A stretch of DNA of 64,000 bases. Source: Christensenellales bacterium (lineage in GTDB: Bacteria > Bacillota > Clostridia > Christensenellales > CAG-917). A program made the position numbers and the translations under genes. Position 1 is the stretch's first letter, and the number at the start of each line of letters is the position of its first letter. Shown here piece after piece: positions 1-64,000 of the stretch. Below the pieces are notes generated by a model. It did not search any database. It was not told where the DNA came from and saw nothing but the letters and a program-made list of their open reading frames with translations. The DNA lies in assembly GCA_051883555.1 (NCBI GenBank), contig JBJETY010000052.1:40250-104249 (forward strand), in the 5' to 3' direction.

Positions 1-1872
1 GAAGGCGGCGACCATCTTTACGTTGCGATAGACCAGATGGACAATATCACAAAGTTTATCGGCGAAGAAAATCCGCCGTTGAACAAACTCGGCGGCAAGG
101 AATTCAAACGTGAAAAAGAAAAGGTTAAAAAATCCGTAAGACAGATTGCAATAAATCTTGTCAATCTTTATGCCGAACGCGAAAAAATGAAGGGACACGT
201 CTATCAGGCGGATACGATAAAGCAAAGACAATTCGAAGACGCGTTTATATACGAAGAAACGCCCGACCAGCTCGAGACAATCGCTACGATAAAACAGGAA
301 ATGGAAAAGGGCAAAGTTATAGACCGACTTATATGCGGCGACGTAGGATTCGGCAAAACTGAAGTTGCGTTCAGAGCTATGTTTAAAACCGTTATGGAAG
401 GCAAACAGGCGGCTCTTCTTGCGCCGACGACGATACTTGCCAAACAGCATTACGAAACCTTGAAACCGAGATTAGAGCCGTTCGGGATAAGACTCGAACT
501 TCTTACCCGTTTTCAGACGGCGGCGGAGAGAAAGGAAATAATAGACGGATTGAAAAACGGCGACGTTCAGATGATAATTGCCACTCACCGTATTTTGTCT
601 AAAGAAGTTGAGTTTTTCGATTTGGGTTTGCTTGTGCTTGACGAAGAACAGCGTTTCGGCGTAGAACATAAAGAAAAACTTAAAGAAAGAAATCCGGGAA
701 TAAACGTTCTGACGCTTTCTGCAACGCCTATTCCGAGAACGCTCAATATGTCCCTGTCGGGCGTAAGGGATATATCTCTTTTAGAAACTCCACCGCTAGG
801 GCGATTGCCTGTCGAAACTTACGTGGTAGAATATTCGGACGGACTTGTAGCGGACGCCGTAAAATCGGAAGTTGCAAGAGGCGGACAGGTTTTCGTTTTA
901 TATAACAAAGTAGAAAGCATATCGCAATTTACTTTTAAGTTGTCGTCAATGCTTGACGGAATACGGGTACGCTTTGCACACGGACAGATGAGCGGCAGAC
1001 TTTTGGAAGACACGGTTGAAGCGTTTTATGAAAAGGAATTCGACGTTTTGGTAGCTACGACGATTATTGAAAACGGAATCGATTTACCCGACGCAAACAC
1101 TCTTATAGTTATCGATTCGCAGAATTTCGGATTAAGTCAGCTTTATCAGCTGAGAGGACGTGTCGGCAGACGCGGCGCTTTGGCAAAAGCATATTTCACC
1201 GTTCCGCCGTCAAGAAGCATGACCGAGGACGCAGAAAAGCGTTTCGACGCATTGCTCGATAACACCGAAATAGGCAGCGGCTTTAAAATTTCTCTTGCCG
1301 ACCTTTCGATAAGAGGCGCGGGAAATATTTTAGGTGCGGAACAACACGGACACATCGAAAAAGTCGGATACGAAATGTACCTTGAAATTCTCGAAGACGC
1401 GATAAAAGAAATTAAGACGGGCATTAAAAGCGACGAAGAAAATATCGATTTCAAAATCGACGCAACGACGTATATTTCAAGCGATTACGTGTCGAGTCGC
1501 GACAAAATCAAACTTTATAAGCGTATAGCTTCCGTTTCGTCGATAAACGAACGCAACGACTTGCTCAACGAAATCGAGTTGAGTTACGGAACGCCTGAAA
1601 GGGGAATAAAGAATTTAATCAACATAGCTTTGATAAAAAACCGCATAAAAGGTTTGGGAGTAAAAAGCGTAATCGTCAATCGCAAAGGGGCAGGAGTGAA
1701 CTTTACGGGGGACGAAGTGTTTTCGAACGACCGCATAATAAAAGCCGTTTCCGAGAACAGAGATAAGGTCGTGCTGACGTCGACTATTCCGCCTACGCTC
1801 GTATTTAACGTGGCAGACCTTACGCCGGAAGAAAAGCTTGACAGAATTGCCGGATTCTTCTGCGGTTGTTAG
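1..1872 (+). CDS. mfd: Transcription-repair coupling factor Mfd, C-terminal ~620 aa (5' end outside window)
   Basis: The frame is open from base 1. Superfamily-2 helicase motifs are present (GDVGFGKTEVA, LDEEQRFGV, LSATPIPRT, QLRGRVGRRG), followed by a TRCF C-terminal region. Confidence 0.9.
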   Translation, partial: EGGDHLYVAIDQMDNITKFIGEENPPLNKLGGKEFKREKEKVKKSVRQIAINLVNLYAEREKMKGHVYQADTIKQRQFEDAFIYEETPDQLETIATIKQEMEKGKVIDRLICGDVGFGKTEVAFRAMFKTVMEGKQAALLAPTTILAKQHYETLKPRLEPFGIRLELLTRFQTAAERKEIIDGLKNGDVQMIIATHRILSKEVEFFDLGLLVLDEEQRFGVEHKEKLKERNPGINVLTLSATPIPRTLNMSLSGVRDISLLETPPLGRLPVETYVVEYSDGLVADAVKSEVARGGQVFVLYNKVESISQFTFKLSSMLDGIRVRFAHGQMSGRLLEDTVEAFYEKEFDVLVATTIIENGIDLPDANTLIVIDSQNFGLSQLYQLRGRVGRRGALAKAYFTVPPSRSMTEDAEKRFDALLDNTEIGSGFKISLADLSIRGAGNILGAEQHGHIEKVGYEMYLEILEDAIKEIKTGIKSDEENIDFKIDATTYISSDYVSSRDKIKLYKRIASVSSINERNDLLNEIELSYGTPERGIKNLINIALIKNRIKGLGVKSVIVNRKGAGVNFTGDEVFSNDRIIKAVSENRDKVVLTSTIPPTLVFNVADLTPEEKLDRIAGFFCGC

Positions 1873-1943
1873 GTTAAGTTTTTGTTGCTTTTTAACGATA
1901 AGTTGTGTATAATACATACGTTTAAGATATATTGGAGACTAAT

Positions 1944-4202
1944 ATGAAAAAATTTAAATTATTAGCTTTGATTTTAATAATCGCTATGCTCACGGTCGCT
2001 TTTACGGCTTGTGATGAAATTTTTAAAAAGAACGAGGAAAGAGATTTCAATCAGGTAGTTGCAACGGTCAGTTATTCGACTACCGTAAACGGTAAAAACT
2101 CTACTCAGACGGCAAATATTTTAAAAGGCGATTTGCAATCGTCGTATTCTAATTACGGATATATTTACGTCAACTATTACGGAATGTCCGAAAGCGAGAC
2201 AGCCGAAATGCTTTTAAAGCAGCTTTATCAGAGAAAAGCTCTTGTGATGTTTTCAAAAGCATATTTAATCGATAACGCTTGCGAAGGCATAACGATTACC
2301 GCTCTTCCGGAAAGCGTAGAAATCGAAAAGCTTTTGACGGACGCGGAAATCAACAAGGCGATAAAAGCGACGAACGAAGATATGAAGAAATCGCTTGACA
2401 GCGTAATCGAAGGCTTGATTGCCGATAAAAAGGCAAATACCGGCACGTCTTCCGAAACGGAAGAACAACCGACGGCGGTCAGCGATAAAGTATACAAAGT
2501 ATATTTCAATTCCAACGGCGGCAGCGACGTCGACACGCAAAAAGTCAAAGACGGTACGTGGGCAAGCGAACCTACCGCGCCTACGAAAGACGGATACACT
2601 TTCGGCGGCTGGTTTACGGACGACGCCTATACGACCAAATACAATTTCAAAACGGCGGTCAGTGCAAATTTGACTTTGTATGCAAAGTGGTATGAATATA
2701 CCGAGCCTAGAACGGTCAGAGAAACCACCGAATCGGAAGAAGAGTTCGACCCGCAAGTCGGAGTTGCCATCGAAAGAGAAAAATATTTCTTCGACGCCGA
2801 TTATATTTCAACCTTAACCTTTAAGGATATGGAATCGGGATATACCGAACAAGAATATCTTGATTTCCTCGAAGAGGGCGTAAAACAGCTTAAAGATACT
2901 ATCGCAAAGAATTATCGCACTTACGAATATTTCCTTAACGAACAATACGAGTCGGTTTTGCTTGAAAAATTCAAACGTTGTTTGAATATGAATCAGACCG
3001 TAAGCGATGAAGAAATAAACGCAAAATACGAATCGCTTATCAGTCAGAATAAAGAAAGCTTTACTCAGTCGTCTGATAACTATTCATCGAATCTCAAATC
3101 CGCTCTTTCGGAAACGATTTACAATCTTAACACGACGGCAGGTCAGAGATACGGTTTTGTAACTAACATATTGCTTAAATTCGACGACGATGAACTTAAA
3201 CAACTCACCGACCTTATCGAAAGCGGAACAAGCACTGCCGAACAGGTAAAAGCATTAAGAGATAAACTTGTCGCAGAGCATACGGTAAAGATTTCAAATC
3301 ACGCTTACGACGCGGAATACGAATGCGATAAACATGAATGCGACGGCGATTGCGACCCTATGACTTGCCCTGAACACGAGTGCAACGCAACCGATACGCT
3401 TACGGAAGAAAATTATAACAAACTTATCGAAATCGTTGCCGAAGACGGCAAGCCGGTTATTAAATATAACGCAGAAATCTGTCCGTCGATGGCATATCTT
3501 CTTACCGAATGGCCTGCCTTTACGGTCAGTACGCAAATCGGCGTTGTAGACCAATATAAAGCAAGCCTCGAACAAGTTGACAGCGTTTGCGACAGTTTAG
3601 GATATAGTTTGGCTCAGAAAATTTATTGGAGAAACGAAGTCGTTACGGCTTGGTTGTATCTTATAGGCGACGATAGCGGCGCGGTTTCGAGCGACAGCAA
3701 CAACGGCGGACTCGGATATCTCGTTTGCCCTGAAGACGTCGGCTCTTCCGGATATATCGCAGAATTCGAAGAGAGAGCAAGAGACCTTATTGCAAAAGGT
3801 ACGGGAGCGGCATACGTCGGAAGCGGTACGGACTTGACCGATTATTACGTTGTCGGCGATAATTTTATCGATGAAAACACAACTTCCAGTGCATATTGCG
3901 GAATATTCATTATATATGCAAGTTACGTTCCTTACGACGTTGAAACGTATAAGGCAAACGGCGGAACGAGCCTTAACGGAACAAACGACGATTTCGCAGT
4001 TTCGGGAAATCTTCCGCTCGATTACGTAGTGAGCTATGACGGAACGGAAGACGGCGTTACGATTAAAGCAAATATAGAAAAGGCTCTTTTAGACGCAAAG
4101 AACACTGCAAACTATAACAGCGTCGTAAATACTTTCCTTAACGGAAACGACGTGATAGTGGAAAAATTCGACAAGATAATAAAGCAAGTTTACAGCGACT
4201 AA
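1944..4202 (+). CDS. Large lipoprotein with PrsA/SurA-like foldase architecture, an inserted Listeria-Bacteroides (Flg_new) repeat and a Cys-rich cluster
   Basis: GGAGA RBS lies before the ATG at 1944. Lipobox LTVAFTAC. The N-terminus resembles a SurA-N-like segment (VVATV...). A Flg_new-like block reads YKVYFNSNGG...GYTFGGWFTD...LYAKW. A possible degenerate parvulin-like stretch reads NGGLGYL...GYIAEFEERARDL. The mfd-prsA order is typical in Clostridia. Confidence 0.5.
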   Translation: MKKFKLLALILIIAMLTVAFTACDEIFKKNEERDFNQVVATVSYSTTVNGKNSTQTANILKGDLQSSYSNYGYIYVNYYGMSESETAEMLLKQLYQRKALVMFSKAYLIDNACEGITITALPESVEIEKLLTDAEINKAIKATNEDMKKSLDSVIEGLIADKKANTGTSSETEEQPTAVSDKVYKVYFNSNGGSDVDTQKVKDGTWASEPTAPTKDGYTFGGWFTDDAYTTKYNFKTAVSANLTLYAKWYEYTEPRTVRETTESEEEFDPQVGVAIEREKYFFDADYISTLTFKDMESGYTEQEYLDFLEEGVKQLKDTIAKNYRTYEYFLNEQYESVLLEKFKRCLNMNQTVSDEEINAKYESLISQNKESFTQSSDNYSSNLKSALSETIYNLNTTAGQRYGFVTNILLKFDDDELKQLTDLIESGTSTAEQVKALRDKLVAEHTVKISNHAYDAEYECDKHECDGDCDPMTCPEHECNATDTLTEENYNKLIEIVAEDGKPVIKYNAEICPSMAYLLTEWPAFTVSTQIGVVDQYKASLEQVDSVCDSLGYSLAQKIYWRNEVVTAWLYLIGDDSGAVSSDSNNGGLGYLVCPEDVGSSGYIAEFEERARDLIAKGTGAAYVGSGTDLTDYYVVGDNFIDENTTSSAYCGIFIIYASYVPYDVETYKANGGTSLNGTNDDFAVSGNLPLDYVVSYDGTEDGVTIKANIEKALLDAKNTANYNSVVNTFLNGNDVIVEKFDKIIKQVYSD

Positions 4203-4267
4203 AATTTATATTTAATCTTGTTGAAATTAAATCATTCTGTTAAAATAAAAAAAGCATAACGAAAAAT

Positions 4268-4296
4268 AAAATCGCCGAAAGGCGATTTTATTTTTT
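4268..4296. terminator. Hairpin terminator between convergent genes
   Basis: aaaatcgcc-gaaa-ggcgatttt followed by a T-run, with an A-run upstream, so it is possibly bidirectional. Confidence 0.7.
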
Positions 4297-4332
4297 GACT
4301 TTATAATTATTTTGCGTGTTTAGCATATTTGC

Positions 4333-4440
4333 ATTTCGGCTGATTCGGCGATTTAGGTTTATTTTGTAAGTGTAACCAATCTGCAATTTCGGTTTGTTTT
4401 TGTAAGTGTAGCTAATTTAACGATTTCGGTTTATTTACAG
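4333..4440. repeat. Degenerate tandem repeat of about 36 bp, 3 copies
   Basis: The unit atttcggttt(a/g)tttttgtaagtgta(a/g)c(c/t)aat recurs at about 4351, 4386 and 4423. Confidence 0.7.
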
Positions 4441-4641
4441 CTTGAATTTGTTTTGTCCCTTAGATTTTAAATTACATTAAAAACCCGTTTAAGAAGTGAT
4501 TTAAAAAAGTTTAATAAGAAATTTTAAAAGCGTCCATAAAAGCGTTTAAATTTTTTTAAAAACTTTTATAAGATTTTTCTTAAAAGGTTTTAACTGTTTA
4601 TAAATAGTTTTAATTGATTTTACGCATTGAATTTTTTCGTT

Positions 4642-4965
4642 TTATGCTTTAAGCGTCGTTTTGTCGGCTTTCAATTTTTTTCTTACGGCAACAAAAGACG
4701 ATAATTTTTTAAGTGGACAAAAAGCGAGCAAGAAGCCTGCCGCGGCAATCGCGACGTGATAAAATTTAATATCGCCGTTTTGCGTTTTTTGCAGACAGAA
4801 TATAAACAGCGCAAACGAACCCGCCGTGATTAAAAAATCGATAATAAAGGCGACGGCTTTTTTAAATTTAAAGAGCGACAGGCAAAAAAAGCAAAGCCCC
4901 GCCGTTGCGCCGACGCCTAAACATACCAGAGCGCCTAAAGTCTGATAAGGAACGTTTACCGTCAT
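4642..4965 (-). CDS. yabQ: Small multi-TM protein, probable spore cortex protein YabQ
   Basis: Hydrophobic 107-aa protein. Its ATGA start/stop overlap with upstream yabP matches the conserved yabP-yabQ order. Confidence 0.55.
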   Translation of the reverse strand: MTVNVPYQTLGALVCLGVGATAGLCFFCLSLFKFKKAVAFIIDFLITAGSFALFIFCLQKTQNGDIKFYHVAIAAAGFLLAFCPLKKLSSFVAVRKKLKADKTTLKA

Positions 4966-5237
4966 TTGAACAACTTTTTAAGGAAGGATTTCGGAGTGCG
5001 TTCGCTAGCGTATACAATTTTGAACAATTCGCCGTCTATTTCGAGATTGCCGTTGTCTACGTCAAGATTCGTAACGCTAAGACCCGTTCCGTCCATCGTA
5101 AGAACCTTTCCGTTGTCGAGCGTCATGACAACCTGTCGGTCGGAAAAACCCTCGACGTTTTTAATGCCCGTCAAAGAAATCTTTTTTCCGTTTTCATATT
5201 TTAAACCGTGCGATTTTACAATTTTTTTCTCTTCCAT
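4962..5237 (-). CDS. yabP: Sporulation protein YabP
   Basis: AGGTGGA RBS precedes the ATG at 5237. YabP-like sequence (ISLTGIKNVEGFSDRQVVM...LSVTNLDVDNGNLEIDGEL). Confidence 0.8.
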   Translation of the reverse strand: MEEKKIVKSHGLKYENGKKISLTGIKNVEGFSDRQVVMTLDNGKVLTMDGTGLSVTNLDVDNGNLEIDGELFKIVYASERTPKSFLKKLFK

Positions 5238-5304
5238 TTTCCACCTGCGTTTACTCTGTGACAATATATGACTTTAACGGCAATTTTATTCCGATACAAT
5301 TCGA

Positions 5305-5333
5305 TTGACAACAAACTTAATAAATAATAAGAT
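5305..5333 (+). promoter_or_regulatory. Putative sigma-A promoter abutting the ATG (possible leaderless transcript)
   Basis: TTGACA, 17-nt spacer, TAAGAT. The ATG at 5340 lies 6 nt after the -10 and has no SD. Confidence 0.4.
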
Positions 5334-5339
5334 AATTCT

Positions 5340-6617
5340 ATGAAAAAAATTTTAAAATGGTTTAAGCTGGATTATTCCGCCAGCTTTTATCCCGTTCTGA
5401 CAACCCGTACGGCACAGAGCATATTCAGGATATCGGCAATTATGGACGACGTAGTCAATCCCGAGATGCTTTTAGACGCTTTAAACGAGGTTATAGTCAG
5501 ATTTCCTCTCTATAAGGTACGACAGAGAGCCGGAATTTTTTGGTATTATCTTGAAGAAAATACGGAGCCTTTCAACGTCTTTGAGGACGACGGAATATTG
5601 CTGAAAAAAATAGATACTAAAAAAACTAACGGATACTTATTCCGTCTGTGTTATTTCGGAAAAAAAATTTCATTGGATATGTTCCACGGCCTTACCGACG
5701 GAACGGGCGCTATGGTGTTTTTCAGAGCGATAATTTTTGCTTATGCTAAAAAATGCGGAAAAACGCCGTCGGCTGAAAACGTAATAGATTTATTGGAAAC
5801 GCCTTCTTCGGCGGAATTCGAAGACAGCTTTGCACGGTATGCGCAAAAGACGAAGTTGAAAGATATAGAACTCAACAAGTTTATGGGGCAGCGGCCGCTT
5901 GTAGTGGACGGACATAAATTCGTCGGCGAAGGATACGGTTCCATTACGGGAGAAATCAGCGTAACGCAACTTAAGGAGCTGGCAAAAAAATATAATTGCA
6001 ACGTCACGCATCTTGTTTGCGCAAAGTTGATAAAAGCCATATACGATAACGACAAAAAGAAAAAACGCCCGTGCGTAATTATGGTGCCGATAAATTTCAG
6101 AAAGCAATTCGAATCGATAACGCTGAAGAATTTCGTACTGTTCACAAAAATTTACGTTTATCCGAAGAATTGCGACAGCCTTGAAAACATTATCGGTTGC
6201 GTAAGGGAACAGATGGCGCAGGCAGCGCTTAAAGAGGAACAGCAAAAACAGATAAATACGACCGTTAACGGAATCAATACTTTTGTGTTTAAGATTTTGC
6301 CTTTGCCTATAAAATATTTCTTTATCCGTCTGGGAAGGTTGTTTTTTAAATCTAAGCATTCGATGATTTTTTCGAATCTCGGAGTGGCAAACATGCCTGA
6401 AGGGGCAGGGCTTAACAAAGTATTTTTCAATCTCAACGTTTCGAATAATAATCCCGTAAATTGCGGAGCAATTTCGAACGGCGATACGCTTATGATAAGT
6501 TTTACGAGGACCATAGCGGAAACGGAAGTGGAAAGGAGATTTTTCACGTCGCTCACCGAAGAGGGAGTTAAAGTCAAAATCATGTCTAATTTCAGGGAGG
6601 AGCAAAGTGTACTGTAA
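5340..6617 (+). CDS. HxxxDG acyltransferase of the condensation / alcohol-acetyltransferase-like superfamily, substrate unknown
   Basis: The motif FHGLTDGTGAMVFF matches HxxxDG. The N-terminal WFKLDYSASFYP...IFWYYLEEN pattern resembles uncharacterised clostridial alcohol-acetyltransferase-like proteins, as far as I recall. Confidence 0.5.
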   Translation: MKKILKWFKLDYSASFYPVLTTRTAQSIFRISAIMDDVVNPEMLLDALNEVIVRFPLYKVRQRAGIFWYYLEENTEPFNVFEDDGILLKKIDTKKTNGYLFRLCYFGKKISLDMFHGLTDGTGAMVFFRAIIFAYAKKCGKTPSAENVIDLLETPSSAEFEDSFARYAQKTKLKDIELNKFMGQRPLVVDGHKFVGEGYGSITGEISVTQLKELAKKYNCNVTHLVCAKLIKAIYDNDKKKKRPCVIMVPINFRKQFESITLKNFVLFTKIYVYPKNCDSLENIIGCVREQMAQAALKEEQQKQINTTVNGINTFVFKILPLPIKYFFIRLGRLFFKSKHSMIFSNLGVANMPEGAGLNKVFFNLNVSNNNPVNCGAISNGDTLMISFTRTIAETEVERRFFTSLTEEGVKVKIMSNFREEQSVL

Positions 6618-7266
6618 ACATTGCAACGTAGAAATCGAAGGCAATGCAAGGGTATGTCCTCTTTGTCATAAGCCGCTTGACGGCGACGACCTTGCGTTTC
6701 CGATAATTAAAAAAACAAAACGTAAAATAAACGTTACATTCGGACTCGTTTATATTATAATAGCATTGGCGGTAAGCGTCGTTTGTCTTGCGGTAAACTT
6801 TCTTTTGCCGCATAAACTTTTGTGGAGTCTGACGGTAATCGCTCTTCTGGCATATTTCTTTATCGTGTTTCAGACGGTATTTTCCAAAAGAAACGCCGCG
6901 GTAAAGATATTCCTTCAGATTTTGTTTCTGGTGCTTGTCGCATACGGGCTCGAGAAGTTAAGTCCGAATGTACGATGGGCGGCAAATTATGCGGTACCGA
7001 TAATAATTCTGCTCGGGGGACTACTTCTTATGATTTTGTCTCTTGCCGTAAAGAAAGCAGGACCGTTTATTTTAAACCTTATATTCGTAGCGATATTGGG
7101 GCTTTTGCCCGTCATATATAATCTTATCGTAAAAACTCACGTATGGATTCCGACGATAATCTGTGCGTGCGGTTCGGGCGGTATGCTGTTGTTTGCCGTT
7201 TTATACGGAATATTCAGCGAAAAAGGAATATTGAAAGAAGAAATAAAAAGAAAATTTCATCTTTAA
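6607..7266 (+). CDS. Zinc-ribbon plus multi-TM membrane protein (DUF6320-like)
   Basis: GTG start with a GGGAGGAG RBS, overlapping the upstream stop. N-terminal CKHC...CPLC zinc ribbon followed by about 5 hydrophobic helices. Confidence 0.5.
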   Translation: MYCKHCNVEIEGNARVCPLCHKPLDGDDLAFPIIKKTKRKINVTFGLVYIIIALAVSVVCLAVNFLLPHKLLWSLTVIALLAYFFIVFQTVFSKRNAAVKIFLQILFLVLVAYGLEKLSPNVRWAANYAVPIIILLGGLLLMILSLAVKKAGPFILNLIFVAILGLLPVIYNLIVKTHVWIPTIICACGSGGMLLFAVLYGIFSEKGILKEEIKRKFHL

Positions 7267-7470
7267 AATAGATACCTTTTAAAAGTTTGTGCTAAAATCT
7301 AATAGACGTAAAATTTGATAGCGCTAAAACCTAATAGTTTTAAACTTAAATAGCGGATAGAGCTAAAAAGCGAATAAAAAAAGCGGCCTTATCTGCTTGA
7401 AAGAAAAATAAGAAAATTTATAAAAGAAAAATAATGAACATATGATTTTATTTGTTAGCGAGAGGATAAA

Positions 7471-9264
7471 ATGGAAAAATTGACATCAAACGAGCTTAGA
7501 GCAAAATATCTTGAATTTTTTAAAGAACGCGGACACGCTATTATTCCGTCCGCGTCGCTCATACCGGAAAACGACCCGACGGTCTTGTTTACAACGGCAG
7601 GTATGCATCCGCTTGTGCCGTATCTGCTCGGTGAAAAACATCCGCAGGGAACAAGACTTACCGACGTGCAGATATGCGTCAGAACGGGCGATATCGAAGA
7701 GGTCGGCGACGCGTCGCACTGTACGTTTTTCGAAATGCTCGGAAACTGGTCGTTAGGCGATTATTTTAAAAAGGAAGCGATAACCTGGTCGTTTGAATTT
7801 TTGACTAAGGTTTTGGGCATACCGCTTGAAAGACTTTCCGTAAGCGTTTTTGCGGGCGACGACAGTTGTCCTAGAGACGAAGAATCCGCCAAGATTTGGG
7901 AGAGTCTGGGACTTCCGAAAGAAAGAATATTCTTTTTGCCTAAAAAGAATAACTGGTGGGGACCTGCGGGAATTACCGGACCATGCGGACCGGATACGGA
8001 AATGTTTATAGACACGGGCAAACCGAAGTGCAGCGAAGATTGCAGTCCTGCATGCGATTGCGGAAAATATCTTGAAATATGGAACAACGTATTTATGCAA
8101 TATTTCAAAGGAGCGGACGGAAAACTCTCTCCGCTTGAAAAGAAAAACGTGGATACGGGAATGGGCCTTGAACGCACGCTTTGCATCTTAAACGGCTATA
8201 AATCCGTATACGAAACGGACTTATTCGATTTCGTAATCAAAAAGCTCGAAGAGTTGTCGGGCAAGAAATATGCGGACGGCGGCGACGATATGACGGCTAT
8301 GAGAATAATTGCCGACCATATAAGAACGGCAACCTTTATGCTCGGCGACGTAAACGGTATAACTCCGTCCAACGTCGATCAAGGTTACGTATTGAGAAGA
8401 CTTATTCGTCGTGCCGTAAGATATGCGCTTAAACTCAACCTTCCGCAAGGAGCTATTGAAGAGATTGCAAAACTTTATATTGCAAAGTACGAAAGCGTAT
8501 ACGAATCGATTAAGAACAACGCCGAAAAGATTGTTTCGGAATTGCAGCTCGAAGAAGAGCGTTTTTCAAAGACGTTGGAATTGGGACTTAAAGAATTTGA
8601 AAAAGTTATTACGCATATTCCTACCAAGACCGTTCCGGGAAAGACGGCGTTCAGACTTTACGATACGTTCGGTTTCCCTTTGGAAATGACCGTCGAGCTT
8701 GCCAAAGAAAACGGCTTTGACGTTGACGTGGACGGCTACGATAAGGCGTTTAAAGAGCATCAGGAAAAATCCAAACTCGGCGCCGACCAGAAATTTAAAG
8801 GCGGTCTTGCCGATGGCGGCGAAGAAACGGCAAAACTTCACTCGGCAACTCACTTGCTTAACGCAGCTTTAAAAGAAGTGCTTTGCGACCCTACCATTAT
8901 GCAAAAGGGCAGCAATATTACGGCTGAAAGACTCAGATTCGATTTCAATTTCGACAGACCTTTGACAAAAGAAGAGATTGCAAAAGTCGAAGAAAGGGTA
9001 AATGCGGAAATTGCGAAAAAGATTGATATCAAATGCGAGGAAATGACGGTAGACGAAGCAAGAAAGAGCGGTGCAATCGGCGTATTCGCTTCGAAATACG
9101 GTGAAAGGGTAAAAGTCTATACAATAGGTTTCTCAAAAGAGATTTGCGGCGGACCGCATGCAAACAACACGGGCGACCTCGGACAATTCCGGATTGTGAA
9201 AGAACAAAGTTCTTCTGCAGGCGTCAGAAGAATTAAGGCGGTACTTATCAAGGAAGATAAATAA
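7471..9264 (+). CDS. alaS: Alanine--tRNA ligase, short form (597 aa, no C-Ala domain)
   Basis: Class II AlaRS N-terminus (FFKERGH, LFTTAGM, HCTFFEMLGNWSLGDYFK). Editing-domain HxxxH (HSATHLL) and CGGPH. The protein ends just after GVRRIKAV. Confidence 0.85.
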   Translation: MEKLTSNELRAKYLEFFKERGHAIIPSASLIPENDPTVLFTTAGMHPLVPYLLGEKHPQGTRLTDVQICVRTGDIEEVGDASHCTFFEMLGNWSLGDYFKKEAITWSFEFLTKVLGIPLERLSVSVFAGDDSCPRDEESAKIWESLGLPKERIFFLPKKNNWWGPAGITGPCGPDTEMFIDTGKPKCSEDCSPACDCGKYLEIWNNVFMQYFKGADGKLSPLEKKNVDTGMGLERTLCILNGYKSVYETDLFDFVIKKLEELSGKKYADGGDDMTAMRIIADHIRTATFMLGDVNGITPSNVDQGYVLRRLIRRAVRYALKLNLPQGAIEEIAKLYIAKYESVYESIKNNAEKIVSELQLEEERFSKTLELGLKEFEKVITHIPTKTVPGKTAFRLYDTFGFPLEMTVELAKENGFDVDVDGYDKAFKEHQEKSKLGADQKFKGGLADGGEETAKLHSATHLLNAALKEVLCDPTIMQKGSNITAERLRFDFNFDRPLTKEEIAKVEERVNAEIAKKIDIKCEEMTVDEARKSGAIGVFASKYGERVKVYTIGFSKEICGGPHANNTGDLGQFRIVKEQSSSAGVRRIKAVLIKEDK

Positions 9265-10073
9265 TGAGAAAGGTTGACAGCCATACGCATTCGGAGTTTT
9301 CTGCCGACGGTTCGGTGAAAATTTCGGAAATGGTAAACAGAGCAATAGCAGACGGCGGACGTTATCTTTGCATAACCGACCATTTCGATCTTGACGCGCT
9401 TAAAGAATATAACAACGCTCCGGACGGTTGGACGCAGCTCAATTTGCCTGCATACGAGAAAAATCTATACGAGGCGAGAAAAGAGTCGGAAAAGCATAGC
9501 GAAGAGTTTTATTTAGGTTTCGGAATCGAAGCGGGATACGACGAAAACGCAAAGGACGACTATAAGAAGATAATTGACGAAAAGCCTTTCGACGCCGTTA
9601 TAAACAGCGTTCACTTTGTTGAAGGATACGACGTGTATTTTCCCGATTTCTTTTTGGGGCGGGAAAAAGACGACGCCTATCGTTCTTATCTTAAAAAGGT
9701 TTATAAAAGCCTTGACGTTTCGTATCATTACGATATAGTGGGGCATATCGGATATTGCGTCAGAAATGCAAAGTACGAAGATAAAATCATGCACTTTGAC
9801 GAATTTTCCGATTTGCTGGAAGCCATTCTCAAAAAAATAATCGCTTTGGACAAAACGCTCGAAGTGAATACCCATCATGCGCTTTGCCCGAACGAAGAGA
9901 TATTGAAAAAGTATTTTGAGTTTGGCGGTCGAAAGATTTCATTCGGTTCCGACGCTCACAGAGGCGACGTTTATAAAGATTTCGATAAAACCGTAGAAAT
10001 GTTAAAGGGAATCGGCTTTTCGGGATTTACCTATTTCAAACGTCATAAAGAATGTTTTGAAAAGTTTGATTAA
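9264..10073 (+). CDS. PHP-family phosphoesterase (HisJ-type histidinol-phosphatase-like)
   Basis: N-terminal DSHTHSEFSADG and C-terminal GSDAHR. TAATG overlap with the alaS stop. Confidence 0.75.
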   Translation: MRKVDSHTHSEFSADGSVKISEMVNRAIADGGRYLCITDHFDLDALKEYNNAPDGWTQLNLPAYEKNLYEARKESEKHSEEFYLGFGIEAGYDENAKDDYKKIIDEKPFDAVINSVHFVEGYDVYFPDFFLGREKDDAYRSYLKKVYKSLDVSYHYDIVGHIGYCVRNAKYEDKIMHFDEFSDLLEAILKKIIALDKTLEVNTHHALCPNEEILKKYFEFGGRKISFGSDAHRGDVYKDFDKTVEMLKGIGFSGFTYFKRHKECFEKFD

Positions 10074-10432
10074 TTTTAAATTCAACAATCGAATGTCGAT
10101 TTAAAGATGAAATCTAAATGTGTCAGAAATAAGCGTTGTAAGTTTACGGCGCTTATTATTTTTACTCCTTTTAAGGCGATTGTTAAAGGGCAAAGAGTAA
10201 GTTGAGTTTGAATATTTATGTTTTCGGAATTTTTCGTTGAAATTCAGGTCTTAGTTAAAATTCGGATTTTGATTTATAAAAGAAAAACGCAATGAGAAAA
10301 ACGACGAAAAATAAACTTGCCATAAACATAGCGTCATTAAATAGGGCGGTCATTAAATTAGATAAGATGAGGTCAAAGTAAAAAAGGTGCAGTTGAAAGA
10401 AAGGTTGTAATAAAAGCGCAAAAAAAACGGAC

Positions 10433-10461
10433 AAAAAAAGCCGCAGAGTTTTGACTGCGGC
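10433..10461 (-). terminator. Rho-independent terminator of the rex-kinase operon
   Basis: gccgcag / ctgcggc stem with a T7 run on the minus strand. Confidence 0.75.
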
Positions 10462-10530
10462 TTTAAAATTCGTCGAATCGAGTAGTAAAATAACTAATCC
10501 GATAATGAGTTTATAAAACGTTTATTTTGA

Positions 10531-11289
10531 TTATATGTTTATTTTGAAAACTTCTTTTACGTAGCCGTCAAGAATTGCTCTTTTGCTTTCGTCGTTCGTT
10601 TTAATTGCCGTAACGGCGGCTACAATCGGAAGCCATTTTTTTACGTATTGCACGGCAGTGTCGCTTTTTTGACAGAATATTTCAAGATATACCTCAGCAA
10701 CGTCACGTTTGCCGTTAAGGATAAATTCAAGATAGGTAAGCGCTGCGTCCGCCGAAGCGTTTCCTTGTGTTGCGTGCGACCAGTCGAGGATAAAATAATT
10801 CCCTTTTTCGTTAACCATAATATTGGATGGATTAAAGTCGCCGTGGCAAAGTTTATCGTGAGTCGGCAATTTATCGAGAAGACTGAACAATTCGTATCTT
10901 GTGGTAGCGTCGTAAGGCGCTTTGCAAAGTCTGTCGCCGTATTTTATTTTAAGCTTTTTAAGTCCCTCAATTTTTTTGGAATGCATTTCAAGTTCTACGT
11001 CGACCATAAATTCTATATTGTGGCGCATCTTTTCAGGAGCGTCATTCATAATGGATTCGAGAGTCTTTCCTTGGACGTATTCCATTGTGATGCTACGATT
11101 ATCGCCTTCGAGTTTTACATCGATAAGCTTAGGAACGTTGAGCCCCGATTCTTCTGCCATGGAATGGTTCAATGCTTCGTTTAAAATATTAGATTTCGAA
11201 AAAAGCGAGTTGAATTCTTTTACTACCCGATTATCCTTACGAAAAATAAGTTTTGTTTCGGTTTTGGCAATGATATTAGTGTTGTCCAT
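10531..11289 (-). CDS. APH/choline-kinase-like phosphotransferase family protein
   Basis: Brenner motif CHGDFNPSNIMV followed by ILDWSHA. AGGAGGG RBS lies inside the rex 3' end. Confidence 0.6.
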   Translation of the reverse strand: MDNTNIIAKTETKLIFRKDNRVVKEFNSLFSKSNILNEALNHSMAEESGLNVPKLIDVKLEGDNRSITMEYVQGKTLESIMNDAPEKMRHNIEFMVDVELEMHSKKIEGLKKLKIKYGDRLCKAPYDATTRYELFSLLDKLPTHDKLCHGDFNPSNIMVNEKGNYFILDWSHATQGNASADAALTYLEFILNGKRDVAEVYLEIFCQKSDTAVQYVKKWLPIVAAVTAIKTNDESKRAILDGYVKEVFKINI

Positions 11290-11290
11290 A

Positions 11291-11944
11291 TTAACCCTCC
11301 TGATTTTCGTTGTTCAAAATTTCCGACAGTCTTTTTGAAAGTACCGCCAAAGAAGACGCCATATCTTCTTGTTTTAAAGCTATGTTTTCAGGGACTTTGA
11401 GATGGCATGGGGCAAAAGACCAGATGGCTTTAATGCCTGCGGCAATCATAGTGTCGGCAATATTCTGAGCTACCGCTTTAGGCGTGGTAATTATGCCGAT
11501 GTATATATTGTTTGCTTTAACAAAGTCGCTCAGTTCGTCAAACGTAAAAATTTTGGCATTGTTGATTTCCGTCCCTACGATTTCCGGATTAACATCGAAA
11601 CCTGCTACAATGTGAAGACCGTATTTTTTGAATCCGTCGTAGCTGAGCAAGGTTTTGCCGAGTTTTCCGACTCCGACGATAACGGCTTCGCTTGTATTGT
11701 TATAGCCGAGATATCCTTCTATATCGCTGATCAGAAGGTCGACCTCGAAACCGAGTTTAGGCTTTCCGGCAACGCTTGAAATGATGGCAAGGTCTTTTCG
11801 CACCTGAACGGAATTCAGTTGCATATCGTTTGCTATCGTTGTTGAAGAAATATTCGTTTTTCCTTGTCTTTTACATTCGAGAAGATATCTTAAATATCTA
11901 GGTAATCTCGATATTGTAGCGCGAGACGCTTTTTCGTTTTCCAT
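11291..11944 (-). CDS. rex: Redox-sensing transcriptional repressor Rex
   Basis: ISRLPRYLRYL winged helix plus a Rossmann motif (VGVGKLG). Confidence 0.9.
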   Translation of the reverse strand: MENEKASRATISRLPRYLRYLLECKRQGKTNISSTTIANDMQLNSVQVRKDLAIISSVAGKPKLGFEVDLLISDIEGYLGYNNTSEAVIVGVGKLGKTLLSYDGFKKYGLHIVAGFDVNPEIVGTEINNAKIFTFDELSDFVKANNIYIGIITTPKAVAQNIADTMIAAGIKAIWSFAPCHLKVPENIALKQEDMASSLAVLSKRLSEILNNENQEG

Positions 11945-12017
11945 AAATACCTCTTATAATAAACATAGTCTTAAATAAAATTATTGTCAAGACTTTTATC
12001 TCATTTGATAAAAATAT

Positions 12018-12066
12018 ATCGATATTTTTTTAAATTTTTTATCGATAAAAGATATCGATAAAAGAT
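12018..12066. repeat. ATCGAT-centred motifs: a near-palindrome plus a perfect 13-bp tandem duplication
   Basis: atcgataaaagat occurs twice in tandem at 12041-12066, and aaaatatatcgatatttttt lies at about 12011-12030. Confidence 0.7.
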
Positions 12067-12366
12067 ATAAAGTAAGTAATTTAAAAAAGAGCGGCATATC
12101 AAAAAATGTAGGCGAGACTATAAGTTTAACGGAATAAAAAGGTTACGGAACGTTAGCTTCGGGATATAATTCGGGAGACTATACGCGATATTATAAATAA
12201 AAAGGGATAATAAAAGCAGACCTTTTACGGTCTGCTTTAAAATTAAGTAGTTTTGAAAATTAAGCTAAATGTTTTAACTGAAGATTTTTTTACGACGCGT
12301 TTAATCTGAATAAAATCGATAGCTTGCGTTTTGTCTGTCTAAAATCTACGAGTATTTTATAAGACT

Positions 12367-13857
12367 TTATTGTTTATGGTATTCATACATATAGGTCATA
12401 TCGCTTGTCTGATAAGCAATCGGCGCTACGTCGAACGAACCTGTGCTTTCTACCGTGATTAAAGTGCCGCCGCGCTGAGCAATCTTTTTGTAAATTCCAG
12501 GATATGCTAAATAGTCGATGCTCATTCCGTAAGTCAGTCTGACGCCCTTATAATCGATAGAGAAGTTGTTGTAATGGTCGTGTCCGCAGAAAACGCCTTT
12601 TGTGCTTCCGAGTTCGAGTATCTTGTCAAACATTTTTCCGTCCGCTTTACCCGGATAGCATTTCTCGCCCTTTTCGCCGGCAACGCCGTAATAATAAGTT
12701 ACGTTTTCCGTGTTCTTATGTCCGTTGTTTACGAATTCGTCCCATGCCGTCTGGAATTGTACCAACGGTATATGGAAGAACATAAGCGATTTTACGTCGC
12801 CCGTAAAGCCGCGTGCAACGTTCGTTTCGTTTACCTTTTCAACGCATTGAGCATACCATTCAACCTGATTGTCGTGAATCTTATCGTATTTCCAGGCAAT
12901 TCCGAAATAGTCGCCGTCGGTATAGCTGTGCGAGTCGACAAGATAAAGAGATTGAGTGATTTCGCCGTTCGTTTTCTGAACGTTTATAAGCTGATTGCCT
13001 TTTCCGTCGATGTTGGAAGGGCCTTCCGTAAAGATGCAATATTTCCATTTGTTTTGATTATAAACTCTTTCAACGATTTCTTCTCTTGTGTAAAGGCTGT
13101 ATATTTCGGTATCGTGGTTACCGAAAGTCATTGTCCAATATACGCCGAGAGAGTCCATAAGAGTTGCGAACATTTCCGCTTCTTTTTGGTTGTTGAAAGT
13201 TCCGGCTTGGAAAGGAACAGGGTAAGCGACGTCGCCCGTTACGACGACAAGGTCAGGCTGAGCCTTTTTTACGACTTCCGCAACCGCTTCGATTGCCCAA
13301 GCGTCTTTTTTCGTGCTAAAAGCTCCCGCTCCGATATGTACGTCGGTAAGCTGTAAAATTCTCAATTCGCTTTCGTCCACTTCCGGCGTTGAAGGATCGT
13401 CGTCAGGCGTAACGAACGTATAACAATTCAATTCGTCGTCCCAGAAGAGAGTGTTTCGTTCCGCCAAGGTTTTGTCGGCAGGCGTTTCGGTTTGAGTGAA
13501 GCGAGTGCCTACTTTTGCCATAGCCGCAGCCTTTTTGAAATTGGCGTTCGTTCCTACTGCCGAAACGATAATCAAAATGATGAAGAAAAGAAGCACCGCA
13601 CCCAAGACCGAACCTGTTATAATAAGGTCACGTTTCAAAAGACGTTTACGCTCTTCCGGCGGAAGGTCTTTTCTTTTTACGCGTTTTTTCTTCTTTTTCT
13701 TTTTCGTTGCGGTTCCGTTTTCGGACGATTCGTCAACTACGGTCTTTTCGGTTTTTTCTTCCGAAACGTCCGCGTCTTCGGCTTTACGTTTTTTAGACGT
13801 TTTTTCTTTGGCGGAAACCGTTGATTCATCGATGTTTACGTCATTCTTCTTTGCCAT
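12367..13857 (-). CDS. Membrane-anchored calcineurin-like metallophosphoesterase with a K/E-rich N-terminal tail
   Basis: AAGGAGA RBS precedes the ATG at 13857. Motifs LTDVHIG, GDVAYP, GNHD, GHDH. One TM segment follows the charged N-terminus. Confidence 0.75.
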   Translation of the reverse strand: MAKKNDVNIDESTVSAKEKTSKKRKAEDADVSEEKTEKTVVDESSENGTATKKKKKKKRVKRKDLPPEERKRLLKRDLIITGSVLGAVLLFFIILIIVSAVGTNANFKKAAAMAKVGTRFTQTETPADKTLAERNTLFWDDELNCYTFVTPDDDPSTPEVDESELRILQLTDVHIGAGAFSTKKDAWAIEAVAEVVKKAQPDLVVVTGDVAYPVPFQAGTFNNQKEAEMFATLMDSLGVYWTMTFGNHDTEIYSLYTREEIVERVYNQNKWKYCIFTEGPSNIDGKGNQLINVQKTNGEITQSLYLVDSHSYTDGDYFGIAWKYDKIHDNQVEWYAQCVEKVNETNVARGFTGDVKSLMFFHIPLVQFQTAWDEFVNNGHKNTENVTYYYGVAGEKGEKCYPGKADGKMFDKILELGSTKGVFCGHDHYNNFSIDYKGVRLTYGMSIDYLAYPGIYKKIAQRGGTLITVESTGSFDVAPIAYQTSDMTYMYEYHKQ

Positions 13858-14680
13858 AATTTTCTCCTTTGTCAATATATAATTCTATTCCCAACTTATT
13901 TAGAGATTCTTTTTTAATTTCCGAGAGTTTATTTTCGTCTTCCGAGTCGGTTTTGGCTACGGCGAAAACTTTATTTCCGTAATCGAATATTTTTATATCC
14001 GTTACGTTCGCGTCGAATTTGTCGGAGAGTTCTTTTAAAGAAGACTCTTTTTCCGGATATTTCCGACCGATAAGCGTTGCAAAGTTTTTAGCGATAAGCT
14101 TTATTCCCGTTACGACGACTACGCATGCCACGGCAACGCCTATGACGCCGTCGATAGGCAAACTCGTTACTTGCGACAGCCCGAAGCCTAAGAGGGTGGT
14201 GGTAGTAATCGATACGTCGAGAATGCAATCGAGTTTTTCGACTTTTATTACCGGCGAATCCGACTTTTTGTCGACGATATAGAAGAAAACGGCAAGCCCG
14301 ACTTTTACAGGAATCGAAACTGCAATCAACGCAAAGTGCGTCCAGTTGAAAGTGATAGGAAGCGGCATGAAAACTCTTTCAAGAGATTCGTAACAAAACA
14401 AACCGCCGATAACCAGAATCAAAACGGAAATAAGCAAAGACACTATGTTTTCTACTCTTCCGAATCCGAAAGGAAATCTTTCCGTCGGTTTTTTGTCGCT
14501 GACTGCAAAACCTATAGAAGCGCCTATAAAACCGAACATATCGCAAAAATTGTTTATTCCGTCTGATAAAATGCTTATCGAATTTGAAATCAATCCGACG
14601 TACAATTTTAAAATTGCAAGAAACGCATTTGCTAACGAGCCGGTTATAGTGGCCGCCAATTTCATTTTTTTTGAGTTCAT
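13841..14680 (-). CDS. Cation diffusion facilitator family transporter
   Basis: Six-TM N-terminal half plus a cytoplasmic C-terminal domain, typical CDF layout. Its 3' end overlaps the downstream gene start. Confidence 0.8.
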   Translation of the reverse strand: MNSKKMKLAATITGSLANAFLAILKLYVGLISNSISILSDGINNFCDMFGFIGASIGFAVSDKKPTERFPFGFGRVENIVSLLISVLILVIGGLFCYESLERVFMPLPITFNWTHFALIAVSIPVKVGLAVFFYIVDKKSDSPVIKVEKLDCILDVSITTTTLLGFGLSQVTSLPIDGVIGVAVACVVVVTGIKLIAKNFATLIGRKYPEKESSLKELSDKFDANVTDIKIFDYGNKVFAVAKTDSEDENKLSEIKKESLNKLGIELYIDKGENYGKEE

Positions 14681-14838
14681 TGTTTTATAATAAATACCTG
14701 TTTTTTATATTATACACACAGCGTATGTTAATGTCAAATATCAAAAAAATGGCAAAAAGACAAAAGTATTCACAAAACGCCAATATTGAACAATTTTTAA
14801 TTGTTTAACGGGTATAACATAAATTAAGGAGTTCGGAT

Positions 14839-15171
14839 TTGACGTACATATATTATTACAACAAAGTTTTCGATAACGTTTATCTCGCTTTGGGATTGGT
14901 GTTTTTCATATTTTTCGTTATAAATTTTCTTATAGCGAAATGGTATCTTGAAAGGTCGAGTTTTGCGTTTATATGGCTTTTCATTCCGATTGCGTTATTC
15001 GGAGCGGGATTCGCTTTGAGCGAATGGTTTGCTCTTATCGTTTTATCTGCCGAAACCCTTATAGAATTTATGATACTTATTTATTTTTATTTTCTGCGAG
15101 ACGATTATAATCCTAAAATGCTTTTCGGCAAAAGACATAAGGATGGAGAAAAAAATAATCGTTTAAATTGA
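14839..15171 (+). CDS. Small hypothetical membrane protein
   Basis: TTG start 7 nt after AAGGAG. About three hydrophobic helices. Confidence 0.4.
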   Translation: MTYIYYYNKVFDNVYLALGLVFFIFFVINFLIAKWYLERSSFAFIWLFIPIALFGAGFALSEWFALIVLSAETLIEFMILIYFYFLRDDYNPKMLFGKRHKDGEKNNRLN

Positions 15172-15459
15172 AATCAAAACCGCCTTTGGTGGCGTTTGCC
15201 GTTAAACGGAGATAAAACTTATTGCTAACGAAAAGGAAAAGCCGGTGCGAACAATTTGCAGAAACATAGCAGGCAGACCTTTATATTAAAATGCCGTTAT
15301 TATATGGCAAAAATTAACTTACGCCAAATGCAGAATTATTATTGCTTTATTTTCTTATTTATAATATAATATTAATATAAAATAAAACGTGCATAACGTC
15401 TTATTAATGGTGGGGTATTAAGTGACGTTTGCCTTAGGGCTTTGCAAAAGGGGGTAATT

Positions 15460-15735
15460 ATGTTTGACGAATTGTTACTGGGAGATATTTTAGGCATACA
15501 GCCGGAATATCACAAAGTAAAAAAGAATCAAAGTAAAAAGTGGAAAGAAGACGTCGCAATGTGTTTGTGGTTGGATGACCTGGGAAGGGAACAAGGAGAG
15601 CAAGAAAAGCGCGCTTATGAAGCGTGGATGAAAAAACTTACCGGCGGCGAGGTCAGACGCAAAAATACATTCAGCGATATGTCCGAGAATCTCTTTTTCG
15701 ACGATGCGACGTTGACAAAGAAAAGAAAGAAATAA
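15460..15735 (+). CDS. Hypothetical small charged protein
   Basis: ATG preceded by AAGGGGG, and followed by a strong terminator. Confidence 0.35.
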   Translation: MFDELLLGDILGIQPEYHKVKKNQSKKWKEDVAMCLWLDDLGREQGEQEKRAYEAWMKKLTGGEVRRKNTFSDMSENLFFDDATLTKKRKK

Positions 15736-15752
15736 TCAATCTTCAAAAACGG

Positions 15753-15788
15753 CAAAACGACGTTGCAAGGCAACGCCGTTTTGTTTTT
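15753..15788 (+). terminator. Rho-independent terminator
   Basis: A 13-bp stem (caaaacgacgttgc / gcaacgccgttttg, one mismatch) followed by T5. Confidence 0.8.
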
Positions 15789-16367
15789 ACGTTGCGGTTA
15801 TGCGTTGCAGATTTATAGTGCGATTTTGTGTTGCGGTTTCATATTAAGGTTTTATGTTGGATTTCGTGTTATTGCTTTGCGGCCGCGATTAAAAGCAAAC
15901 GTAAGGGTGCGGCTATAGATAAAAGGCGCGACTGAAAATCAAAGAGGCAGGGTAAAATCGTTCACGCACTTTAAATATAAACGTTACCGCCTTGAAACCT
16001 AGACGAAGATACATAAAATAAAAGATAGACAAATTTTTTGAAACCAAAATCGATAATCTTTTTCATCGCTTTTGCAATAAAAGGTTTTGAACGTATAAAA
16101 GTAGTTTTTTAAAACATATTAACGGAAACGAAAAAATCGAACGGAAGGGTAAAACGAAACGGAGAGTACGAAAAATCTATAAAAAACAGTTGCAAAAACT
16201 GCAATCGAAACGGTCGGAGTGCAAATCGTCTGACAAAAAATAACAAAACTTATAATCAATATAACGTTGAAAGAAGTATTTTACCCATTTTTGGCAAAAA
16301 GTAAAGCAAATTTAATGCATAAACGAAAAAAAGTTGCAAAAATATGCAATTTTTTTTAAATTCGGTA

Positions 16368-16396
16368 TTGACAAACTACTTATTAGGAAATAAAAT
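16368..16396 (+). promoter_or_regulatory. Putative sigma-A promoter of the MreB-like pair
   Basis: TTGACA, 17-nt spacer, TAAAAT. This implies a leader of roughly 220 nt. Confidence 0.55.
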
Positions 16397-16476
16397 AATC
16401 TTAGATATAAAAACGGAGACCGATTTCGATAATAATTGTTCCCAAATCTGACGCGGTGGGCTTAATTTTGTTGAAT

Positions 16477-16502
16477 GAATTTCGTTTGACCGAAATTTTT
16501 TT
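16477..16502 (+). promoter_or_regulatory. Terminator-like hairpin inside the leader
   Basis: aatttcg-tttgac-cgaaatt followed by T7. The stem is AT-rich, so stability is modest. Confidence 0.35.
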
Positions 16503-16625
16503 CATCTAATCAAGATTTTGGAATAAAGATTATTAGCTTTTGGGCGGCAACCGAAAGCATAGGTCATAAGTTTTTAAAAAATTAATAATTCATTTTACGG
16601 CAAAAACTTTTGGAGGAAAATTTGT

Positions 16626-17642
16626 ATGGCAAAAGAAGTATTGCAAATCGGAATCGACCTTGGTACTGCTAATACGCTTGTTTATATAGCAAAACAAGGT
16701 ATCGTTTTCAACGAACCATCATACGTTGCTTTCGACAGAGCAACAAAGAAATGCATTGCTTGTGGTCACGCAGCAAAACTCATGGCAGGTAAAACCCACG
16801 ATAAAATCCGTGTTGTTAAACCTCTTGAAGGCGGCGTTGTAGCAGACCTCGATGCAACGAAATCATTACTTGAGTATATCTTCTCAAAACTTGACAGAGC
16901 AGATGATATCGATTGGGCTAAATCAACCATCTTGCTTTGTTGCCCGTCTGAGATTACAGTAGTTGAGCGTGCCGCACTCATCAACTTGGCTCACGATATG
17001 GGTATCCAGGACGTATTTATCGAACAAGAAGTTAAAGCCGGTGCTGTTGGCGCAGGCTGTGACATCTATCAGACTACCGGTTGTATGATAGTTGACATCG
17101 GTGGTGGTTCAACCGATATCGGCGTTCTTTCATGTGGTGACCTTGTAGTTTGGGATTCAATCCGTGTCGCAGGTAGATATTTCGATAACGAAATCGCAAA
17201 GTACGTAAAACAACATTACAATTTGCTTATCGGTGAAAGAACTGCTGAAAGACTTAAGTTTGAACTCGCAACTTTGGCACCAATCGTCGGTGAAGAAAAA
17301 GAATGCGAAGCATCAGGTAGACATCTCAGCCAAGGACAACCTGCAACGATTACCATAAGACAAGGTGAAATTCGTGAAATAATGCTTAAAGCATTCGACA
17401 GGATTAAGCACGTAATCCTTGCAACTTTGGAAAGAACTCCGCCTGAACTTTCAGCTGATATCCTTAAAAACGGTATCACAATCAACGGCGGTGGCGGTTG
17501 TATCACCGGTATCAAAGAATACTTCGAAGCAGAACTCGGACTTCCTTGCACAATCTCGCCTAACTGCTTAACTTCTATCGTTGAAGGAACTAAGTTCTTG
17601 CTTAAGAACAGAGGCAACTATTTGCAGAGACCTGTTGAATAA
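16626..17642 (+). CDS. MreB-family actin-like protein, divergent paralog 1
   Basis: IGIDLGTANTLVY, DIGGGSTDIGVLS, INGGGG. GGAGG RBS. Confidence 0.85.
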   Translation: MAKEVLQIGIDLGTANTLVYIAKQGIVFNEPSYVAFDRATKKCIACGHAAKLMAGKTHDKIRVVKPLEGGVVADLDATKSLLEYIFSKLDRADDIDWAKSTILLCCPSEITVVERAALINLAHDMGIQDVFIEQEVKAGAVGAGCDIYQTTGCMIVDIGGGSTDIGVLSCGDLVVWDSIRVAGRYFDNEIAKYVKQHYNLLIGERTAERLKFELATLAPIVGEEKECEASGRHLSQGQPATITIRQGEIREIMLKAFDRIKHVILATLERTPPELSADILKNGITINGGGGCITGIKEYFEAELGLPCTISPNCLTSIVEGTKFLLKNRGNYLQRPVE

Positions 17643-17687
17643 TCTTGCGGTTATTCTTAAATTCAATAAATTCGTAAAGGAGAAATT

Positions 17688-18731
17688 ATGAAAAAACAAT
17701 TTGATTTAGTCTTCAATCAACCTGAAGACAAGAATAAGAAAGTCGGTATTGGTATTGACCTTGGTACAACAAACCTTTTGGTTTACGTACAAGGCCACGG
17801 CATCATTTTCAATGAGCCGTCAGTTGTAGCATTTGATATGGAAACAGGCGAAGTTATTGCCGGTGGTGCAGATGCTTATTCAATGATTGGTAAGACTCAC
17901 AGCAAGATTAAGGTTTGCAGACCTCTTCGTGAAGGTGTTATCTCTGATATGGAAGCAGCTAAAGCTCTTCTTAAATACGTATTCACAAGAGTTAACAATT
18001 TGAAGAACATTCAAAACGCACTTTGCTTAATTTGCTGCCCGTCAGAAGTTACGCAAATTGAAAGAGAAGCTATGAAGCAACTTGCTATCGAAATGGGTAT
18101 TCAAGACGTATTCATCGAAGAAGAAATTAAAGCAGGTGCTATCGGCTCAGGAAACGACATTTACAATTCAAGAGCAGTTATGGTCGTCGATATCGGCGGT
18201 GGTACAACTGACGTTGGTGTTCTCGCACTCGGCGACGTTGTATTGTCACAGTCAATCAGAATCGCAGGTACGTACATCGATAACGAAATCATCAAGTACG
18301 TCCACAAGAACCATAACCTTGTTATCGGACCTATGACTGCAGAAAAAGTTAAGAAAGAACTTGCAACTTTGTACGCAGATGACGACAGAACGATGAGAGT
18401 TTGCGGACGTGACCTTATGAAAGGTATCCCTGCATCTACAGAAGTTAACTCACAAGAAATCAGAATGGTTATCCTTCCTGTTCTTGCTGAAATCGTCAGC
18501 GTTATCCGTAACGTTCTTGAAATTACTCCTCCTGAATTGTCAGCTGACTTGGTTGACGCAGGTATTATCTGTGACGGCGGTGGTTCACAAATCCCTGGAC
18601 TTAAAGAGTTCTTGGAAGAAGCAGTTTCACTTCCTGTTGAAGTATGTGCTAACCCGCTTACAGCAGTTGTCGAAGGAACGAAAGTTCTTTTGAAGAACAG
18701 AGGCTACTACTTGATTAATCCTGTTGATTAA
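17688..18731 (+). CDS. MreB-family actin-like protein, divergent paralog 2
   Basis: IGIDLGTTNLLVY, DIGGGTTDVGVLA, CDGGGS. AAGGAG RBS. Confidence 0.85.
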   Translation: MKKQFDLVFNQPEDKNKKVGIGIDLGTTNLLVYVQGHGIIFNEPSVVAFDMETGEVIAGGADAYSMIGKTHSKIKVCRPLREGVISDMEAAKALLKYVFTRVNNLKNIQNALCLICCPSEVTQIEREAMKQLAIEMGIQDVFIEEEIKAGAIGSGNDIYNSRAVMVVDIGGGTTDVGVLALGDVVLSQSIRIAGTYIDNEIIKYVHKNHNLVIGPMTAEKVKKELATLYADDDRTMRVCGRDLMKGIPASTEVNSQEIRMVILPVLAEIVSVIRNVLEITPPELSADLVDAGIICDGGGSQIPGLKEFLEEAVSLPVEVCANPLTAVVEGTKVLLKNRGYYLINPVD

Positions 18732-18757
18732 TCGCCATACATGTGGTTCCAAAAAAG

Positions 18758-18795
18758 ACAGCTTGATTGCTTTGCAATCAAGCTGTTTCTTTTTG
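18758..18795 (+). terminator. Strong rho-independent terminator
   Basis: A 13-bp perfect stem (acagcttgattgc / gcaatcaagctgt) followed by a T-rich run. Confidence 0.85.
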
Positions 18796-19042
18796 TCACA
18801 ATAAACGTAAAACAAATCCGACGAAATAAATATGGGGATAAGCTGCTTATTTCCGCTTGTAAATTTAAGGCGTATTCTACAAAGGAAACGCCGTTTTTTA
18901 TGCTTTGACGGATAGAAAAGGTTAAATAAAAAACTCCTTGTTTAAGTCGCTAAAAAAAATAATATCGTTATATAGACTTTTTTTTAAAAGGGTGTTATAC
19001 TAACCTAAGATTTGAAATTAAATTTATTTTAAGGAGAGTATT

Positions 19043-20152
19043 ATGCCTAAAGTTATTTTAGATTGGGATACTGCCGCAAAGTTTATAACAGATGCATTTG
19101 TAGGGGTAGGTGTTCCTAGAGAAGACGCAGAAATTTGTACCGACATTTTGCTTGAATCAGACAAAAGAGGTATCGAATCACACGGTTGTAACCGTTTTAA
19201 ACCGATTTACATCGACCGTATAATTGCCGGTATTCAAAATCCTGTTACGAATTTTGAAATCGTCAAAGAAACCGAAACGACAGCCGTTGTCGACGGTCAC
19301 GACGGAATGGGTCAGGTTATCGGTTATAAATCGATGAGCCTTGCAATCGAGAAAGCAAAGAAATACGGCATGGGTATGGTCGTCGTTCGCAATTCTTGTC
19401 ACTACGGAATTGCCGGATATTATCCGACAATGGCATGTAAAAACGGTTGTATCGGTATTACGGGAACCAATGCCCGTCCGTCCGTTGCTCCGACTTTCGG
19501 CGTTGAGGGAATGTTCGGAACAAACCCTCTTACAATCGGTATTCCTACCGACGAGCCGTTCGATTTCCTTATCGACTGTGCAAGCTCTATAACACAGAAC
19601 GGTAAAATCGAATATTATGCAAGAATCGGCGAACCTGTTCACCCGGGTACGATAATCGACCTTGACGGTAACTCCGTTGAAGGCGACGCGGGCGAAGCAT
19701 TAAAGATGATAAGAAAAGGCACTGCCGCTCTTACGACTCTCGGCGGTATCGGCGAAGCTCTCGGCGGATATAAAGGATACGGCTATGCTATGGTAGTCGA
19801 ATTGTTGTCGGCTTGTCTTCAGGACGGCGCATACGGAAAAGCCCTTAACGGTAAGGACGAAAACGGAAATCTTGTTCCGTATCATCTCGGACATTTCTTT
19901 ATTGCAATCGATACTAATCACTTCCTTGGCGAAGAACTTTGCAGAAAGAAAGCGGGAGATATCATTCGTGCCGTTCGCGCGTCTAAAAAAGCTCCGGGCT
20001 GCGAACATATTTATTCGGCAGGCGAAAAAGAATATAACGTATGGCAACAGAGAAAAGACAGCGGCGTACCAATCAACGAAGCCGTTCAGTTGGAAATGAA
20101 CAAAGTTCGTGACGATTTAGGTTTAAGCTACGTCTTCCCATGGGAAAAATAA
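19043..20152 (+). CDS. Ldh_2 family (malate/L-lactate/sulfolactate dehydrogenase type 2) oxidoreductase
   Basis: N-terminal pattern ...ESDKRGIESHGCNRF..., length and overall profile fit Ldh_2. Confidence 0.8.
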   Translation: MPKVILDWDTAAKFITDAFVGVGVPREDAEICTDILLESDKRGIESHGCNRFKPIYIDRIIAGIQNPVTNFEIVKETETTAVVDGHDGMGQVIGYKSMSLAIEKAKKYGMGMVVVRNSCHYGIAGYYPTMACKNGCIGITGTNARPSVAPTFGVEGMFGTNPLTIGIPTDEPFDFLIDCASSITQNGKIEYYARIGEPVHPGTIIDLDGNSVEGDAGEALKMIRKGTAALTTLGGIGEALGGYKGYGYAMVVELLSACLQDGAYGKALNGKDENGNLVPYHLGHFFIAIDTNHFLGEELCRKKAGDIIRAVRASKKAPGCEHIYSAGEKEYNVWQQRKDSGVPINEAVQLEMNKVRDDLGLSYVFPWEK

Positions 20153-20173
20153 TTTTAGCATAAAGGAGATATT

Positions 20174-21346
20174 ATGAATTACGCAGAAGAGTCATTAAAA
20201 CTTCATTACGAATGGAAGGGCAAAATCGAATGTACTCCAAGAGCCTCGGTTAAAACAAAGGATGAATTGTCTCTTGCTTATACGCCGGGCGTAGCACAAC
20301 CTTGTCTTGAAATTCAAAAAGACGTTTCAAAGTCATACGACCTTACTCGTCGTTGGAATATGGTAGCGGTCGTAACGGACGGTACTGCCGTTCTCGGTCT
20401 CGGGGACATCGGACCTGAAGCAGGTATGCCTGTTATGGAAGGAAAATGCGTTTTGTTCAAAGCATTCGGCGGAGTAGACGCTTTCCCTCTTTGCATCAAG
20501 TCGAAAGACGTTGATGAAATCGTCAGAACGGTTCAACTTATTTCGGGTAGCTTCGGCGGCGTAAACCTCGAAGATATTTCGGCACCTCGTTGTTTTGAAA
20601 TCGAAGAAAAACTTAAAGCATGCACGGACATTCCTATTTTCCACGATGACCAGCACGGAACGGCCGTAGTATGTGCGGCGGCAATTTTAAACGCTATTAA
20701 GGTTGTTAAAAAAGACCTTAAAAATTGTAACGTCGTATTCAGCGGCGCAGGCGCTGCAGGCGTTGCAATTGCAAAACTTCTTTTCGGTTTGGGCGTAAAA
20801 GATATCGTTATGTGCGACAGAAAGGGTATTATTTCTAAGGACAGAGAAGGTATCACTCCTGACAAGATGAAGATAGCGGAATTTACGAACAAATCGAACA
20901 AACAGGGAACGCTTGCTGACGCTATGAAAGGCGCGGATATCTTTATCGGTGTAAGCGCACCAAATATGGTTACGCCTGAAATGGTAAAATCGATGAACTC
21001 TGGTTCGATTATGATGCCTATGGCAAACCCTGTTCCTGAAATTATGCCTGATATCGCAAAAGCCGCAGGCGCTGCCGTCGTAGGTACGGGAAGAAGCGAT
21101 TTCCCTAACCAGATAAACAACGTTTTGGCTTTCCCTGGTATATTCAGAGGCGCTTTGGACGTAAGAGCTTCGGACATCAACGAAGAAATGAAACTCGCGG
21201 CTGCAAAAGCAATAGCTTCGTTGGTTAGCGACGAAGAACTCAATGCGGATTATATCCTTCCGAAAGCATTTGACGACAGAGTCGGTCCGACGGTTGCAAA
21301 AGCAGTTGCCGAAGCAGCAAGAAAAACGGGCGTAGCAAGAATTTAA
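20174..21346 (+). CDS. NAD(P)-dependent malic enzyme (short form)
   Basis: LSLAYTPGVA, VVTDGTAVLGLGDIG, FGGVNLEDI, GAGAAG. Confidence 0.9.
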   Translation: MNYAEESLKLHYEWKGKIECTPRASVKTKDELSLAYTPGVAQPCLEIQKDVSKSYDLTRRWNMVAVVTDGTAVLGLGDIGPEAGMPVMEGKCVLFKAFGGVDAFPLCIKSKDVDEIVRTVQLISGSFGGVNLEDISAPRCFEIEEKLKACTDIPIFHDDQHGTAVVCAAAILNAIKVVKKDLKNCNVVFSGAGAAGVAIAKLLFGLGVKDIVMCDRKGIISKDREGITPDKMKIAEFTNKSNKQGTLADAMKGADIFIGVSAPNMVTPEMVKSMNSGSIMMPMANPVPEIMPDIAKAAGAAVVGTGRSDFPNQINNVLAFPGIFRGALDVRASDINEEMKLAAAKAIASLVSDEELNADYILPKAFDDRVGPTVAKAVAEAARKTGVARI

Positions 21347-21419
21347 ATTCTGTTTAAACGGAGTAATCGGTTTAAATAATTACAAAAACAAATTATAAAA
21401 ACAAAAAAACGATAAAAAT

Positions 21420-21448
21420 AAAAATGCCGTAAAGGCATTTTTATTTTT
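21420..21448 (+). terminator. Rho-independent terminator
   Basis: aaaatgcc-gtaa-aggcatttt followed by a T-rich run. Confidence 0.65.
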
Positions 21449-21907
21449 GTCAAATCAATTTAAATAATTCGTCATTTTATCAATCAATTCGTAATTTTAT
21501 CAATTTAAAAGTTGTCATTTACCAAATCAATTTAAAGTGTTAACAGTTTAAATATAAATTAGTTTAACGTCAATGCGTTTAAATCGTAAGGCGAGATAAA
21601 CGTGCTTTGCAAGCGTGTGTTTTTAAGCGTACGTAAAGGCAACGCTTGCCCGGACGAAAACCTAATCGACGTCACGACGAATTTAAAACTTTTTTGCCGA
21701 TTGTTGCAAATTTATGGCTTTGCAAATCGGATATAAATGGATATAATAAAGAACAATTATCCGTTAATTATCCGATTCATATTGTCGTCTAAGAAGAGTA
21801 AAGGTTTGTCCGTTAGTTTTGGCTTTCCTTTTACCGCAGTTTTTATTCGACGTTTAGACGTATTTAAAACGGAATCGCCCGATTTCATAAAAGATTTTAC
21901 GACAAAA

Positions 21908-22375
21908 TCAGATTTCATCTTCGTCTTCGTCGTCTTCCTCTTCTTCCTCGTCCTCTTCGTAATCGTTTATATCGCCGATTGATTCGTCGAAGTCGTATAC
22001 GTCGTCATCGTTTGACTCTTCCTCTTCATCTTCCTCTTCTTCGTCTTCTAACATAGAAAGAGAAATATCGTCAGATTCCTCGTCTTCCGTTTCTTCCTCG
22101 ACAAAATCTCTCCAATCGTCTTCGTCTTCTTTTTCTTCTGATTTTTTTTCTTCTTTTGCTTCTCGGCAAGCCTGGCAGATATCCTCGTCGTCGGCGAGAT
22201 AATTAATTTTGCAAATAGGGCATATTCTTTCTTCGTATAACGATTTTTCGTCATCGTCGTCTTCGATTAAAGACGCATTTGATTTGCCAAGTTCGACTTT
22301 GCATACTTCGCAATAGTCTTCGTTTTCAGGAATATAATTAAGTTCGCAACGTGGGCATTTTTTATATTTTGCCAT
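21908..22375 (-). CDS. Double zinc-ribbon protein with a roughly 90-aa polyacidic tail
   Basis: AAGAGG RBS. CPRC..CEVC and CPIC..CQAC, followed by almost pure D/E sequence. Confidence 0.7.
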   Translation of the reverse strand: MAKYKKCPRCELNYIPENEDYCEVCKVELGKSNASLIEDDDDEKSLYEERICPICKINYLADDEDICQACREAKEEKKSEEKEDEDDWRDFVEEETEDEESDDISLSMLEDEEEEDEEEESNDDDVYDFDESIGDINDYEEDEEEEEDDEDEDEI

Positions 22376-22599
22376 AATAACCTCTTAGCTCTATTTTAGA
22401 TAGAAAATATATATCGTAGTTTATAAAAAAAATCAAGAGATTTAATACATTTTTTTTAGTTTTATTAAAATTTTTATTTTTTATCCCGTTTATAAATAAT
22501 TTAAGAACAATCTTTTTATTTGACGGTTGTTTTTTTATGGTGTATTATATGGGGGCAAAAGAAATATTGTTACAAATATAGTGTTATTGAGAGGAATAA

Positions 22600-24039
22600 A
22601 TGGCTAACGAAAAGAATCAATTCGTAAAAGAAATAGCAGATATGACAACCGATTTTCCGCAGTGGTATACCGACGTCGTGTTAAAAACGCAACTCGTCGA
22701 TTACGGTCCTGTTAAGGGAACGATGGTTATCCGCCCGTACGGATATGCAATCTGGGAAAACATTCAAAAAGCATTGGATGAACGTTTTAAGGCAACGGGA
22801 CACCAGAATGCGTATTTTCCTATGTTTATTCCTTACAGTTATCTCCTAAGAGAGGCCGAACACGTTGAGGGATTTGCTCCTGAGGTAGCTCTTGTAACGC
22901 ACGTAGGAAAAACAGAGCTCGAAGAACCTATGGTGGTAAGACCGACCAGCGAAACGATAATTTGCGAAATGTACAGCAGATGGGTTCAAAGTTACAGAGA
23001 TTTGCCTGTGTTGATTAACCAGTGGGCAAACGTAGTCAGATGGGAAAAAACGACGAGACCATTTCTTAGGACAAGCGAATTCTTGTGGCAAGAAGGTCAT
23101 ACCTTGCACGCAACCGAAGAAGAAGCAGTCGAAGAAACTCTTAAAATGCTCGAGGTATACCGCGAGTTTATGCAGAACGTACTTGCAATCGAAGTCATAA
23201 CCGGTCAAAAATCCGAATCGGAAAAATTTGCCGGGGCTTCCGCTACGTATACTATGGAAGCTATGATGCTTGACGGAAAAAGCCTTCAAGCGGGAACAAG
23301 CCATTTTCTCGGTAAAAACTTTTCTAAATGTTTTAAAATCAACTATCTTGATAAAGACGGCACTTTGAAAAATCCTTACGGAACAAGTTGGGGAGTTTCT
23401 ACAAGACTTATAGGCGCTCTTATTATGGCGCACGGCGACCAGAGAGGTCTTAAATTGCCTCCGAGAGTTGCCCCGATACAAGCGGTTATCATTCCGATTG
23501 CCGCTCATAAGGAAGGCGTAAAGGAAAAGGCTTTGGAAATAGAGCAAGTTTTGAAAGACGCCGGAATAAGAGTTAAAGTTGATTTAAGCGAACAGTCGCC
23601 TGGATGGAAATTCAACGAATGGGAAATGAAAGGCGTTCCTATCCGTATCGAAATAGGACCGAGAGATATTGAAAACGGCGTTGCAGTACTTGTCAGACGA
23701 GACAACTTTGAAAAGACAATCGTTAAATTGGATGAAATTGCCCTTGAAGTAAGTAAAACGCTTGACTTAATTCACGAGAATATGTATGAGATGTCTAAAA
23801 GCTTTACTCATTCTCATATCGTTACGGCGCAGAATATGGACGAGCTTATAGCAGGCATCGAGGGCAAAAACTTTGTAAAAACGATGTGGTGCGGATGCCC
23901 TGAATGCGAAGCTAAAATTAAAGAGCTTACGTCAGCCACGTCAAGGGCAATGCCTTTTGACCAGACGCCTGTCGGTGATAAATGCGTATGTTGCGGAAAG
24001 AAAGCGACAAAAGTTATTTATTTTGCAAGAGCATATTAA
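22600..24039 (+). CDS. proS: Proline--tRNA ligase, archaeal/eukaryote-like type
   Basis: FPQWYTDVV...DYGPVKGTMVIRPYGYAIWE. Length 479 aa with a C-terminal zinc-binding CxxC pair. Confidence 0.9.
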   Translation: MANEKNQFVKEIADMTTDFPQWYTDVVLKTQLVDYGPVKGTMVIRPYGYAIWENIQKALDERFKATGHQNAYFPMFIPYSYLLREAEHVEGFAPEVALVTHVGKTELEEPMVVRPTSETIICEMYSRWVQSYRDLPVLINQWANVVRWEKTTRPFLRTSEFLWQEGHTLHATEEEAVEETLKMLEVYREFMQNVLAIEVITGQKSESEKFAGASATYTMEAMMLDGKSLQAGTSHFLGKNFSKCFKINYLDKDGTLKNPYGTSWGVSTRLIGALIMAHGDQRGLKLPPRVAPIQAVIIPIAAHKEGVKEKALEIEQVLKDAGIRVKVDLSEQSPGWKFNEWEMKGVPIRIEIGPRDIENGVAVLVRRDNFEKTIVKLDEIALEVSKTLDLIHENMYEMSKSFTHSHIVTAQNMDELIAGIEGKNFVKTMWCGCPECEAKIKELTSATSRAMPFDQTPVGDKCVCCGKKATKVIYFARAY

Positions 24040-24102
24040 ATTGAGAAAACCGTCGAATGAAAATTCGGCGGTTTATCTTAACAAGAGTTATCGGAAAATT
24101 TT

Positions 24103-24215
24103 AACGGAAACGCTTTTCAACGGCGACCGATTTACAACGGCAAAGCATTTCAACGGTAACGCTTTTTAAGGGCAACGCTTTTCAGCGACAATACGTAGTT
24201 AACAGCGATATGGTA
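24103..24215. repeat. Degenerate tandem array with a 16-17 bp period, about 7 copies
   Basis: caacggNaaNgcttt-type units start at 24103, 24119, 24136, 24152, 24168, about 24183 and 24201. Confidence 0.65.
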
Positions 24216-24516
24216 AAGGGTACAACGACGCCGTTTCGATAGAAATCAATTTAAACGGTATATAATATATAGATAATAGATATTGATAATAAGATAATAT
24301 TGATAATAAAAAATGTATATAAATCGATTTAAAACGTTTAATAAGAAAGAGCTTACAAATTACAGAAAAGAAAAAGTATATATACTAAATAATAATATAG
24401 AGTTTACAAACTAATAAATAAAAAATATATAATTAAAGTCGCTGTTGCGTCTTAAGCGCAAAGTTATCAAGTCAAGACGGAGAATGAAGAGCCGCCGAAG
24501 ATAAAACACAGTTTGT

Positions 24517-24545
24517 TTGACTAAAAAATAGCGTTATGGTAATAT
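24517..24545 (+). promoter_or_regulatory. Extended -10 sigma-A promoter abutting the ATG (probable leaderless mRNA)
   Basis: TTGACT, 17-nt spacer ending in TG-n, then TAATAT. The ATG at 24552 lies 6 nt after the -10 with no SD. Confidence 0.5.
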
Positions 24546-24551
24546 GAATTT

Positions 24552-25769
24552 ATGAAAAAAGTCGAATTGTTAGCTCCCGCCGGAAGCTTCCAAAAACTTA
24601 AAACCGCATACCATTTCGGAGCGGACGCCGTATACGTAGGCGGAAAAGAATTGTCACTGAGAGCAGGCGCGGAAAACTTTGACAGGCAGGAACTTTCAGA
24701 TGCCGTCACGTACGCTCATTCAATCGGTAAGAAAATTTACGTTACGGTGAATATATATGCTAAAAATTCCGACCTGCCGTATGCAAAAGAATATTTTGAG
24801 TATTTAAAAAAGATAAACGTCGACGCGGTTATCGTTTCTGATCCGGGACTTATAAGTCTTGCGAAAGAAACGGGAATCGAAATACACCTATCGACGCAGG
24901 CTAACACGCAAAACGAAAAAGCGGTGGAATTCTGGGCGAAACAGGGCGTGTCGAGAGTGGTGCTGGGTAGAGAGCTGACGCTTAAAGAGATAAAAGAGAT
25001 TGCTAAGTCGAATCCGTCGGTAGAGCTTGAAATTTTCGTCCACGGTGCAATGTGCGTTTCGTACAGCGGAAGATGCCTTTTGAGCAATTATTTCACGGGA
25101 CGTGACGCAAACAGAGGCGAGTGCGCTCAAATTTGTCGGTGGGATTTTAAAATAAGAAACGAGAGATACGAAGGTAAAGAACTTATCGTCGAAGAAGACG
25201 ACAGGGGAACGTATTTTATAAACAGCAAAGATTTGATTTTGTTGCCTTATCTTCCCGACCTTCTTGACGGTTCGGTTGCCAGCTTTAAAATCGAAGGTAG
25301 AATGAAAAGCGAATTTTATCTTGCAACGGTCGTAAATGCATATAGGAAAGCGATTGACGAATATTATAACACGGGTGAAATTTTAAACGTTCAGAAATAT
25401 ATCGACGATTTATCGAGCGTTGTCAGTCACGGATATACAAACGCGTTTATCGAAGGGCAGAACCTGGATACGATAAATTACGATTCGTCGAAAGTCGTCC
25501 CCGACACCGAGTTTGCGGCGCTTGTTAAGAAAAGCGAAGACGACGGCGTTATCGTTGAAATGAGAAACCGCTTTAAAACAGGCGACGAACTGTTTCTGGT
25601 AAGTTCGGGCGAAAGTCACGGCAAAAGTTTTAAGGTGGACAGAATTATAAATTCAAAAGGCGAAGAAATCGACGACGCTAAGTTGGTACAGGAAAAAGTG
25701 AAAATATTTCCGCCTTTCAAAGTATTAGAAGGGGATTTGTTCAGGGTGAACAGAGGTAAAAATGACTAA
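24552..25769 (+). CDS. U32 family peptidase-like protein (family includes prephenate-dependent RNA hydroxylases)
   Basis: Canonical U32 N-terminus KVELLAPAGS...GADAVYVGG, plus a Cys-containing core. Confidence 0.85.
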   Translation: MKKVELLAPAGSFQKLKTAYHFGADAVYVGGKELSLRAGAENFDRQELSDAVTYAHSIGKKIYVTVNIYAKNSDLPYAKEYFEYLKKINVDAVIVSDPGLISLAKETGIEIHLSTQANTQNEKAVEFWAKQGVSRVVLGRELTLKEIKEIAKSNPSVELEIFVHGAMCVSYSGRCLLSNYFTGRDANRGECAQICRWDFKIRNERYEGKELIVEEDDRGTYFINSKDLILLPYLPDLLDGSVASFKIEGRMKSEFYLATVVNAYRKAIDEYYNTGEILNVQKYIDDLSSVVSHGYTNAFIEGQNLDTINYDSSKVVPDTEFAALVKKSEDDGVIVEMRNRFKTGDELFLVSSGESHGKSFKVDRIINSKGEEIDDAKLVQEKVKIFPPFKVLEGDLFRVNRGKND

Positions 25770-26604
25770 TAAAACTAGGAAGAAATGGTTCGATACGAAA
25801 CAAATTGCAATAATAGCTTTACTTCTTGCAATGATGATTATCTTTGCGTTTGTGCCGATAAACATAGCCGGTACTTCCATTGCGGTTTTGCCGCTTATAG
25901 CGATATTTATAGCGTGTCAGGTTGAAGGCGGAAAAGTAGGCTTTTTTATGGGCTTTGCATTCGGTATGCTTAGTCTCATTTCGGCGATTGCGGTACCGCA
26001 GATTTTGTCCCCTGTTTTTTACAATCCTATGGTTTCCGTTGTTCCGAGATTGCTTATCGGCATAACGACCTATTTTTCATACGTAGGACTGAGAAAGGGA
26101 TTTAAAAGGGTATTTAAAAATAAAGATAAGAAGGTCGCTACAAGAATAAATATTCTTTTGTCGAGTTCCATAAGTTCCGCAGTAGGCACGATAACGAATA
26201 CATCGTTGGTTATTGCGATGATATATGCTTTCAATGCGGGAAAGGCGTACGGCGGTATAGTTATAAACGCAGCGTTTTTATCTGCACTTGTAGGTATAAA
26301 TTTTGTGATAGAAATAGCGGTGGCTATGATATTGACTCCGCCAATAGTGCTTGCATTGAGAATTGCGTTGCACAAACCTGAAATCGAGGACGAAGTTGCA
26401 GTCGAAGAGTCGGAAGTTTCAGGCCGCGTAATCGAAGAAGTTTCGTCGGACGAAAACGGTTCGGTAAAAGATGTGGCGGACGGCTTAAACTTAGAAGCGG
26501 TCAAAAAAGCGAATATGACGGATGGCGGCGCTATCGACGAAAGGGAAAACGGCGAAGCAAGCGGAGAAGAAAACAAGACCGAAACAACGGACGCTGAGGT
26601 ATAA
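25762..26604 (+). CDS. ECF-transporter S-component-like membrane protein with an acidic C-terminal tail
   Basis: Start overlaps the U32 stop. Six-TM S-component-like profile (VPRLLIG). About 80 aa of E/D-rich tail. Confidence 0.55.
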   Translation: MTNKTRKKWFDTKQIAIIALLLAMMIIFAFVPINIAGTSIAVLPLIAIFIACQVEGGKVGFFMGFAFGMLSLISAIAVPQILSPVFYNPMVSVVPRLLIGITTYFSYVGLRKGFKRVFKNKDKKVATRINILLSSSISSAVGTITNTSLVIAMIYAFNAGKAYGGIVINAAFLSALVGINFVIEIAVAMILTPPIVLALRIALHKPEIEDEVAVEESEVSGRVIEEVSSDENGSVKDVADGLNLEAVKKANMTDGGAIDERENGEASGEENKTETTDAEV

Positions 26605-26605
26605 A

Positions 26606-27181
26606 ATGAATATAGACGAAGAAATAAAACAGCACGACGATAAACGGAAAGTGCTGCAGGAAGACGCGGCAAAACGCTTATACGCAGGGCAAACGTCTGG
26701 CGGTGAGGAAATAGTTGCATATCTGCACAGCGACCCTAAAGCGCTCAGAGCTTTAAGGACTTTGGGAATTGCAGGGGTAATAATCAGCGTAATGAGTTAC
26801 GTCATCGGACTTGCGCTTTATTTCAGACCGCTTATGTTTTCTTGGGGGAACAAAGGGATAATGTTCGTTTTCTGGTTTGTAGTAGGTTTCGTTGCTATGG
26901 CTTTGGGAATTATTTTCCTTTGTTCGCAGTATTTGATATTTAAAAAGGGCGGAATCTTGCTGACAAACAAAAAAATCATATTTAACGGCGGAAGATTTGC
27001 GGAAAAGTCGACGGTTGTAAATCTCGAGGAGCTTAACGAAGACGGCTTGGAGGTTTTTCATTCAAAAGGCGGCGGATATACCGTAAAGATTGCGGGCAAA
27101 AAGAGCTTTTACAATGAAACGCCTTTTGATTTTAAAACAAAAGCGATCGAAGAAATCGGAAAAAACAGGCAAAAAAAATAG
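26606..27181 (+). CDS. Hypothetical 2-TM protein with a bacterial PH-like C-terminal domain
   Basis: The ATG at 26606, after GAGGT, is preferred over the overlapping upstream start. LTNKKIIF-type bPH motif. Confidence 0.4.
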   Translation: MNIDEEIKQHDDKRKVLQEDAAKRLYAGQTSGGEEIVAYLHSDPKALRALRTLGIAGVIISVMSYVIGLALYFRPLMFSWGNKGIMFVFWFVVGFVAMALGIIFLCSQYLIFKKGGILLTNKKIIFNGGRFAEKSTVVNLEELNEDGLEVFHSKGGGYTVKIAGKKSFYNETPFDFKTKAIEEIGKNRQKK

Positions 27182-27213
27182 GATAAAAAAATGTCGGAAA
27201 ACAGCTAATTTTG

Positions 27214-27242
27214 TTGCAATTTTTTTTGTTATATAGTACAAT
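27214..27242 (+). promoter_or_regulatory. Putative sigma-A promoter
   Basis: TTGCAA, 17-nt spacer, TACAAT. Confidence 0.55.
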
Positions 27243-27266
27243 ATGCAAAATGAACGGAGAGTACTT

Positions 27267-27371
27267 ATGAAAACATCGTTTTTTGCAGCATTGCCAACAA
27301 AAACAGTGATTTCAACCGCTGTAACATGCGGGTTGTATAAGCATTTTCTTTTTATTATCAATAACAATTGA
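27267..27371 (+). CDS. Candidate 34-aa small ORF (MKTSFFAALPTKTVISTAVTCGLYKHFLFIINNN)
   Basis: GGAGAG sits 5 nt upstream of the ATG. The stop lies 7 nt before an intrinsic terminator. The ORF is below the track's length cutoff. Confidence 0.35.
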   Translation: MKTSFFAALPTKTVISTAVTCGLYKHFLFIINNN

Positions 27372-27377
27372 TTGTTT

Positions 27378-27405
27378 GAGTTTCCTTTTTGGAAACTCTT
27401 TTTTT
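27378..27405 (+). terminator. Intrinsic terminator or attenuator
   Basis: gagtttcc-ttttt-ggaaactc followed by T7. Confidence 0.75.
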
Positions 27406-27526
27406 ATGTAAAAATGTAGCTTACCAATCGTTGCCGTAAAGAGAAGAACGGGCGGCGGGGTAACCTACTAAACACTTATATACGATATACACAAAAGATT
27501 ATATAAGAAATAAACAGGAGAAAGAT

Positions 27527-29179
27527 ATGAAACTTATTTACAACGTAGAAGACAAACCTAAGTTTAATAAACTTATCGTCTTTGCACTTCAACAAGTTTT
27601 GGCAATCATGGCGGCTACAATCGCAGTGCCTACGATTATCGGATTGCCTACGCAAATTCCTGCGGCTATTTTAGGAGCAGGTCTCGGAACGATAGTCTAT
27701 TTGCTTTTCACGAAATTCAAAAGTCCTGTCATCATATCCAGCTCGTTTGCGTTTTTGAGTTCGCTCGGTTCGGCTCTTGCATTCGGATATTGCGGAATTA
27801 TTGTCGGCGGTATTCTTGCCGGTTTGGTGTACGTGATAATTGCAATAGTCATTCACTTTGCCGGAACGGCTTGGGTATCGAAACTTATGCCGCCGGTTAT
27901 CATCGGACCAACCGTTGCTATAATCGGACTCAGCCTTGCAGGCAGTGCAATGGGCGATATCGTAAAAGCAAGCGTGGGAACGGCGGTCAATGCGTCGTAC
28001 AATCTTGTAGCTTTGCTTTGCGGATTGATTACGTTCATTACTGTCGTTATCTGCTCGACGCAAAAGAGATTTAAGATGGGCAGACTTATTCCGTTTATTA
28101 TCGGTATCGGCGTAGGATATGCCTTTGCTGCCTTCTTCTCGATTTTCGGTTATACTTTGGACGTCGATTATCTTAAAATCATCAACTGGGCACCGCTCGT
28201 TGACAACTTTAAAGTTCTTGGCGACGCTGCGGCAAGTGCTGGCGACAAAGTTCAGGCATTCTTTACGTATCCTGATTTTGCGTTGATTGAAGCAATAAAA
28301 GAAATAGCAAGCGGCAGCACGGAAGTCGGAAAAACGTATTTCTTTGAAAGCGCCGCAGGTTTCGGTGAAGTTGCAATCGCATTTATTCCGGTAGCTCTCG
28401 TAGTTTTTGCCGAACATATAGCAGACCACAAAAACCTTTCTTCGATTATAAACCGCGACCTTGTAGAAGGCGAACCTGGACTTAAAAGAACGCTTCTCGG
28501 CGACGGCGTCGGCTCGATGGTCGGAACGGTTTTCGGTATTTGTCCTAACACGACTTACGGCGAATCGGTAGGTTGTATCGCTATCACTAAAAACGCTTCC
28601 GTATCTACTTTGCTTACGGCGGCAATAATGTGTATAATACTTAGCTTTATGAGCCCGATAATGGCTTTGTTGCAAACTATTCCTAATTGCGTAATGGGCG
28701 GCGTATGTCTCACTCTTTACGGATTTATTGCAGTATCGGGTCTTAAAATGTTTAAAGATATCGACCTTGGCGAAAACAAGAACTTGTTTACCGTATCGGC
28801 AATTCTCATTGCAGGTATCGGCGGTCTTGCAATTAAGATTCCGTATCACATTGCAGGAAGCGACGTTTACGACGCAGCAGGCAACCTTGTTATGGCAGCC
28901 GGAACGGTTGACAAAACGATTACGATTACGTCTATTGCAACCGCTCTTATTTTGGGAATAATCACTTATGCCGTTATCAATGCCGTAGAAAAGAAAAATG
29001 CAAAATTGCCTGATTTGCCTGACGACGAAGGAGCGGAAAAGGAAAACGCCATAAACGCTCCGGTTAAGGCTGAAACTACTTACGAAGTCGGCGTTGACGT
29101 TACCACTCTTAACGAAAACAAAGAAGAAAGCGAAGAAAAAGTTTCAGAAGAGGCTAACGGCTCTGAAAAGGGTGAATAA
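27527..29179 (+). CDS. NCS2-family uracil/xanthine permease with an acidic C-terminal tail
   Basis: NCS2 TM profile ([24 protein letters not shown]). Lies directly upstream of upp. Confidence 0.85.
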
Positions 29180-29229
29180 TAAATTTATGTGTACGGCACT
29201 CAAAGTGTACGGCAACCAAAGAGGTATTT

Positions 29230-29868
29230 ATGCAAGAATATAAAAACGTAACAATTTTCGACCATCCGCTCATTCGTCATAAGATTGCAATACTCCGTGA
29301 CGAAAAGACTACGACTAAACAGTTCAGAGAGCTTGTCGAAGAAATAACGACGCTTATGACTTATGAAAGTCTTAAAGACGTTCCTACAAAAAAAGTAATC
29401 GTCAAAACTCCTCTCGAAGAGACGGAACAAAGCGTGGTCGTTGACAATGCGGTGACAATCGTTCCTATTTTAAGAGCGGGACTCGGCATGGTAAACGGCG
29501 TGCACGAGTTATTCCCGACGGCAAGAGTAGGACACATCGGTATGTACCGCGACGAAGAAACTCTTGAACCGAAAGAATATTATTGCAAGCTCCCTGAAGG
29601 AATTCAGGACAGTATTGCAGTAGTACTCGACCCTATGCTCGCAACGGGCGGAAGCGCAATCGCCGCAATAGATTATCTTAAAAAAGTCGGTTGCAAACGC
29701 ATCAAACAGATGTCGATAATTGCCGCACCTGAAGGAATAAAGGCTCTTGCAGAAGCGCATCCTGACGTTGAAATTTACGTTTCGACGCTTGACAGAGAGT
29801 TGAACGAAAACGGATATATCCTTCCGGGCTTGGGCGACGCAGGCGATAGATTGTTCGGAACGAAATAG
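29230..29868 (+). CDS. upp: Uracil phosphoribosyltransferase
   Basis: [42 protein letters not shown]. Confidence 0.92.
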
Positions 29869-30025
29869 TAAACGGCAACGCAAAAGTAAAGGATAAATAA
29901 ATATCCTAAAAACGATTTCTTAATGCAAACCGTTGAACGTTAAGTTTGCAAAAGCGTAAAGTTTGCAAAAACGTGAAGGTCGCAAAACGACGTAAATTTT
30001 GAGAAATCGGAAAACGTATAAAAAT

Positions 30026-30052
30026 AAAAAACGGCTTAAAAGCCGTTTTTTT
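30026..30052. terminator. Bidirectional hairpin terminator
   Basis: aacggct-taaa-agccgtt flanked by an A-run and a T-run. Confidence 0.7.
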
Positions 30053-30236
30053 GCGTTTTTTCATCGATTTCTTTAGACAGTCGCTTATGCCTTGAAAGGA
30101 AATCGAGATACGCTTTCCCTCCCGTGTTTATCTGAGGTTTTTCATTCTTTTCTACGCCGCCGTCTGCCGATTTCGGTATTTTAGTTACGTTGTTGTCGGT
30201 TATAAGACTGTTTTGTCTAAAAAATTCAAAAAGCAT
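30036..30236 (-). CDS. Hypothetical small protein (66 aa)
   Basis: GAGGTG precedes the ATG. The ORF ends inside the bidirectional terminator. No recognisable family. Confidence 0.35.
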   Translation of the reverse strand: MLFEFFRQNSLITDNNVTKIPKSADGGVEKNEKPQINTGGKAYLDFLSRHKRLSKEIDEKTQKNGF

Positions 30237-30337
30237 AGCCACCTCAAAAAAAAGTTAAAATCCTTGCTAAATTTTGTTTTATATTATATACTATATTGGA
30301 ATTTGTAAAAAGTTTCTTGTTAAGGAGAAATTTATTG

Positions 30338-31813
30338 ATGAAAAAAAGACTTTTAATAGTTTTATGCCTTGTTTGTATAATGGTGACCGCTTCCGTGCTT
30401 GTCGCATGTAACAGCTTTAAGCAAGACCCTATCAGCGGTGGCGATAACACGGCAACGGTATATTCTAACGGCGGCTTTGCCGTGAGACAGGGCGATTGGC
30501 TCTATTTCATAAACGGATACGATTCGGAAAGCACTACAAACGAATTCGGAAGCGTTCTGAAAAATTCAATTTGCAGAGTAAAGGTTGACGAAGACGGCAG
30601 TATCGGCAACAATGCGGTAAAATGCGTCGTTCCTAAGCAGGTTTATTGGACGAATACGGAAAGCGGATTTGCCGTTTACGGAAATTGGATATATTATGCA
30701 ACGCCGAATTACGATAAGGACAGAACGGGAACTGCATCAACGACGAATCTCGACTTTATGAGAACGAGCATTGACGGCACCGTTACTCAACTTATATTTA
30801 CAGCCAGCTCGCGTTCTTTGCAGTATTGGTTTATGCCTACAAGAATAGTCGTTTACAACGATTCCAAGATTACCGCTATCGATTTTACCGCCTTAAGCAG
30901 CAATAAATCGGTTGCTAAGGTAAGCAAAAAGGTCACTACGTCCGTTATCGACAGCAACGTAACGAGCTTGGTGTTTAAGCAGGACGCCGAATGGTCCGCT
31001 TCGCAAGGTTCATCGGTCAGCGATTATATTTATTATACTAAATCGGTTACGGGTGCCGAATCGTATAAAAACTATAACGAACTTTATATGGTAAAATACG
31101 ACGGAAGCGGCAAGAAACTTCTTGTAAGCGATATGTCTTTCGGCGATAAAAATTATACTCTTACTTTAAACGGGGGAGTTGCCGAAGGCGACAGCAGTAT
31201 GACTCTCGTTTACGTAAAACAGTACGTTGAAGGCTCGTCGACAAAGTATGCGGGACTTTTCATGAATAAAGTCGGTCTTGATTTCAAATTCGACGCGGCG
31301 ACGGAGAAATGTCTTACGGCAAATATATCGTCGACAAGCGTTACGGTATATCCTATAAGCTATGAAAAGGGCGCAATAGTTGCTTCGGGAGATATGCAAT
31401 ATCTTCTTGACGGAACGAAAAGCGGCGAAGACGTTTTCGCTGAAGATAACAAAGTAGTTGGCAAAGCTTCTATGAAGGTAAACTACGTCGCTAAAAATGC
31501 AGACGGCAACTACTACGTTTATTACGGAGCTTCCAGCTCGGTTGCTACTCTTTTCAGAATTAACCTTGAACCGGATAAGGGTACAAGCCCTAACGAAGAT
31601 ATCGTTCTTGAAGAAGGATTCTCGTCGTCGTGGATTACGTTTGATTTCATCACGATCGGAAACCGCACCTGGATATATTATTTCGACTCGAACGATTACA
31701 ACTACGTTCACGGCTATGAACTTTCTTCATTTGACGGTGAAAAACCTGAAGAGACAGAGTTTATCGGAAAAATGACAAGCAGCGACAAAGAAGCTAAAGA
31801 GAAAGCTGAATAA
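30338..31813 (+). CDS. Lipoprotein, DUF5050-like beta-propeller
   Basis: AAGGAGA RBS. Lipobox VLVAC. Recurrent WLYFINGYD and NWIYYATPN motifs typical of DUF5050, as far as I recall. Confidence 0.6.
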   Translation: MKKRLLIVLCLVCIMVTASVLVACNSFKQDPISGGDNTATVYSNGGFAVRQGDWLYFINGYDSESTTNEFGSVLKNSICRVKVDEDGSIGNNAVKCVVPKQVYWTNTESGFAVYGNWIYYATPNYDKDRTGTASTTNLDFMRTSIDGTVTQLIFTASSRSLQYWFMPTRIVVYNDSKITAIDFTALSSNKSVAKVSKKVTTSVIDSNVTSLVFKQDAEWSASQGSSVSDYIYYTKSVTGAESYKNYNELYMVKYDGSGKKLLVSDMSFGDKNYTLTLNGGVAEGDSSMTLVYVKQYVEGSSTKYAGLFMNKVGLDFKFDAATEKCLTANISSTSVTVYPISYEKGAIVASGDMQYLLDGTKSGEDVFAEDNKVVGKASMKVNYVAKNADGNYYVYYGASSSVATLFRINLEPDKGTSPNEDIVLEEGFSSSWITFDFITIGNRTWIYYFDSNDYNYVHGYELSSFDGEKPEETEFIGKMTSSDKEAKEKAE

Positions 31814-31818
31814 AACGT

Positions 31819-31847
31819 AAAAAGCAAGGCTTGCCTTGCTTTTTTTG
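31819..31847 (+). terminator. Rho-independent terminator
   Basis: aaagcaagg-cttg-ccttgcttt followed by a T-run. Confidence 0.75.
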
Positions 31848-32594
31848 TTGACGCATGGTGTAGATTAAAAAGCAATAGTGCGGATAAAAGGATATAAAGA
31901 TAATAAAAAGTATATATGTTTGTATGACGAATAGCCGTATAATATTCGCAAATAATTATGTCAATGCGTATTATATCCGCAAAGTATATTGACAAGGCTT
32001 ATTATATTTGCAAAGAATTGTGTCAAAATATATCATATTAACAAGGAATATTTTTTAAAGAATATAAATTAGGTAAAAACGATTTTAATCAATAAAATCT
32101 TAATCAATAATATTTTATTAATGATTATTATATTAATAAAGATAAGTTATATTAATAAAAATGACCTATTAATATAGTATATATATTTGATTAAATATTT
32201 GATTAAACATAACTATTCATATTAAATATAGTTATATAGTATCGTGCGACTATAATCTGCGTAATCGTTGAAGATTAAACGTTAAAAATCATCTAAATTA
32301 AAACGTTATAATTGGCGTTGCGTTTAATAAGTTGCAAATTAAGCGTAAATTGCAACGGCAACCGATTTAAATTGCAATCTGATTTAAATTTCTATATAAG
32401 GCAAACGGCAAAATATTGAGTTCGGTTATACACGGATATAAACGTATACCAAATCGGTTATTTTTTAATCGACAATAAGCAGTAATAAAAAGCAGTAATA
32501 AAAAAGTTGCAATAAAATATGAACGGCGTTAAATAAAAATGTCGATGGCGATAAAATATCGATGGCGTTATTTTAACGGCATAGCGGAGAAAAA

Positions 32595-33320
32595 ATGAAA
32601 ACTATTTTTATAACGGGCGGAAGCCGCGGAATAGGAGAAGCGATAGTAAGACGAGCGATAACAAAATATAACGTTGCGTTTTGCTATAAAAACAACTTTG
32701 AGAGAGCAATCGCTCTTGAAAAAGAACTTTTTGCCTTTGGCGGAGTGTATGCCGTAAGATGCGACGTGGCTGACAGAGCGGACGTAGAGAAGGCGATAAG
32801 TGCCGTCAAAAAAAGATTCGGCAAAATCGATATTGCGGTTTTAAATGCGGGTATAGCAAGACAAAAGATGTTTTGCGATTTGTCGAATGCCGATTTGGAA
32901 GAAATGATGTCCGTCAATTTTACCGGCGGTTTTAACGTTGCACAGGAAGTGCTTAAAGATATGACAAGCAGAAAAAGCGGTAAAATCATTGCCGTTTCGT
33001 CAGTATGGGGTGAAGTAGGGGCAAGCTGCGAGGTCGATTATTCGGCGTCAAAGTCGGCTTTGATAGGAATGTGTAAGGCTTTGGCAAAAGAATATGCTCC
33101 GAGCGGCATAACCGTCAACGTCGTATCTCCCGGAGTTATAAAAACCGATATGCTTAACGGTTTTTCCGACGACGAACTCGCTTCTCTGACGGAGGAAATT
33201 CCGCTTGGCAGGCTCGGCACGGCGGACGACGTCGCCGAAGCGGTAATGTGCTTTGCCGACGGTCTCGACTACGTAACGGGGCAGGTGCTTGCGGTCAACG
33301 GCGGTTTTTCGATAAGATAA
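32595..33320 (+). CDS. SDR family oxidoreductase (FabG-like)
   Basis: TGGSRGIGEAI, NAG, YSASK catalytic motif. Confidence 0.85.
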   Translation: MKTIFITGGSRGIGEAIVRRAITKYNVAFCYKNNFERAIALEKELFAFGGVYAVRCDVADRADVEKAISAVKKRFGKIDIAVLNAGIARQKMFCDLSNADLEEMMSVNFTGGFNVAQEVLKDMTSRKSGKIIAVSSVWGEVGASCEVDYSASKSALIGMCKALAKEYAPSGITVNVVSPGVIKTDMLNGFSDDELASLTEEIPLGRLGTADDVAEAVMCFADGLDYVTGQVLAVNGGFSIR

Positions 33321-33487
33321 CAAAGAAATACAAAAACGTGGTGTTTGTTTAAGTCTTAGGCGAATTTCAATTTCGAAAGAGGTCTCGAAAGACGTTAAAG
33401 AAAACGACGTTTATTTGAAGCGGAAAAAGGCTATAAAGCAAAATAGTTTGATTGATAAAGCAAATGAAGCAAATTAACGCAGCAATT

Positions 33488-33516
33488 TAAAACTCGGGTT
33501 TCCGAGTTTTATTTTA
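33488..33516 (+). terminator. Rho-independent terminator
   Basis: aaactcgg-gttt-ccgagttt followed by a T-rich run. Confidence 0.7.
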
Positions 33517-33866
33517 AAATTTTTTAAAAATTAATTCTTAATTTGCATAGCGTAAGCTATAAACAAATTTTTACAATTTGGACTATATTAATTTAAAAAT
33601 GTTCTCAAAAATTTCTATAATGATATTCGTAAGTTACGAAGCAATTCTTTTGAAATAAAAAAGCATTTGCTGACAATTTCCGGAAATTTTTACGGATGGA
33701 GCGATAAGATAAAATTTTTTTTCGGCTGTTTTGTTAATAAGTTAACCGTTTTTTAAACTTGAATATGCAAAAATGAACAATTTAAGGTCGATAAAAAGAA
33801 AAATTTTTTTACTTTTGTTAAAAACAAAAAAATATTCAATAAATTTGCGCTAAATTTTTTTTGCTA

Positions 33867-33896
33867 TTGACAATTAAAAAGCAAATAAAGTATAAT
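33867..33896 (+). promoter_or_regulatory. Near-consensus sigma-A promoter
   Basis: TTGACA, 18-nt spacer, TATAAT, preceded by an A/T-rich UP-like tract. Confidence 0.6.
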
Positions 33897-33936
33897 TATG
33901 ATACCTAATTTTAGAAACAAAATTTCAGGAGGAAAT

Positions 33937-36831
33937 ATGAAGAAGTTTAATTTGAAGACGTTAATGCTTATCGTATTGGCTTTGGTTATGGTCTTTGCTC
34001 TTGTCGCTTGTGGCGAAAAAAGTGATCCCGGCTCTACAAAGAAACCAAGCTCTACGACAGAAGTAAAGGCGTCAGATTATTTTAACGCATTGACGGAATC
34101 GATTAAATCAATCGGAAGTACGCCAATCAGCAAAACGCAAGATATCTATGCACAAATCGGTGCAGGTGTCAAACTTTCAAACGGAAGTAACGTAAATCTC
34201 GATCTCGCTGTAGAAATCGAACTCGTTTACGACCGCACGAACGATAACGCAAACAGTGCAGCTCACCTTGCTATTGTTGATAAGTCAGGCTCGCTCACTA
34301 AAGTAACGGAAGGCGGACAAGCTATTCTTGAATTGTACTACTTCCTTAACGACCCTACGTACATTTACATGAACGCATTCGATCAACAAATCAAGTTGGA
34401 GTTTGACGCAGACGGAAACAAAAACGCTTCTCTTGCAGGAAACCTTACCGATTTCTTAACAAGCAACTTCGAAACGGGTATGTTTGCAGGTAAGAACCTT
34501 GACGGATTTATCACAACGATAGCAGATACGTTCGGTGATGATTTCACTTTGGACGTTTTGGTTGACACGATTGCTCAACAAATTATGGGAATCAGCACTG
34601 CCGAACTTATCGGTAAGGTTGCAGAAATGATCGGTCAGGAAGCTTCCGATATCAACGGATTGCTCAATGCAGTATCGGGTATTTTGATTGACAGCGATAA
34701 AGACGTTACGAAAACGACCGAAGGAACAAAGACCGTATGGACAGCTAAACTCGGATCTTTGGTAAACGGTCTTATCAGCGGAATGGCAGAAGGCATTCTT
34801 GACGACCAGTCGAGCCTTGCTCTTTCGTTCACGCTCGAAGGAAACGCAATCGACGAATTCTCAATAAGCGGCAAAACCGCTATGTTGGGAACTGGTTCTA
34901 ACGCTTCGAGATACGACCTTGAAATTGCTATCACAGATTTCAAGATTCAAGGCGTTGACGCAGCTGCAAAACCAATCAAAACTGTTGGCGAATATAAGGA
35001 CGACTACGTTATAGAAGCAACTCTTACGGCAGACCTTGCAAAAGATAAGATCAAACTTACTTTTGAAGATCCGTTCACAACCGTTGCTGAAGACGACGAC
35101 AAATGCTTTGCCGATATTTGCACAGAATTTCACAAAGACAAAGAAACTCTCGGAATTATCCTTCCAAACGGTACGGAAATCGAAGGCGAACTTATTGTAA
35201 ACCTTACGGGCAAAGTATCTCTTGCAAATACGCTTGGTTTCTCTAAGGCATATTTCGAAATTCAATATAAATCAAAAGACGGCGCTACAATGGATACCGT
35301 TGTTGAAATGATTTATCAGGAAATCGAAGTTGCAGGCAAGAAACAAGGACAAGTTCAGATTGCAATCACGGATACCGACAACAAATACATCGGATTTATC
35401 AGAGACAACATCTTTGTTGCTATGATAAACGCTTTGTACAATGCAGAAGATAAATCTGAATACGGCTACTACGAAGATCAAATCAATGCAATGTTCGACG
35501 CAATTCAGAACAAGAAGTATGCATTTACCCTTTCTAACATCCAACTTCAAGACCTCTTCCAGAACATATTCTTCGGTGAAAAGGAAGTAGGAAAAGCTGC
35601 AACGACAACAGAGATGAACACCCTTAACATGGTTGATGTCGAAATGAAAGCTGTTTTGAACAACTATGTACAAGTCGGTGCAGACGCATACAAGCTTATT
35701 AAAGAAGCTAGCGAAAGCGGTGTAGAAATCGACACGGCAACTTATGCAATCAATGCTAAATCTCCATATGCAGGACAAAAAGTTGTCTTCTATACTGACG
35801 ACAAAGACAATGATTTAGTATATTCTTATGCAAACCTCTTCAAGACATTTGCAAACGGAAAAGTTGAATCATATTATCCAATAAACTTCAATATCGCAAA
35901 CATTTTGAATATTGCTCTTGACAATATGACGATTGCAAACAACAATCTTACGATTGCTACTGCCGGCGGTATCTTCGAAACCTTGTTCGGATATTCAGAA
36001 CCAAGATCGGTAAAGAATAACGACTCATCGTTATATCGTGGCGGTGATAGGTACGGCTACATCTACATGGGTATCCTTGAAACAGGAGCTCCCACGAATA
36101 CGTACGGTGAGATCACAAGATATGATTCTATCTCAACGGCTGAAGAACTTTACGCAGCAGTTTACAAGGGAAGCGCTTCTGCAATCAAACGTATGACTGA
36201 AGCAGGACTTCTTCAGGCAATCAAAATTGTTGAAGCAACAGACGGCAAGTATGCATATTTAAACGGCGAACTTGTTGTTTGGGAAAGCGGTGAAAAATAT
36301 GACACTAACGTCAGATATAACCTTGAAAAAGGTTTCGAGACTGTCGGAGACGGTTGGTGCTATCAGAACGGTTACACGATGAACAAAGAAGAAGCAGTCG
36401 TAATGTGGAAAGTTTCTGCAGGTGTTGAGATTACGGAAAGCGAATGGAACAGCATCGGCGTAATGACCATTCCAACCGCAGAAACAATTTCAGGCCTTTA
36501 CGATGAAGGTATCGTTAAGACGCTCAAAGATATGTTCGCAGGATCTAACCTTATTGAGAACTTCGATACTTTGAACGGAAACGAAATCTTTGACGATCTC
36601 CTTGCATTTGACGTCAAAGCAAATATCGTAACCGACGCAACTCACATCGCAGTTTCTGCTGAAATCGATGGCGTTGCAAAAGTTTCGTTCAACATCACAA
36701 TCAGCACGGCAACTGCAAACGTAAAAGCTTTGGATAGTGCAATCGCAGCATTTAAAGCTAAATATGAAACAGCTAAGGCAATAAAGGGCGAATTCGTATT
36801 CGATATGTCTATCTGGATGCCTACGGTTTAA
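33937..36831 (+). CDS. 964-aa lipoprotein of unknown function
   Basis: AGGAGG RBS. Lipobox FALVAC. No motif I can assign. Confidence 0.8.
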   Translation: MKKFNLKTLMLIVLALVMVFALVACGEKSDPGSTKKPSSTTEVKASDYFNALTESIKSIGSTPISKTQDIYAQIGAGVKLSNGSNVNLDLAVEIELVYDRTNDNANSAAHLAIVDKSGSLTKVTEGGQAILELYYFLNDPTYIYMNAFDQQIKLEFDADGNKNASLAGNLTDFLTSNFETGMFAGKNLDGFITTIADTFGDDFTLDVLVDTIAQQIMGISTAELIGKVAEMIGQEASDINGLLNAVSGILIDSDKDVTKTTEGTKTVWTAKLGSLVNGLISGMAEGILDDQSSLALSFTLEGNAIDEFSISGKTAMLGTGSNASRYDLEIAITDFKIQGVDAAAKPIKTVGEYKDDYVIEATLTADLAKDKIKLTFEDPFTTVAEDDDKCFADICTEFHKDKETLGIILPNGTEIEGELIVNLTGKVSLANTLGFSKAYFEIQYKSKDGATMDTVVEMIYQEIEVAGKKQGQVQIAITDTDNKYIGFIRDNIFVAMINALYNAEDKSEYGYYEDQINAMFDAIQNKKYAFTLSNIQLQDLFQNIFFGEKEVGKAATTTEMNTLNMVDVEMKAVLNNYVQVGADAYKLIKEASESGVEIDTATYAINAKSPYAGQKVVFYTDDKDNDLVYSYANLFKTFANGKVESYYPINFNIANILNIALDNMTIANNNLTIATAGGIFETLFGYSEPRSVKNNDSSLYRGGDRYGYIYMGILETGAPTNTYGEITRYDSISTAEELYAAVYKGSASAIKRMTEAGLLQAIKIVEATDGKYAYLNGELVVWESGEKYDTNVRYNLEKGFETVGDGWCYQNGYTMNKEEAVVMWKVSAGVEITESEWNSIGVMTIPTAETISGLYDEGIVKTLKDMFAGSNLIENFDTLNGNEIFDDLLAFDVKANIVTDATHIAVSAEIDGVAKVSFNITISTATANVKALDSAIAAFKAKYETAKAIKGEFVFDMSIWMPTV

Positions 36832-36858
36832 TTAATAATTAAACTATAAAGATATATA

Positions 36859-36888
36859 AAAGGACGACCTTTTGGTCGCCCTTTTATT
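36859..36888 (+). terminator. Rho-independent terminator
   Basis: aggacgacc-tttt-ggtcgccct followed by a T-run. Confidence 0.8.
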
Positions 36889-36905
36889 ATTTTTAAATAA
36901 TATTT

Positions 36906-37050
36906 TATTAAGTAATATTGTTTAGTAATATATACTATTAAGCGACACTATTAAGCAATACAATTAAATGATTCTATTAAGTGATATTATTAAGCGATGC
37001 TATTAAGTAATATTATTTAGTGTTATTTTTAAATATATTATTTAGTAATG
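36906..37050. repeat. Degenerate 13-bp-period array TATT(A/T)AGYRAT, about 9 copies
   Basis: Motif starts at 36906, 36919, 36936, 36949, 36975, 36988, 37001, 37014 and 37038. Confidence 0.7.
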
Positions 37051-37285
37051 TTATTTTAAATTTAATCTATTGTTTTTAAAGTAGTCTATAAGTATTTATT
37101 TTTATTATTGTATATAATAATTTATCATTTATAAATTTAAAAATAATTTTGGATAATAAAAGCGGCTAAGGAAATATAAAGACGACTTTCAGGCTGAAAG
37201 TTAAAACCGTGACGGGGTTTTCGTTAGCGTATATGATTTATTATTTTCTATTATGGCTATACTTTTTCTAAGTGTTATATTTCAC

Positions 37286-37314
37286 TTGAAATTTTTCCGA
37301 TTATCAACTATAAT
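37286..37314 (+). promoter_or_regulatory. Consensus-like sigma-A promoter for glnN
   Basis: TTGAAA, 17-nt spacer, TATAAT. Confidence 0.6.
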
Positions 37315-37342
37315 TTTTATAACTAAATTCAGCGGAGGGTTT

Positions 37343-39463
37343 ATGTCTAAACTTTTAACAGATGAAAAACGTATTACCGATTTCTTTGCGTGCGACGTCT
37401 TTGACGATAAAGCAATGAAAGAATATATGTCGGCAGAAGACTATGCTGCGTTTAAAGAGGTTACTCAAAACGGCTGCGAACTCAACAGACAACTTGCCGA
37501 TAAAGTTGCCGACGCAATGAAAGAGTGGGCTATGGCAAAAGGGGCTACTCATTATACGCATTGGTTTCAACCGTTGACAGACGCTACCGCAGAAAAACAC
37601 GACGCTTTTATTTCGATTGATAAGGGCGGCGAAGTTATACTTGAGTTTACAGGAAAAAACCTCATGCGAGGAGAGGCAGACGCTTCTTCTTTCCCTTCGG
37701 GCGGAATAAGAGCGACGTTCGAAGCAAGAGGCTATACAATCTGGGACGTTATGAGCCCTGCCTTCATAAAAAAATCGAAAGGCGGTGCCGGCGTGCTTTG
37801 TATTCCGACGGCATTTTGCTCGTTCGGCGGCGAGGCTCTCGACAAAAAAACGCCGTTGTTGCGTTCCATGGCATTTTTAGAAAGAGAAGCAAAAAGATTT
37901 TTAGCGTTAATCGGAAAACCTGCTAACAGAGTTTATCCGAACGTCGGCGGCGAGCAGGAATATTTCCTTATATCGAAAGAAGATTATTTAAAACGTGAAG
38001 ATTTAAAACTTACCGGACGTACGCTTTTTGGCGCAGCTCCGCCTAAGGGACAGGAAAAGAACGATCAGTATTATGCCAAAATCAAAGAAAACGTACTCGA
38101 TTATATGGCAGACCTCAACGAAGCGTTGTGGAAACTCGGAATTACGGCAAAGACTCAGCACAACGAAGTCGCCCCGTCTCAGCACGAGCTTGCACCTATT
38201 TTCGCTACCGCAAACATTGCTACCGACCAGAATCAGATTATTATGGAAACGATGAAAAAAGTCGCCGATTCTCACGGACTTAAATGTTTGCTTCACGAAA
38301 AACCGTTTGCAGGCGTGAACGGAAGCGGCAAACATAACAATTGGTCGCTTTGCACCGATGACGGCAGAAATCTTTTAAGCATGGGTAAGGACGAAGATTC
38401 GCACAGGACTTTCTTTTTGTTTTTCCTTGCGGTTATCGCAGGCGTCGATGAATATCAGGATTTATTAAGAATGAGTTGTGCCTCGGCAGGAAACGACAGA
38501 CGTATCGGCGGTCACGAAGCTCCGCCGGCTATCATTTCCGTTTACGTCGGCGATAAGATAGAAGCAATGCTCAAAGATATCGAGCATAACGTCGGAGAAG
38601 TCGATAACATTAAAGAATATCTTGAAATGGGCGTATCTACAATGCCTAAGCTTAAAAAGGACGACAGCGATCGCAATCGTACTTCGCCGTTTGCCTTTAC
38701 GGGCAACAAGTTTGAATTCCGTATGGTCGGTTCGCAACAGACTCTTTCAACGCCAAACGTAATATTAAATACGATTACGGCATATACGCTCAGCCGTTTT
38801 TCGGATATTATCGAATCTCATAAGGGTGAGGACCTTAATAAAGTTCTGACTAAACTTATTTACGATGAATACGTAGCTCATAAACGCATAATCTTCAACG
38901 GTAACAATTATTCCGAAGAATGGACGAAGGAAGCCGAAAAGCGAGGACTTTATAATTTAACTAACGCAGTAGACGCATTCGAAGCGTTAAACAGAAAAGA
39001 AGTCAGAGAACTTTTCGTTTCTAACGGAATATTCAGTGAAATCGAAATCGACGCAAGATACCGTATATATCTTACCGATTATTCGCAAACGATTAATATC
39101 GAAGCGCAGACAGCTTTATCGATTGCCAAGACGAGAATTTTGCCAAGCGTTATGAAATATCAGGGCGAAATAGCCGTGCAATACGAAAGCCTGTCAAAAT
39201 GCGGTTTGGGAAAAACTCATCTGGAAAAAGCGGAAATTCTCGACAAATACATTTCCGATTTTAATAAGGCAATCGGTGACCTCGAAACGGCGACGGAAAA
39301 GGCTCGCAAAACAACGGATTTGAAACAGCGAGCTGTAGTTTGTCGTGACGAAGTTAATCCAAAACTTGACAATTTGAGAAAAATTGCCGACGATATGCAG
39401 TTAATTTGCGATAAAGCCGTTTGGCCGTATCCGAATTATCAAGACATTTTGTTCAGGGACTAA
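37343..39463 (+). CDS. glnN: Type III glutamine synthetase
   Basis: GGAGGG RBS. THYTHWFQPLTDATAEKHDAF and the overall 706-aa GS-III pattern closely resemble Bacteroides GlnN. Confidence 0.9.
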   Translation: MSKLLTDEKRITDFFACDVFDDKAMKEYMSAEDYAAFKEVTQNGCELNRQLADKVADAMKEWAMAKGATHYTHWFQPLTDATAEKHDAFISIDKGGEVILEFTGKNLMRGEADASSFPSGGIRATFEARGYTIWDVMSPAFIKKSKGGAGVLCIPTAFCSFGGEALDKKTPLLRSMAFLEREAKRFLALIGKPANRVYPNVGGEQEYFLISKEDYLKREDLKLTGRTLFGAAPPKGQEKNDQYYAKIKENVLDYMADLNEALWKLGITAKTQHNEVAPSQHELAPIFATANIATDQNQIIMETMKKVADSHGLKCLLHEKPFAGVNGSGKHNNWSLCTDDGRNLLSMGKDEDSHRTFFLFFLAVIAGVDEYQDLLRMSCASAGNDRRIGGHEAPPAIISVYVGDKIEAMLKDIEHNVGEVDNIKEYLEMGVSTMPKLKKDDSDRNRTSPFAFTGNKFEFRMVGSQQTLSTPNVILNTITAYTLSRFSDIIESHKGEDLNKVLTKLIYDEYVAHKRIIFNGNNYSEEWTKEAEKRGLYNLTNAVDAFEALNRKEVRELFVSNGIFSEIEIDARYRIYLTDYSQTINIEAQTALSIAKTRILPSVMKYQGEIAVQYESLSKCGLGKTHLEKAEILDKYISDFNKAIGDLETATEKARKTTDLKQRAVVCRDEVNPKLDNLRKIADDMQLICDKAVWPYPNYQDILFRD

Positions 39464-39465
39464 TT

Positions 39466-40854
39466 ATGAAAGAAAAGAAAGAAAAAAAAGAAAAGAAGAG
39501 CAGATTCGGCTTTTTCAGTCGCAAAAAAAACGACGCCGTCGAATTGACGGAAAAAGAGAGCGTTGAAGAAATGCCAGAAGAAGTTCAGGAAGAAGAAGTC
39601 AAAACGGAAGAAAAAATTAAAGAGTTTTTCGTAGAGCCGGAACTCGAAGCCGTTGACTATTATGAGTTTATCGAAACGGAAACAAAAAAGATGGAAAATC
39701 ATAAAGCGCGCGTCGCAGGAAGCTGGGGCGAAAAACGCGCTGCAAGAATGATACGAGACGATAGCATAAAACTTCTCGGCATACCTTCGAGGTTGGAACC
39801 GTTTTACAGCCGCAGTTTTAAAGGCAGACCGTGTTTTTTGTTGCTCGGTATCGTTTATGCCGTCTGTTTTATACTTTTTCTCACGTCGTTTGCCGGCGGA
39901 ATTTACGGCTACGTGTCGGCAGCCGTATCGCTTGTGGGAATGATTGTTTCGACGGCGTTTTTGGTTTCTTTGTATATAGGATATCCTTTTGCGCAAAAAC
40001 TGCTTAAAAAGACGACTTCGTATAACGTCGTGTCTACCGTAAAGGCGAAGGGCGAAGCAAAAAAGAATATTATCATTTCTGCAAATTACGATTCAAAATA
40101 CGGAAACAATTTTAAAATCAGCGATAAAGTTCGTTTCTGGCTTATCGAAGTTTCTCTTATCACAATTGCCGTGTTTGCATTGCTTGTTATAGTAAGACTT
40201 ATTGTAGGCGTTGAAACGGTTGCGGCAAAAGCGAGTCTTATCGTGATTTCCGCCATTTTCGCTATTCCGTCTATTTTGATATTAATTCTGACTTTTTCGT
40301 TGTCTAAGAATAAAGTTGAAGAAAACAACGGTCTGTCTACTTCTGTGGCATTAGCCGCCGTCAGATATCTGATTGACGAGGATATGATTAAAAAAGATAC
40401 TGCCGTGACGTTCGTTGCGTTCGGCGGTGAGAATGCAGGTCACGACGGAGCTAACGCCTTTGTCGAGCAGCATAAAGACACGCCTATGTTTGAAAACGCC
40501 GTCTTTATCAATATGGAAGATATAATTGAAAGAAAATATTTTGTCGCAACGACGGACGGAGTGCACAAACACGATTTTGACCGGTCGCTTGTCGATTTGG
40601 CAAAAGACGTAGCCGATGAGCTTGAAATCGAAATTAACGAAGAAGGCAAAAATTTCGGAGCGCTCAGCGGCTATGCGGCGACAGCGTTTGAAAAAGCGGG
40701 CGTTCCAAGCGTAACGCTGGTAGCCCGAGACAAAAATCCGTTAAGAGAAATTACCGTTGAAGACAGCGATATTTCCGACGTAACGCAAAATTGTTTTAAA
40801 CTTTTGGTTGAAATAACCAAAAAGATATTGGAGGACAAAATTGAAAAAGGCTGA
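39466..40854 (+). CDS. Membrane protein with an M28-peptidase-like domain (metal ligands apparently degenerate) and a K/E-rich N-terminus
   Basis: The ATG lies 2 nt after the glnN stop. Several TM helices. VTFVAFGGENAGHDGANAF resembles the M28 core, but ANYDS and NNGLS occupy the positions expected for AHxDS and DDNASG. Confidence 0.45.
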   Translation: MKEKKEKKEKKSRFGFFSRKKNDAVELTEKESVEEMPEEVQEEEVKTEEKIKEFFVEPELEAVDYYEFIETETKKMENHKARVAGSWGEKRAARMIRDDSIKLLGIPSRLEPFYSRSFKGRPCFLLLGIVYAVCFILFLTSFAGGIYGYVSAAVSLVGMIVSTAFLVSLYIGYPFAQKLLKKTTSYNVVSTVKAKGEAKKNIIISANYDSKYGNNFKISDKVRFWLIEVSLITIAVFALLVIVRLIVGVETVAAKASLIVISAIFAIPSILILILTFSLSKNKVEENNGLSTSVALAAVRYLIDEDMIKKDTAVTFVAFGGENAGHDGANAFVEQHKDTPMFENAVFINMEDIIERKYFVATTDGVHKHDFDRSLVDLAKDVADELEIEINEEGKNFGALSGYAATAFEKAGVPSVTLVARDKNPLREITVEDSDISDVTQNCFKLLVEITKKILEDKIEKG

Positions 40855-42202
40855 TAAGAACGCCGTTAAAGACGAAAAGGAAAAAGTCTCGGTAGACGCT
40901 CTCGCGACTGACGAAAAATTGCAAGAATCTGAAAAAACTACCGATAAAGAAAAAACGGATAACGTTTCAGAAATCGAAAATGCGGAAAACGCAGTCGACG
41001 GTGAAAGTAAGGTTTCGCTTATGGCAGATGAGAAAGCAAGTGATATTAGCTTAACGGCTGAAAAGCCTGCCGAAAAGACTAAAAAGGAAAAAGTCAAAGA
41101 GATTGTAAAGAAATATTGCAAAAGATATTTCATAGACGCCTTTACGGGAATGTCTCAAGGACTTTTCGTTACGTTGATTGCCGGTACGATTTTAGCGCAG
41201 ATTGCTTCATGGTTCGGAGACAATACGTTTGCAAAAACTCTCGGTTATATTGCAAGCATAGCAAAAATGCTGATGGGCGCAGGTATCGGAGTCGGAATTG
41301 CACATAAGTTGGGCGCAAAACCGTTGGTTATGTTTACCGCTGCGGTTTCGGGACTTTTAGGCGCATGGGCAATGCCGCTTATGAATTATCTTGTCGGCAG
41401 TTCGGCGACGTTTGCAGTCACGTTCGGTGCGCCGGGAAATCCGATAGGCAGTTACGTCTTGACGTTATTTACAATAGAAAGCGCAGGCTTGTATGCGGGC
41501 AAAACGAAGCTTGACATAATTTTAGTGCCGCTCGGAATGATGCTTTTAGGTTTTGTCGGAATATTTGTTGCATGGCCGTTTATCAAACTTATAGATTTGT
41601 TTGCTCAATTAATCGTTATATTGATTAAAGCTGGCGAAGCGGTAAAAATTATTGTAGGAATTATTGTCGCCGTCGTTATGGGAATACTTCTCACCATGCC
41701 GACGTCGTCTGCTGCTATATGGGTTGCGATTGCAGGCAGCAGCGTTGCTACCGCAAACCCTGACGTATTTGCGATAGCGGGCGGTGCGGCGGTTGCAGGT
41801 TGTGCCGCACATATGGTAGGTTTTGCCGTGACGTCGTTCAGAGAAAACGGAATAAGCGGACTTATCTCACAAGGTATAGGCACAAGCATGTTGCAAATTC
41901 CTAATATTATGCGCAAACCGATTGTCATGGTTCCGCAGATAGTATCGAGTGCAATTTCAGGATTAATTGCCGTCGTTATGGGATTAAGATGTAATGCCGC
42001 AGGCGGAGGAATGGGAACGTCAGGTCTTGTAGGAATTTTCGGAGCGATAGAAGCTTCGCAAGGTATAATTCCGGGATGGCAAATCGCGCTTGCAATCATT
42101 CTTTGTATGTTTGTTATTCCTATCGGCATAGGACTTTTACTTAGCGAAATATTCAGAAAAAAAGGACTTATAAAGCCGGGAGATATGGCGCTCGATAAGT
42201 AA
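40841..42202 (+). CDS. PTS EIIC_2-like stand-alone permease with a roughly 95-aa charged N-terminal extension
   Basis: TTG start after GGAGG, overlapping the upstream stop. KRYFIDAFTGMSQGLFVTLIAGTIL resembles PF13303-type EIIC proteins, as far as I recall. Confidence 0.5.
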   Translation: MKKADKNAVKDEKEKVSVDALATDEKLQESEKTTDKEKTDNVSEIENAENAVDGESKVSLMADEKASDISLTAEKPAEKTKKEKVKEIVKKYCKRYFIDAFTGMSQGLFVTLIAGTILAQIASWFGDNTFAKTLGYIASIAKMLMGAGIGVGIAHKLGAKPLVMFTAAVSGLLGAWAMPLMNYLVGSSATFAVTFGAPGNPIGSYVLTLFTIESAGLYAGKTKLDIILVPLGMMLLGFVGIFVAWPFIKLIDLFAQLIVILIKAGEAVKIIVGIIVAVVMGILLTMPTSSAAIWVAIAGSSVATANPDVFAIAGGAAVAGCAAHMVGFAVTSFRENGISGLISQGIGTSMLQIPNIMRKPIVMVPQIVSSAISGLIAVVMGLRCNAAGGGMGTSGLVGIFGAIEASQGIIPGWQIALAIILCMFVIPIGIGLLLSEIFRKKGLIKPGDMALDK

Positions 42203-42302
42203 TAAACGCTTAAGAGTAGAATTTTCAGCGATATTTTCTGTTGATAAGCTACCGTGTTGTGCAATAAGCTATCGTCAATTTTTAATTTAAACTTGTATTA
42301 TA

Positions 42303-42337
42303 AAAAGCTTGAAAGATATTTCTTTCAAGCTTTTTTA
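42303..42337. terminator. Bidirectional hairpin terminator
   Basis: aaagcttgaaag-atatt-ctttcaagcttt with flanking A and T runs. Confidence 0.8.
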
Positions 42338-42404
42338 ATAAAACGTTTTCTGCTATATCAAATTATATAAGACAAAACTTTATAAACATATATCATATAT
42401 GGAT

Positions 42405-42615
42405 ATATCAAATAAAGTTATACCAAACAAGTTTATCATACAGATATATACCAAATAGAGTTATACCATTTAAGTTATATCAAATAGATATATATCAAAT
42501 AATGTTATACCAAACAAGTTATATCAAATAGATATATATCAAATAAAGCTATACCAAATAAGCTATATCATATAGAGACATAACGTATAGCGTATATCAT
42601 AAAGAGATATAAAAT
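42405..42615. repeat. Array of about 15 tandem units with a 14/15-bp alternating period, consensus ATAYCAAATARRKTT
   Basis: Unit starts at 42405, 420, 434, 448, 463, 477, 492, 507, 521, 536, 551, 565, 580, 594 and 608. Confidence 0.85.
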
Positions 42616-42681
42616 CTTTAAATTATAATCAAAAGATTATGCTTTAAAGTCAGATTTGAATTTGCAAAACCTTACGTTACT

Positions 42682-43161
42682 TTATTTTCTGTTAATATCT
42701 TTAATACGGCTGAGAGCGTCTTTAAAAGTTAACCCTAACAGTTTGAAATCGGCTATTATTTTTTCCTGTTGGTCCTTCGGCAAACCGTTAACGTAAGTTT
42801 CAAAATGGAATTTTCCGAATTGGAACAACTCTTTTAAAGACATAGAGTTCAATTTTTCAAGGCTCACTTGTTTTCCGTTTAAAGCGGCGATATCTTGCAG
42901 AATCAAAAAGGCATTGAGTTTGTTTGAACTGATTTGAAGTTTCTTTGTCAAAAGCTCTCTTTTCTCTGTCGATAAGCTCGTTACGGGACAGTTGCGGTTG
43001 AAATCCGATTCATAAAACTTTATTAAAGCCGGCGTAACTAAGTCGTAAATTTCACCGTCCGCTTTTGCGACTTTGACGTTTGTTGCCGATATTGCCGCAA
43101 TGCTGCAAAGTATAAGCAAGATAACGATTGATACGTTTAAAAAATTTTTTGTTTGAGTCAT
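42682..43161 (-). CDS. Hypothetical N-terminally anchored or secreted protein
   Basis: Hydrophobic N-terminal segment. No SD at either candidate start, so the start is uncertain. Confidence 0.4.
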   Translation of the reverse strand: MTQTKNFLNVSIVILLILCSIAAISATNVKVAKADGEIYDLVTPALIKFYESDFNRNCPVTSLSTEKRELLTKKLQISSNKLNAFLILQDIAALNGKQVSLEKLNSMSLKELFQFGKFHFETYVNGLPKDQQEKIIADFKLLGLTFKDALSRIKDINRK

Positions 43162-43385
43162 GATTTTAGTTTTTTGGATTGAATGAAAAATATTCAAAAA
43201 ATAACGTTTTATATTGCTTTTTAGGAAAAATTTTGATATAATACATCAAGTTATGAGAAAGTAACTCATTTTTTTTATACTCTTATGTCGCAAAACTATA
43301 CCTTAGACGGCACAAAACGATAAAAATTTTCCTTGACGAGCGTGTAAATTTGGGGTATAGTTAGTGGCACAATCAGGAGGCGGAT

Positions 43386-44018
43386 ATGAGGAAAAAAATC
43401 TTTGATAAGGTTTTATCTGTAGCAAGTATGATAATCGGGGTTATCTTTATTATCGTTTTACTTGTAACAATCTTTAACGGTTTCGAACCGGAAGTGTTTA
43501 ACAACGACTTGGTAAAAGGTTTGTTTGTGGCTCTTGGCGTGGTTTACCTTGCAATGTCGGTAGGGGCGTTGATTTATACGTTCAGCGATAACGACGCAGT
43601 AAGAGAAATCGTAATCAACAGCAATAAAGTAAGCAGCACTAAGTTGAGTGCCGCTGTCATCAAAAAGATGGTAAGAAAAAACGTTAAGACGGTTGAAGGC
43701 GTAAAATGCCAGAAAATCAGTCTTATACTTACCGAGTACGGCGTAAAACTTAAATTAGGAATCAAGATTTCCAGCGGTAACGTTCAGGAGAAGAGCGTTT
43801 ATTTGAAATGCCTTATAGAGGAGGCTTTCTACAATGCTCTCGGATATAAATTCTATGCAATAGATTTCAAAATCAGTTCGATGAAAATCGAAGGCGTACA
43901 GGCCGACGACGAATTAAAGAACAAAGCAAAGAAAGAGTACGAAGAGCTTTCGACAAAACCGACCGAAGAGCCGAAAGAAGTCGAAGAAACCGAACAAACC
44001 GTGCAGAGTGAAGAATAA
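43386..44018 (+). CDS. 2-TM membrane protein, possibly AmaP-like (Asp23-family anchor), with an acidic tail
   Basis: AGGAGG RBS. Two N-terminal TM helices followed by an Asp23-like beta-rich region. Weak recognition only. Confidence 0.35.
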   Translation: MRKKIFDKVLSVASMIIGVIFIIVLLVTIFNGFEPEVFNNDLVKGLFVALGVVYLAMSVGALIYTFSDNDAVREIVINSNKVSSTKLSAAVIKKMVRKNVKTVEGVKCQKISLILTEYGVKLKLGIKISSGNVQEKSVYLKCLIEEAFYNALGYKFYAIDFKISSMKIEGVQADDELKNKAKKEYEELSTKPTEEPKEVEETEQTVQSEE

Positions 44019-44041
44019 AATAATCCGTAAGGAGATAAAAA

Positions 44042-44509
44042 ATGAAAGAAGTTTACGTTACAAAGTCGGGGCTTGAAGAATTAAAAACCAGACTTGAGGA
44101 CCTTAAAAGTAATAAAAGATTGGAAGTGGCCGCAAAGATAAAATTTGCCAGAGAACTCGGAGATTTGTCCGAAAACGCCGAATATGCGGCGGCAAAGGAA
44201 GAACAAGGTTTTTTGGAACAGGAAATAAGAGAACTTGAAGAAAAAGTTCTGCATGCAGTTATTATTGAAGAATCCAAAGATAAAAATGCCGTTGCTATCG
44301 GAAGTACCGTTAAAGTGCTTGACGTTGAATTCGGTGACGAAGAAGAATATACAATCGTAGGAACGACCGAAGCAGATATCGCAAGCGGCAAGATTAGCAA
44401 CGAATCTCCTCTTGCCGTTGCTCTTTTAGGAAAGAAAAAAGGCGACAAAGCCGAGGTTACCACGCCTAACGGCAGCGTAGTCGAATACGAAATAAAAGAA
44501 ATTAAATAA
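44042..44509 (+). CDS. greA: Transcription elongation factor GreA
   Basis: GDLSENAEYAAAKEEQ and a C-terminal FKBP-like SNESPLAVALLGKKKGD. Confidence 0.92.
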   Translation: MKEVYVTKSGLEELKTRLEDLKSNKRLEVAAKIKFARELGDLSENAEYAAAKEEQGFLEQEIRELEEKVLHAVIIEESKDKNAVAIGSTVKVLDVEFGDEEEYTIVGTTEADIASGKISNESPLAVALLGKKKGDKAEVTTPNGSVVEYEIKEIK

Positions 44510-44518
44510 CGGAGTTTT

Positions 44519-46006
44519 ATGGGCGAACAAAAGGAAATGACGGAAGCTCAGGAATTCGAGCTCGCAAAGGTCAGAAGAAATAAATTAAGCGAACTTGTTG
44601 CAAACGGCAAAGACCCGTTTGAAATTGTGCGTTACGACAGAACGAACGTGACCACGGATATTATCGGCAACGCAACCGCTTTTGAAGGAAAGCAGGTGAA
44701 ACTTGCAGGCAGACTTATGGCTAAACGCATAATGGGCAAGGCAAGTTTCGGCCATATTATGGACGGATTCGGTAAGATTCAGGGATATTTTTCAAGAGAC
44801 GCACAAGGCGAAGAAAACTATGCCGAATTTAAAAAATACGACATCGGCGATATAATCGGTATGGAAGGCGAGGTGTTCGTTACGCATACCGGTGAAACTT
44901 CGGTAAAAGTTACGAAAAGCATTTTGCTTTCAAAATCTTTATTGCCGTTGCCTGAAAAATATCACGGACTTAAAGACAACGATTTGCGTTATAGAAAGCG
45001 TTACGTCGATTTGATTGCAAATCCCGAGGTAAAAGAGACGTTTATAAAAAGGTCTAAGATTGTGTCGGCGGTCAGGGAAGTGCTTGACGGCGAAGGATAT
45101 CTTGAAGTTGAAACGCCTATACTTAATACTCTTCCGGGCGGTGCAAACGCAAGACCTTTCGTCACGCATCATAATACGCTTGACCTTGATATGTATATGC
45201 GTATAGCGCCTGAACTTTATTTGAAAATGCTTGTAGTAGGCGGTTTTGAGAAAGTTTACGAGATGGGCAGACTTTTCCGTAACGAGGGTATGGACACAAA
45301 ACACAACCCGGAATTTACTACCGTAGAGCTTTATTCGGCATATCAGGATTATCACGATATGATGGATATTTGCGAAAAGATTTTCATTCATTGTGCAATG
45401 AAAGTTTGCGGAACTACCGAAATAAGTTATCAGGGTACGCCGCTTTCGCTCAAAGCGCCTTGGAAGAGAATGACGATGTGCGAAGCTGTAAAAGAATTTA
45501 CTGGGCTTGACTTCGAAAACGAAGAACTGTCGGAAATTATAAAGAAAGCTAAAACGATGGGCATCGAACTTGATAACGATATTTCATGGGGTAAAGCGTT
45601 GGCGGAAGTCTTTGACCAGAAAGTGGAAGAAAAGCTTATTCAACCTACGTTTATATATGATTATCCTGTCGAAATTTCTCCGCTTGCCAAAAAGAAGCCT
45701 ACGGATAAACGTTTAACCGAAAGATTTGAAGTGTTTATGACCGCAAGAGAGATGGGCAACGCTTTCAGCGAGCTTAACGACCCTATAGACCAGAAAGAAA
45801 GATTTGAAAGACAGATGGCGCAAAGAGAAAAGGGCGACGACGAAGCGCAGGTTATGAACGACGATTTCGTCAATGCGCTTGAATACGGACTTCCTCCTAC
45901 GGGCGGATTGGGTATCGGCATTGACAGACTTGTTATGCTTTTGACGGATAGCGCTTCGATTCGCGACGTATTGTTATTTCCGACGATGAAACCGCTTGAT
46001 AAGTAA
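44519..46006 (+). CDS. lysS: Lysine--tRNA ligase, class II
   Basis: [38 protein letters not shown]. Conserved greA-lysS order. Confidence 0.92.
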
Positions 46007-46076
46007 GCGGCGCAGAAAGGGCGACTCTCAGTCGTTATGGCAATGTGAACTCACTTAAAAAAATTTAGTGTTGAAA

Positions 46077-46108
46077 TAAATAAGCAGGCTTTATGCCTGC
46101 TTATTTTT
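46077..46108. terminator. Bidirectional terminator between convergent genes
   Basis: ataagcaggc-ttta-gcctgcttat followed by a T-run. Confidence 0.8.
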
Positions 46109-46110
46109 GT

Positions 46111-47568
46111 TTAAAGTTTTACCGTGCCGTTTAGCCATGCGTCGATAGATTTTTCCGCTTGTTTTGAATATTTGTTTATTGATTTTTTCAAACAGGATAT
46201 ATCGGAAATTTTATAAGCGTTTTCTTTGTAATAATGCTGCATGGCCTTATTGAATTTTTTCTCTCCAATAATTTCATAAAGACAATTTATCGTCAACGCG
46301 CCTTTATCGTATGCGGTGATAACGTATTCGCTTTGAGACGAAAACTTGTCGAGAGATTTAGTCATAACGCCGTCGAACGGAACGCCTTTACTTGTAAGAT
46401 ATTCGTTAAAAGTCTGGTAGTTTGTTTTGTGCGATTGAATAAGCGTAGCAAACGTTTCGTCGTCACCTTGCAAACGATAAAAATACGCGGTTGAAAATTC
46501 AGTCATTCCTTCGTCAAGATACGCGTTTTCATATTGGTCGGAGCCCACTACGCCGTACCACCATTGGTGCGCCGTCTCGTGTATTACGGTTAGTTCTCTG
46601 TCTTTTGCGGACATTTTATCGGTTATTAAAATAAGCGAGGTATATTCCATGCCTCTGTGGACGAACGGCGTTTCGCAAACGGTAAAAGTCGAATACGGAT
46701 ATTTGCCGAACGTTTTTGAAAACGTCGAGATAGCATCCGACGCTATATTTAACGTTTTATCGGGCGTTTCGTCGGACAGATATTGATATATTACGGAGAC
46801 ACCGTCTTTTTCGGAAGAAAGAGTTTTAAACTCTTTTGAAAAAACGATACCGAAATCGCGCGTTTTTTCTGCAATAATTTCATAAGTGGTTTTTCCGTTT
46901 TCATCGCTGCTTATATCGGTTATTCTGCCCGAAGAAGCGATTTTAGTATCCTCATCAGGCATCGTCGCGTTGACGTAAAAGTCGGAAATTTCCGAGCAGA
47001 AAGGGTCGCCGTATGCCGAATAATCGTGCGTTATAAATTCGCCGTCTTTTAAAGGACAAATCTGCGGATAGAAATTGCAGAGGTTCACGCTAAGCGGAGT
47101 TTTGCCAAGTCTTCCCGTGCAATCGGGAATGGTTATGTCAAATTCAAGAGATACGTTTATGCTTTTTCCGCTTTCGAGCGGCGGAATCTTAAAGGTGAGA
47201 AGCGTGTTGTCAACGGAAAAATCTATATCCGTTTTATCCGCTTTTACGCTTGTCACGGTTATTCCGCCATAGCTCAGCCCGTTATAATAAGCGGCGCCCG
47301 TAACTTCTTTAGTGAACGCATGATTTCCTTCTGCATACGCGTTTGCGTGAAGAGCCATAACTATTTCGGAAATAACCGAATTGCCGTTGTTGAAATAGCA
47401 TATGTTTTCCGTTGCGGAAATTTTATTTACGCCGTCGTAAGATAGGTTTATTTCGTAGATGGGCGAAACGGAGACTTTTTCGGCGTCGGAATTGCATGCC
47501 GTAAGAGCGGCAAGCGACAGACAAAATAAGACGCACAATAACAATAAACGTAAATTTCTATTTTTCAT
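46111..47568 (-). CDS. M1-family zinc metallopeptidase lipoprotein
   Basis: Lipobox LTAC. HETAHQWWYG followed after 18 residues by E (LDEGMTEF). Confidence 0.8.
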   Translation of the reverse strand: MKNRNLRLLLLCVLFCLSLAALTACNSDAEKVSVSPIYEINLSYDGVNKISATENICYFNNGNSVISEIVMALHANAYAEGNHAFTKEVTGAAYYNGLSYGGITVTSVKADKTDIDFSVDNTLLTFKIPPLESGKSINVSLEFDITIPDCTGRLGKTPLSVNLCNFYPQICPLKDGEFITHDYSAYGDPFCSEISDFYVNATMPDEDTKIASSGRITDISSDENGKTTYEIIAEKTRDFGIVFSKEFKTLSSEKDGVSVIYQYLSDETPDKTLNIASDAISTFSKTFGKYPYSTFTVCETPFVHRGMEYTSLILITDKMSAKDRELTVIHETAHQWWYGVVGSDQYENAYLDEGMTEFSTAYFYRLQGDDETFATLIQSHKTNYQTFNEYLTSKGVPFDGVMTKSLDKFSSQSEYVITAYDKGALTINCLYEIIGEKKFNKAMQHYYKENAYKISDISCLKKSINKYSKQAEKSIDAWLNGTVKL

Positions 47569-47584
47569 TTTTCACCTTAAAATT

Positions 47585-48358
47585 TTAACTGACAGAACAG
47601 GTAGTCAGCTCAATCAACTTTCCGTAGCGTCTTGCTTTTTCTACGACTTCCGGCGTTACGGTTGAGTTTGCCGCTATTATCAATTCGCCGCTGAAAGAAA
47701 AGATATTGGTTTTGACGATACGCCCGAGCAAGAAATGATAATCGGTTATAATTCGCAAAGGATTGTTTTCCGCTTCGTTGTCGTATGCAGAATAAGAATT
47801 ATTGTCGTTATACGAGTCGGTTGGTTTTAAATCGTCGGATTTATCGGCTAAATTAGTTTCTTTAACAGAAGCAAGCGGTTTTTCGTCCATAATAAAAACC
47901 TGTCTGTTATCAACCGTTTTTATTTTTTTCGGCGTTGATTTTGCGATTTTAACTTCCGTTGCGCCTTGGACTATAATATAGTTTTTTCCTGCTCTTAAAA
48001 TATTTTTTGCGTCAATGGGGCTGTTAAATATTAAAGTTTTTAAGGAATCGCCGTCGAACTCTAAGTCGGTCAGACGGCCTATACGCTTGCCGTCGGTTGT
48101 GATTCCGAAAGTAGGGAAAATCGCAAAGCAATTTTTTTTGACGCTTTCGCTTACCGTTGTGAGACATAAGTCGTTTTTAAAAACTATGCAGTCGGTTGCG
48201 GCGATAATTTTATCCGCCTTGATAAAATTAAGAGGGGCCGCATCGTCCAAAATAAGATATTTAAGTTTAAGCGTTTTTTTATCGATCAGTAAACCTGTGA
48301 TTATGCCAAGCGACCTTGCTTCAAAAAGGCTTATCGCTTCTTTATCAATAAAATTCAT
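47585..48358 (-). CDS. PRC-barrel domain protein
   Basis: GGGAGGA RBS. Two PRC-barrel-like segments (SLGIITGLLID..., RIGRLTDLEFD...). Confidence 0.45.
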   Translation of the reverse strand: MNFIDKEAISLFEARSLGIITGLLIDKKTLKLKYLILDDAAPLNFIKADKIIAATDCIVFKNDLCLTTVSESVKKNCFAIFPTFGITTDGKRIGRLTDLEFDGDSLKTLIFNSPIDAKNILRAGKNYIIVQGATEVKIAKSTPKKIKTVDNRQVFIMDEKPLASVKETNLADKSDDLKPTDSYNDNNSYSAYDNEAENNPLRIITDYHFLLGRIVKTNIFSFSGELIIAANSTVTPEVVEKARRYGKLIELTTCSVS

Positions 48359-48400
48359 ATACTCCTCCCGTAAATTCTATTTAAAACTTAATAAGGATAT

Positions 48401-48438
48401 GATAAATTTGCATTCAAATTTGAAATGCGAAATTTATC
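48401..48438. promoter_or_regulatory. Imperfect 38-bp palindrome upstream of the PRC-barrel/M1 operon
   Basis: gataaatttgcatt-caaatttg-aaatgcgaaatttatc. Confidence 0.4.
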
Positions 48439-48808
48439 TCAGACGAATATGCCGTTTGAAACGAAGACAAAATCAAAAACCGTTGTTTAACGGAAATAAT
48501 GAAACGGCGGAATAAAAACAGTTTAAATTTATGATTATAACGAGTAGCAAATTTTGTACGAGTAGCGAATTTCGTGGATAAGTATGATTTAAACGGCGCT
48601 TGATAAAAAGAGAAAAGACAGAGCAAAATCAAATTAAAATAAATTACAAATGCGGAAGGGCTGAAATTTCGTAATTTTTAGAATATTAACCGAAAAATGC
48701 GAATATATTATAGCAGTTGTGCACAGTTATGCACAATAATGTGGATAAGTCGGTGTATAACTTTGCATATTCATACAAATATACAAAAATCGACATAGGG
48801 AGAACGGT

Positions 48809-49486
48809 TTGGTTGTAATAAAATTAAAAAAAGTAATATATGTATTGCTTATAATAGCTGTTTTTGTATTTCTTGTCGTAGGCGTACCTGCAATAGTTAC
48901 GGCGGCTTCACCTGCTCCCGAATTCGTCGTTGTGCTTGACGCAGGGCACGGTGGCATCGACGGCGGAGTAGTAGGAGTAAACAGCGGTATATGCGAGCGT
49001 GAAATAAATATGATAATAACTTATAAGGTTAAAGCGTTGCTGGAAAAGAGAGGCGTAAGCGTTGCTTTGACCCGTGACAGCGGACTTGGGGCGGAGCCGA
49101 CAATAACGAAGAAACAGGAAGACATGCGTCAGAGAAAGGAAAAAATTCTGAAAGCCGCGCCAAATCTTGTAGTCAGCATTCACCAGAATAGATACAGTTC
49201 TCCGAACAGACGAGGCGCTCAAGCGTTTTTTTGGGGAGACAAAACTCTGGCAGATACTTTGCAATTTGAGTTGAACGAAAAAATAAACGTGCCTAATCAG
49301 GGGAGAGAATATTCGGCGTTGAAAGGCGACTATTATATTTTGCAGTGTACGGATTATCCTTCGGCGCTTGTCGAATGCGGTTTTTTATCCAGTCCGCTCG
49401 ACGAAGCACTTCTTATAACAGACGAGTATCAAAATAAAATGGCAGATTGTATATGCGCGGGAATTATGAATTTTCTTATGGCATAA
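48809..49486 (+). CDS. cwlD: N-acetylmuramoyl-L-alanine amidase (Amidase_3), CwlD-like
   Basis: TTG start after GGGAGA. N-terminal TM segment, LDAGHGGIDGG, SIHQN, ECGFLS. Confidence 0.7.
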   Translation: MVVIKLKKVIYVLLIIAVFVFLVVGVPAIVTAASPAPEFVVVLDAGHGGIDGGVVGVNSGICEREINMIITYKVKALLEKRGVSVALTRDSGLGAEPTITKKQEDMRQRKEKILKAAPNLVVSIHQNRYSSPNRRGAQAFFWGDKTLADTLQFELNEKINVPNQGREYSALKGDYYILQCTDYPSALVECGFLSSPLDEALLITDEYQNKMADCICAGIMNFLMA

Positions 49487-49690
49487 GGGAATAGACCAAG
49501 GCATAAACGGCGCATTTAAGTTGAGAAATTAATACGCGAAAAAGCAGAATGTATTTTTGAATTAAAATTGCGGTTTGCCTACGTCTTTGTTTATACGGAT
49601 AATAATCTGCAGACAAAAAGAAGAAACGCATACAAGAAGTTTTAATTTTAAAATTTTTATTGCCTAACACTCAACGAAACAATAGAAGAA

Positions 49691-49727
49691 AAAAAGAAAG
49701 AGCATAATTTCATGCTCTTTCTTTTTT
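49691..49727. terminator. Bidirectional terminator
   Basis: A 10-bp stem (gaaagagcat / atgctctttc) flanked by A5 and T6. Confidence 0.85.
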
Positions 49728-49960
49728 ATGTTTGATAATTTATTGAAAACAGACGTTATTTAAATTGGCTATTATTCGCCGAACAAAAGTCGAACGAGTT
49801 TGCCGAAACGGCGAAATATCTAAACTACGCCGTTAATACAGCATACGCAATTTAAACTAAAACGTAAATACTTATAAACGTAAATACTTATATTAGTTTT
49901 GCATTAGTTTTGCAAGCTTCAATATCCGTCCGTTTACGTATTGACAAGCAATGCAGCCGC

Positions 49961-50857
49961 TTAGTATTCTTCGCTTTCTGAAGCGGCGTCGAATTCTTCT
50001 TCGCTCATATAAGAATCGAGATCGTCAGGGAAGGTCGGCACTTTGGTTGTCGATACGATTTCGAAATTCATTTTTACAGGGAAAGTACCTTTAAGATAAG
50101 CCGACGCTTCTTCCGATAACGAGTTAATATATTCTTCCGTAAACTTAAAGGAATAGTCGACGTTTATCTTCATAGCCGTTATCGTATTTGCGTTGTTTAC
50201 GGAAACGAAAATACTGAAATCATTGAAAGAATCGACAATGCAATATTCCGAACTGAGTTCTATGAAGGACTCGTTGAAAGTAAACTTATATTGAACGCCG
50301 TCTTTTGTTTGGGCGGTCGATACGGTTATTCCGTCAAGATTTTCTAAAGACGTAACTGTTTCAAGATAGCTGTCGAACATCTGGGCGGAATAAGGACTGT
50401 TTTCGCTTTCGGAAAAAGACGAATAAAATTTTGCAGTCTGTCCCATTGCCGAAACGTTGTTATACATTTTTCCGTCTTTTATATAAACGTTTCCCTTTGA
50501 TACGATGCCTAAAGTTTTTGCTTCTACGTATCCGGATAAAACCGTTTTATTTTCCGAATCGATACCTATAGTAGCGTCGAGCAATGAGGTGGCAGAAAAC
50601 CCGGAACTTGAAGTGGTCATCGTTCCGAATACGTTGTAGTAACAGCCGTCAGGGATAACCGAAGATACGGACAAACTTTTTATGGAATTCAATGCCGTGT
50701 TTGCCTGATTTGAATCTAAGGCTACGTAGGAATTGTTAAATTGACTTGCAGGAAGTTTATATCCGTCGTCTTCTTTGTCCTTGTTGCAAGCGGTGAAAAC
50801 AGACGTAAAACAGAGAACAAGGGCAATGATCAAAATAATTTTTGAAATGCGTTTCAT
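49961..50857 (-). CDS. Hypothetical lipoprotein
   Basis: AAGGAGAA RBS. Lipobox VFTAC. Confidence 0.7.
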   Translation of the reverse strand: MKRISKIILIIALVLCFTSVFTACNKDKEDDGYKLPASQFNNSYVALDSNQANTALNSIKSLSVSSVIPDGCYYNVFGTMTTSSSGFSATSLLDATIGIDSENKTVLSGYVEAKTLGIVSKGNVYIKDGKMYNNVSAMGQTAKFYSSFSESENSPYSAQMFDSYLETVTSLENLDGITVSTAQTKDGVQYKFTFNESFIELSSEYCIVDSFNDFSIFVSVNNANTITAMKINVDYSFKFTEEYINSLSEEASAYLKGTFPVKMNFEIVSTTKVPTFPDDLDSYMSEEEFDAASESEEY

Positions 50858-51049
50858 ATTTTCTCCTTTGATTTCCGATAAATTAAATTTGTTTAAACTT
50901 GCTTTTTTAAGGGCGGCGCGCTTTTGCCGTTAAGCGCAGATAATTTCGCTTTTATTTTTGGCAAGAGCTGCCGCGACAAAACTTTAGTAAACCGCTTTTT
51001 TGGAAATCGTGATTTGGCGGTTTCGTTTTTATCTTAAAATAATTGTACT

Positions 51050-52261
51050 TTAAAAGCACAGTTTGTCAATGGCTTTTTTATAAATTTCGTAAGACAAGCG
51101 TAACTGTTTTAAAGGGATATATTCATCGGGGCAGTGAATGTCAAGACCGCTGTCGGGGAAAACGGGGCCGAACGCTACGCCGAGCGGCAAGGCTCTTGAA
51201 TACGTTCCGCCGCCGATAGAAATAGGTTTACTGTCCGAACCTGTACATTCGTTGTACACGCTAAGTAAGGTAGTGACAAGCGGATTGTCCTTTTCGACGT
51301 AAAGAGGTAGGTGATAATGAGTTCTCGTTATTTCGCCGTCGGGGAAAGCTTTTTTGAGTTGGGACAGAATGAAGTCTTCGTCAAAGGTTACCGGATAGCG
51401 TATATCGAGAATGAAATTGAGTTTGTCGTCGCAATATGCCATTCCTACGTTCTGAGTCAATCGTCCGCTTACTTCGTCGCTTATATCGAGTTCCAATCCG
51501 CTTCCGTAATAATCGGACAGCTTTTCGTAAATATTTTTAATTTCGAAGTTATCTTCGCCAAGCATGGCAAGCATTTTAATTATTGCATTTTCACCGTTAT
51601 ACGGATTTGCGGCATGCGCCGCAACGCCCTTTGCGGTATAGTCTTTTCCGTTTAACGAAGCTTCGCACTTGTTAGGAACGATATTCGCTCTCTCTCCGCT
51701 TTTTATAGAGAAACCTTTTATAAGCGGCAAAGATACCTTATAATTTACGATGCCTTTTTCACAATTTATCACAGGGAAATCGGCGTCGGGAGAAAATCCG
51801 ATTTTCGGCAATTTGTCGACTTCATTGAAATGGTCGATACATTTCCAGCCGCTTTCTTCGTTTAAACCGAAAATGATTTTTATCTTCTTTTTCGGTTGTT
51901 TCGTCTTTAAAAGTTCGCCGCATGCAAGAAGGCAACAGAGCATAGGGAGTTTGTCGTCCAGCGCGCCTCTGCCGTAAATTTTGTCGTCGCAAAGTTCTCC
52001 TAAAGGATTGTGCGTCCAGCCTTCGCCGATAGGGACGGTATCCAGATGCCCTAAAATTGCGAACTCTTCGCCTTCGCCGCATTCGGCATAGCCTATATAA
52101 TTGTCATGGTTTACCGTTTTAAATCCAAGGTCTTTTGCAAGATTTAAAACGTATTTTAAAGCGTCCGCCGTTCCCTGCCCGAAAGGCGCGGTCGGGGTAG
52201 CTTCAGATTGAACGGAATCGATTGCAAGAAGTTCAAGAGAATATTTAATTAAATTGTCCAT
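51050..52261 (-). CDS. M20-family dipeptidase (PepV/Sapep-like)
   Basis: GGGAG RBS before the ATG at 52261. GHLDTVPIGEGW, GRGALDDK, NEESG. Confidence 0.8.
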   Translation of the reverse strand: MDNLIKYSLELLAIDSVQSEATPTAPFGQGTADALKYVLNLAKDLGFKTVNHDNYIGYAECGEGEEFAILGHLDTVPIGEGWTHNPLGELCDDKIYGRGALDDKLPMLCCLLACGELLKTKQPKKKIKIIFGLNEESGWKCIDHFNEVDKLPKIGFSPDADFPVINCEKGIVNYKVSLPLIKGFSIKSGERANIVPNKCEASLNGKDYTAKGVAAHAANPYNGENAIIKMLAMLGEDNFEIKNIYEKLSDYYGSGLELDISDEVSGRLTQNVGMAYCDDKLNFILDIRYPVTFDEDFILSQLKKAFPDGEITRTHYHLPLYVEKDNPLVTTLLSVYNECTGSDSKPISIGGGTYSRALPLGVAFGPVFPDSGLDIHCPDEYIPLKQLRLSYEIYKKAIDKLCF

Positions 52262-52384
52262 AATTACTCCCGAAATAAGATTAGGCACCCCAAAATAAAA
52301 TGCAATTAAAAATTGCAGTTTTAGAATACTTATGTTATTATATTATTAACTGAAAAAAAATGCAACATACTCAGGTGAAAGGCA

Positions 52385-53227
52385 ATGTCGGAACACGAAG
52401 GACATAGGGAAAGATTTAAACAGAGAGTTTTAAAAGAAGGACTTGAAAATTTTCAGAATCACGAGATTTTAGAGTTCTTGCTTTATCCTTTTATTCCCAG
52501 AAAAGATACCAATCCCATTGCTCACAAATTGATTGACAGATTCGGAAGTTTTCACAACGTGCTTAACGCCGAAGTCGAGGATCTTGAAAAGGTAGACGGC
52601 GTTACGCATTCTGCCGCATTGTATCTGAATGCGTTGCCGCAGGTATTTCGCAAATACCAACAGGACTTTGAAAGCAAAAAGCCGTCGTTTGCAACGCACG
52701 GCGACGCAATAAATTTTTTGAAAAACTATTTCGATTGCAGGACGAAAGAAGCCGTTTACGCTTTGTCTTTGGATAAACGGTTTAAACTTATCGGAGTGTT
52801 TGCTTTGGGCGAAGGGTATGGCGATTCCGTTTCGCTCACCGCACGAGAAGTAGCCGACGTTGCAATGCGTACCAACGCTTCTGCGATTATAATTGCTCAC
52901 AATCACCCTAGCGGTTCGGCGTTTCAGTCGCAAGCGGATTACAGAATGACGAATATAATTGCTTGCAATCTGTCGTTTATGGGAATTACTCTTTGCGACC
53001 ATATCATATTTGCAGGGCAGAATTATTACAGCTTTGCACAGCACGATTTATTCCGTTATATCGACGGCACAATCGATAAGTTTATAAAGGACGGAGCAAA
53101 GTTTTATGAAATTCCCGACTTGCTTAACGAAGAAGCGGTTGACGTCAATATATTCAGTTCGAGCGTTATATCCGACGAAAACTTTTTGTCTGATAAATTG
53201 ACGGCTGTCGATTTCGGGAAAAAGTGA
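52385..53227 (+). CDS. radC: RadC-family JAB/MPN domain protein
   Basis: HRERFKQR, ELLEFLL-type N-terminus, HhH, HNHPSG JAMM motif. Carries an extra C-terminal region of about 60 aa. Confidence 0.8.
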   Translation: MSEHEGHRERFKQRVLKEGLENFQNHEILEFLLYPFIPRKDTNPIAHKLIDRFGSFHNVLNAEVEDLEKVDGVTHSAALYLNALPQVFRKYQQDFESKKPSFATHGDAINFLKNYFDCRTKEAVYALSLDKRFKLIGVFALGEGYGDSVSLTAREVADVAMRTNASAIIIAHNHPSGSAFQSQADYRMTNIIACNLSFMGITLCDHIIFAGQNYYSFAQHDLFRYIDGTIDKFIKDGAKFYEIPDLLNEEAVDVNIFSSSVISDENFLSDKLTAVDFGKK

Positions 53228-53511
53228 AACAAAAACGCCGTACAAAACTTTTGCGGCAGTTGAACGGATAAACCGTTTAATATGATTGCAAACGAAAAAA
53301 GACAAGATCGTAAGTTTAAATAAAAAACAAAAACGGCTAACAAATATAAGATAATAAAATATAGATAATAAATCAAAAAACAATTAAATATACAAAATCA
53401 AAAAACAATCAAAAAAATTAAAAATCAAATTTTATAAATCAAAAAATCAAAGATAAATCATAGATAATAGTCAGAAAAATCAAAGATAATAAAATAGATA
53501 AAGGAATCAAT

Positions 53512-54951
53512 ATGACAGTCAGAACGAGATTTGCACCAAGCCCTACGGGGTTTATGCATATAGGCAATTTAAGAACAGGTTTATACGCATATCTTTTTGC
53601 GAAGAAAAACGGCGGTGATTTTATTTTGCGTATCGAAGATACCGACCAGGAAAGATACGTCGACGGCGCGGTTGAGTTGATATACCGTACGCTTGAAAAA
53701 GCGGGTATAGACTACGACGAAGGCCCCGACAAGGATAAGGGATACGGCCCTTATATTCAGAGCGAAAGGAAAGGGCTCTACGCAAAATACGCCAAGGAAC
53801 TTGTCGAAAAGAAAGCCGCATATTATTGCTTTTGCGACGAAGAAAGATTGAGCTCTCTTGCAGGAGATAAGGGCTTTAAAAAATACGATAAACATTGCCT
53901 TTCTCTCAGTAAGGAAGAAATTGAAAAAAGGTTGTCAAGAGGCGACCCGTACGTTATCAGATTGAACGTTCCGCATAGCGGCGAAGGCGAATACGAAGAT
54001 ATGGTGTATGGCAAAGTCACCGTTAAGTATGAAGATATGGACGACTGTATTTTGCTTAAATCGGACGGTATGCCGACATACAATTTCGCAAACGTCGTCG
54101 ACGACCATCTTATGAATATAACGCACGTAATAAGAGGCAACGAATATCTTTCCAGCACTCCGATGTATAACCTTATTTACGACGGCTTTGGTTGGGAAAG
54201 ACCTAAGTATATGCATCTTGCGCCTATCATGAAGGACGAGACGAGAAAACTTTCTAAACGTTACGGCGACGCGAATTTTGAAGACTTTATTGCAAAAGGA
54301 TTTTTGCCTGAGGCTATCGTAAACTACGTTGCTCTTTTAGGCTGGTGTCCGAAAGACAATCGCGAAAAGATGACGATGAACGAAATGATAGAAGCGTTCG
54401 ACGTTTCAGGTATCTCGATTTCTTCGAGTATTTTCGACGAGACCAAGATGAGATGGCTAAACGGCGAATATATTAAGGAATTGTCCGACGAAGAATTTTA
54501 CAAATTGTCTAAGCCGTATTTCGATAAGAGCACTGCGACGGAATACGACTATAAACTTATAGCGCCACTTCTTAAAACGAGAGTTGACGTTCTGTCGGAC
54601 GTAATTGAAAAAGTGGCTTTCTTGGCGGATTTCAAAGCGTTTGACAAAGATATGTTTCTGAACAAGAAAAACAAGGTTGATTTTCCTGTCGCCGTCAAAG
54701 CGTTGAACGTAGCCTATAGTGCTTTAAGCGAACTGAACGTCTGGGATATGGAAAACATAAAAGAGAGCCTTGCTACGGCGGCGGCGGAGAACGATATAAA
54801 GGGCGGACAAGTGCTTTGCTGTTTAAGGCTCGGAATAACCGGCGTGGCTGTAACTCCGGGCGGAGCTTATGAAATCGCCGAGATATTAGGCAAGGAAGAA
54901 ACTTTGAGAAGAATTGAATTTTCAATAGCCCTGCTTTCCGATAACGCATAA
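53512..54951 (+). CDS. gltX: Glutamate--tRNA ligase
   Basis: RFAPSPTGFMHIGNLRT, RIEDTD, KLSKR. Confidence 0.92.
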   Translation: MTVRTRFAPSPTGFMHIGNLRTGLYAYLFAKKNGGDFILRIEDTDQERYVDGAVELIYRTLEKAGIDYDEGPDKDKGYGPYIQSERKGLYAKYAKELVEKKAAYYCFCDEERLSSLAGDKGFKKYDKHCLSLSKEEIEKRLSRGDPYVIRLNVPHSGEGEYEDMVYGKVTVKYEDMDDCILLKSDGMPTYNFANVVDDHLMNITHVIRGNEYLSSTPMYNLIYDGFGWERPKYMHLAPIMKDETRKLSKRYGDANFEDFIAKGFLPEAIVNYVALLGWCPKDNREKMTMNEMIEAFDVSGISISSSIFDETKMRWLNGEYIKELSDEEFYKLSKPYFDKSTATEYDYKLIAPLLKTRVDVLSDVIEKVAFLADFKAFDKDMFLNKKNKVDFPVAVKALNVAYSALSELNVWDMENIKESLATAAAENDIKGGQVLCCLRLGITGVAVTPGGAYEIAEILGKEETLRRIEFSIALLSDNA

Positions 54952-55229
54952 TTTTACTTGTAGTCGGCAAAAAGATAAAATTTGAAACCTTTAAAAATTA
55001 GGTTATAATTCTGTTTTAAAGAGCGGTTGAATTGCCTTATCGTATAAACTAAGGGCCGAACTAACGACGTTAAGTTTGTAATTGATATATGTAGTTGATA
55101 TATTAAAAGTAAACTCGAATCGGCTTGTTTTAAATGCAGACTACGTTACGGTTTGCCTTTAAAATGCGGCTTGACTAAAATAAGATAACAAAAAGTGCAA
55201 AATAAAAACTAGTTGAAGCGGTGAAAAAA

Positions 55230-57269
55230 ATGATAAACGGTGAATTGAAGAGAAAACGCTTATATTTATTTCTGTTGATTCTGACGGCGATTATAATTGC
55301 CGTATTTTCTCCTGTTGCAAATATAGCGTATGCTCAAAGCCTGACTGACGACGACCTTTCCGCCGATATGAAAACAAGTCAGTGGTATTATGACGAAAAC
55401 TATTTTGATATAGCTTTTGCCAGGGCGTATTTTGAAAATTTTCAATCGCTTGATAAGCCGATATTTATCGGAGTTATCGATACGGGTATAAACTATAATC
55501 ACGAGATATTTAAAAAGACTTTGCTTTGGGTTGACGACGGAGGCGTGCAAAAGCCTGTAGGATACAATTCGGGCGATTCAACGAAAAGAGAATTGATAAG
55601 CGATAACTCGATCGATTATCACGGAACCCACGTCGCGGGAATTATCGCGGCAATGATTCTTGAAATGGGGCTTGAAGATTCCGTCAAAATAATTCCGGTA
55701 AGAGCCGTAAACAGTTCTAATCAATTTACGTCTACCGCCGTAGCCGACGCTATAAGATGGCTTTGCGGAGAAAACGACTTGGAAGGTCGTCTCGGATATA
55801 AACTCGAATGTTCGGTTATCAATATGTCGCTTTCAATTATGAACTCGACGATTACTTCGTCCAGCAGTTGGTACGACCTTACAAAACTTCAGAATGCAAT
55901 AAACGACTATGCCGAAAAAACGGTGTTTGTAGCGGCGGCGGGAAACGCGGGTAAAGACTCCGCAAACGATTATTCCTATCCGGCTTCTATAGAAGAAGTC
56001 GTTTCCGTTATGAATTATGGAAACTCCGACGACAATGCAAGCCTTAACAGTAACTCCAATTACGGATTATACGACCTTGCCGCACCGGGAACGAATATCT
56101 ATTCGGCTACAAACGGAACCAACTCCTATTCGATGAAATCGGGCACTTCGATGTCGGCTCCTTTCGTAAGCGTTGTAGCCGCAATGTTAAAGTTGCGTTA
56201 TCCTAACGAAACGGCAAGCAAGCTGACGCGTATGCTGCGTAATCACGACAGCAATATAACGATGACGAAGGACTCGTATCTGATAAAAGGCGTAGACGTA
56301 AAAAGCATTCTCGAAACGGACTTTTTAGCAAACGAAGAATATCAATATATCACCCCGTCTAAAATTATCGTTAAATTAATCAGTGCGGAATCGACTTTAA
56401 AACAGAATATGCGTGACAGAAAAGAAGTTAAGTTTCTGGCGACTATCGCTCCTGCCGATTCGCACAACCCTAAATACGATAACGAAATTATATGGGTGAT
56501 AGAGCGGACAAACGGTGACGGTAGCACGTACGTGGAAAGAATTAAAGGCGGAAGAGAATTCATTTTTGATTCCCGTTTCAACGGAATGCTAAATAAGGTA
56601 TGGGCGGAACTGGAAGTCGGAAACGTAACTCTAAGTTCTGAAAGTACGGAAATTTCAATAGAATATGCACAGTTTGATTTTTCGGAAATAAAAATAACTC
56701 CGATTGAATGGATATCGAAAGAAGAAGAAAAGGAAATTCCTTGTTACGTCGGCACACCGTTGACTTTATCTTTTTCAAACATAGAATATTGTGACAAAAC
56801 GGTTGAAATCAAATGGTTTATAGACGGTGAATTGGTTTATAAAGGCAACAACGGTTCGGTTTTCGTTTATACGCCAAAAACAATGGGCAAGCATCTGATT
56901 ACGGCAAAAATCAACGGTTATGCGGTTGAAGAGCTGTACGTCGACGTCAAAATGCCCGTTGCCGTTGGTTTTACGATTTTCGGAATTGAAATTGCCGTGT
57001 CAATAGTTTTTGCTCTTATTCTTGCTTTAGCATTAAAAGCTAAGCCTTTTGTCGTAAAAGTAAAAGCAAGTAAAAATCCTACGACGGACAGCGATAATAT
57101 TAAAAGCGATACGGACAATTACGATACGGACGTTGCGGAAGAAGCGGATGCGGCGAAAAATTCGGAAAGCGGAAAGAGCTCGGAAGTTGAGATTGAAACC
57201 GAAAAGACGGAAAGTCAATCTTTAGCGGAATCGGAAGAGCGGGCGGAGACGGAAACCGAAGATAAGTAA
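55230..57269 (+). CDS. S8 (subtilisin) serine peptidase with a C-terminal TM anchor and acidic tail
   Basis: GGTGA RBS before the ATG at 55230 (the track start at 55221 is a GTG). VIDTGI, HGTHVAG, GTSMSAPFV. Signal peptide and a late TM helix. Confidence 0.85.
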   Translation: MINGELKRKRLYLFLLILTAIIIAVFSPVANIAYAQSLTDDDLSADMKTSQWYYDENYFDIAFARAYFENFQSLDKPIFIGVIDTGINYNHEIFKKTLLWVDDGGVQKPVGYNSGDSTKRELISDNSIDYHGTHVAGIIAAMILEMGLEDSVKIIPVRAVNSSNQFTSTAVADAIRWLCGENDLEGRLGYKLECSVINMSLSIMNSTITSSSSWYDLTKLQNAINDYAEKTVFVAAAGNAGKDSANDYSYPASIEEVVSVMNYGNSDDNASLNSNSNYGLYDLAAPGTNIYSATNGTNSYSMKSGTSMSAPFVSVVAAMLKLRYPNETASKLTRMLRNHDSNITMTKDSYLIKGVDVKSILETDFLANEEYQYITPSKIIVKLISAESTLKQNMRDRKEVKFLATIAPADSHNPKYDNEIIWVIERTNGDGSTYVERIKGGREFIFDSRFNGMLNKVWAELEVGNVTLSSESTEISIEYAQFDFSEIKITPIEWISKEEEKEIPCYVGTPLTLSFSNIEYCDKTVEIKWFIDGELVYKGNNGSVFVYTPKTMGKHLITAKINGYAVEELYVDVKMPVAVGFTIFGIEIAVSIVFALILALALKAKPFVVKVKASKNPTTDSDNIKSDTDNYDTDVAEEADAAKNSESGKSSEVEIETEKTESQSLAESEERAETETEDK

Positions 57270-57435
57270 GTTCAAAATCGATACGCGTCGATACGGAAAG
57301 CGGATATAAAAGCAAATATAAAGTATAAAAGCTATGAGTTGTCTTAAAAGGAAATACGCAGATAACGCAAATTATAAACGCAATAAATAAAGTTATGTAT
57401 TTGCAGATTATTTAATAGTATAAACGCTTTAATAC

Positions 57436-57465
57436 AAAAACAGCCTTTACGGCTGTTTTTATTTT
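57436..57465. terminator. Bidirectional terminator
   Basis: aaaaacagcc-tttac-ggctgttttt. Confidence 0.85.
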
Positions 57466-57472
57466 GTTAAAA

Positions 57473-57703
57473 TTAATTCCTGTAAAATCTGATAGCTTTC
57501 GTCAATACGTCGGCGTAAGGGAAAGTCTTTACGTTTTCATCCGTAGTTTTGAAGGTGAATACGGAAGGGTAAAGATTTTCGACTTTACCGTAATAGTTTG
57601 TAATTTTATTACGTCCTTCGTTTACTTTGATTATTACGTTTATTCCTTTTAAAAGCTCTACCCGTTTTTTTGTTTCGCTTAAATTTTTTCCGATTTCTCT
57701 CAT
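57473..57703 (-). CDS. veg: Veg protein (biofilm-formation stimulator family)
   Basis: Aligns by eye to B. subtilis Veg (KNLSETKKRVE..., NEGRNK, YPSVFTF, ADVLT). Confidence 0.85.
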   Translation of the reverse strand: MREIGKNLSETKKRVELLKGINVIIKVNEGRNKITNYYGKVENLYPSVFTFKTTDENVKTFPYADVLTKAIRFYRN

Positions 57704-57732
57704 ATAAAAGTTATTGACAAAAAAACGAAAAT

Positions 57733-57885
57733 TAAACGCTTTTACGGCAGGATATTTAAGAGTCTTATGTAAAACGAATTTACGGCAGGATATTTAAGAG
57801 TCTTATGCAAAACGAATTTAAGGTAAGATATTTAATAGCTCTATCCAAAACGAATTTACGGCGGTGAGAATATTAAAGTAAATTG
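57733..57885. repeat. 38-bp tandem repeat, about 4 copies, decaying in identity
   Basis: aaaacgaatttacggcaggatatttaagagtcttatg units occur at 57771 and 57809, with a partial upstream copy and a further degenerate copy at 57847. Confidence 0.8.
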
Positions 57886-57954
57886 CAAATAAAAAATTTT
57901 TATTGCATATTACGCAAAACCTGTTCATAACTTATAACAAGCTATGGAGGTTGT

Positions 57955-59442
57955 ATGGGATATAATTACGAGAACGTGTGTGCAAATTTTCTTAAAGAAG
58001 TGGCACAGGTCGATAGAGTGGTAGAATTAAAATTGCCGTTGCAGGACGGGAGCAACGTTGCGAAAGTTTTGTCGGTTGTTGCCGACGGCAGAGCTGTTTC
58101 CGCTGTCGCAAATGAAGGGGAAGTGGATTTCAACGGCAGAGTAGCATTTAAACTGACGTATATTTCAGACGACGAACAATTGGGAAGCCTTGATTATTTT
58201 GCGGATTTCGGAGAAAAAATTCTTGCTGACGTAAAACAGGGAAATATAGTAAACGGCATTGCCGAAGTCGTTGAAACGGATATAGTAAGCAACGGAGAAC
58301 TGAAGCTTGCCGCCGTCGTTAAGATTACGATTTATGCGTCGGTTAAAAGCGAAACGGAATGTCTTGTTGAAGCACCTGAAGAGTGTTATGCGGAAAAGGC
58401 AGACGTCGACGTAAAAACTTTTGCCGACTGCGCAAATAAAGAATTGGTGGTAACAGGCGACGACGCTATCGGAGGAGACGTAAAGAAAATCTTGTCAACC
58501 GATTGCGTTGCCGCCGTCAGCGAGCTGAAAACCGGCGACGGAGTTGCGTTTGTCAGCGGCATAGTTTCCGCAAGGGTAACTTATGCAATGGGCGACACGA
58601 TAAAATGTTCCGTTTTTGAAATGCCTTTTTCCGAGGAGGTTGAAATAAACGTAGACGATTTAGGTTCGTTATCCTGCGACGCCGAAGTTAAAAACGTACG
58701 CATAATAATAAGCGGAACGGAGGGCGACAACGTAATAGAAATAGAAGCTTTGGTTGCCATTAAAGTGTGTTCATATCTGACGAAAAAGACAAGCGTGGTA
58801 AAGGACGTGTTTATGCTCGACCGAGAGATTGCCGTTGAAAGAAACAAATTCGAATACTCACAGTTTGATAAAACTTTTATTTTTGACGATAAACTTACGG
58901 ACAGCGCGAAGCTCAGCGAATCCCGTTCGGCGGTAAGAGAGATTTTATCGCCTGTTAACGCAAGCAATAACGTGGCAAGAGTATGGGCGGAAAGCGGAAA
59001 GATTTTTATTGAAGGGCTTATATCCTCCACCGTTATCTACAGCGACGAAAACGGTTTCAATTCGGTTAAGGTGGAAGTGCCTTATTCGACTTCCTTTAAT
59101 GCGGACGTTGTGGGGAACGAGACCTTAAAAGCAAGCGGCGTCGTCACGGAAATTGTTCCGAAAATCAAAAGGGACAGAGAAATCGAATTGACCGCAAAGC
59201 TCAATTTTAAGGTAGAATCGTCGACTGTACGGTCGTTGAATGTAATAACCAACGTAACGGAGGGAGAAATTAAACCTATAAACGAATCGACCGTATCGGT
59301 ATATATCGTATCGGAGGGAGATACTATCTGGGACGTTGCGAAAGCGTTCAGCGCGTCTCCCGACAGAATAACGGCACAAAATAATATCACCGAAAAACTT
59401 GAGGAAGGACAGCGGATAGTATATTTCAGGGCATTGGACTAA
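57955..59442 (+). CDS. DUF3794 (SPOCS) repeat protein with a C-terminal LysM domain
   Basis: GGAGG RBS. C-terminal YIVSEGDTIWDVAKAF...NNI LysM. Position next to veg and ispE matches other Clostridia. Confidence 0.7.
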   Translation: MGYNYENVCANFLKEVAQVDRVVELKLPLQDGSNVAKVLSVVADGRAVSAVANEGEVDFNGRVAFKLTYISDDEQLGSLDYFADFGEKILADVKQGNIVNGIAEVVETDIVSNGELKLAAVVKITIYASVKSETECLVEAPEECYAEKADVDVKTFADCANKELVVTGDDAIGGDVKKILSTDCVAAVSELKTGDGVAFVSGIVSARVTYAMGDTIKCSVFEMPFSEEVEINVDDLGSLSCDAEVKNVRIIISGTEGDNVIEIEALVAIKVCSYLTKKTSVVKDVFMLDREIAVERNKFEYSQFDKTFIFDDKLTDSAKLSESRSAVREILSPVNASNNVARVWAESGKIFIEGLISSTVIYSDENGFNSVKVEVPYSTSFNADVVGNETLKASGVVTEIVPKIKRDREIELTAKLNFKVESSTVRSLNVITNVTEGEIKPINESTVSVYIVSEGDTIWDVAKAFSASPDRITAQNNITEKLEEGQRIVYFRALD

Positions 59443-59805
59443 GCGTTGATGGCTGCCCGTTTTATGCGGACAGCCGTTGATATTAAACGTATGAAGCTGT
59501 CTTAAAAGGTATTTATATAAAAGGATAAATCGTAAAAACGCGGACACTTTTTGTCGAAGTATTATAAAGTGCAGAATACGTTTTGCCGTATGGCTTATTT
59601 AAAATGCGTAGAATATTTTTGCCGTCGTTATAAAAACCGAAAATACGTTGCGGAATGAAAGCCTTACGGAAAACCTTAAAGCGCAGTGCGTCGGTATGCG
59701 TTAAATTTGCAAATCCTTTTAAAAGAAGCTTAAACAAAAATCGACTTTTTGCGACTTATCGTTACAAAAAGCGTTTTAAAAGCATAATAAAATAAAATCA
59801 TATTT

Positions 59806-59836
59806 AAAGCGAAAAGAATTCTTTTCGCTTTTTTTA
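59806..59836 (+). terminator. Orphan plus-strand intrinsic terminator
   Basis: aaagcgaaaag-aatt-cttttcgcttt followed by T-run. No annotated plus-strand gene ends nearby. Confidence 0.6.
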
Positions 59837-59990
59837 TGTTATACTGTTGTGTAGGCGAATTGCCCGCTTATGAACGTGACGTTTTTAAAGGGGGAAGTAA
59901 TAGTTTTAAATTCGCAATCGCTAAAAGACGGAAGCGTCCCTGAAAAGCAAATAACATAAAGGATAGAAAGTCGCAAATTTAAAATCAGAA

Positions 59991-60827
59991 TTGCCGCGAC
60001 TTGGAACGAAAGTGAAAGTTAAAGTAAACGGAAAGATAAACGTAGGTTTGAAAATAACGGGAATAAGAGAAGGGCTGCATACTTTGGACGGACTTTTTCA
60101 TTCGATAGATTTATGCGACGAATTCGATTTTAATTATAACGGAATCGAAGTGACGGACGAAACGGGAGAAACGGATATAGCAAGGTATGGCAAATACGTT
60201 TCGTCCGTGCTTGAAAATTTTAATATAGGCGGTGTAAAAATCGTAAAAAGAATTCCGCTCGGAGGCGGACTCGGCGGAGGAACGACCGTTCTTGTTGCGG
60301 TTGCGACGTATCTCGAGAAGACAAGGGGAAAGGAAATAAACGACGAGTTTTTATTGTCTCTGGGTTCCGACGTGCCGTTTATGTTTAAAGGCGGCTTTGC
60401 AAGAGTCCGGGGCATAGGCGAAAAGACGGAGTTTTTTACGCCGTTGAATTATTTTGCTTTATTAGCAAAGTCCGGCGAAGTTTCGACCGCCGACGCTTAC
60501 AGGTTGCTAGGCGAAAAGGGAAAGTTGCGGTTTGAAATCGACGAAATTATGTCCGGTCTGTTGTCGGGCGATGAAAGAGTTGAAATTAAAAACGATTTAT
60601 TTCCTTCTGCGATTGTTTTAAACGATAAAGTGAAGAAGTTGTCGGAAGAGCTTAGCGGCTACGGACTGCCGTGCTTTATGACGGGAAGCGGCTCGACCGT
60701 TGTAGTCCTTTCTAAAGACAAAGAAAAGCTCGAAAAAATATCGAAGGAAATTTGCACGTGCAAAAACAACGAAAAATTTTTCAAAAAAATTGTCAGTTTT
60801 GAAAAAACAGGCAAAAGTGTGAATTAA
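59991..60827 (+). CDS. ispE: 4-diphosphocytidyl-2-C-methyl-D-erythritol kinase
   Basis: KINVGLKITG N-terminus and GHMP motif PLGGGLGGGTT. The start is uncertain (TTG 59991 or GTG 60012). Confidence 0.75.
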   Translation: MPRLGTKVKVKVNGKINVGLKITGIREGLHTLDGLFHSIDLCDEFDFNYNGIEVTDETGETDIARYGKYVSSVLENFNIGGVKIVKRIPLGGGLGGGTTVLVAVATYLEKTRGKEINDEFLLSLGSDVPFMFKGGFARVRGIGEKTEFFTPLNYFALLAKSGEVSTADAYRLLGEKGKLRFEIDEIMSGLLSGDERVEIKNDLFPSAIVLNDKVKKLSEELSGYGLPCFMTGSGSTVVVLSKDKEKLEKISKEICTCKNNEKFFKKIVSFEKTGKSVN

Positions 60828-60952
60828 AAATTTGCAAATCTTGATAAAATTTAAAAAAAGATAACAAATTTTCTCTCTTCTATTGAATATGATTTTAACT
60901 TTTGTTATAATTAGTAATAAATATTTTCGTAAGATTAAACGGGAGAAACCAA

Positions 60953-62848
60953 ATGGTTAGACAAGAAGACAGTTTTCCAATGTATCTTTTTCACGAAGGT
61001 ACAAACTATGAGGCGCACAAACTTTTTTCGCCTCATCGTGTAAACGAAAACGGAGTTGACGGCTGGTTATTTACTGTATGGGCGCCGAATGCGAAAGGCG
61101 TATCCGTCGTCGGAGATTTCAATAACTGGAATAATAATTCTCATCCTATGAAATGGGTGGATGGCGGAATATGGCAACTTTTTATTCCGCATCTCGAACA
61201 ATACACAACCTATAAGTATGCGGTGACGCAGGCAAGCGGTAAAGTAGTTTTAAAATCCGATCCGTACGGACTTCATTTCGAAACGCCGCCGGCAAACGCT
61301 TCGAAACTTTATGATATTACTCAATATCATTGGAAAGATAACAAGTGGATGCAAAACCGTAAAAACTATAATCCTTTCAGCAGCCCTATGAATATTTACG
61401 AAATTCATTTCGGAAGCTGGAAGAAATATGCCGACGGAAATTTTATTAACTATGAAGCAATGGCGGATGAAATTATTCCTTACGTAAAAAAGATGGGATA
61501 TACTCACATAGAGATTATGCCTCTTACGGAATATCCTTTTGAAGGTTCGTGGGGCTATCAGGTGACGGGTATGTTTGCGCCTACTTCGCGTTACGGCACG
61601 CCTAACGGTCTTATGAATTTTATCGATAAATGCCACCGTAGCGGAATCGGCATTATTCTGGACTGGGTACTTGCGCATTTTCCAAAAGACGAACACGGTC
61701 TTGCAATGTTCGACGGCACGCCGCTTTACGAATATGCCGACCCTAAAAAGGGCGAACATAAAGAATGGGGAACGAAGGTTTACGATTTCGGAAAAAACGA
61801 AGTTAAGTCCTTCCTTATTTCGGCGGCAATGTTCTGGTTCGACGTATATCATATCGACGGAATCCGTTGCGACGCCGTTGCTTCCATGTTATATCTCGAT
61901 TACGGCAGAGAGAAAGGCGAATGGACGCCTAACGCGTTCGGCGGAAATTATAATCTCGAAGCCAAAGATTTTTTGAAACAGTTGAATTCAGCTATTTTAT
62001 CCAAGCATCAGGGCGCTTTGTCAATAGCAGAAGAGTCGACCGCATATCCTATGGTTACGAAACCTGCATACGACGGCGGACTCGGATTCAGTTTTAAATG
62101 GAATATGGGTTGGATGAACGACAGCTTGCATTATCTTGCGCTCGACCCGTTTTTCAGAAAGGACAATCACAACGATTTGACTTTCTCAATCAGTTACGCT
62201 TATTCGGAAAATTATATTTTGCCTATTTCGCATGACGAAGTCGTGCACGGCAAAAAATCCATGATAAATAAAATACCGGGAAGTTATGACGAAAAGTTCG
62301 AAGGCCTTAAAAGTTTCTACGGATATATGATTGCCCATCCGGGAAAGAAACTCATGTTTATGGGTTCCGAGTTCGGACAGTTTATAGAGTGGGATTATAA
62401 AAAAGAATTGGACTGGTTGCTTCTGGATTATCCGAAGCACAGAATGTGTCTTAAATGGGTAAAAGACCTTAATGCTTTTTATTTGGCAAATCCGGCGTTA
62501 TGGCAACTCGATTGTAGTTCGGAAGGCTTTAAATGGATAGTTGTTGACGATTTTAAACAAAACATAATTTCGTTTATCCGTAAAGCTGCAAACGGCGAAT
62601 ACGTAATTTGCATAGTCAATTTCTCGCCTGTAAGACGAAACAAATACGTTATGGGCGTACCTGAAAACGTATCCTATAAAACGGAGCTTATTTCAAGCCT
62701 TAAAAAGTATGGCGGCGACGAAGCAAGACGTCCTACTTTCAAGGCAAACGAAAAGCCGTCGCACGGATATCCTTGTTCGATTAAACTCAACATACCGGCT
62801 AATACAGTTATGTTTTTGAAGCCTGATTATGGTAAGGAGGAGAAATAA
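60953..62848 (+). CDS. glgB: 1,4-alpha-glucan branching enzyme
   Basis: GH13 motifs ([32 protein letters not shown]) and an N-terminal CBM48-like region. Confidence 0.92.
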
Positions 62849-64000
62849 AATGAACCGAATGAAAAAGGAATGTGTCGCAATGCTGCTTGCCGGCGGACAG
62901 GGCACAAGACTCGGAGTGTTAACAAATGACGTTGCAAAACCGGCAGTACCGTTTGGGGCGAAATACCGCATTATCGATTTTCCGCTTTCAAATTGCGTAA
63001 ACTCAGGAATAGACACGATAGGTGTTCTTACGCAGTATCGTCCGTTCGAATTGCATCAGTATATCGGTAACGGACAGCCGTGGGATCTCGACAGACTTAA
63101 CGGCGGTATATTTGTCCTTCCTCCGTTTATGAGAGCAAAGTCGGGTGAATGGTATAAGGGTACGGCGAACGCTATATATCAGAATATCGATTTTATCGAC
63201 CGTTACGACCCTGAGTACGTTGTGCTTTTAAGCGGCGACCATATCTATAAGATGGATTATGCGGATATGCTTAAACTTCACAAAAAAGAACATGCCGACT
63301 GTACGATAGCCGTACTCGACGTTCCTATCGAAGAAGCGTCAAGATTCGGCATAATGAATCTTAACGAAAAAGGTGAGATTTACGAATTCGAAGAAAAACC
63401 TAAGCAGCCTAAAAGCACTAAGGCTTCTATGGGTATTTACATATTCACCTGGGAGAAACTCAGAAAGTATCTTATTGAAGACGAAGAGGATAAGACGTCG
63501 GAAAACGATTTCGGTAAGAACATAATTCCTAAGATGCTTGCCGACAATCAGAAGATGATAGCCTATCAGTTTGACGGATACTGGAAAGACGTCGGAACGA
63601 TTTCTTCGCTTTGGGAAGCAAATATGGACATTCTCCACGGAAACAGCGGACTTAATCTTGGCGACGACAAGTGGAAAATTTATTGCAGGAACACGGCTGA
63701 ACCGCCACACTACGTTTCGGACAGCGCAACGATAACCGAATCTCTTGCAACGGAAGGCGCAATGATTTACGGCACCGTAAAAAATTCCGTTCTGTTCGGT
63801 TCGGTAACGATTGGCAAAGGCGCGTACGTTGAAGGAGCCATAATAATGCCTAATGCGGTTATCGAAGAAGGCGCAGACGTAAGATACTCGATTGTCGGCT
63901 GGAATGCCGTAGTCGGAAAAAAAGCAAAGGTCGGAGAAACACAACCGCCTTCAAAAGCGGGCGAATGGAAAATCAGCGTTATTGCTCCGAACTATAAGGT
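62849..64000 (+). CDS. glgC: Glucose-1-phosphate adenylyltransferase (3' end outside window)
   Basis: [24 protein letters not shown]...[21 protein letters not shown]. The frame is open to the window end. It is absent from the ORF track because it has no stop in the window. Confidence 0.9.

Follow-up and report, generated by a model that had tools for sequence, protein, structure and literature searches.

A tandem pair of Haloplasma-type MreB genes in a probably walled gut Clostridia without detected MreC or MreD

Introduction

In Firmicutes, the genes of the elongasome lie in the context maf-radC-mreB-mreC-mreD. The 64,000-nucleotide stretch of DNA analysed here (the window; Christensenellales bacterium, contig JBJETY010000052.1) carries two adjacent mreB-like genes, ORF A and ORF B, in another setting. 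An initial annotation, made from the letters of the window, read them as a co-expressed, possibly heteropolymeric pair of divergent actins separate from the elongasome, which raises the question of which MreBs these are, how they reached this genome and what they may do in it.

A clade of MreBs to which they can be compared, HMreB, has been described (Takahashi et al, 2020, bioRxiv 10.1101/2020.05.13.095042). One HA plus one HB protein are reported as the minimal unit by which Haloplasma cells elongate and move (Mimura et al, 2026, bioRxiv 10.64898/2026.06.16.731841); in syn3B, HA+HB pairs are reported to be necessary and sufficient for both processes and to form membrane ribbons, T-to-K mutants lose movement, and the B1-A1 and B2-A2 genes adjoin in Haloplasma contractile (Mimura et al, 2026). 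Work on MreB-dependent shape and motility regards these MreBs as peculiar to wall-less Mollicutes, and the publications consulted on the HMreB clade mention neither horizontal transfer nor hosts that are walled or that belong to Clostridia or Sphaerochaeta. The host considered here is a gut Clostridia with a 1.49-Mb genome (draft in 86 contigs, 95.9% complete).

Results

ORFs A and B form a promoter-to-terminator unit

The features of the locus are collected in Table 1. The initial annotation had drawn a unit running from a promoter to a strong terminator, and the promoter-like site, the 15-pair hairpin and RNA-library contigs bridging the A-B junction bear this out. The promoter scan as a whole returned no excess over chance (7 promoter-like sites versus 8.1 in shuffles). 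The −35 box of the site upstream of ORF A and its flank, GGTATTGACA, are invariant in the six genomes aligned, and its −10 box is conserved in the five genomes of the genus. The leader is variable in the same alignment, save for its final ~30 nt around the Shine-Dalgarno GGAGG (16612-16616), and an Rfam search of 15700-16700 gave no RNA-element match at E≤1. No terminator was found in the gap between the two ORFs.

Table 1. Coordinates of the tandem MreB locus in the window
Feature	Coordinates	Strand	Description
Sigma-70-type promoter-like site	16368..16396	+	TTGACA, 17 nt, TAAAAT; 11/12 consensus positions
5' leader, ~200 nt	16420..16625	+	From RNA-library contig starts and the six-genome alignment
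ORF A	16626..17642	+	338 aa; HB type within the Haloplasma-type MreB clade; E...S-T-D motif
A-B intergenic gap, 45 nt	17643..17687	+	Carries the ORF B Shine-Dalgarno AAGGAGA (17677-17683)
ORF B	17688..18731	+	347 aa; HA type within the Haloplasma-type MreB clade; intact E...T-T-D motif
Intrinsic-terminator-like hairpin	18756..18797	+	15-pair stem (18756-18788), 3-nt loop, then T run

The neighbours are unrelated to the pair, as initially noted: small ORFs with no Pfam match upstream, Ldh_2 and malic enzyme downstream, and radC ~34 kb away (52385-53227), followed by gltX. The pair sits on a 112,932-base contig amid AlaRS, ProRS, LysRS, GltX, GreA, Rex and SipL, and the synteny around it is kept in the genomes G001-G004 and G018, whose contigs at this locus reach 371 kb.

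Codon usage and RNA-library contigs support one highly expressed bicistronic unit

The share of NCG among NCN codons is 0.082 in ORF A and 0.104 in ORF B, compared to a median of 0.37 for 40 ORFs of the window, where the next lowest value is 0.167; the rarity of NCG codons first noticed by eye is thus real. Genome-wide, the MreB genes rank 6th, 9th and 12th lowest among 971 ORFs, and they share the low-NCG tail of the genome with ribosomal proteins, EF-Tu, EF-Ts and enzymes of glycolysis. Part of this low NCG use could come from a low-GC donor instead of expression.

The A-B junction is bridged by RNA-library contigs in four runs from four studies (X1, X2, X6, X9), which supports the proposed co-expression; note that such libraries may contain DNA and that contigs give neither transcript levels nor true ends. 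The longest contig spans 16420-18755: it begins just past the predicted promoter and stops one base short of the terminator stem. The contig starts are 16420 (X6), 16454 (X9) and 16458 (X2), and in two studies (X2, X6) a contig stops at 18755, a weak hint of termination there. The transcript itself is predicted to begin near 16403-16420 and to finish near 18790. The stretches 15400-16404 and 18817-19218 are without contig cover in the four runs, which proves nothing. Taken with codon usage, these data support transcription of the pair as one highly expressed bicistronic unit. Both genes are under purifying selection, with dN/dS of 0.03-0.08 for A and 0.02-0.06 for B, and the dS of the pair is 0.36-0.38 versus 0.86-2.4 in neighbouring genes.

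Both proteins are MreBs sharing motifs that mark a clade

Both ORFs belong to the MreB family, as first proposed: PF06723 (MreB_Mbl) matches A and B with 369 and 386 bits (cut-off 27), and NCBIfam NF010539 with 332 and 348 bits (cut-off 293). The narrower models score under their cut-offs, with 298 (A) and 319 bits (B) for TIGR00904 mreB (cut-off 365.75) and 310 and 319 bits for NF010540 MreBH (cut-off 515). Other actin-like identities were rejected, namely ParM (15 bits against a cut-off of 417), MamK (69 and 80 against 400) and BeeR (47 and 58 against 530), and no AlfA model was among the profile matches of A and B. The two proteins are identical at 173 of 331 aligned residues (52%), close to the half of positions estimated by eye, and each is ~45-50% identical to solved MreBs. 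ORF B has a lineage-specific N-terminal extension of ~12 residues.

The MreB ATPase motif E...T-X-[D/E] (as defined in PMC9597168, section 2.3) is present in both proteins (E...T-T-D in B, E...S-T-D in A), the Ser of A in place of the catalytic Thr being a conservative change also found in several Haloplasma HB proteins; this Thr/Ser position is residue 162 in A and residue 173 in B. Walled-cell MreBs have a double-hydrophobic membrane loop, which here is down to one residue.

Four motifs, GK-H, CCPSE, IE-E(I/V)KAGA and the LLKNRG-Y tail, occur in both A and B. The initial annotation took them to be private to the pair, which they are not: this set, derived in the present analysis rather than defined in the literature, is carried by 45-46 of the 50 Haloplasma-type clade rows and by 0-1 of the 63 other MreBs examined. 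The pair is a member of the known Haloplasma/Izimaplasma clade of MreBs, which makes these motifs clade hallmarks.

A is an HB-type and B an HA-type member of the Haloplasma/Izimaplasma clade

Among named relatives, those closest to the pair are proteins of Haloplasma contractile, Haloplasmataceae and 'Mycoplasmatota bacterium', which are 63-73% identical to B and 56-62% identical to A. Of the solved structures, S. citri MreB5 (7BVY/7BVZ) scores highest, with 302 and 295 bits, and MreB structures from walled bacteria score 219-249 bits. In a 113-row tree, A, B and a third MreB of the same genome (paralog C, below) fall within a 50-row clade with an SH-aLRT of 100 and a stem of 0.86; a more careful 57-row tree recovers the same clade (30 rows) with 100/100 support. 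In the latter tree, A and paralog C join the HB type (98/93) and B falls within the HA type (94/95). The HB-type clade of Clostridia is the sister of the Haloplasmatales clade and is not nested within it; the nesting of the HA type has moderate support (89/92 and 82/58). The divergence of HA and HB is older than the Haloplasmatales radiation, both in the literature on the clade and in the 57-row tree, and the Haloplasma-type clade as a whole nests among Bacilli MreBs whose hosts possess MreC.

The MreBs of same-order genomes are canonical and cluster with those of other Clostridia, and an AU test rejects the proteins of this genome and those of the same order as one clade, a group named after the tree was seen (ΔlnL 420, p-AU 1.05e-5). 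The trees and the AU test thus place the pair outside the ordinary clostridial MreB/Mbl clades, in which the initial annotation had considered that it might nest.

The mapping to HA and HB relies on two observations. In P0032 and P0054, which belong to B's clade, the Thr that comes first after GGG is residue 160; in P0147, from A's clade, it is residue 161, and A1 T160 and B1 T161 are the residues named in the Haloplasma preprint (Mimura et al, 2026). The adjacent accessions ERJ11131/ERJ11132 and ERJ10881/ERJ10882 each comprise one B-type and one A-type protein, Haloplasma gene order being taken here from accession numbers and the preprint. Overall, A is an HB-type and B an HA-type MreB of the Haloplasma/Izimaplasma clade, in the order HB type first and HA type second, as direct neighbours.

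The host probably makes a wall and lacks detectable elongasome partners

Neither MreC, MreD nor a class-A PBP (Transgly domain) was found across the 95.9% complete genome. One SEDS and one bPBP are present, with no second of either found, both in a dcw cluster of the order bPBP-MurE-MraY-MurD-FtsW-MurA-FtsQ-FtsA-like-FtsZ; an amidase and the SipL spore-coat gene are also encoded. Given this division-type peptidoglycan pathway together with the amidase and SipL, the host probably makes a cell wall. The initial annotation had remarked on the absence of mreC and mreD beside the pair and on its separation from the elongasome; both hold, the latter in stronger form. Among relatives, MreC was found in 0 of 25 sampled genomes of the family, compared to 10 of 16 genomes from other families in the order.

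The pair is not the only MreB of the genome, an alternative that the initial annotation had left open. Paralog C, on another contig (C46), is HB-derived and has S-T-N replacing T-X-[D/E]. A fourth MreB, the native MreB D, lies after maf and is very divergent and strongly decayed (216 bits), with Ser at the catalytic Glu position and Lys at the Thr position. The vertical MreB relatives of the host group with Clostridia or bear Clostridia labels.

The pair is rare in its family and order

Within the family, 7 of 108 genomes carry the pair, and they belong to 2 of 16 genera; across the order, it is present in 2 of the 32 genera sampled. The remaining 101 family genomes, from 14 genera, are without these MreBs. 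One gain is preferred to many losses as a parsimony judgement. No same-site comparison of genomes with and without the pair was possible, because the flanking Ldh_2 is itself patchy (9 of 41 family genomes in a protein search, in varied contexts, with the G011 and G048 loci inspected) and synteny is not conserved at the family level. The gene tree by itself does not give the direction of transfer; we infer both a horizontal origin and its direction.

Three tandem, co-oriented MreBs of the clade also occur in a genome of Sphaerochaeta and in a Clostridia MAG of 1.4 Mb (L010 and L011), each with no MreC and a single SEDS; we found no published description of these arrays. Three genomes with a sister-type MreB possess MreC and three SEDS each.

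A and B are predicted to form a classical MreB longitudinal contact

Modeling of A with B as a complex gave a score of 0.71 versus 0.01 for the best control, with runs agreeing in at least 100% of contacts and a partner pLDDT of at least 83; of 157 solved complexes, 116 reach the mark used for this score, as do 2 of 215 mismatched pairs. Longitudinally, A and B are predicted to meet through the interface that is classical for MreB. MreB protofilaments having already been solved, the model shows likeness and cannot tell hetero- from homopolymers. Together with the reported need for both HA and HB proteins in Haloplasma, it suggests that A and B may co-assemble into a heteropolymer.

Discussion

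We consider it probable that the pair is a horizontally acquired, highly expressed, elongasome-independent HB+HA actin pair in an unexpected, probably walled host, with a function to be read from its relatives. The HMreB clade and the HA+HB pair were already known; what is new is their occurrence in a probably walled Clostridia host.

The likeness to the Haloplasma proteins covers clade (100/100) and type (A in HB, B in HA), hallmark motifs, the adjacent HB-then-HA order, the catalytic Glu of both proteins and a phosphate-2 residue that is Thr (B) or Ser (A), at identities to the H. contractile proteins of 56-57% for A and 63-71% for B. However, Haloplasma is a wall-less Mollicute, whereas the present host is a Clostridia with bPBP, MurE, MraY, MurD, FtsW and MurA; it has three clade genes compared to five to seven, lacks the HC type, has the N-terminal extension of B that Haloplasma HA proteins are without, and bears as its third copy an HB-derived duplicate with S-T-N for T-X-[D/E]. 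Elongation and movement are reported for the Haloplasma pair, whereas the present one is known from its sequence and a complex model.

Spiroplasma MreB5 and MreB3 (7BVY/7BVZ, 7E1C/7E1G) are the top-scoring solved structures for A and B, and the alignment to 7bvy has the GKTH and CPS motifs in common. Spiroplasma MreBs act without wall or RodZ, several isoforms cooperate, and their membrane binding is partly via charge and the C-terminal tail (PMC9195046, PMC9597168). According to the literature they form a clade separate from HMreB (the trees presented here contained no Spiroplasma sequence), and their MreB5 tail is a long Lys/Arg one, unlike the LLKNRG-Y-L--P tail found here. With the elongasome proteins MreB, Mbl and MreBH, the pair shares Pfam family, fold, nucleotide-binding motifs and the predicted longitudinal protofilament contact, but it differs in clade, in scoring under the TIGR00904 and MreBH cut-offs, in having GKTH for GRTPG and IE-E-KAGA for EEP--AA, in the reduced double-hydrophobic loop, and in having no mreC/mreD nearby or genome-wide where elongasome MreB is partnered with MreC/MreD and RodA/PBP2. 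The Sphaerochaeta and small Clostridia MAG arrays resemble the locus in being tandem, co-oriented same-clade genes of non-Mollicute hosts with no MreC and a single SEDS; they have three genes, from other subclades (a deep branch, an Izimaplasma-grouping one and the HB-type sister), and probably represent a separate transfer of an Izimaplasma-like triplet.

Most likely, horizontal transfer from a Haloplasmatales-like lineage within the Bacilli/Mollicutes brought in the pair or a recent ancestor of it, the recipient being presumably the common ancestor of two genera in a reduced-genome Clostridia family. By then, this family would already have been without MreC/MreD and elongation-specific wall synthases, with its native MreB decayed. 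The HB-type gene would later have been duplicated, giving rise to the copy on C46 with its altered ATPase motif. By analogy with the Haloplasma and Spiroplasma experiments, A and B may polymerise into cooperating membrane-associated filaments whose ATP hydrolysis would drive elongation, curvature or helicity of the cell independently of the Rod complex, rather than guide peptidoglycan insertion. All experiments on the clade use wall-less cells, and an internal ribbon may fail to deform a walled one.

A different function would follow if the acquired MreBs did the job of the decayed native MreB, guiding lateral insertion of peptidoglycan through the single FtsW/bPBP in an ordinary rod with foreign MreBs. 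The full dcw and Mur set is retained, the native MreB is degenerate, A and B keep their nucleotide-binding and catalytic motifs with a longitudinal interface predicted to be classical for MreB, and their clade nests among Bacilli MreBs from MreC-bearing hosts, all of which agree with such a scaffold. Yet of the proteins that could link MreB to synthesis, MreC, MreD, a class-A PBP and a further SEDS/bPBP were all looked for and not found, 101 genomes of 14 genera in the family do without these MreBs, every characterised member of the clade acts without peptidoglycan, and the double-hydrophobic membrane loop is cut down to one residue; we judge this function unlikely.

The origin could also differ, the pair being a remnant of an ancient Firmicute paralog set, vertically inherited and lost from nearly all other Clostridia. 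The age of the clade, whose HA/HB split predates the Haloplasmatales radiation, the sister (not nested) position of the Clostridia HB-type clade and a codon usage that is wholly host-like would fit, but we regard vertical descent as very improbable in view of the few genera that hold the pair (2/16 in the family, 2/32 sampled in the order), the grouping of same-order canonical MreBs with Clostridia and the AU rejection of joining them (p 1.05e-5), the lineage's retention of its own maf-linked MreB descendant D, and the 63-73% identity of B to Haloplasma proteins across a class boundary. Barely credible, finally, are mis-binned foreign contigs or a role as plasmid or phage segregation actins of the ParM/AlfA kind: one relative (P0184, 'Mycoplasmatota bacterium') is labelled plasmid-borne and the genome is a draft in many contigs, but the 112,932-base contig holds housekeeping genes, its synteny is kept in G001-G004 and G018, codon usage is host-like, and the ParM and MamK scores are far below cut-off.

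Beyond the acquired HB+HA pair itself, we raise, tentatively, the possibility that an HB+HA 'actuator' is a transferable module that is active in peptidoglycan makers and has crossed class and phylum boundaries to reach lineages that had lost the Rod complex, where it may provide wall-independent shaping or even flagellum-independent bending or motility. The lineages in question are the host's Clostridia genus, the small Clostridia MAG and Sphaerochaeta.

For annotators, the label 'rod shape-determining protein MreB' covers functionally different clades, and four simple motifs separate MreB clades that are hidden under it. The finding also bears on how shape is kept up after loss of the elongasome and on the movement of modules between phyla: the reported minimal unit, HB+HA, in a probably walled gut Clostridia without a Rod complex is a natural test of its independence from wall machinery. 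If the module hypothesis is true, the wall-independent mechanics of MreB would not be a result of wall loss, and the MreB module would be a stand-alone solution able to replace the elongasome.

The gene pair and its surroundings

ORF A and ORF B both match the MreB family over their full length: PF06723 gives 369 and 386 bits, and NCBIfam NF010539, whose cut-off is 293, gives 332 and 348 bits; both miss the cut-offs of TIGR00904 (365.75; 298 and 319 bits) and MreBH (515; 310 and 319 bits). MamK, BeeR and ParM were rejected as identities, their profile scores being far off. The two proteins share 173 of 331 aligned residues (52%). The initial annotation had described a tandem pair of MreB-family ORFs, alike at about half of their positions, forming one unit from a promoter at 16368 to a terminator at 18758 among unrelated neighbours, and the present analysis bears this out. 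Upstream lie small ORFs without Pfam match, downstream Ldh_2 and malic enzyme, and radC, then gltX, are found ~34 kb away.

Since promoter-like sites were no commoner in the overall scan than in shuffles, the one upstream of ORF A rests on its conservation: the −35 box and its flank are identical across six genomes. The 30 nt around the ORF A ribosome-binding site are almost invariant in the same comparison, and the leader between these two conserved regions is variable; no Rfam match was found upstream of ORF A. Shine-Dalgarno sequences precede both ORFs, and no terminator was found in the 45-nt A-B gap.

The adjacent Ldh_2 and malic-enzyme genes are patchy across the family, Ldh_2 being present in 9 of 41 genomes (genera g1, g7 and g14) with differing contexts in g7, so the whole neighbourhood may be accessory. 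Subject to the same patchiness, an empty-site comparison could show no clean empty site. Elsewhere in the window, the 155-aa CxxC protein lacks a Pfam match and has counterparts at 67–79% identity in three congeners (G002, G003 and G004), the rather low NCG use (0.187) of the 977-aa ORF suggests a well-expressed protein of unknown family, and the 752-aa Flg_new protein is probably a surface protein.

Coordinates of the features discussed (window positions unless a contig or fetched locus is named)
Feature	Position	Strand	Description
ORF A	16626..17642	+	338 aa, full-length MreB-family protein
ORF B	17688..18731	+	347 aa, full-length MreB-family protein
Promoter-like site	16368-16396		TTGACA, 17 nt, TAAAAT; 11/12 positions match
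Terminator-like hairpin	18756-18788		15-pair stem and T run
RNA contig over A-B gap, run X1	16836-17782
RNA contig over A-B gap, run X2	17253-17782
RNA contig over A-B gap, run X6	16420-18755
RNA contig over A-B gap, run X9	16454-18704
Region 5′ of ORF A	15736-16625		~890 nt without convincing ORF
Ldh_2 and malic-enzyme genes	19043-21346
Flg_new protein	1944-4202	+	752 aa, Listeria-Bacteroides repeat (Flg_new) domain
CxxC protein	21908-22375	-	155 aa, two CxxC...CxxC motifs, then long Asp/Glu-rich tail
977-aa ORF	33898-36831	+	no Pfam match at E<=1e-5
SipL protein	57955-59442	+	SPOCS domain, LysM domain
Paralog C (window's genome)	C46:41870-42907 (L003:1453-2490)	+	346 aa, motifs as in A and B
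Paralog D (window's genome)	C85:1-429 and C33:1259-1834	-	split by contig ends
Intact D ortholog (congener G003)	L101:1998-2990	-	order ppx-maf-D
Sphaerochaeta sp. array	L010:4953-8130		three tandem MreB genes
Clostridia bacterium SMAG_U7088 array	L011:4931-8102		three tandem MreB genes

Wall and elongation genes of the genome

The contig that holds the window is 112,932 bases long, and the draft genome totals 1.49 Mb in 86 contigs. A canonical mreB-mreC-mreD locus, which the initial annotation had advised looking for, was sought in this 95.9% complete draft, and neither MreC nor MreD was found; nor was a class-A PBP glycosyltransferase domain, any other elongasome-specific part or a flagellin. 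The only SEDS protein and the only class-B PBP both lie inside the division cluster (bPBP(PASTA)-MurE-MraY-MurD-FtsW-MurA-FtsQ-FtsA-like-FtsZ), in keeping with the proposed separateness of the pair from an elongasome. With bPBP, Mur genes and FtsW in this cluster, the cell is predicted to be able to make peptidoglycan. The genome, small as it is, also encodes SipL, a spore-coat morphogenesis marker of Clostridia.

Placement among MreB proteins

The closest named relatives of ORF B come from Haloplasma contractile, Haloplasmataceae and a "Mycoplasmatota bacterium" (63–73% identity), and those of ORF A from its own lineage (labelled "Eubacteriales bacterium", 97%) and Haloplasmataceae (62%), followed at greater distance by H. 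contractile (56–57%) and Sphaerochaeta (~51%). Among solved structures the highest scores go to 7BVY/7BVZ (302 and 295 bits), Spiroplasma citri MreB5, with 7E1C/7E1G, S. eriocheiris MreB3, at 281 bits for B (PMC9195046, PMC9597168); MreB structures of walled bacteria score 219–249 bits.

In a first tree of 113 MreBs (IQ-TREE, LG+C20, quick search), A, B and a further paralog, C, fall inside a 50-row clade (SH-aLRT 100, stem 0.86) that takes in all Haloplasma, Haloplasmataceae, Izemoplasma and Sphaerochaeta proteins and is nested within a 60-row clade (99) with Erysipelotrichales-type Bacilli MreBs. A careful search on 57 rows, from which the long-branch group of paralog D was left out, recovered the whole clade at 100/100 (UFBoot/SH-aLRT), A and C as sisters (100/99), A and C together with one Haloplasmatales subclade (98/93) and B within the other (94/95). 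The same-order canonical MreBs group with those of Clostridium, Acutalibacteraceae and Ruminococcus, and forcing them (9 rows) into one clade with the window lineage (11 rows) cost 420 log-likelihood units (p-AU 1.05e-5, for a group named after the tree was seen). Together with the placement of the pair outside them, this indicates that A and B do not nest in ordinary clostridial MreB/Mbl clades; such nesting is what the initial annotation had named as refuting its reading.

The motifs GK-H, CCPSE, FIE(E/Q)E(I/V)KAGA and C-terminal LLKNRG-Y-L--P had been taken as private to the pair, which they are not: conserved throughout the alignment of A and B with their relatives, each is carried by 45–46 of 50 clade members, 0 of 10 sister-type, 0 of 10 D-type and 0–1 of 43 other MreBs, counts that are descriptive as the groups were defined from the first tree.

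This clade is already known. Takahashi et al (2020; bioRxiv 10.1101/2020.05.13.095042) recognise a clade, "HMreB", that consists of the MreBs of Haloplasma and Izimaplasma and lies between the Spiroplasma MreBs and MreBH of Bacillus. According to the preprint text of Mimura et al (2026; bioRxiv 10.64898/2026.06.16.731841), the seven H. contractile MreBs split into clades HA, HB and HC, with HA genes lying next to HB genes (B1-A1, B2-A2). The same text reports that the proteins assemble into membrane-associated ribbons, that the minimal cell syn3B moves with no combination other than HA+HB, and that B1 T161K or A1 T160K abolishes movement with helix formation kept. Two relatives alone, P0032 and P0054 in the subclade of B, have residue 160 as the first Thr after GGG; in P0147, in the subclade of A, it is residue 161. 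ERJ11131/ERJ11132 and ERJ10881/ERJ10882 are pairs of neighbouring accessions, each of one B-type and one A-type protein, and ERJ10877, also B-type, lies four genes beyond the latter pair, which fits B1-A1 and B2-A2(-C2)-A3. From these positions and adjacencies we infer that ORF A is HB-type and ORF B HA-type, their order, HB then HA, being that of Haloplasma.

Two further MreB-like paralogs

Beyond the pair, the genome carries two more MreB-like genes, C and D. Paralog C stems from an old duplication within the HB type and is present in G000 (the window's genome), G003, G004 and G005; it was not found in G001 or G002. Its N-terminus is Asn-rich, and at its phosphate-2 site, DIGAGSTN, T-X-[D/E] is without its acidic residue; C may serve as a modulator subunit with slow hydrolysis.

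In Firmicutes, mreB usually sits after maf, the place that D occupies, and D, very divergent as it is, is for this reason read as the vertically inherited mreB. Neither mreC nor mreD was found 3′ of it in G003. The intact protein of G003 reaches only 216 bits with PF06723 and 221 with NF010539, under the cut-off. Its relatives form a narrow group of ~22 database clusters at ≥43% identity, one labelled "Clostridiaceae bacterium", and identity falls to 31–35% with ordinary MreBs. At the catalytic positions Ser stands for Glu and Lys for Thr, the Lys being present in 22 of the 32 D-type sequences, and the adenosine motif carries a 5-residue deletion; D is probably what is left of the native MreB, ATPase-dead but still under selection.

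Codon usage, constraint and transcription

The share of NCG among NCN codons is 0.082 in A and 0.104 in B, against a median of 0.37 for the 40 window ORFs (lowest after the pair, 0.167), so that the rarity noticed by eye is real and strong. Among 971 ORFs genome-wide, A, C and B rank 6th, 9th and 12th lowest, below EF-Tu (0.168). Pfam searches of 20 other ORFs from the 45 lowest returned ribosomal proteins L17, L24, S3, S8 and S2, EF-Ts, EF-Tu, GAPDH, aldolase, triosephosphate isomerase, rubrerythrin and glutamate dehydrogenase; NCG avoidance is thus the host genome's own signature of highly expressed genes. The dN/dS ratio is 0.03–0.08 for A, 0.02–0.06 for B, 0.07–0.10 for C and 0.13 for D. 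Between G000 and G003, dS is 0.38 for A and 0.36 for B, compared with 0.88 for Ldh_2, 0.86 for malic enzyme and 2.4 for ProRS, which would fit selection on synonymous sites.

Part of the stretch is present in 18 public runs (7 studies), 12 of them recorded as RNA. Contigs were mapped for RNA runs alone, four runs from four studies (three labelled pig gut metagenome, one whole organism metagenome), and in all four a contig crosses the A-B gap. The X6 contig starts 24 nt past the predicted −10 hexamer, and the X6 and X2 contigs stop at 18755, one base short of the terminator stem. Such contigs give neither levels nor true ends and RNA libraries may contain DNA; they support, short of proof, a bicistronic transcript of ~2.3 kb and with it the co-expression that the initial annotation had suggested.

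Catalytic motif, membrane features and A-B model

The E...T-X-[D/E] motif, shown to govern phosphate release in Spiroplasma MreBs (PMC9597168), is intact in B (E...T-T-D). It reads E...S-T-D in A, with Ser for Thr as in several Haloplasma HB proteins, and E...S-T-N in C, where the DIGAG form of phosphate-2 is kept in the ortholog. The Thr-to-Lys change seen in D is reported both as natural in Spiroplasma MreB3 and as the engineered ATPase-dead change. The membrane loop of the clade has a single W, F or I, whereas that of walled-cell MreBs has two consecutive hydrophobics (FF or LF; Bacillus, Thermotogaceae and same-order rows). A basic C-terminal tail is common to the clade, and B has an N-terminal extension (MKKQFDLVF...) that is conserved across the genus and in G018, from a second genus, and that Haloplasma HA proteins lack. 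Prompted by the charge-based membrane binding described for ScMreB5 (PMC9195046), we speculate that the tail or the extension might bind the membrane.

The A-B complex model scored 0.71 (best control 0.01), a mark attained by 116 of 157 solved complexes and 2 of 215 mismatched pairs, with runs agreeing in at least 100% of contacts and partner pLDDT ≥83. The modelled contact is the classical longitudinal one, A 150–174 and 265–283 touching B 50–74 (GKTH 68–71) and 212–250; as MreB protofilaments are already solved, this pass expresses likeness and does not distinguish hetero- from homopolymers.

Origin and possible role of the pair

Searching with ORF B, we found the clade in 7 of 108 family genomes, namely all six of the window's genus and the sole genome of genus g14 (G018), and in none of the 101 genomes of the other 14 genera. 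Among 41 relatives, copies of ≥349 bits occur only in these two genera, every family genome has one D-type gene (168–240 bits), and MreC is found in 0 of 25 family genomes vs 10 of 16 same-order genomes of other families. The three-gene arrays of the clade in a Sphaerochaeta genome and a 1.4-Mb Clostridia MAG lie in genomes with no MreC match and one SEDS match each; like the window's genome, the MAG holds one divergent MreB besides (271 bits). The array genes fall in other subclades than the pair: one joins Izimaplasma proteins, another is the sister of the HB type, and the arrays probably reflect a separate, Izimaplasma-like transfer. Three genomes whose MreB is of the sister type (Breznakia, a Mycoplasmatota MAG and Clostridium sp. 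CAG:417) each carry MreC, with three SEDS and four or five transpeptidase matches. Sphaerochaeta is described as lacking rodA and mreC with mreB kept in most species (PMC7738495). In the non-Mollicute hosts examined, presence of the clade always accompanies absence of the Rod complex, though three lineages do not suffice for a test.

Identity, clade placement, distribution and context of the pair are established by the data above. On the best-supported reading, the common ancestor of two genera in a reduced Clostridia family acquired the pair as a Haloplasma-type HB+HA unit. An artefact is unlikely, the pair order and the Ldh_2/malic-enzyme neighbours being kept in G001–G004 and G018, and so is vertical inheritance, since D already holds the usual mreB place and the same-order MreBs group elsewhere; horizontal origin is strongly indicated, and its direction rests on parsimony. 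The main rival concerns function: the acquired MreBs would have replaced the decayed native MreB and guide the single FtsW/bPBP pair. The remnant state proposed for D is compatible with such a replacement, and the finding of no MreC, MreD, class-A PBP or second SEDS/bPBP pair speaks against it; we hold the replacement possible but rather doubtful.

Under the reading as an acquired HB+HA unit, the pair would by now match host codon usage in full, be under strong constraint and be transcribed as a single unit, and would work as a membrane-associated actin system with no need of an elongasome, a role suggested by analogy with experiments in wall-less cells. The HA+HB principle is known. In the literature searched, with subscription journals largely outside, we found no description of the clade in walled, non-Mollicute hosts: the Mimura et al (2026) preprint has no mention of Sphaerochaeta, Clostridia, "horizontal" or "walled", the passages on Sphaerochaeta MreB do not address its type, and on Haloplasma, Spiroplasma and Izimaplasma MreB nothing was found beyond the papers cited here. 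The unexpected part is the host, a probably walled, non-Mollicute bacterium carrying a Haloplasma-type MreB pair.
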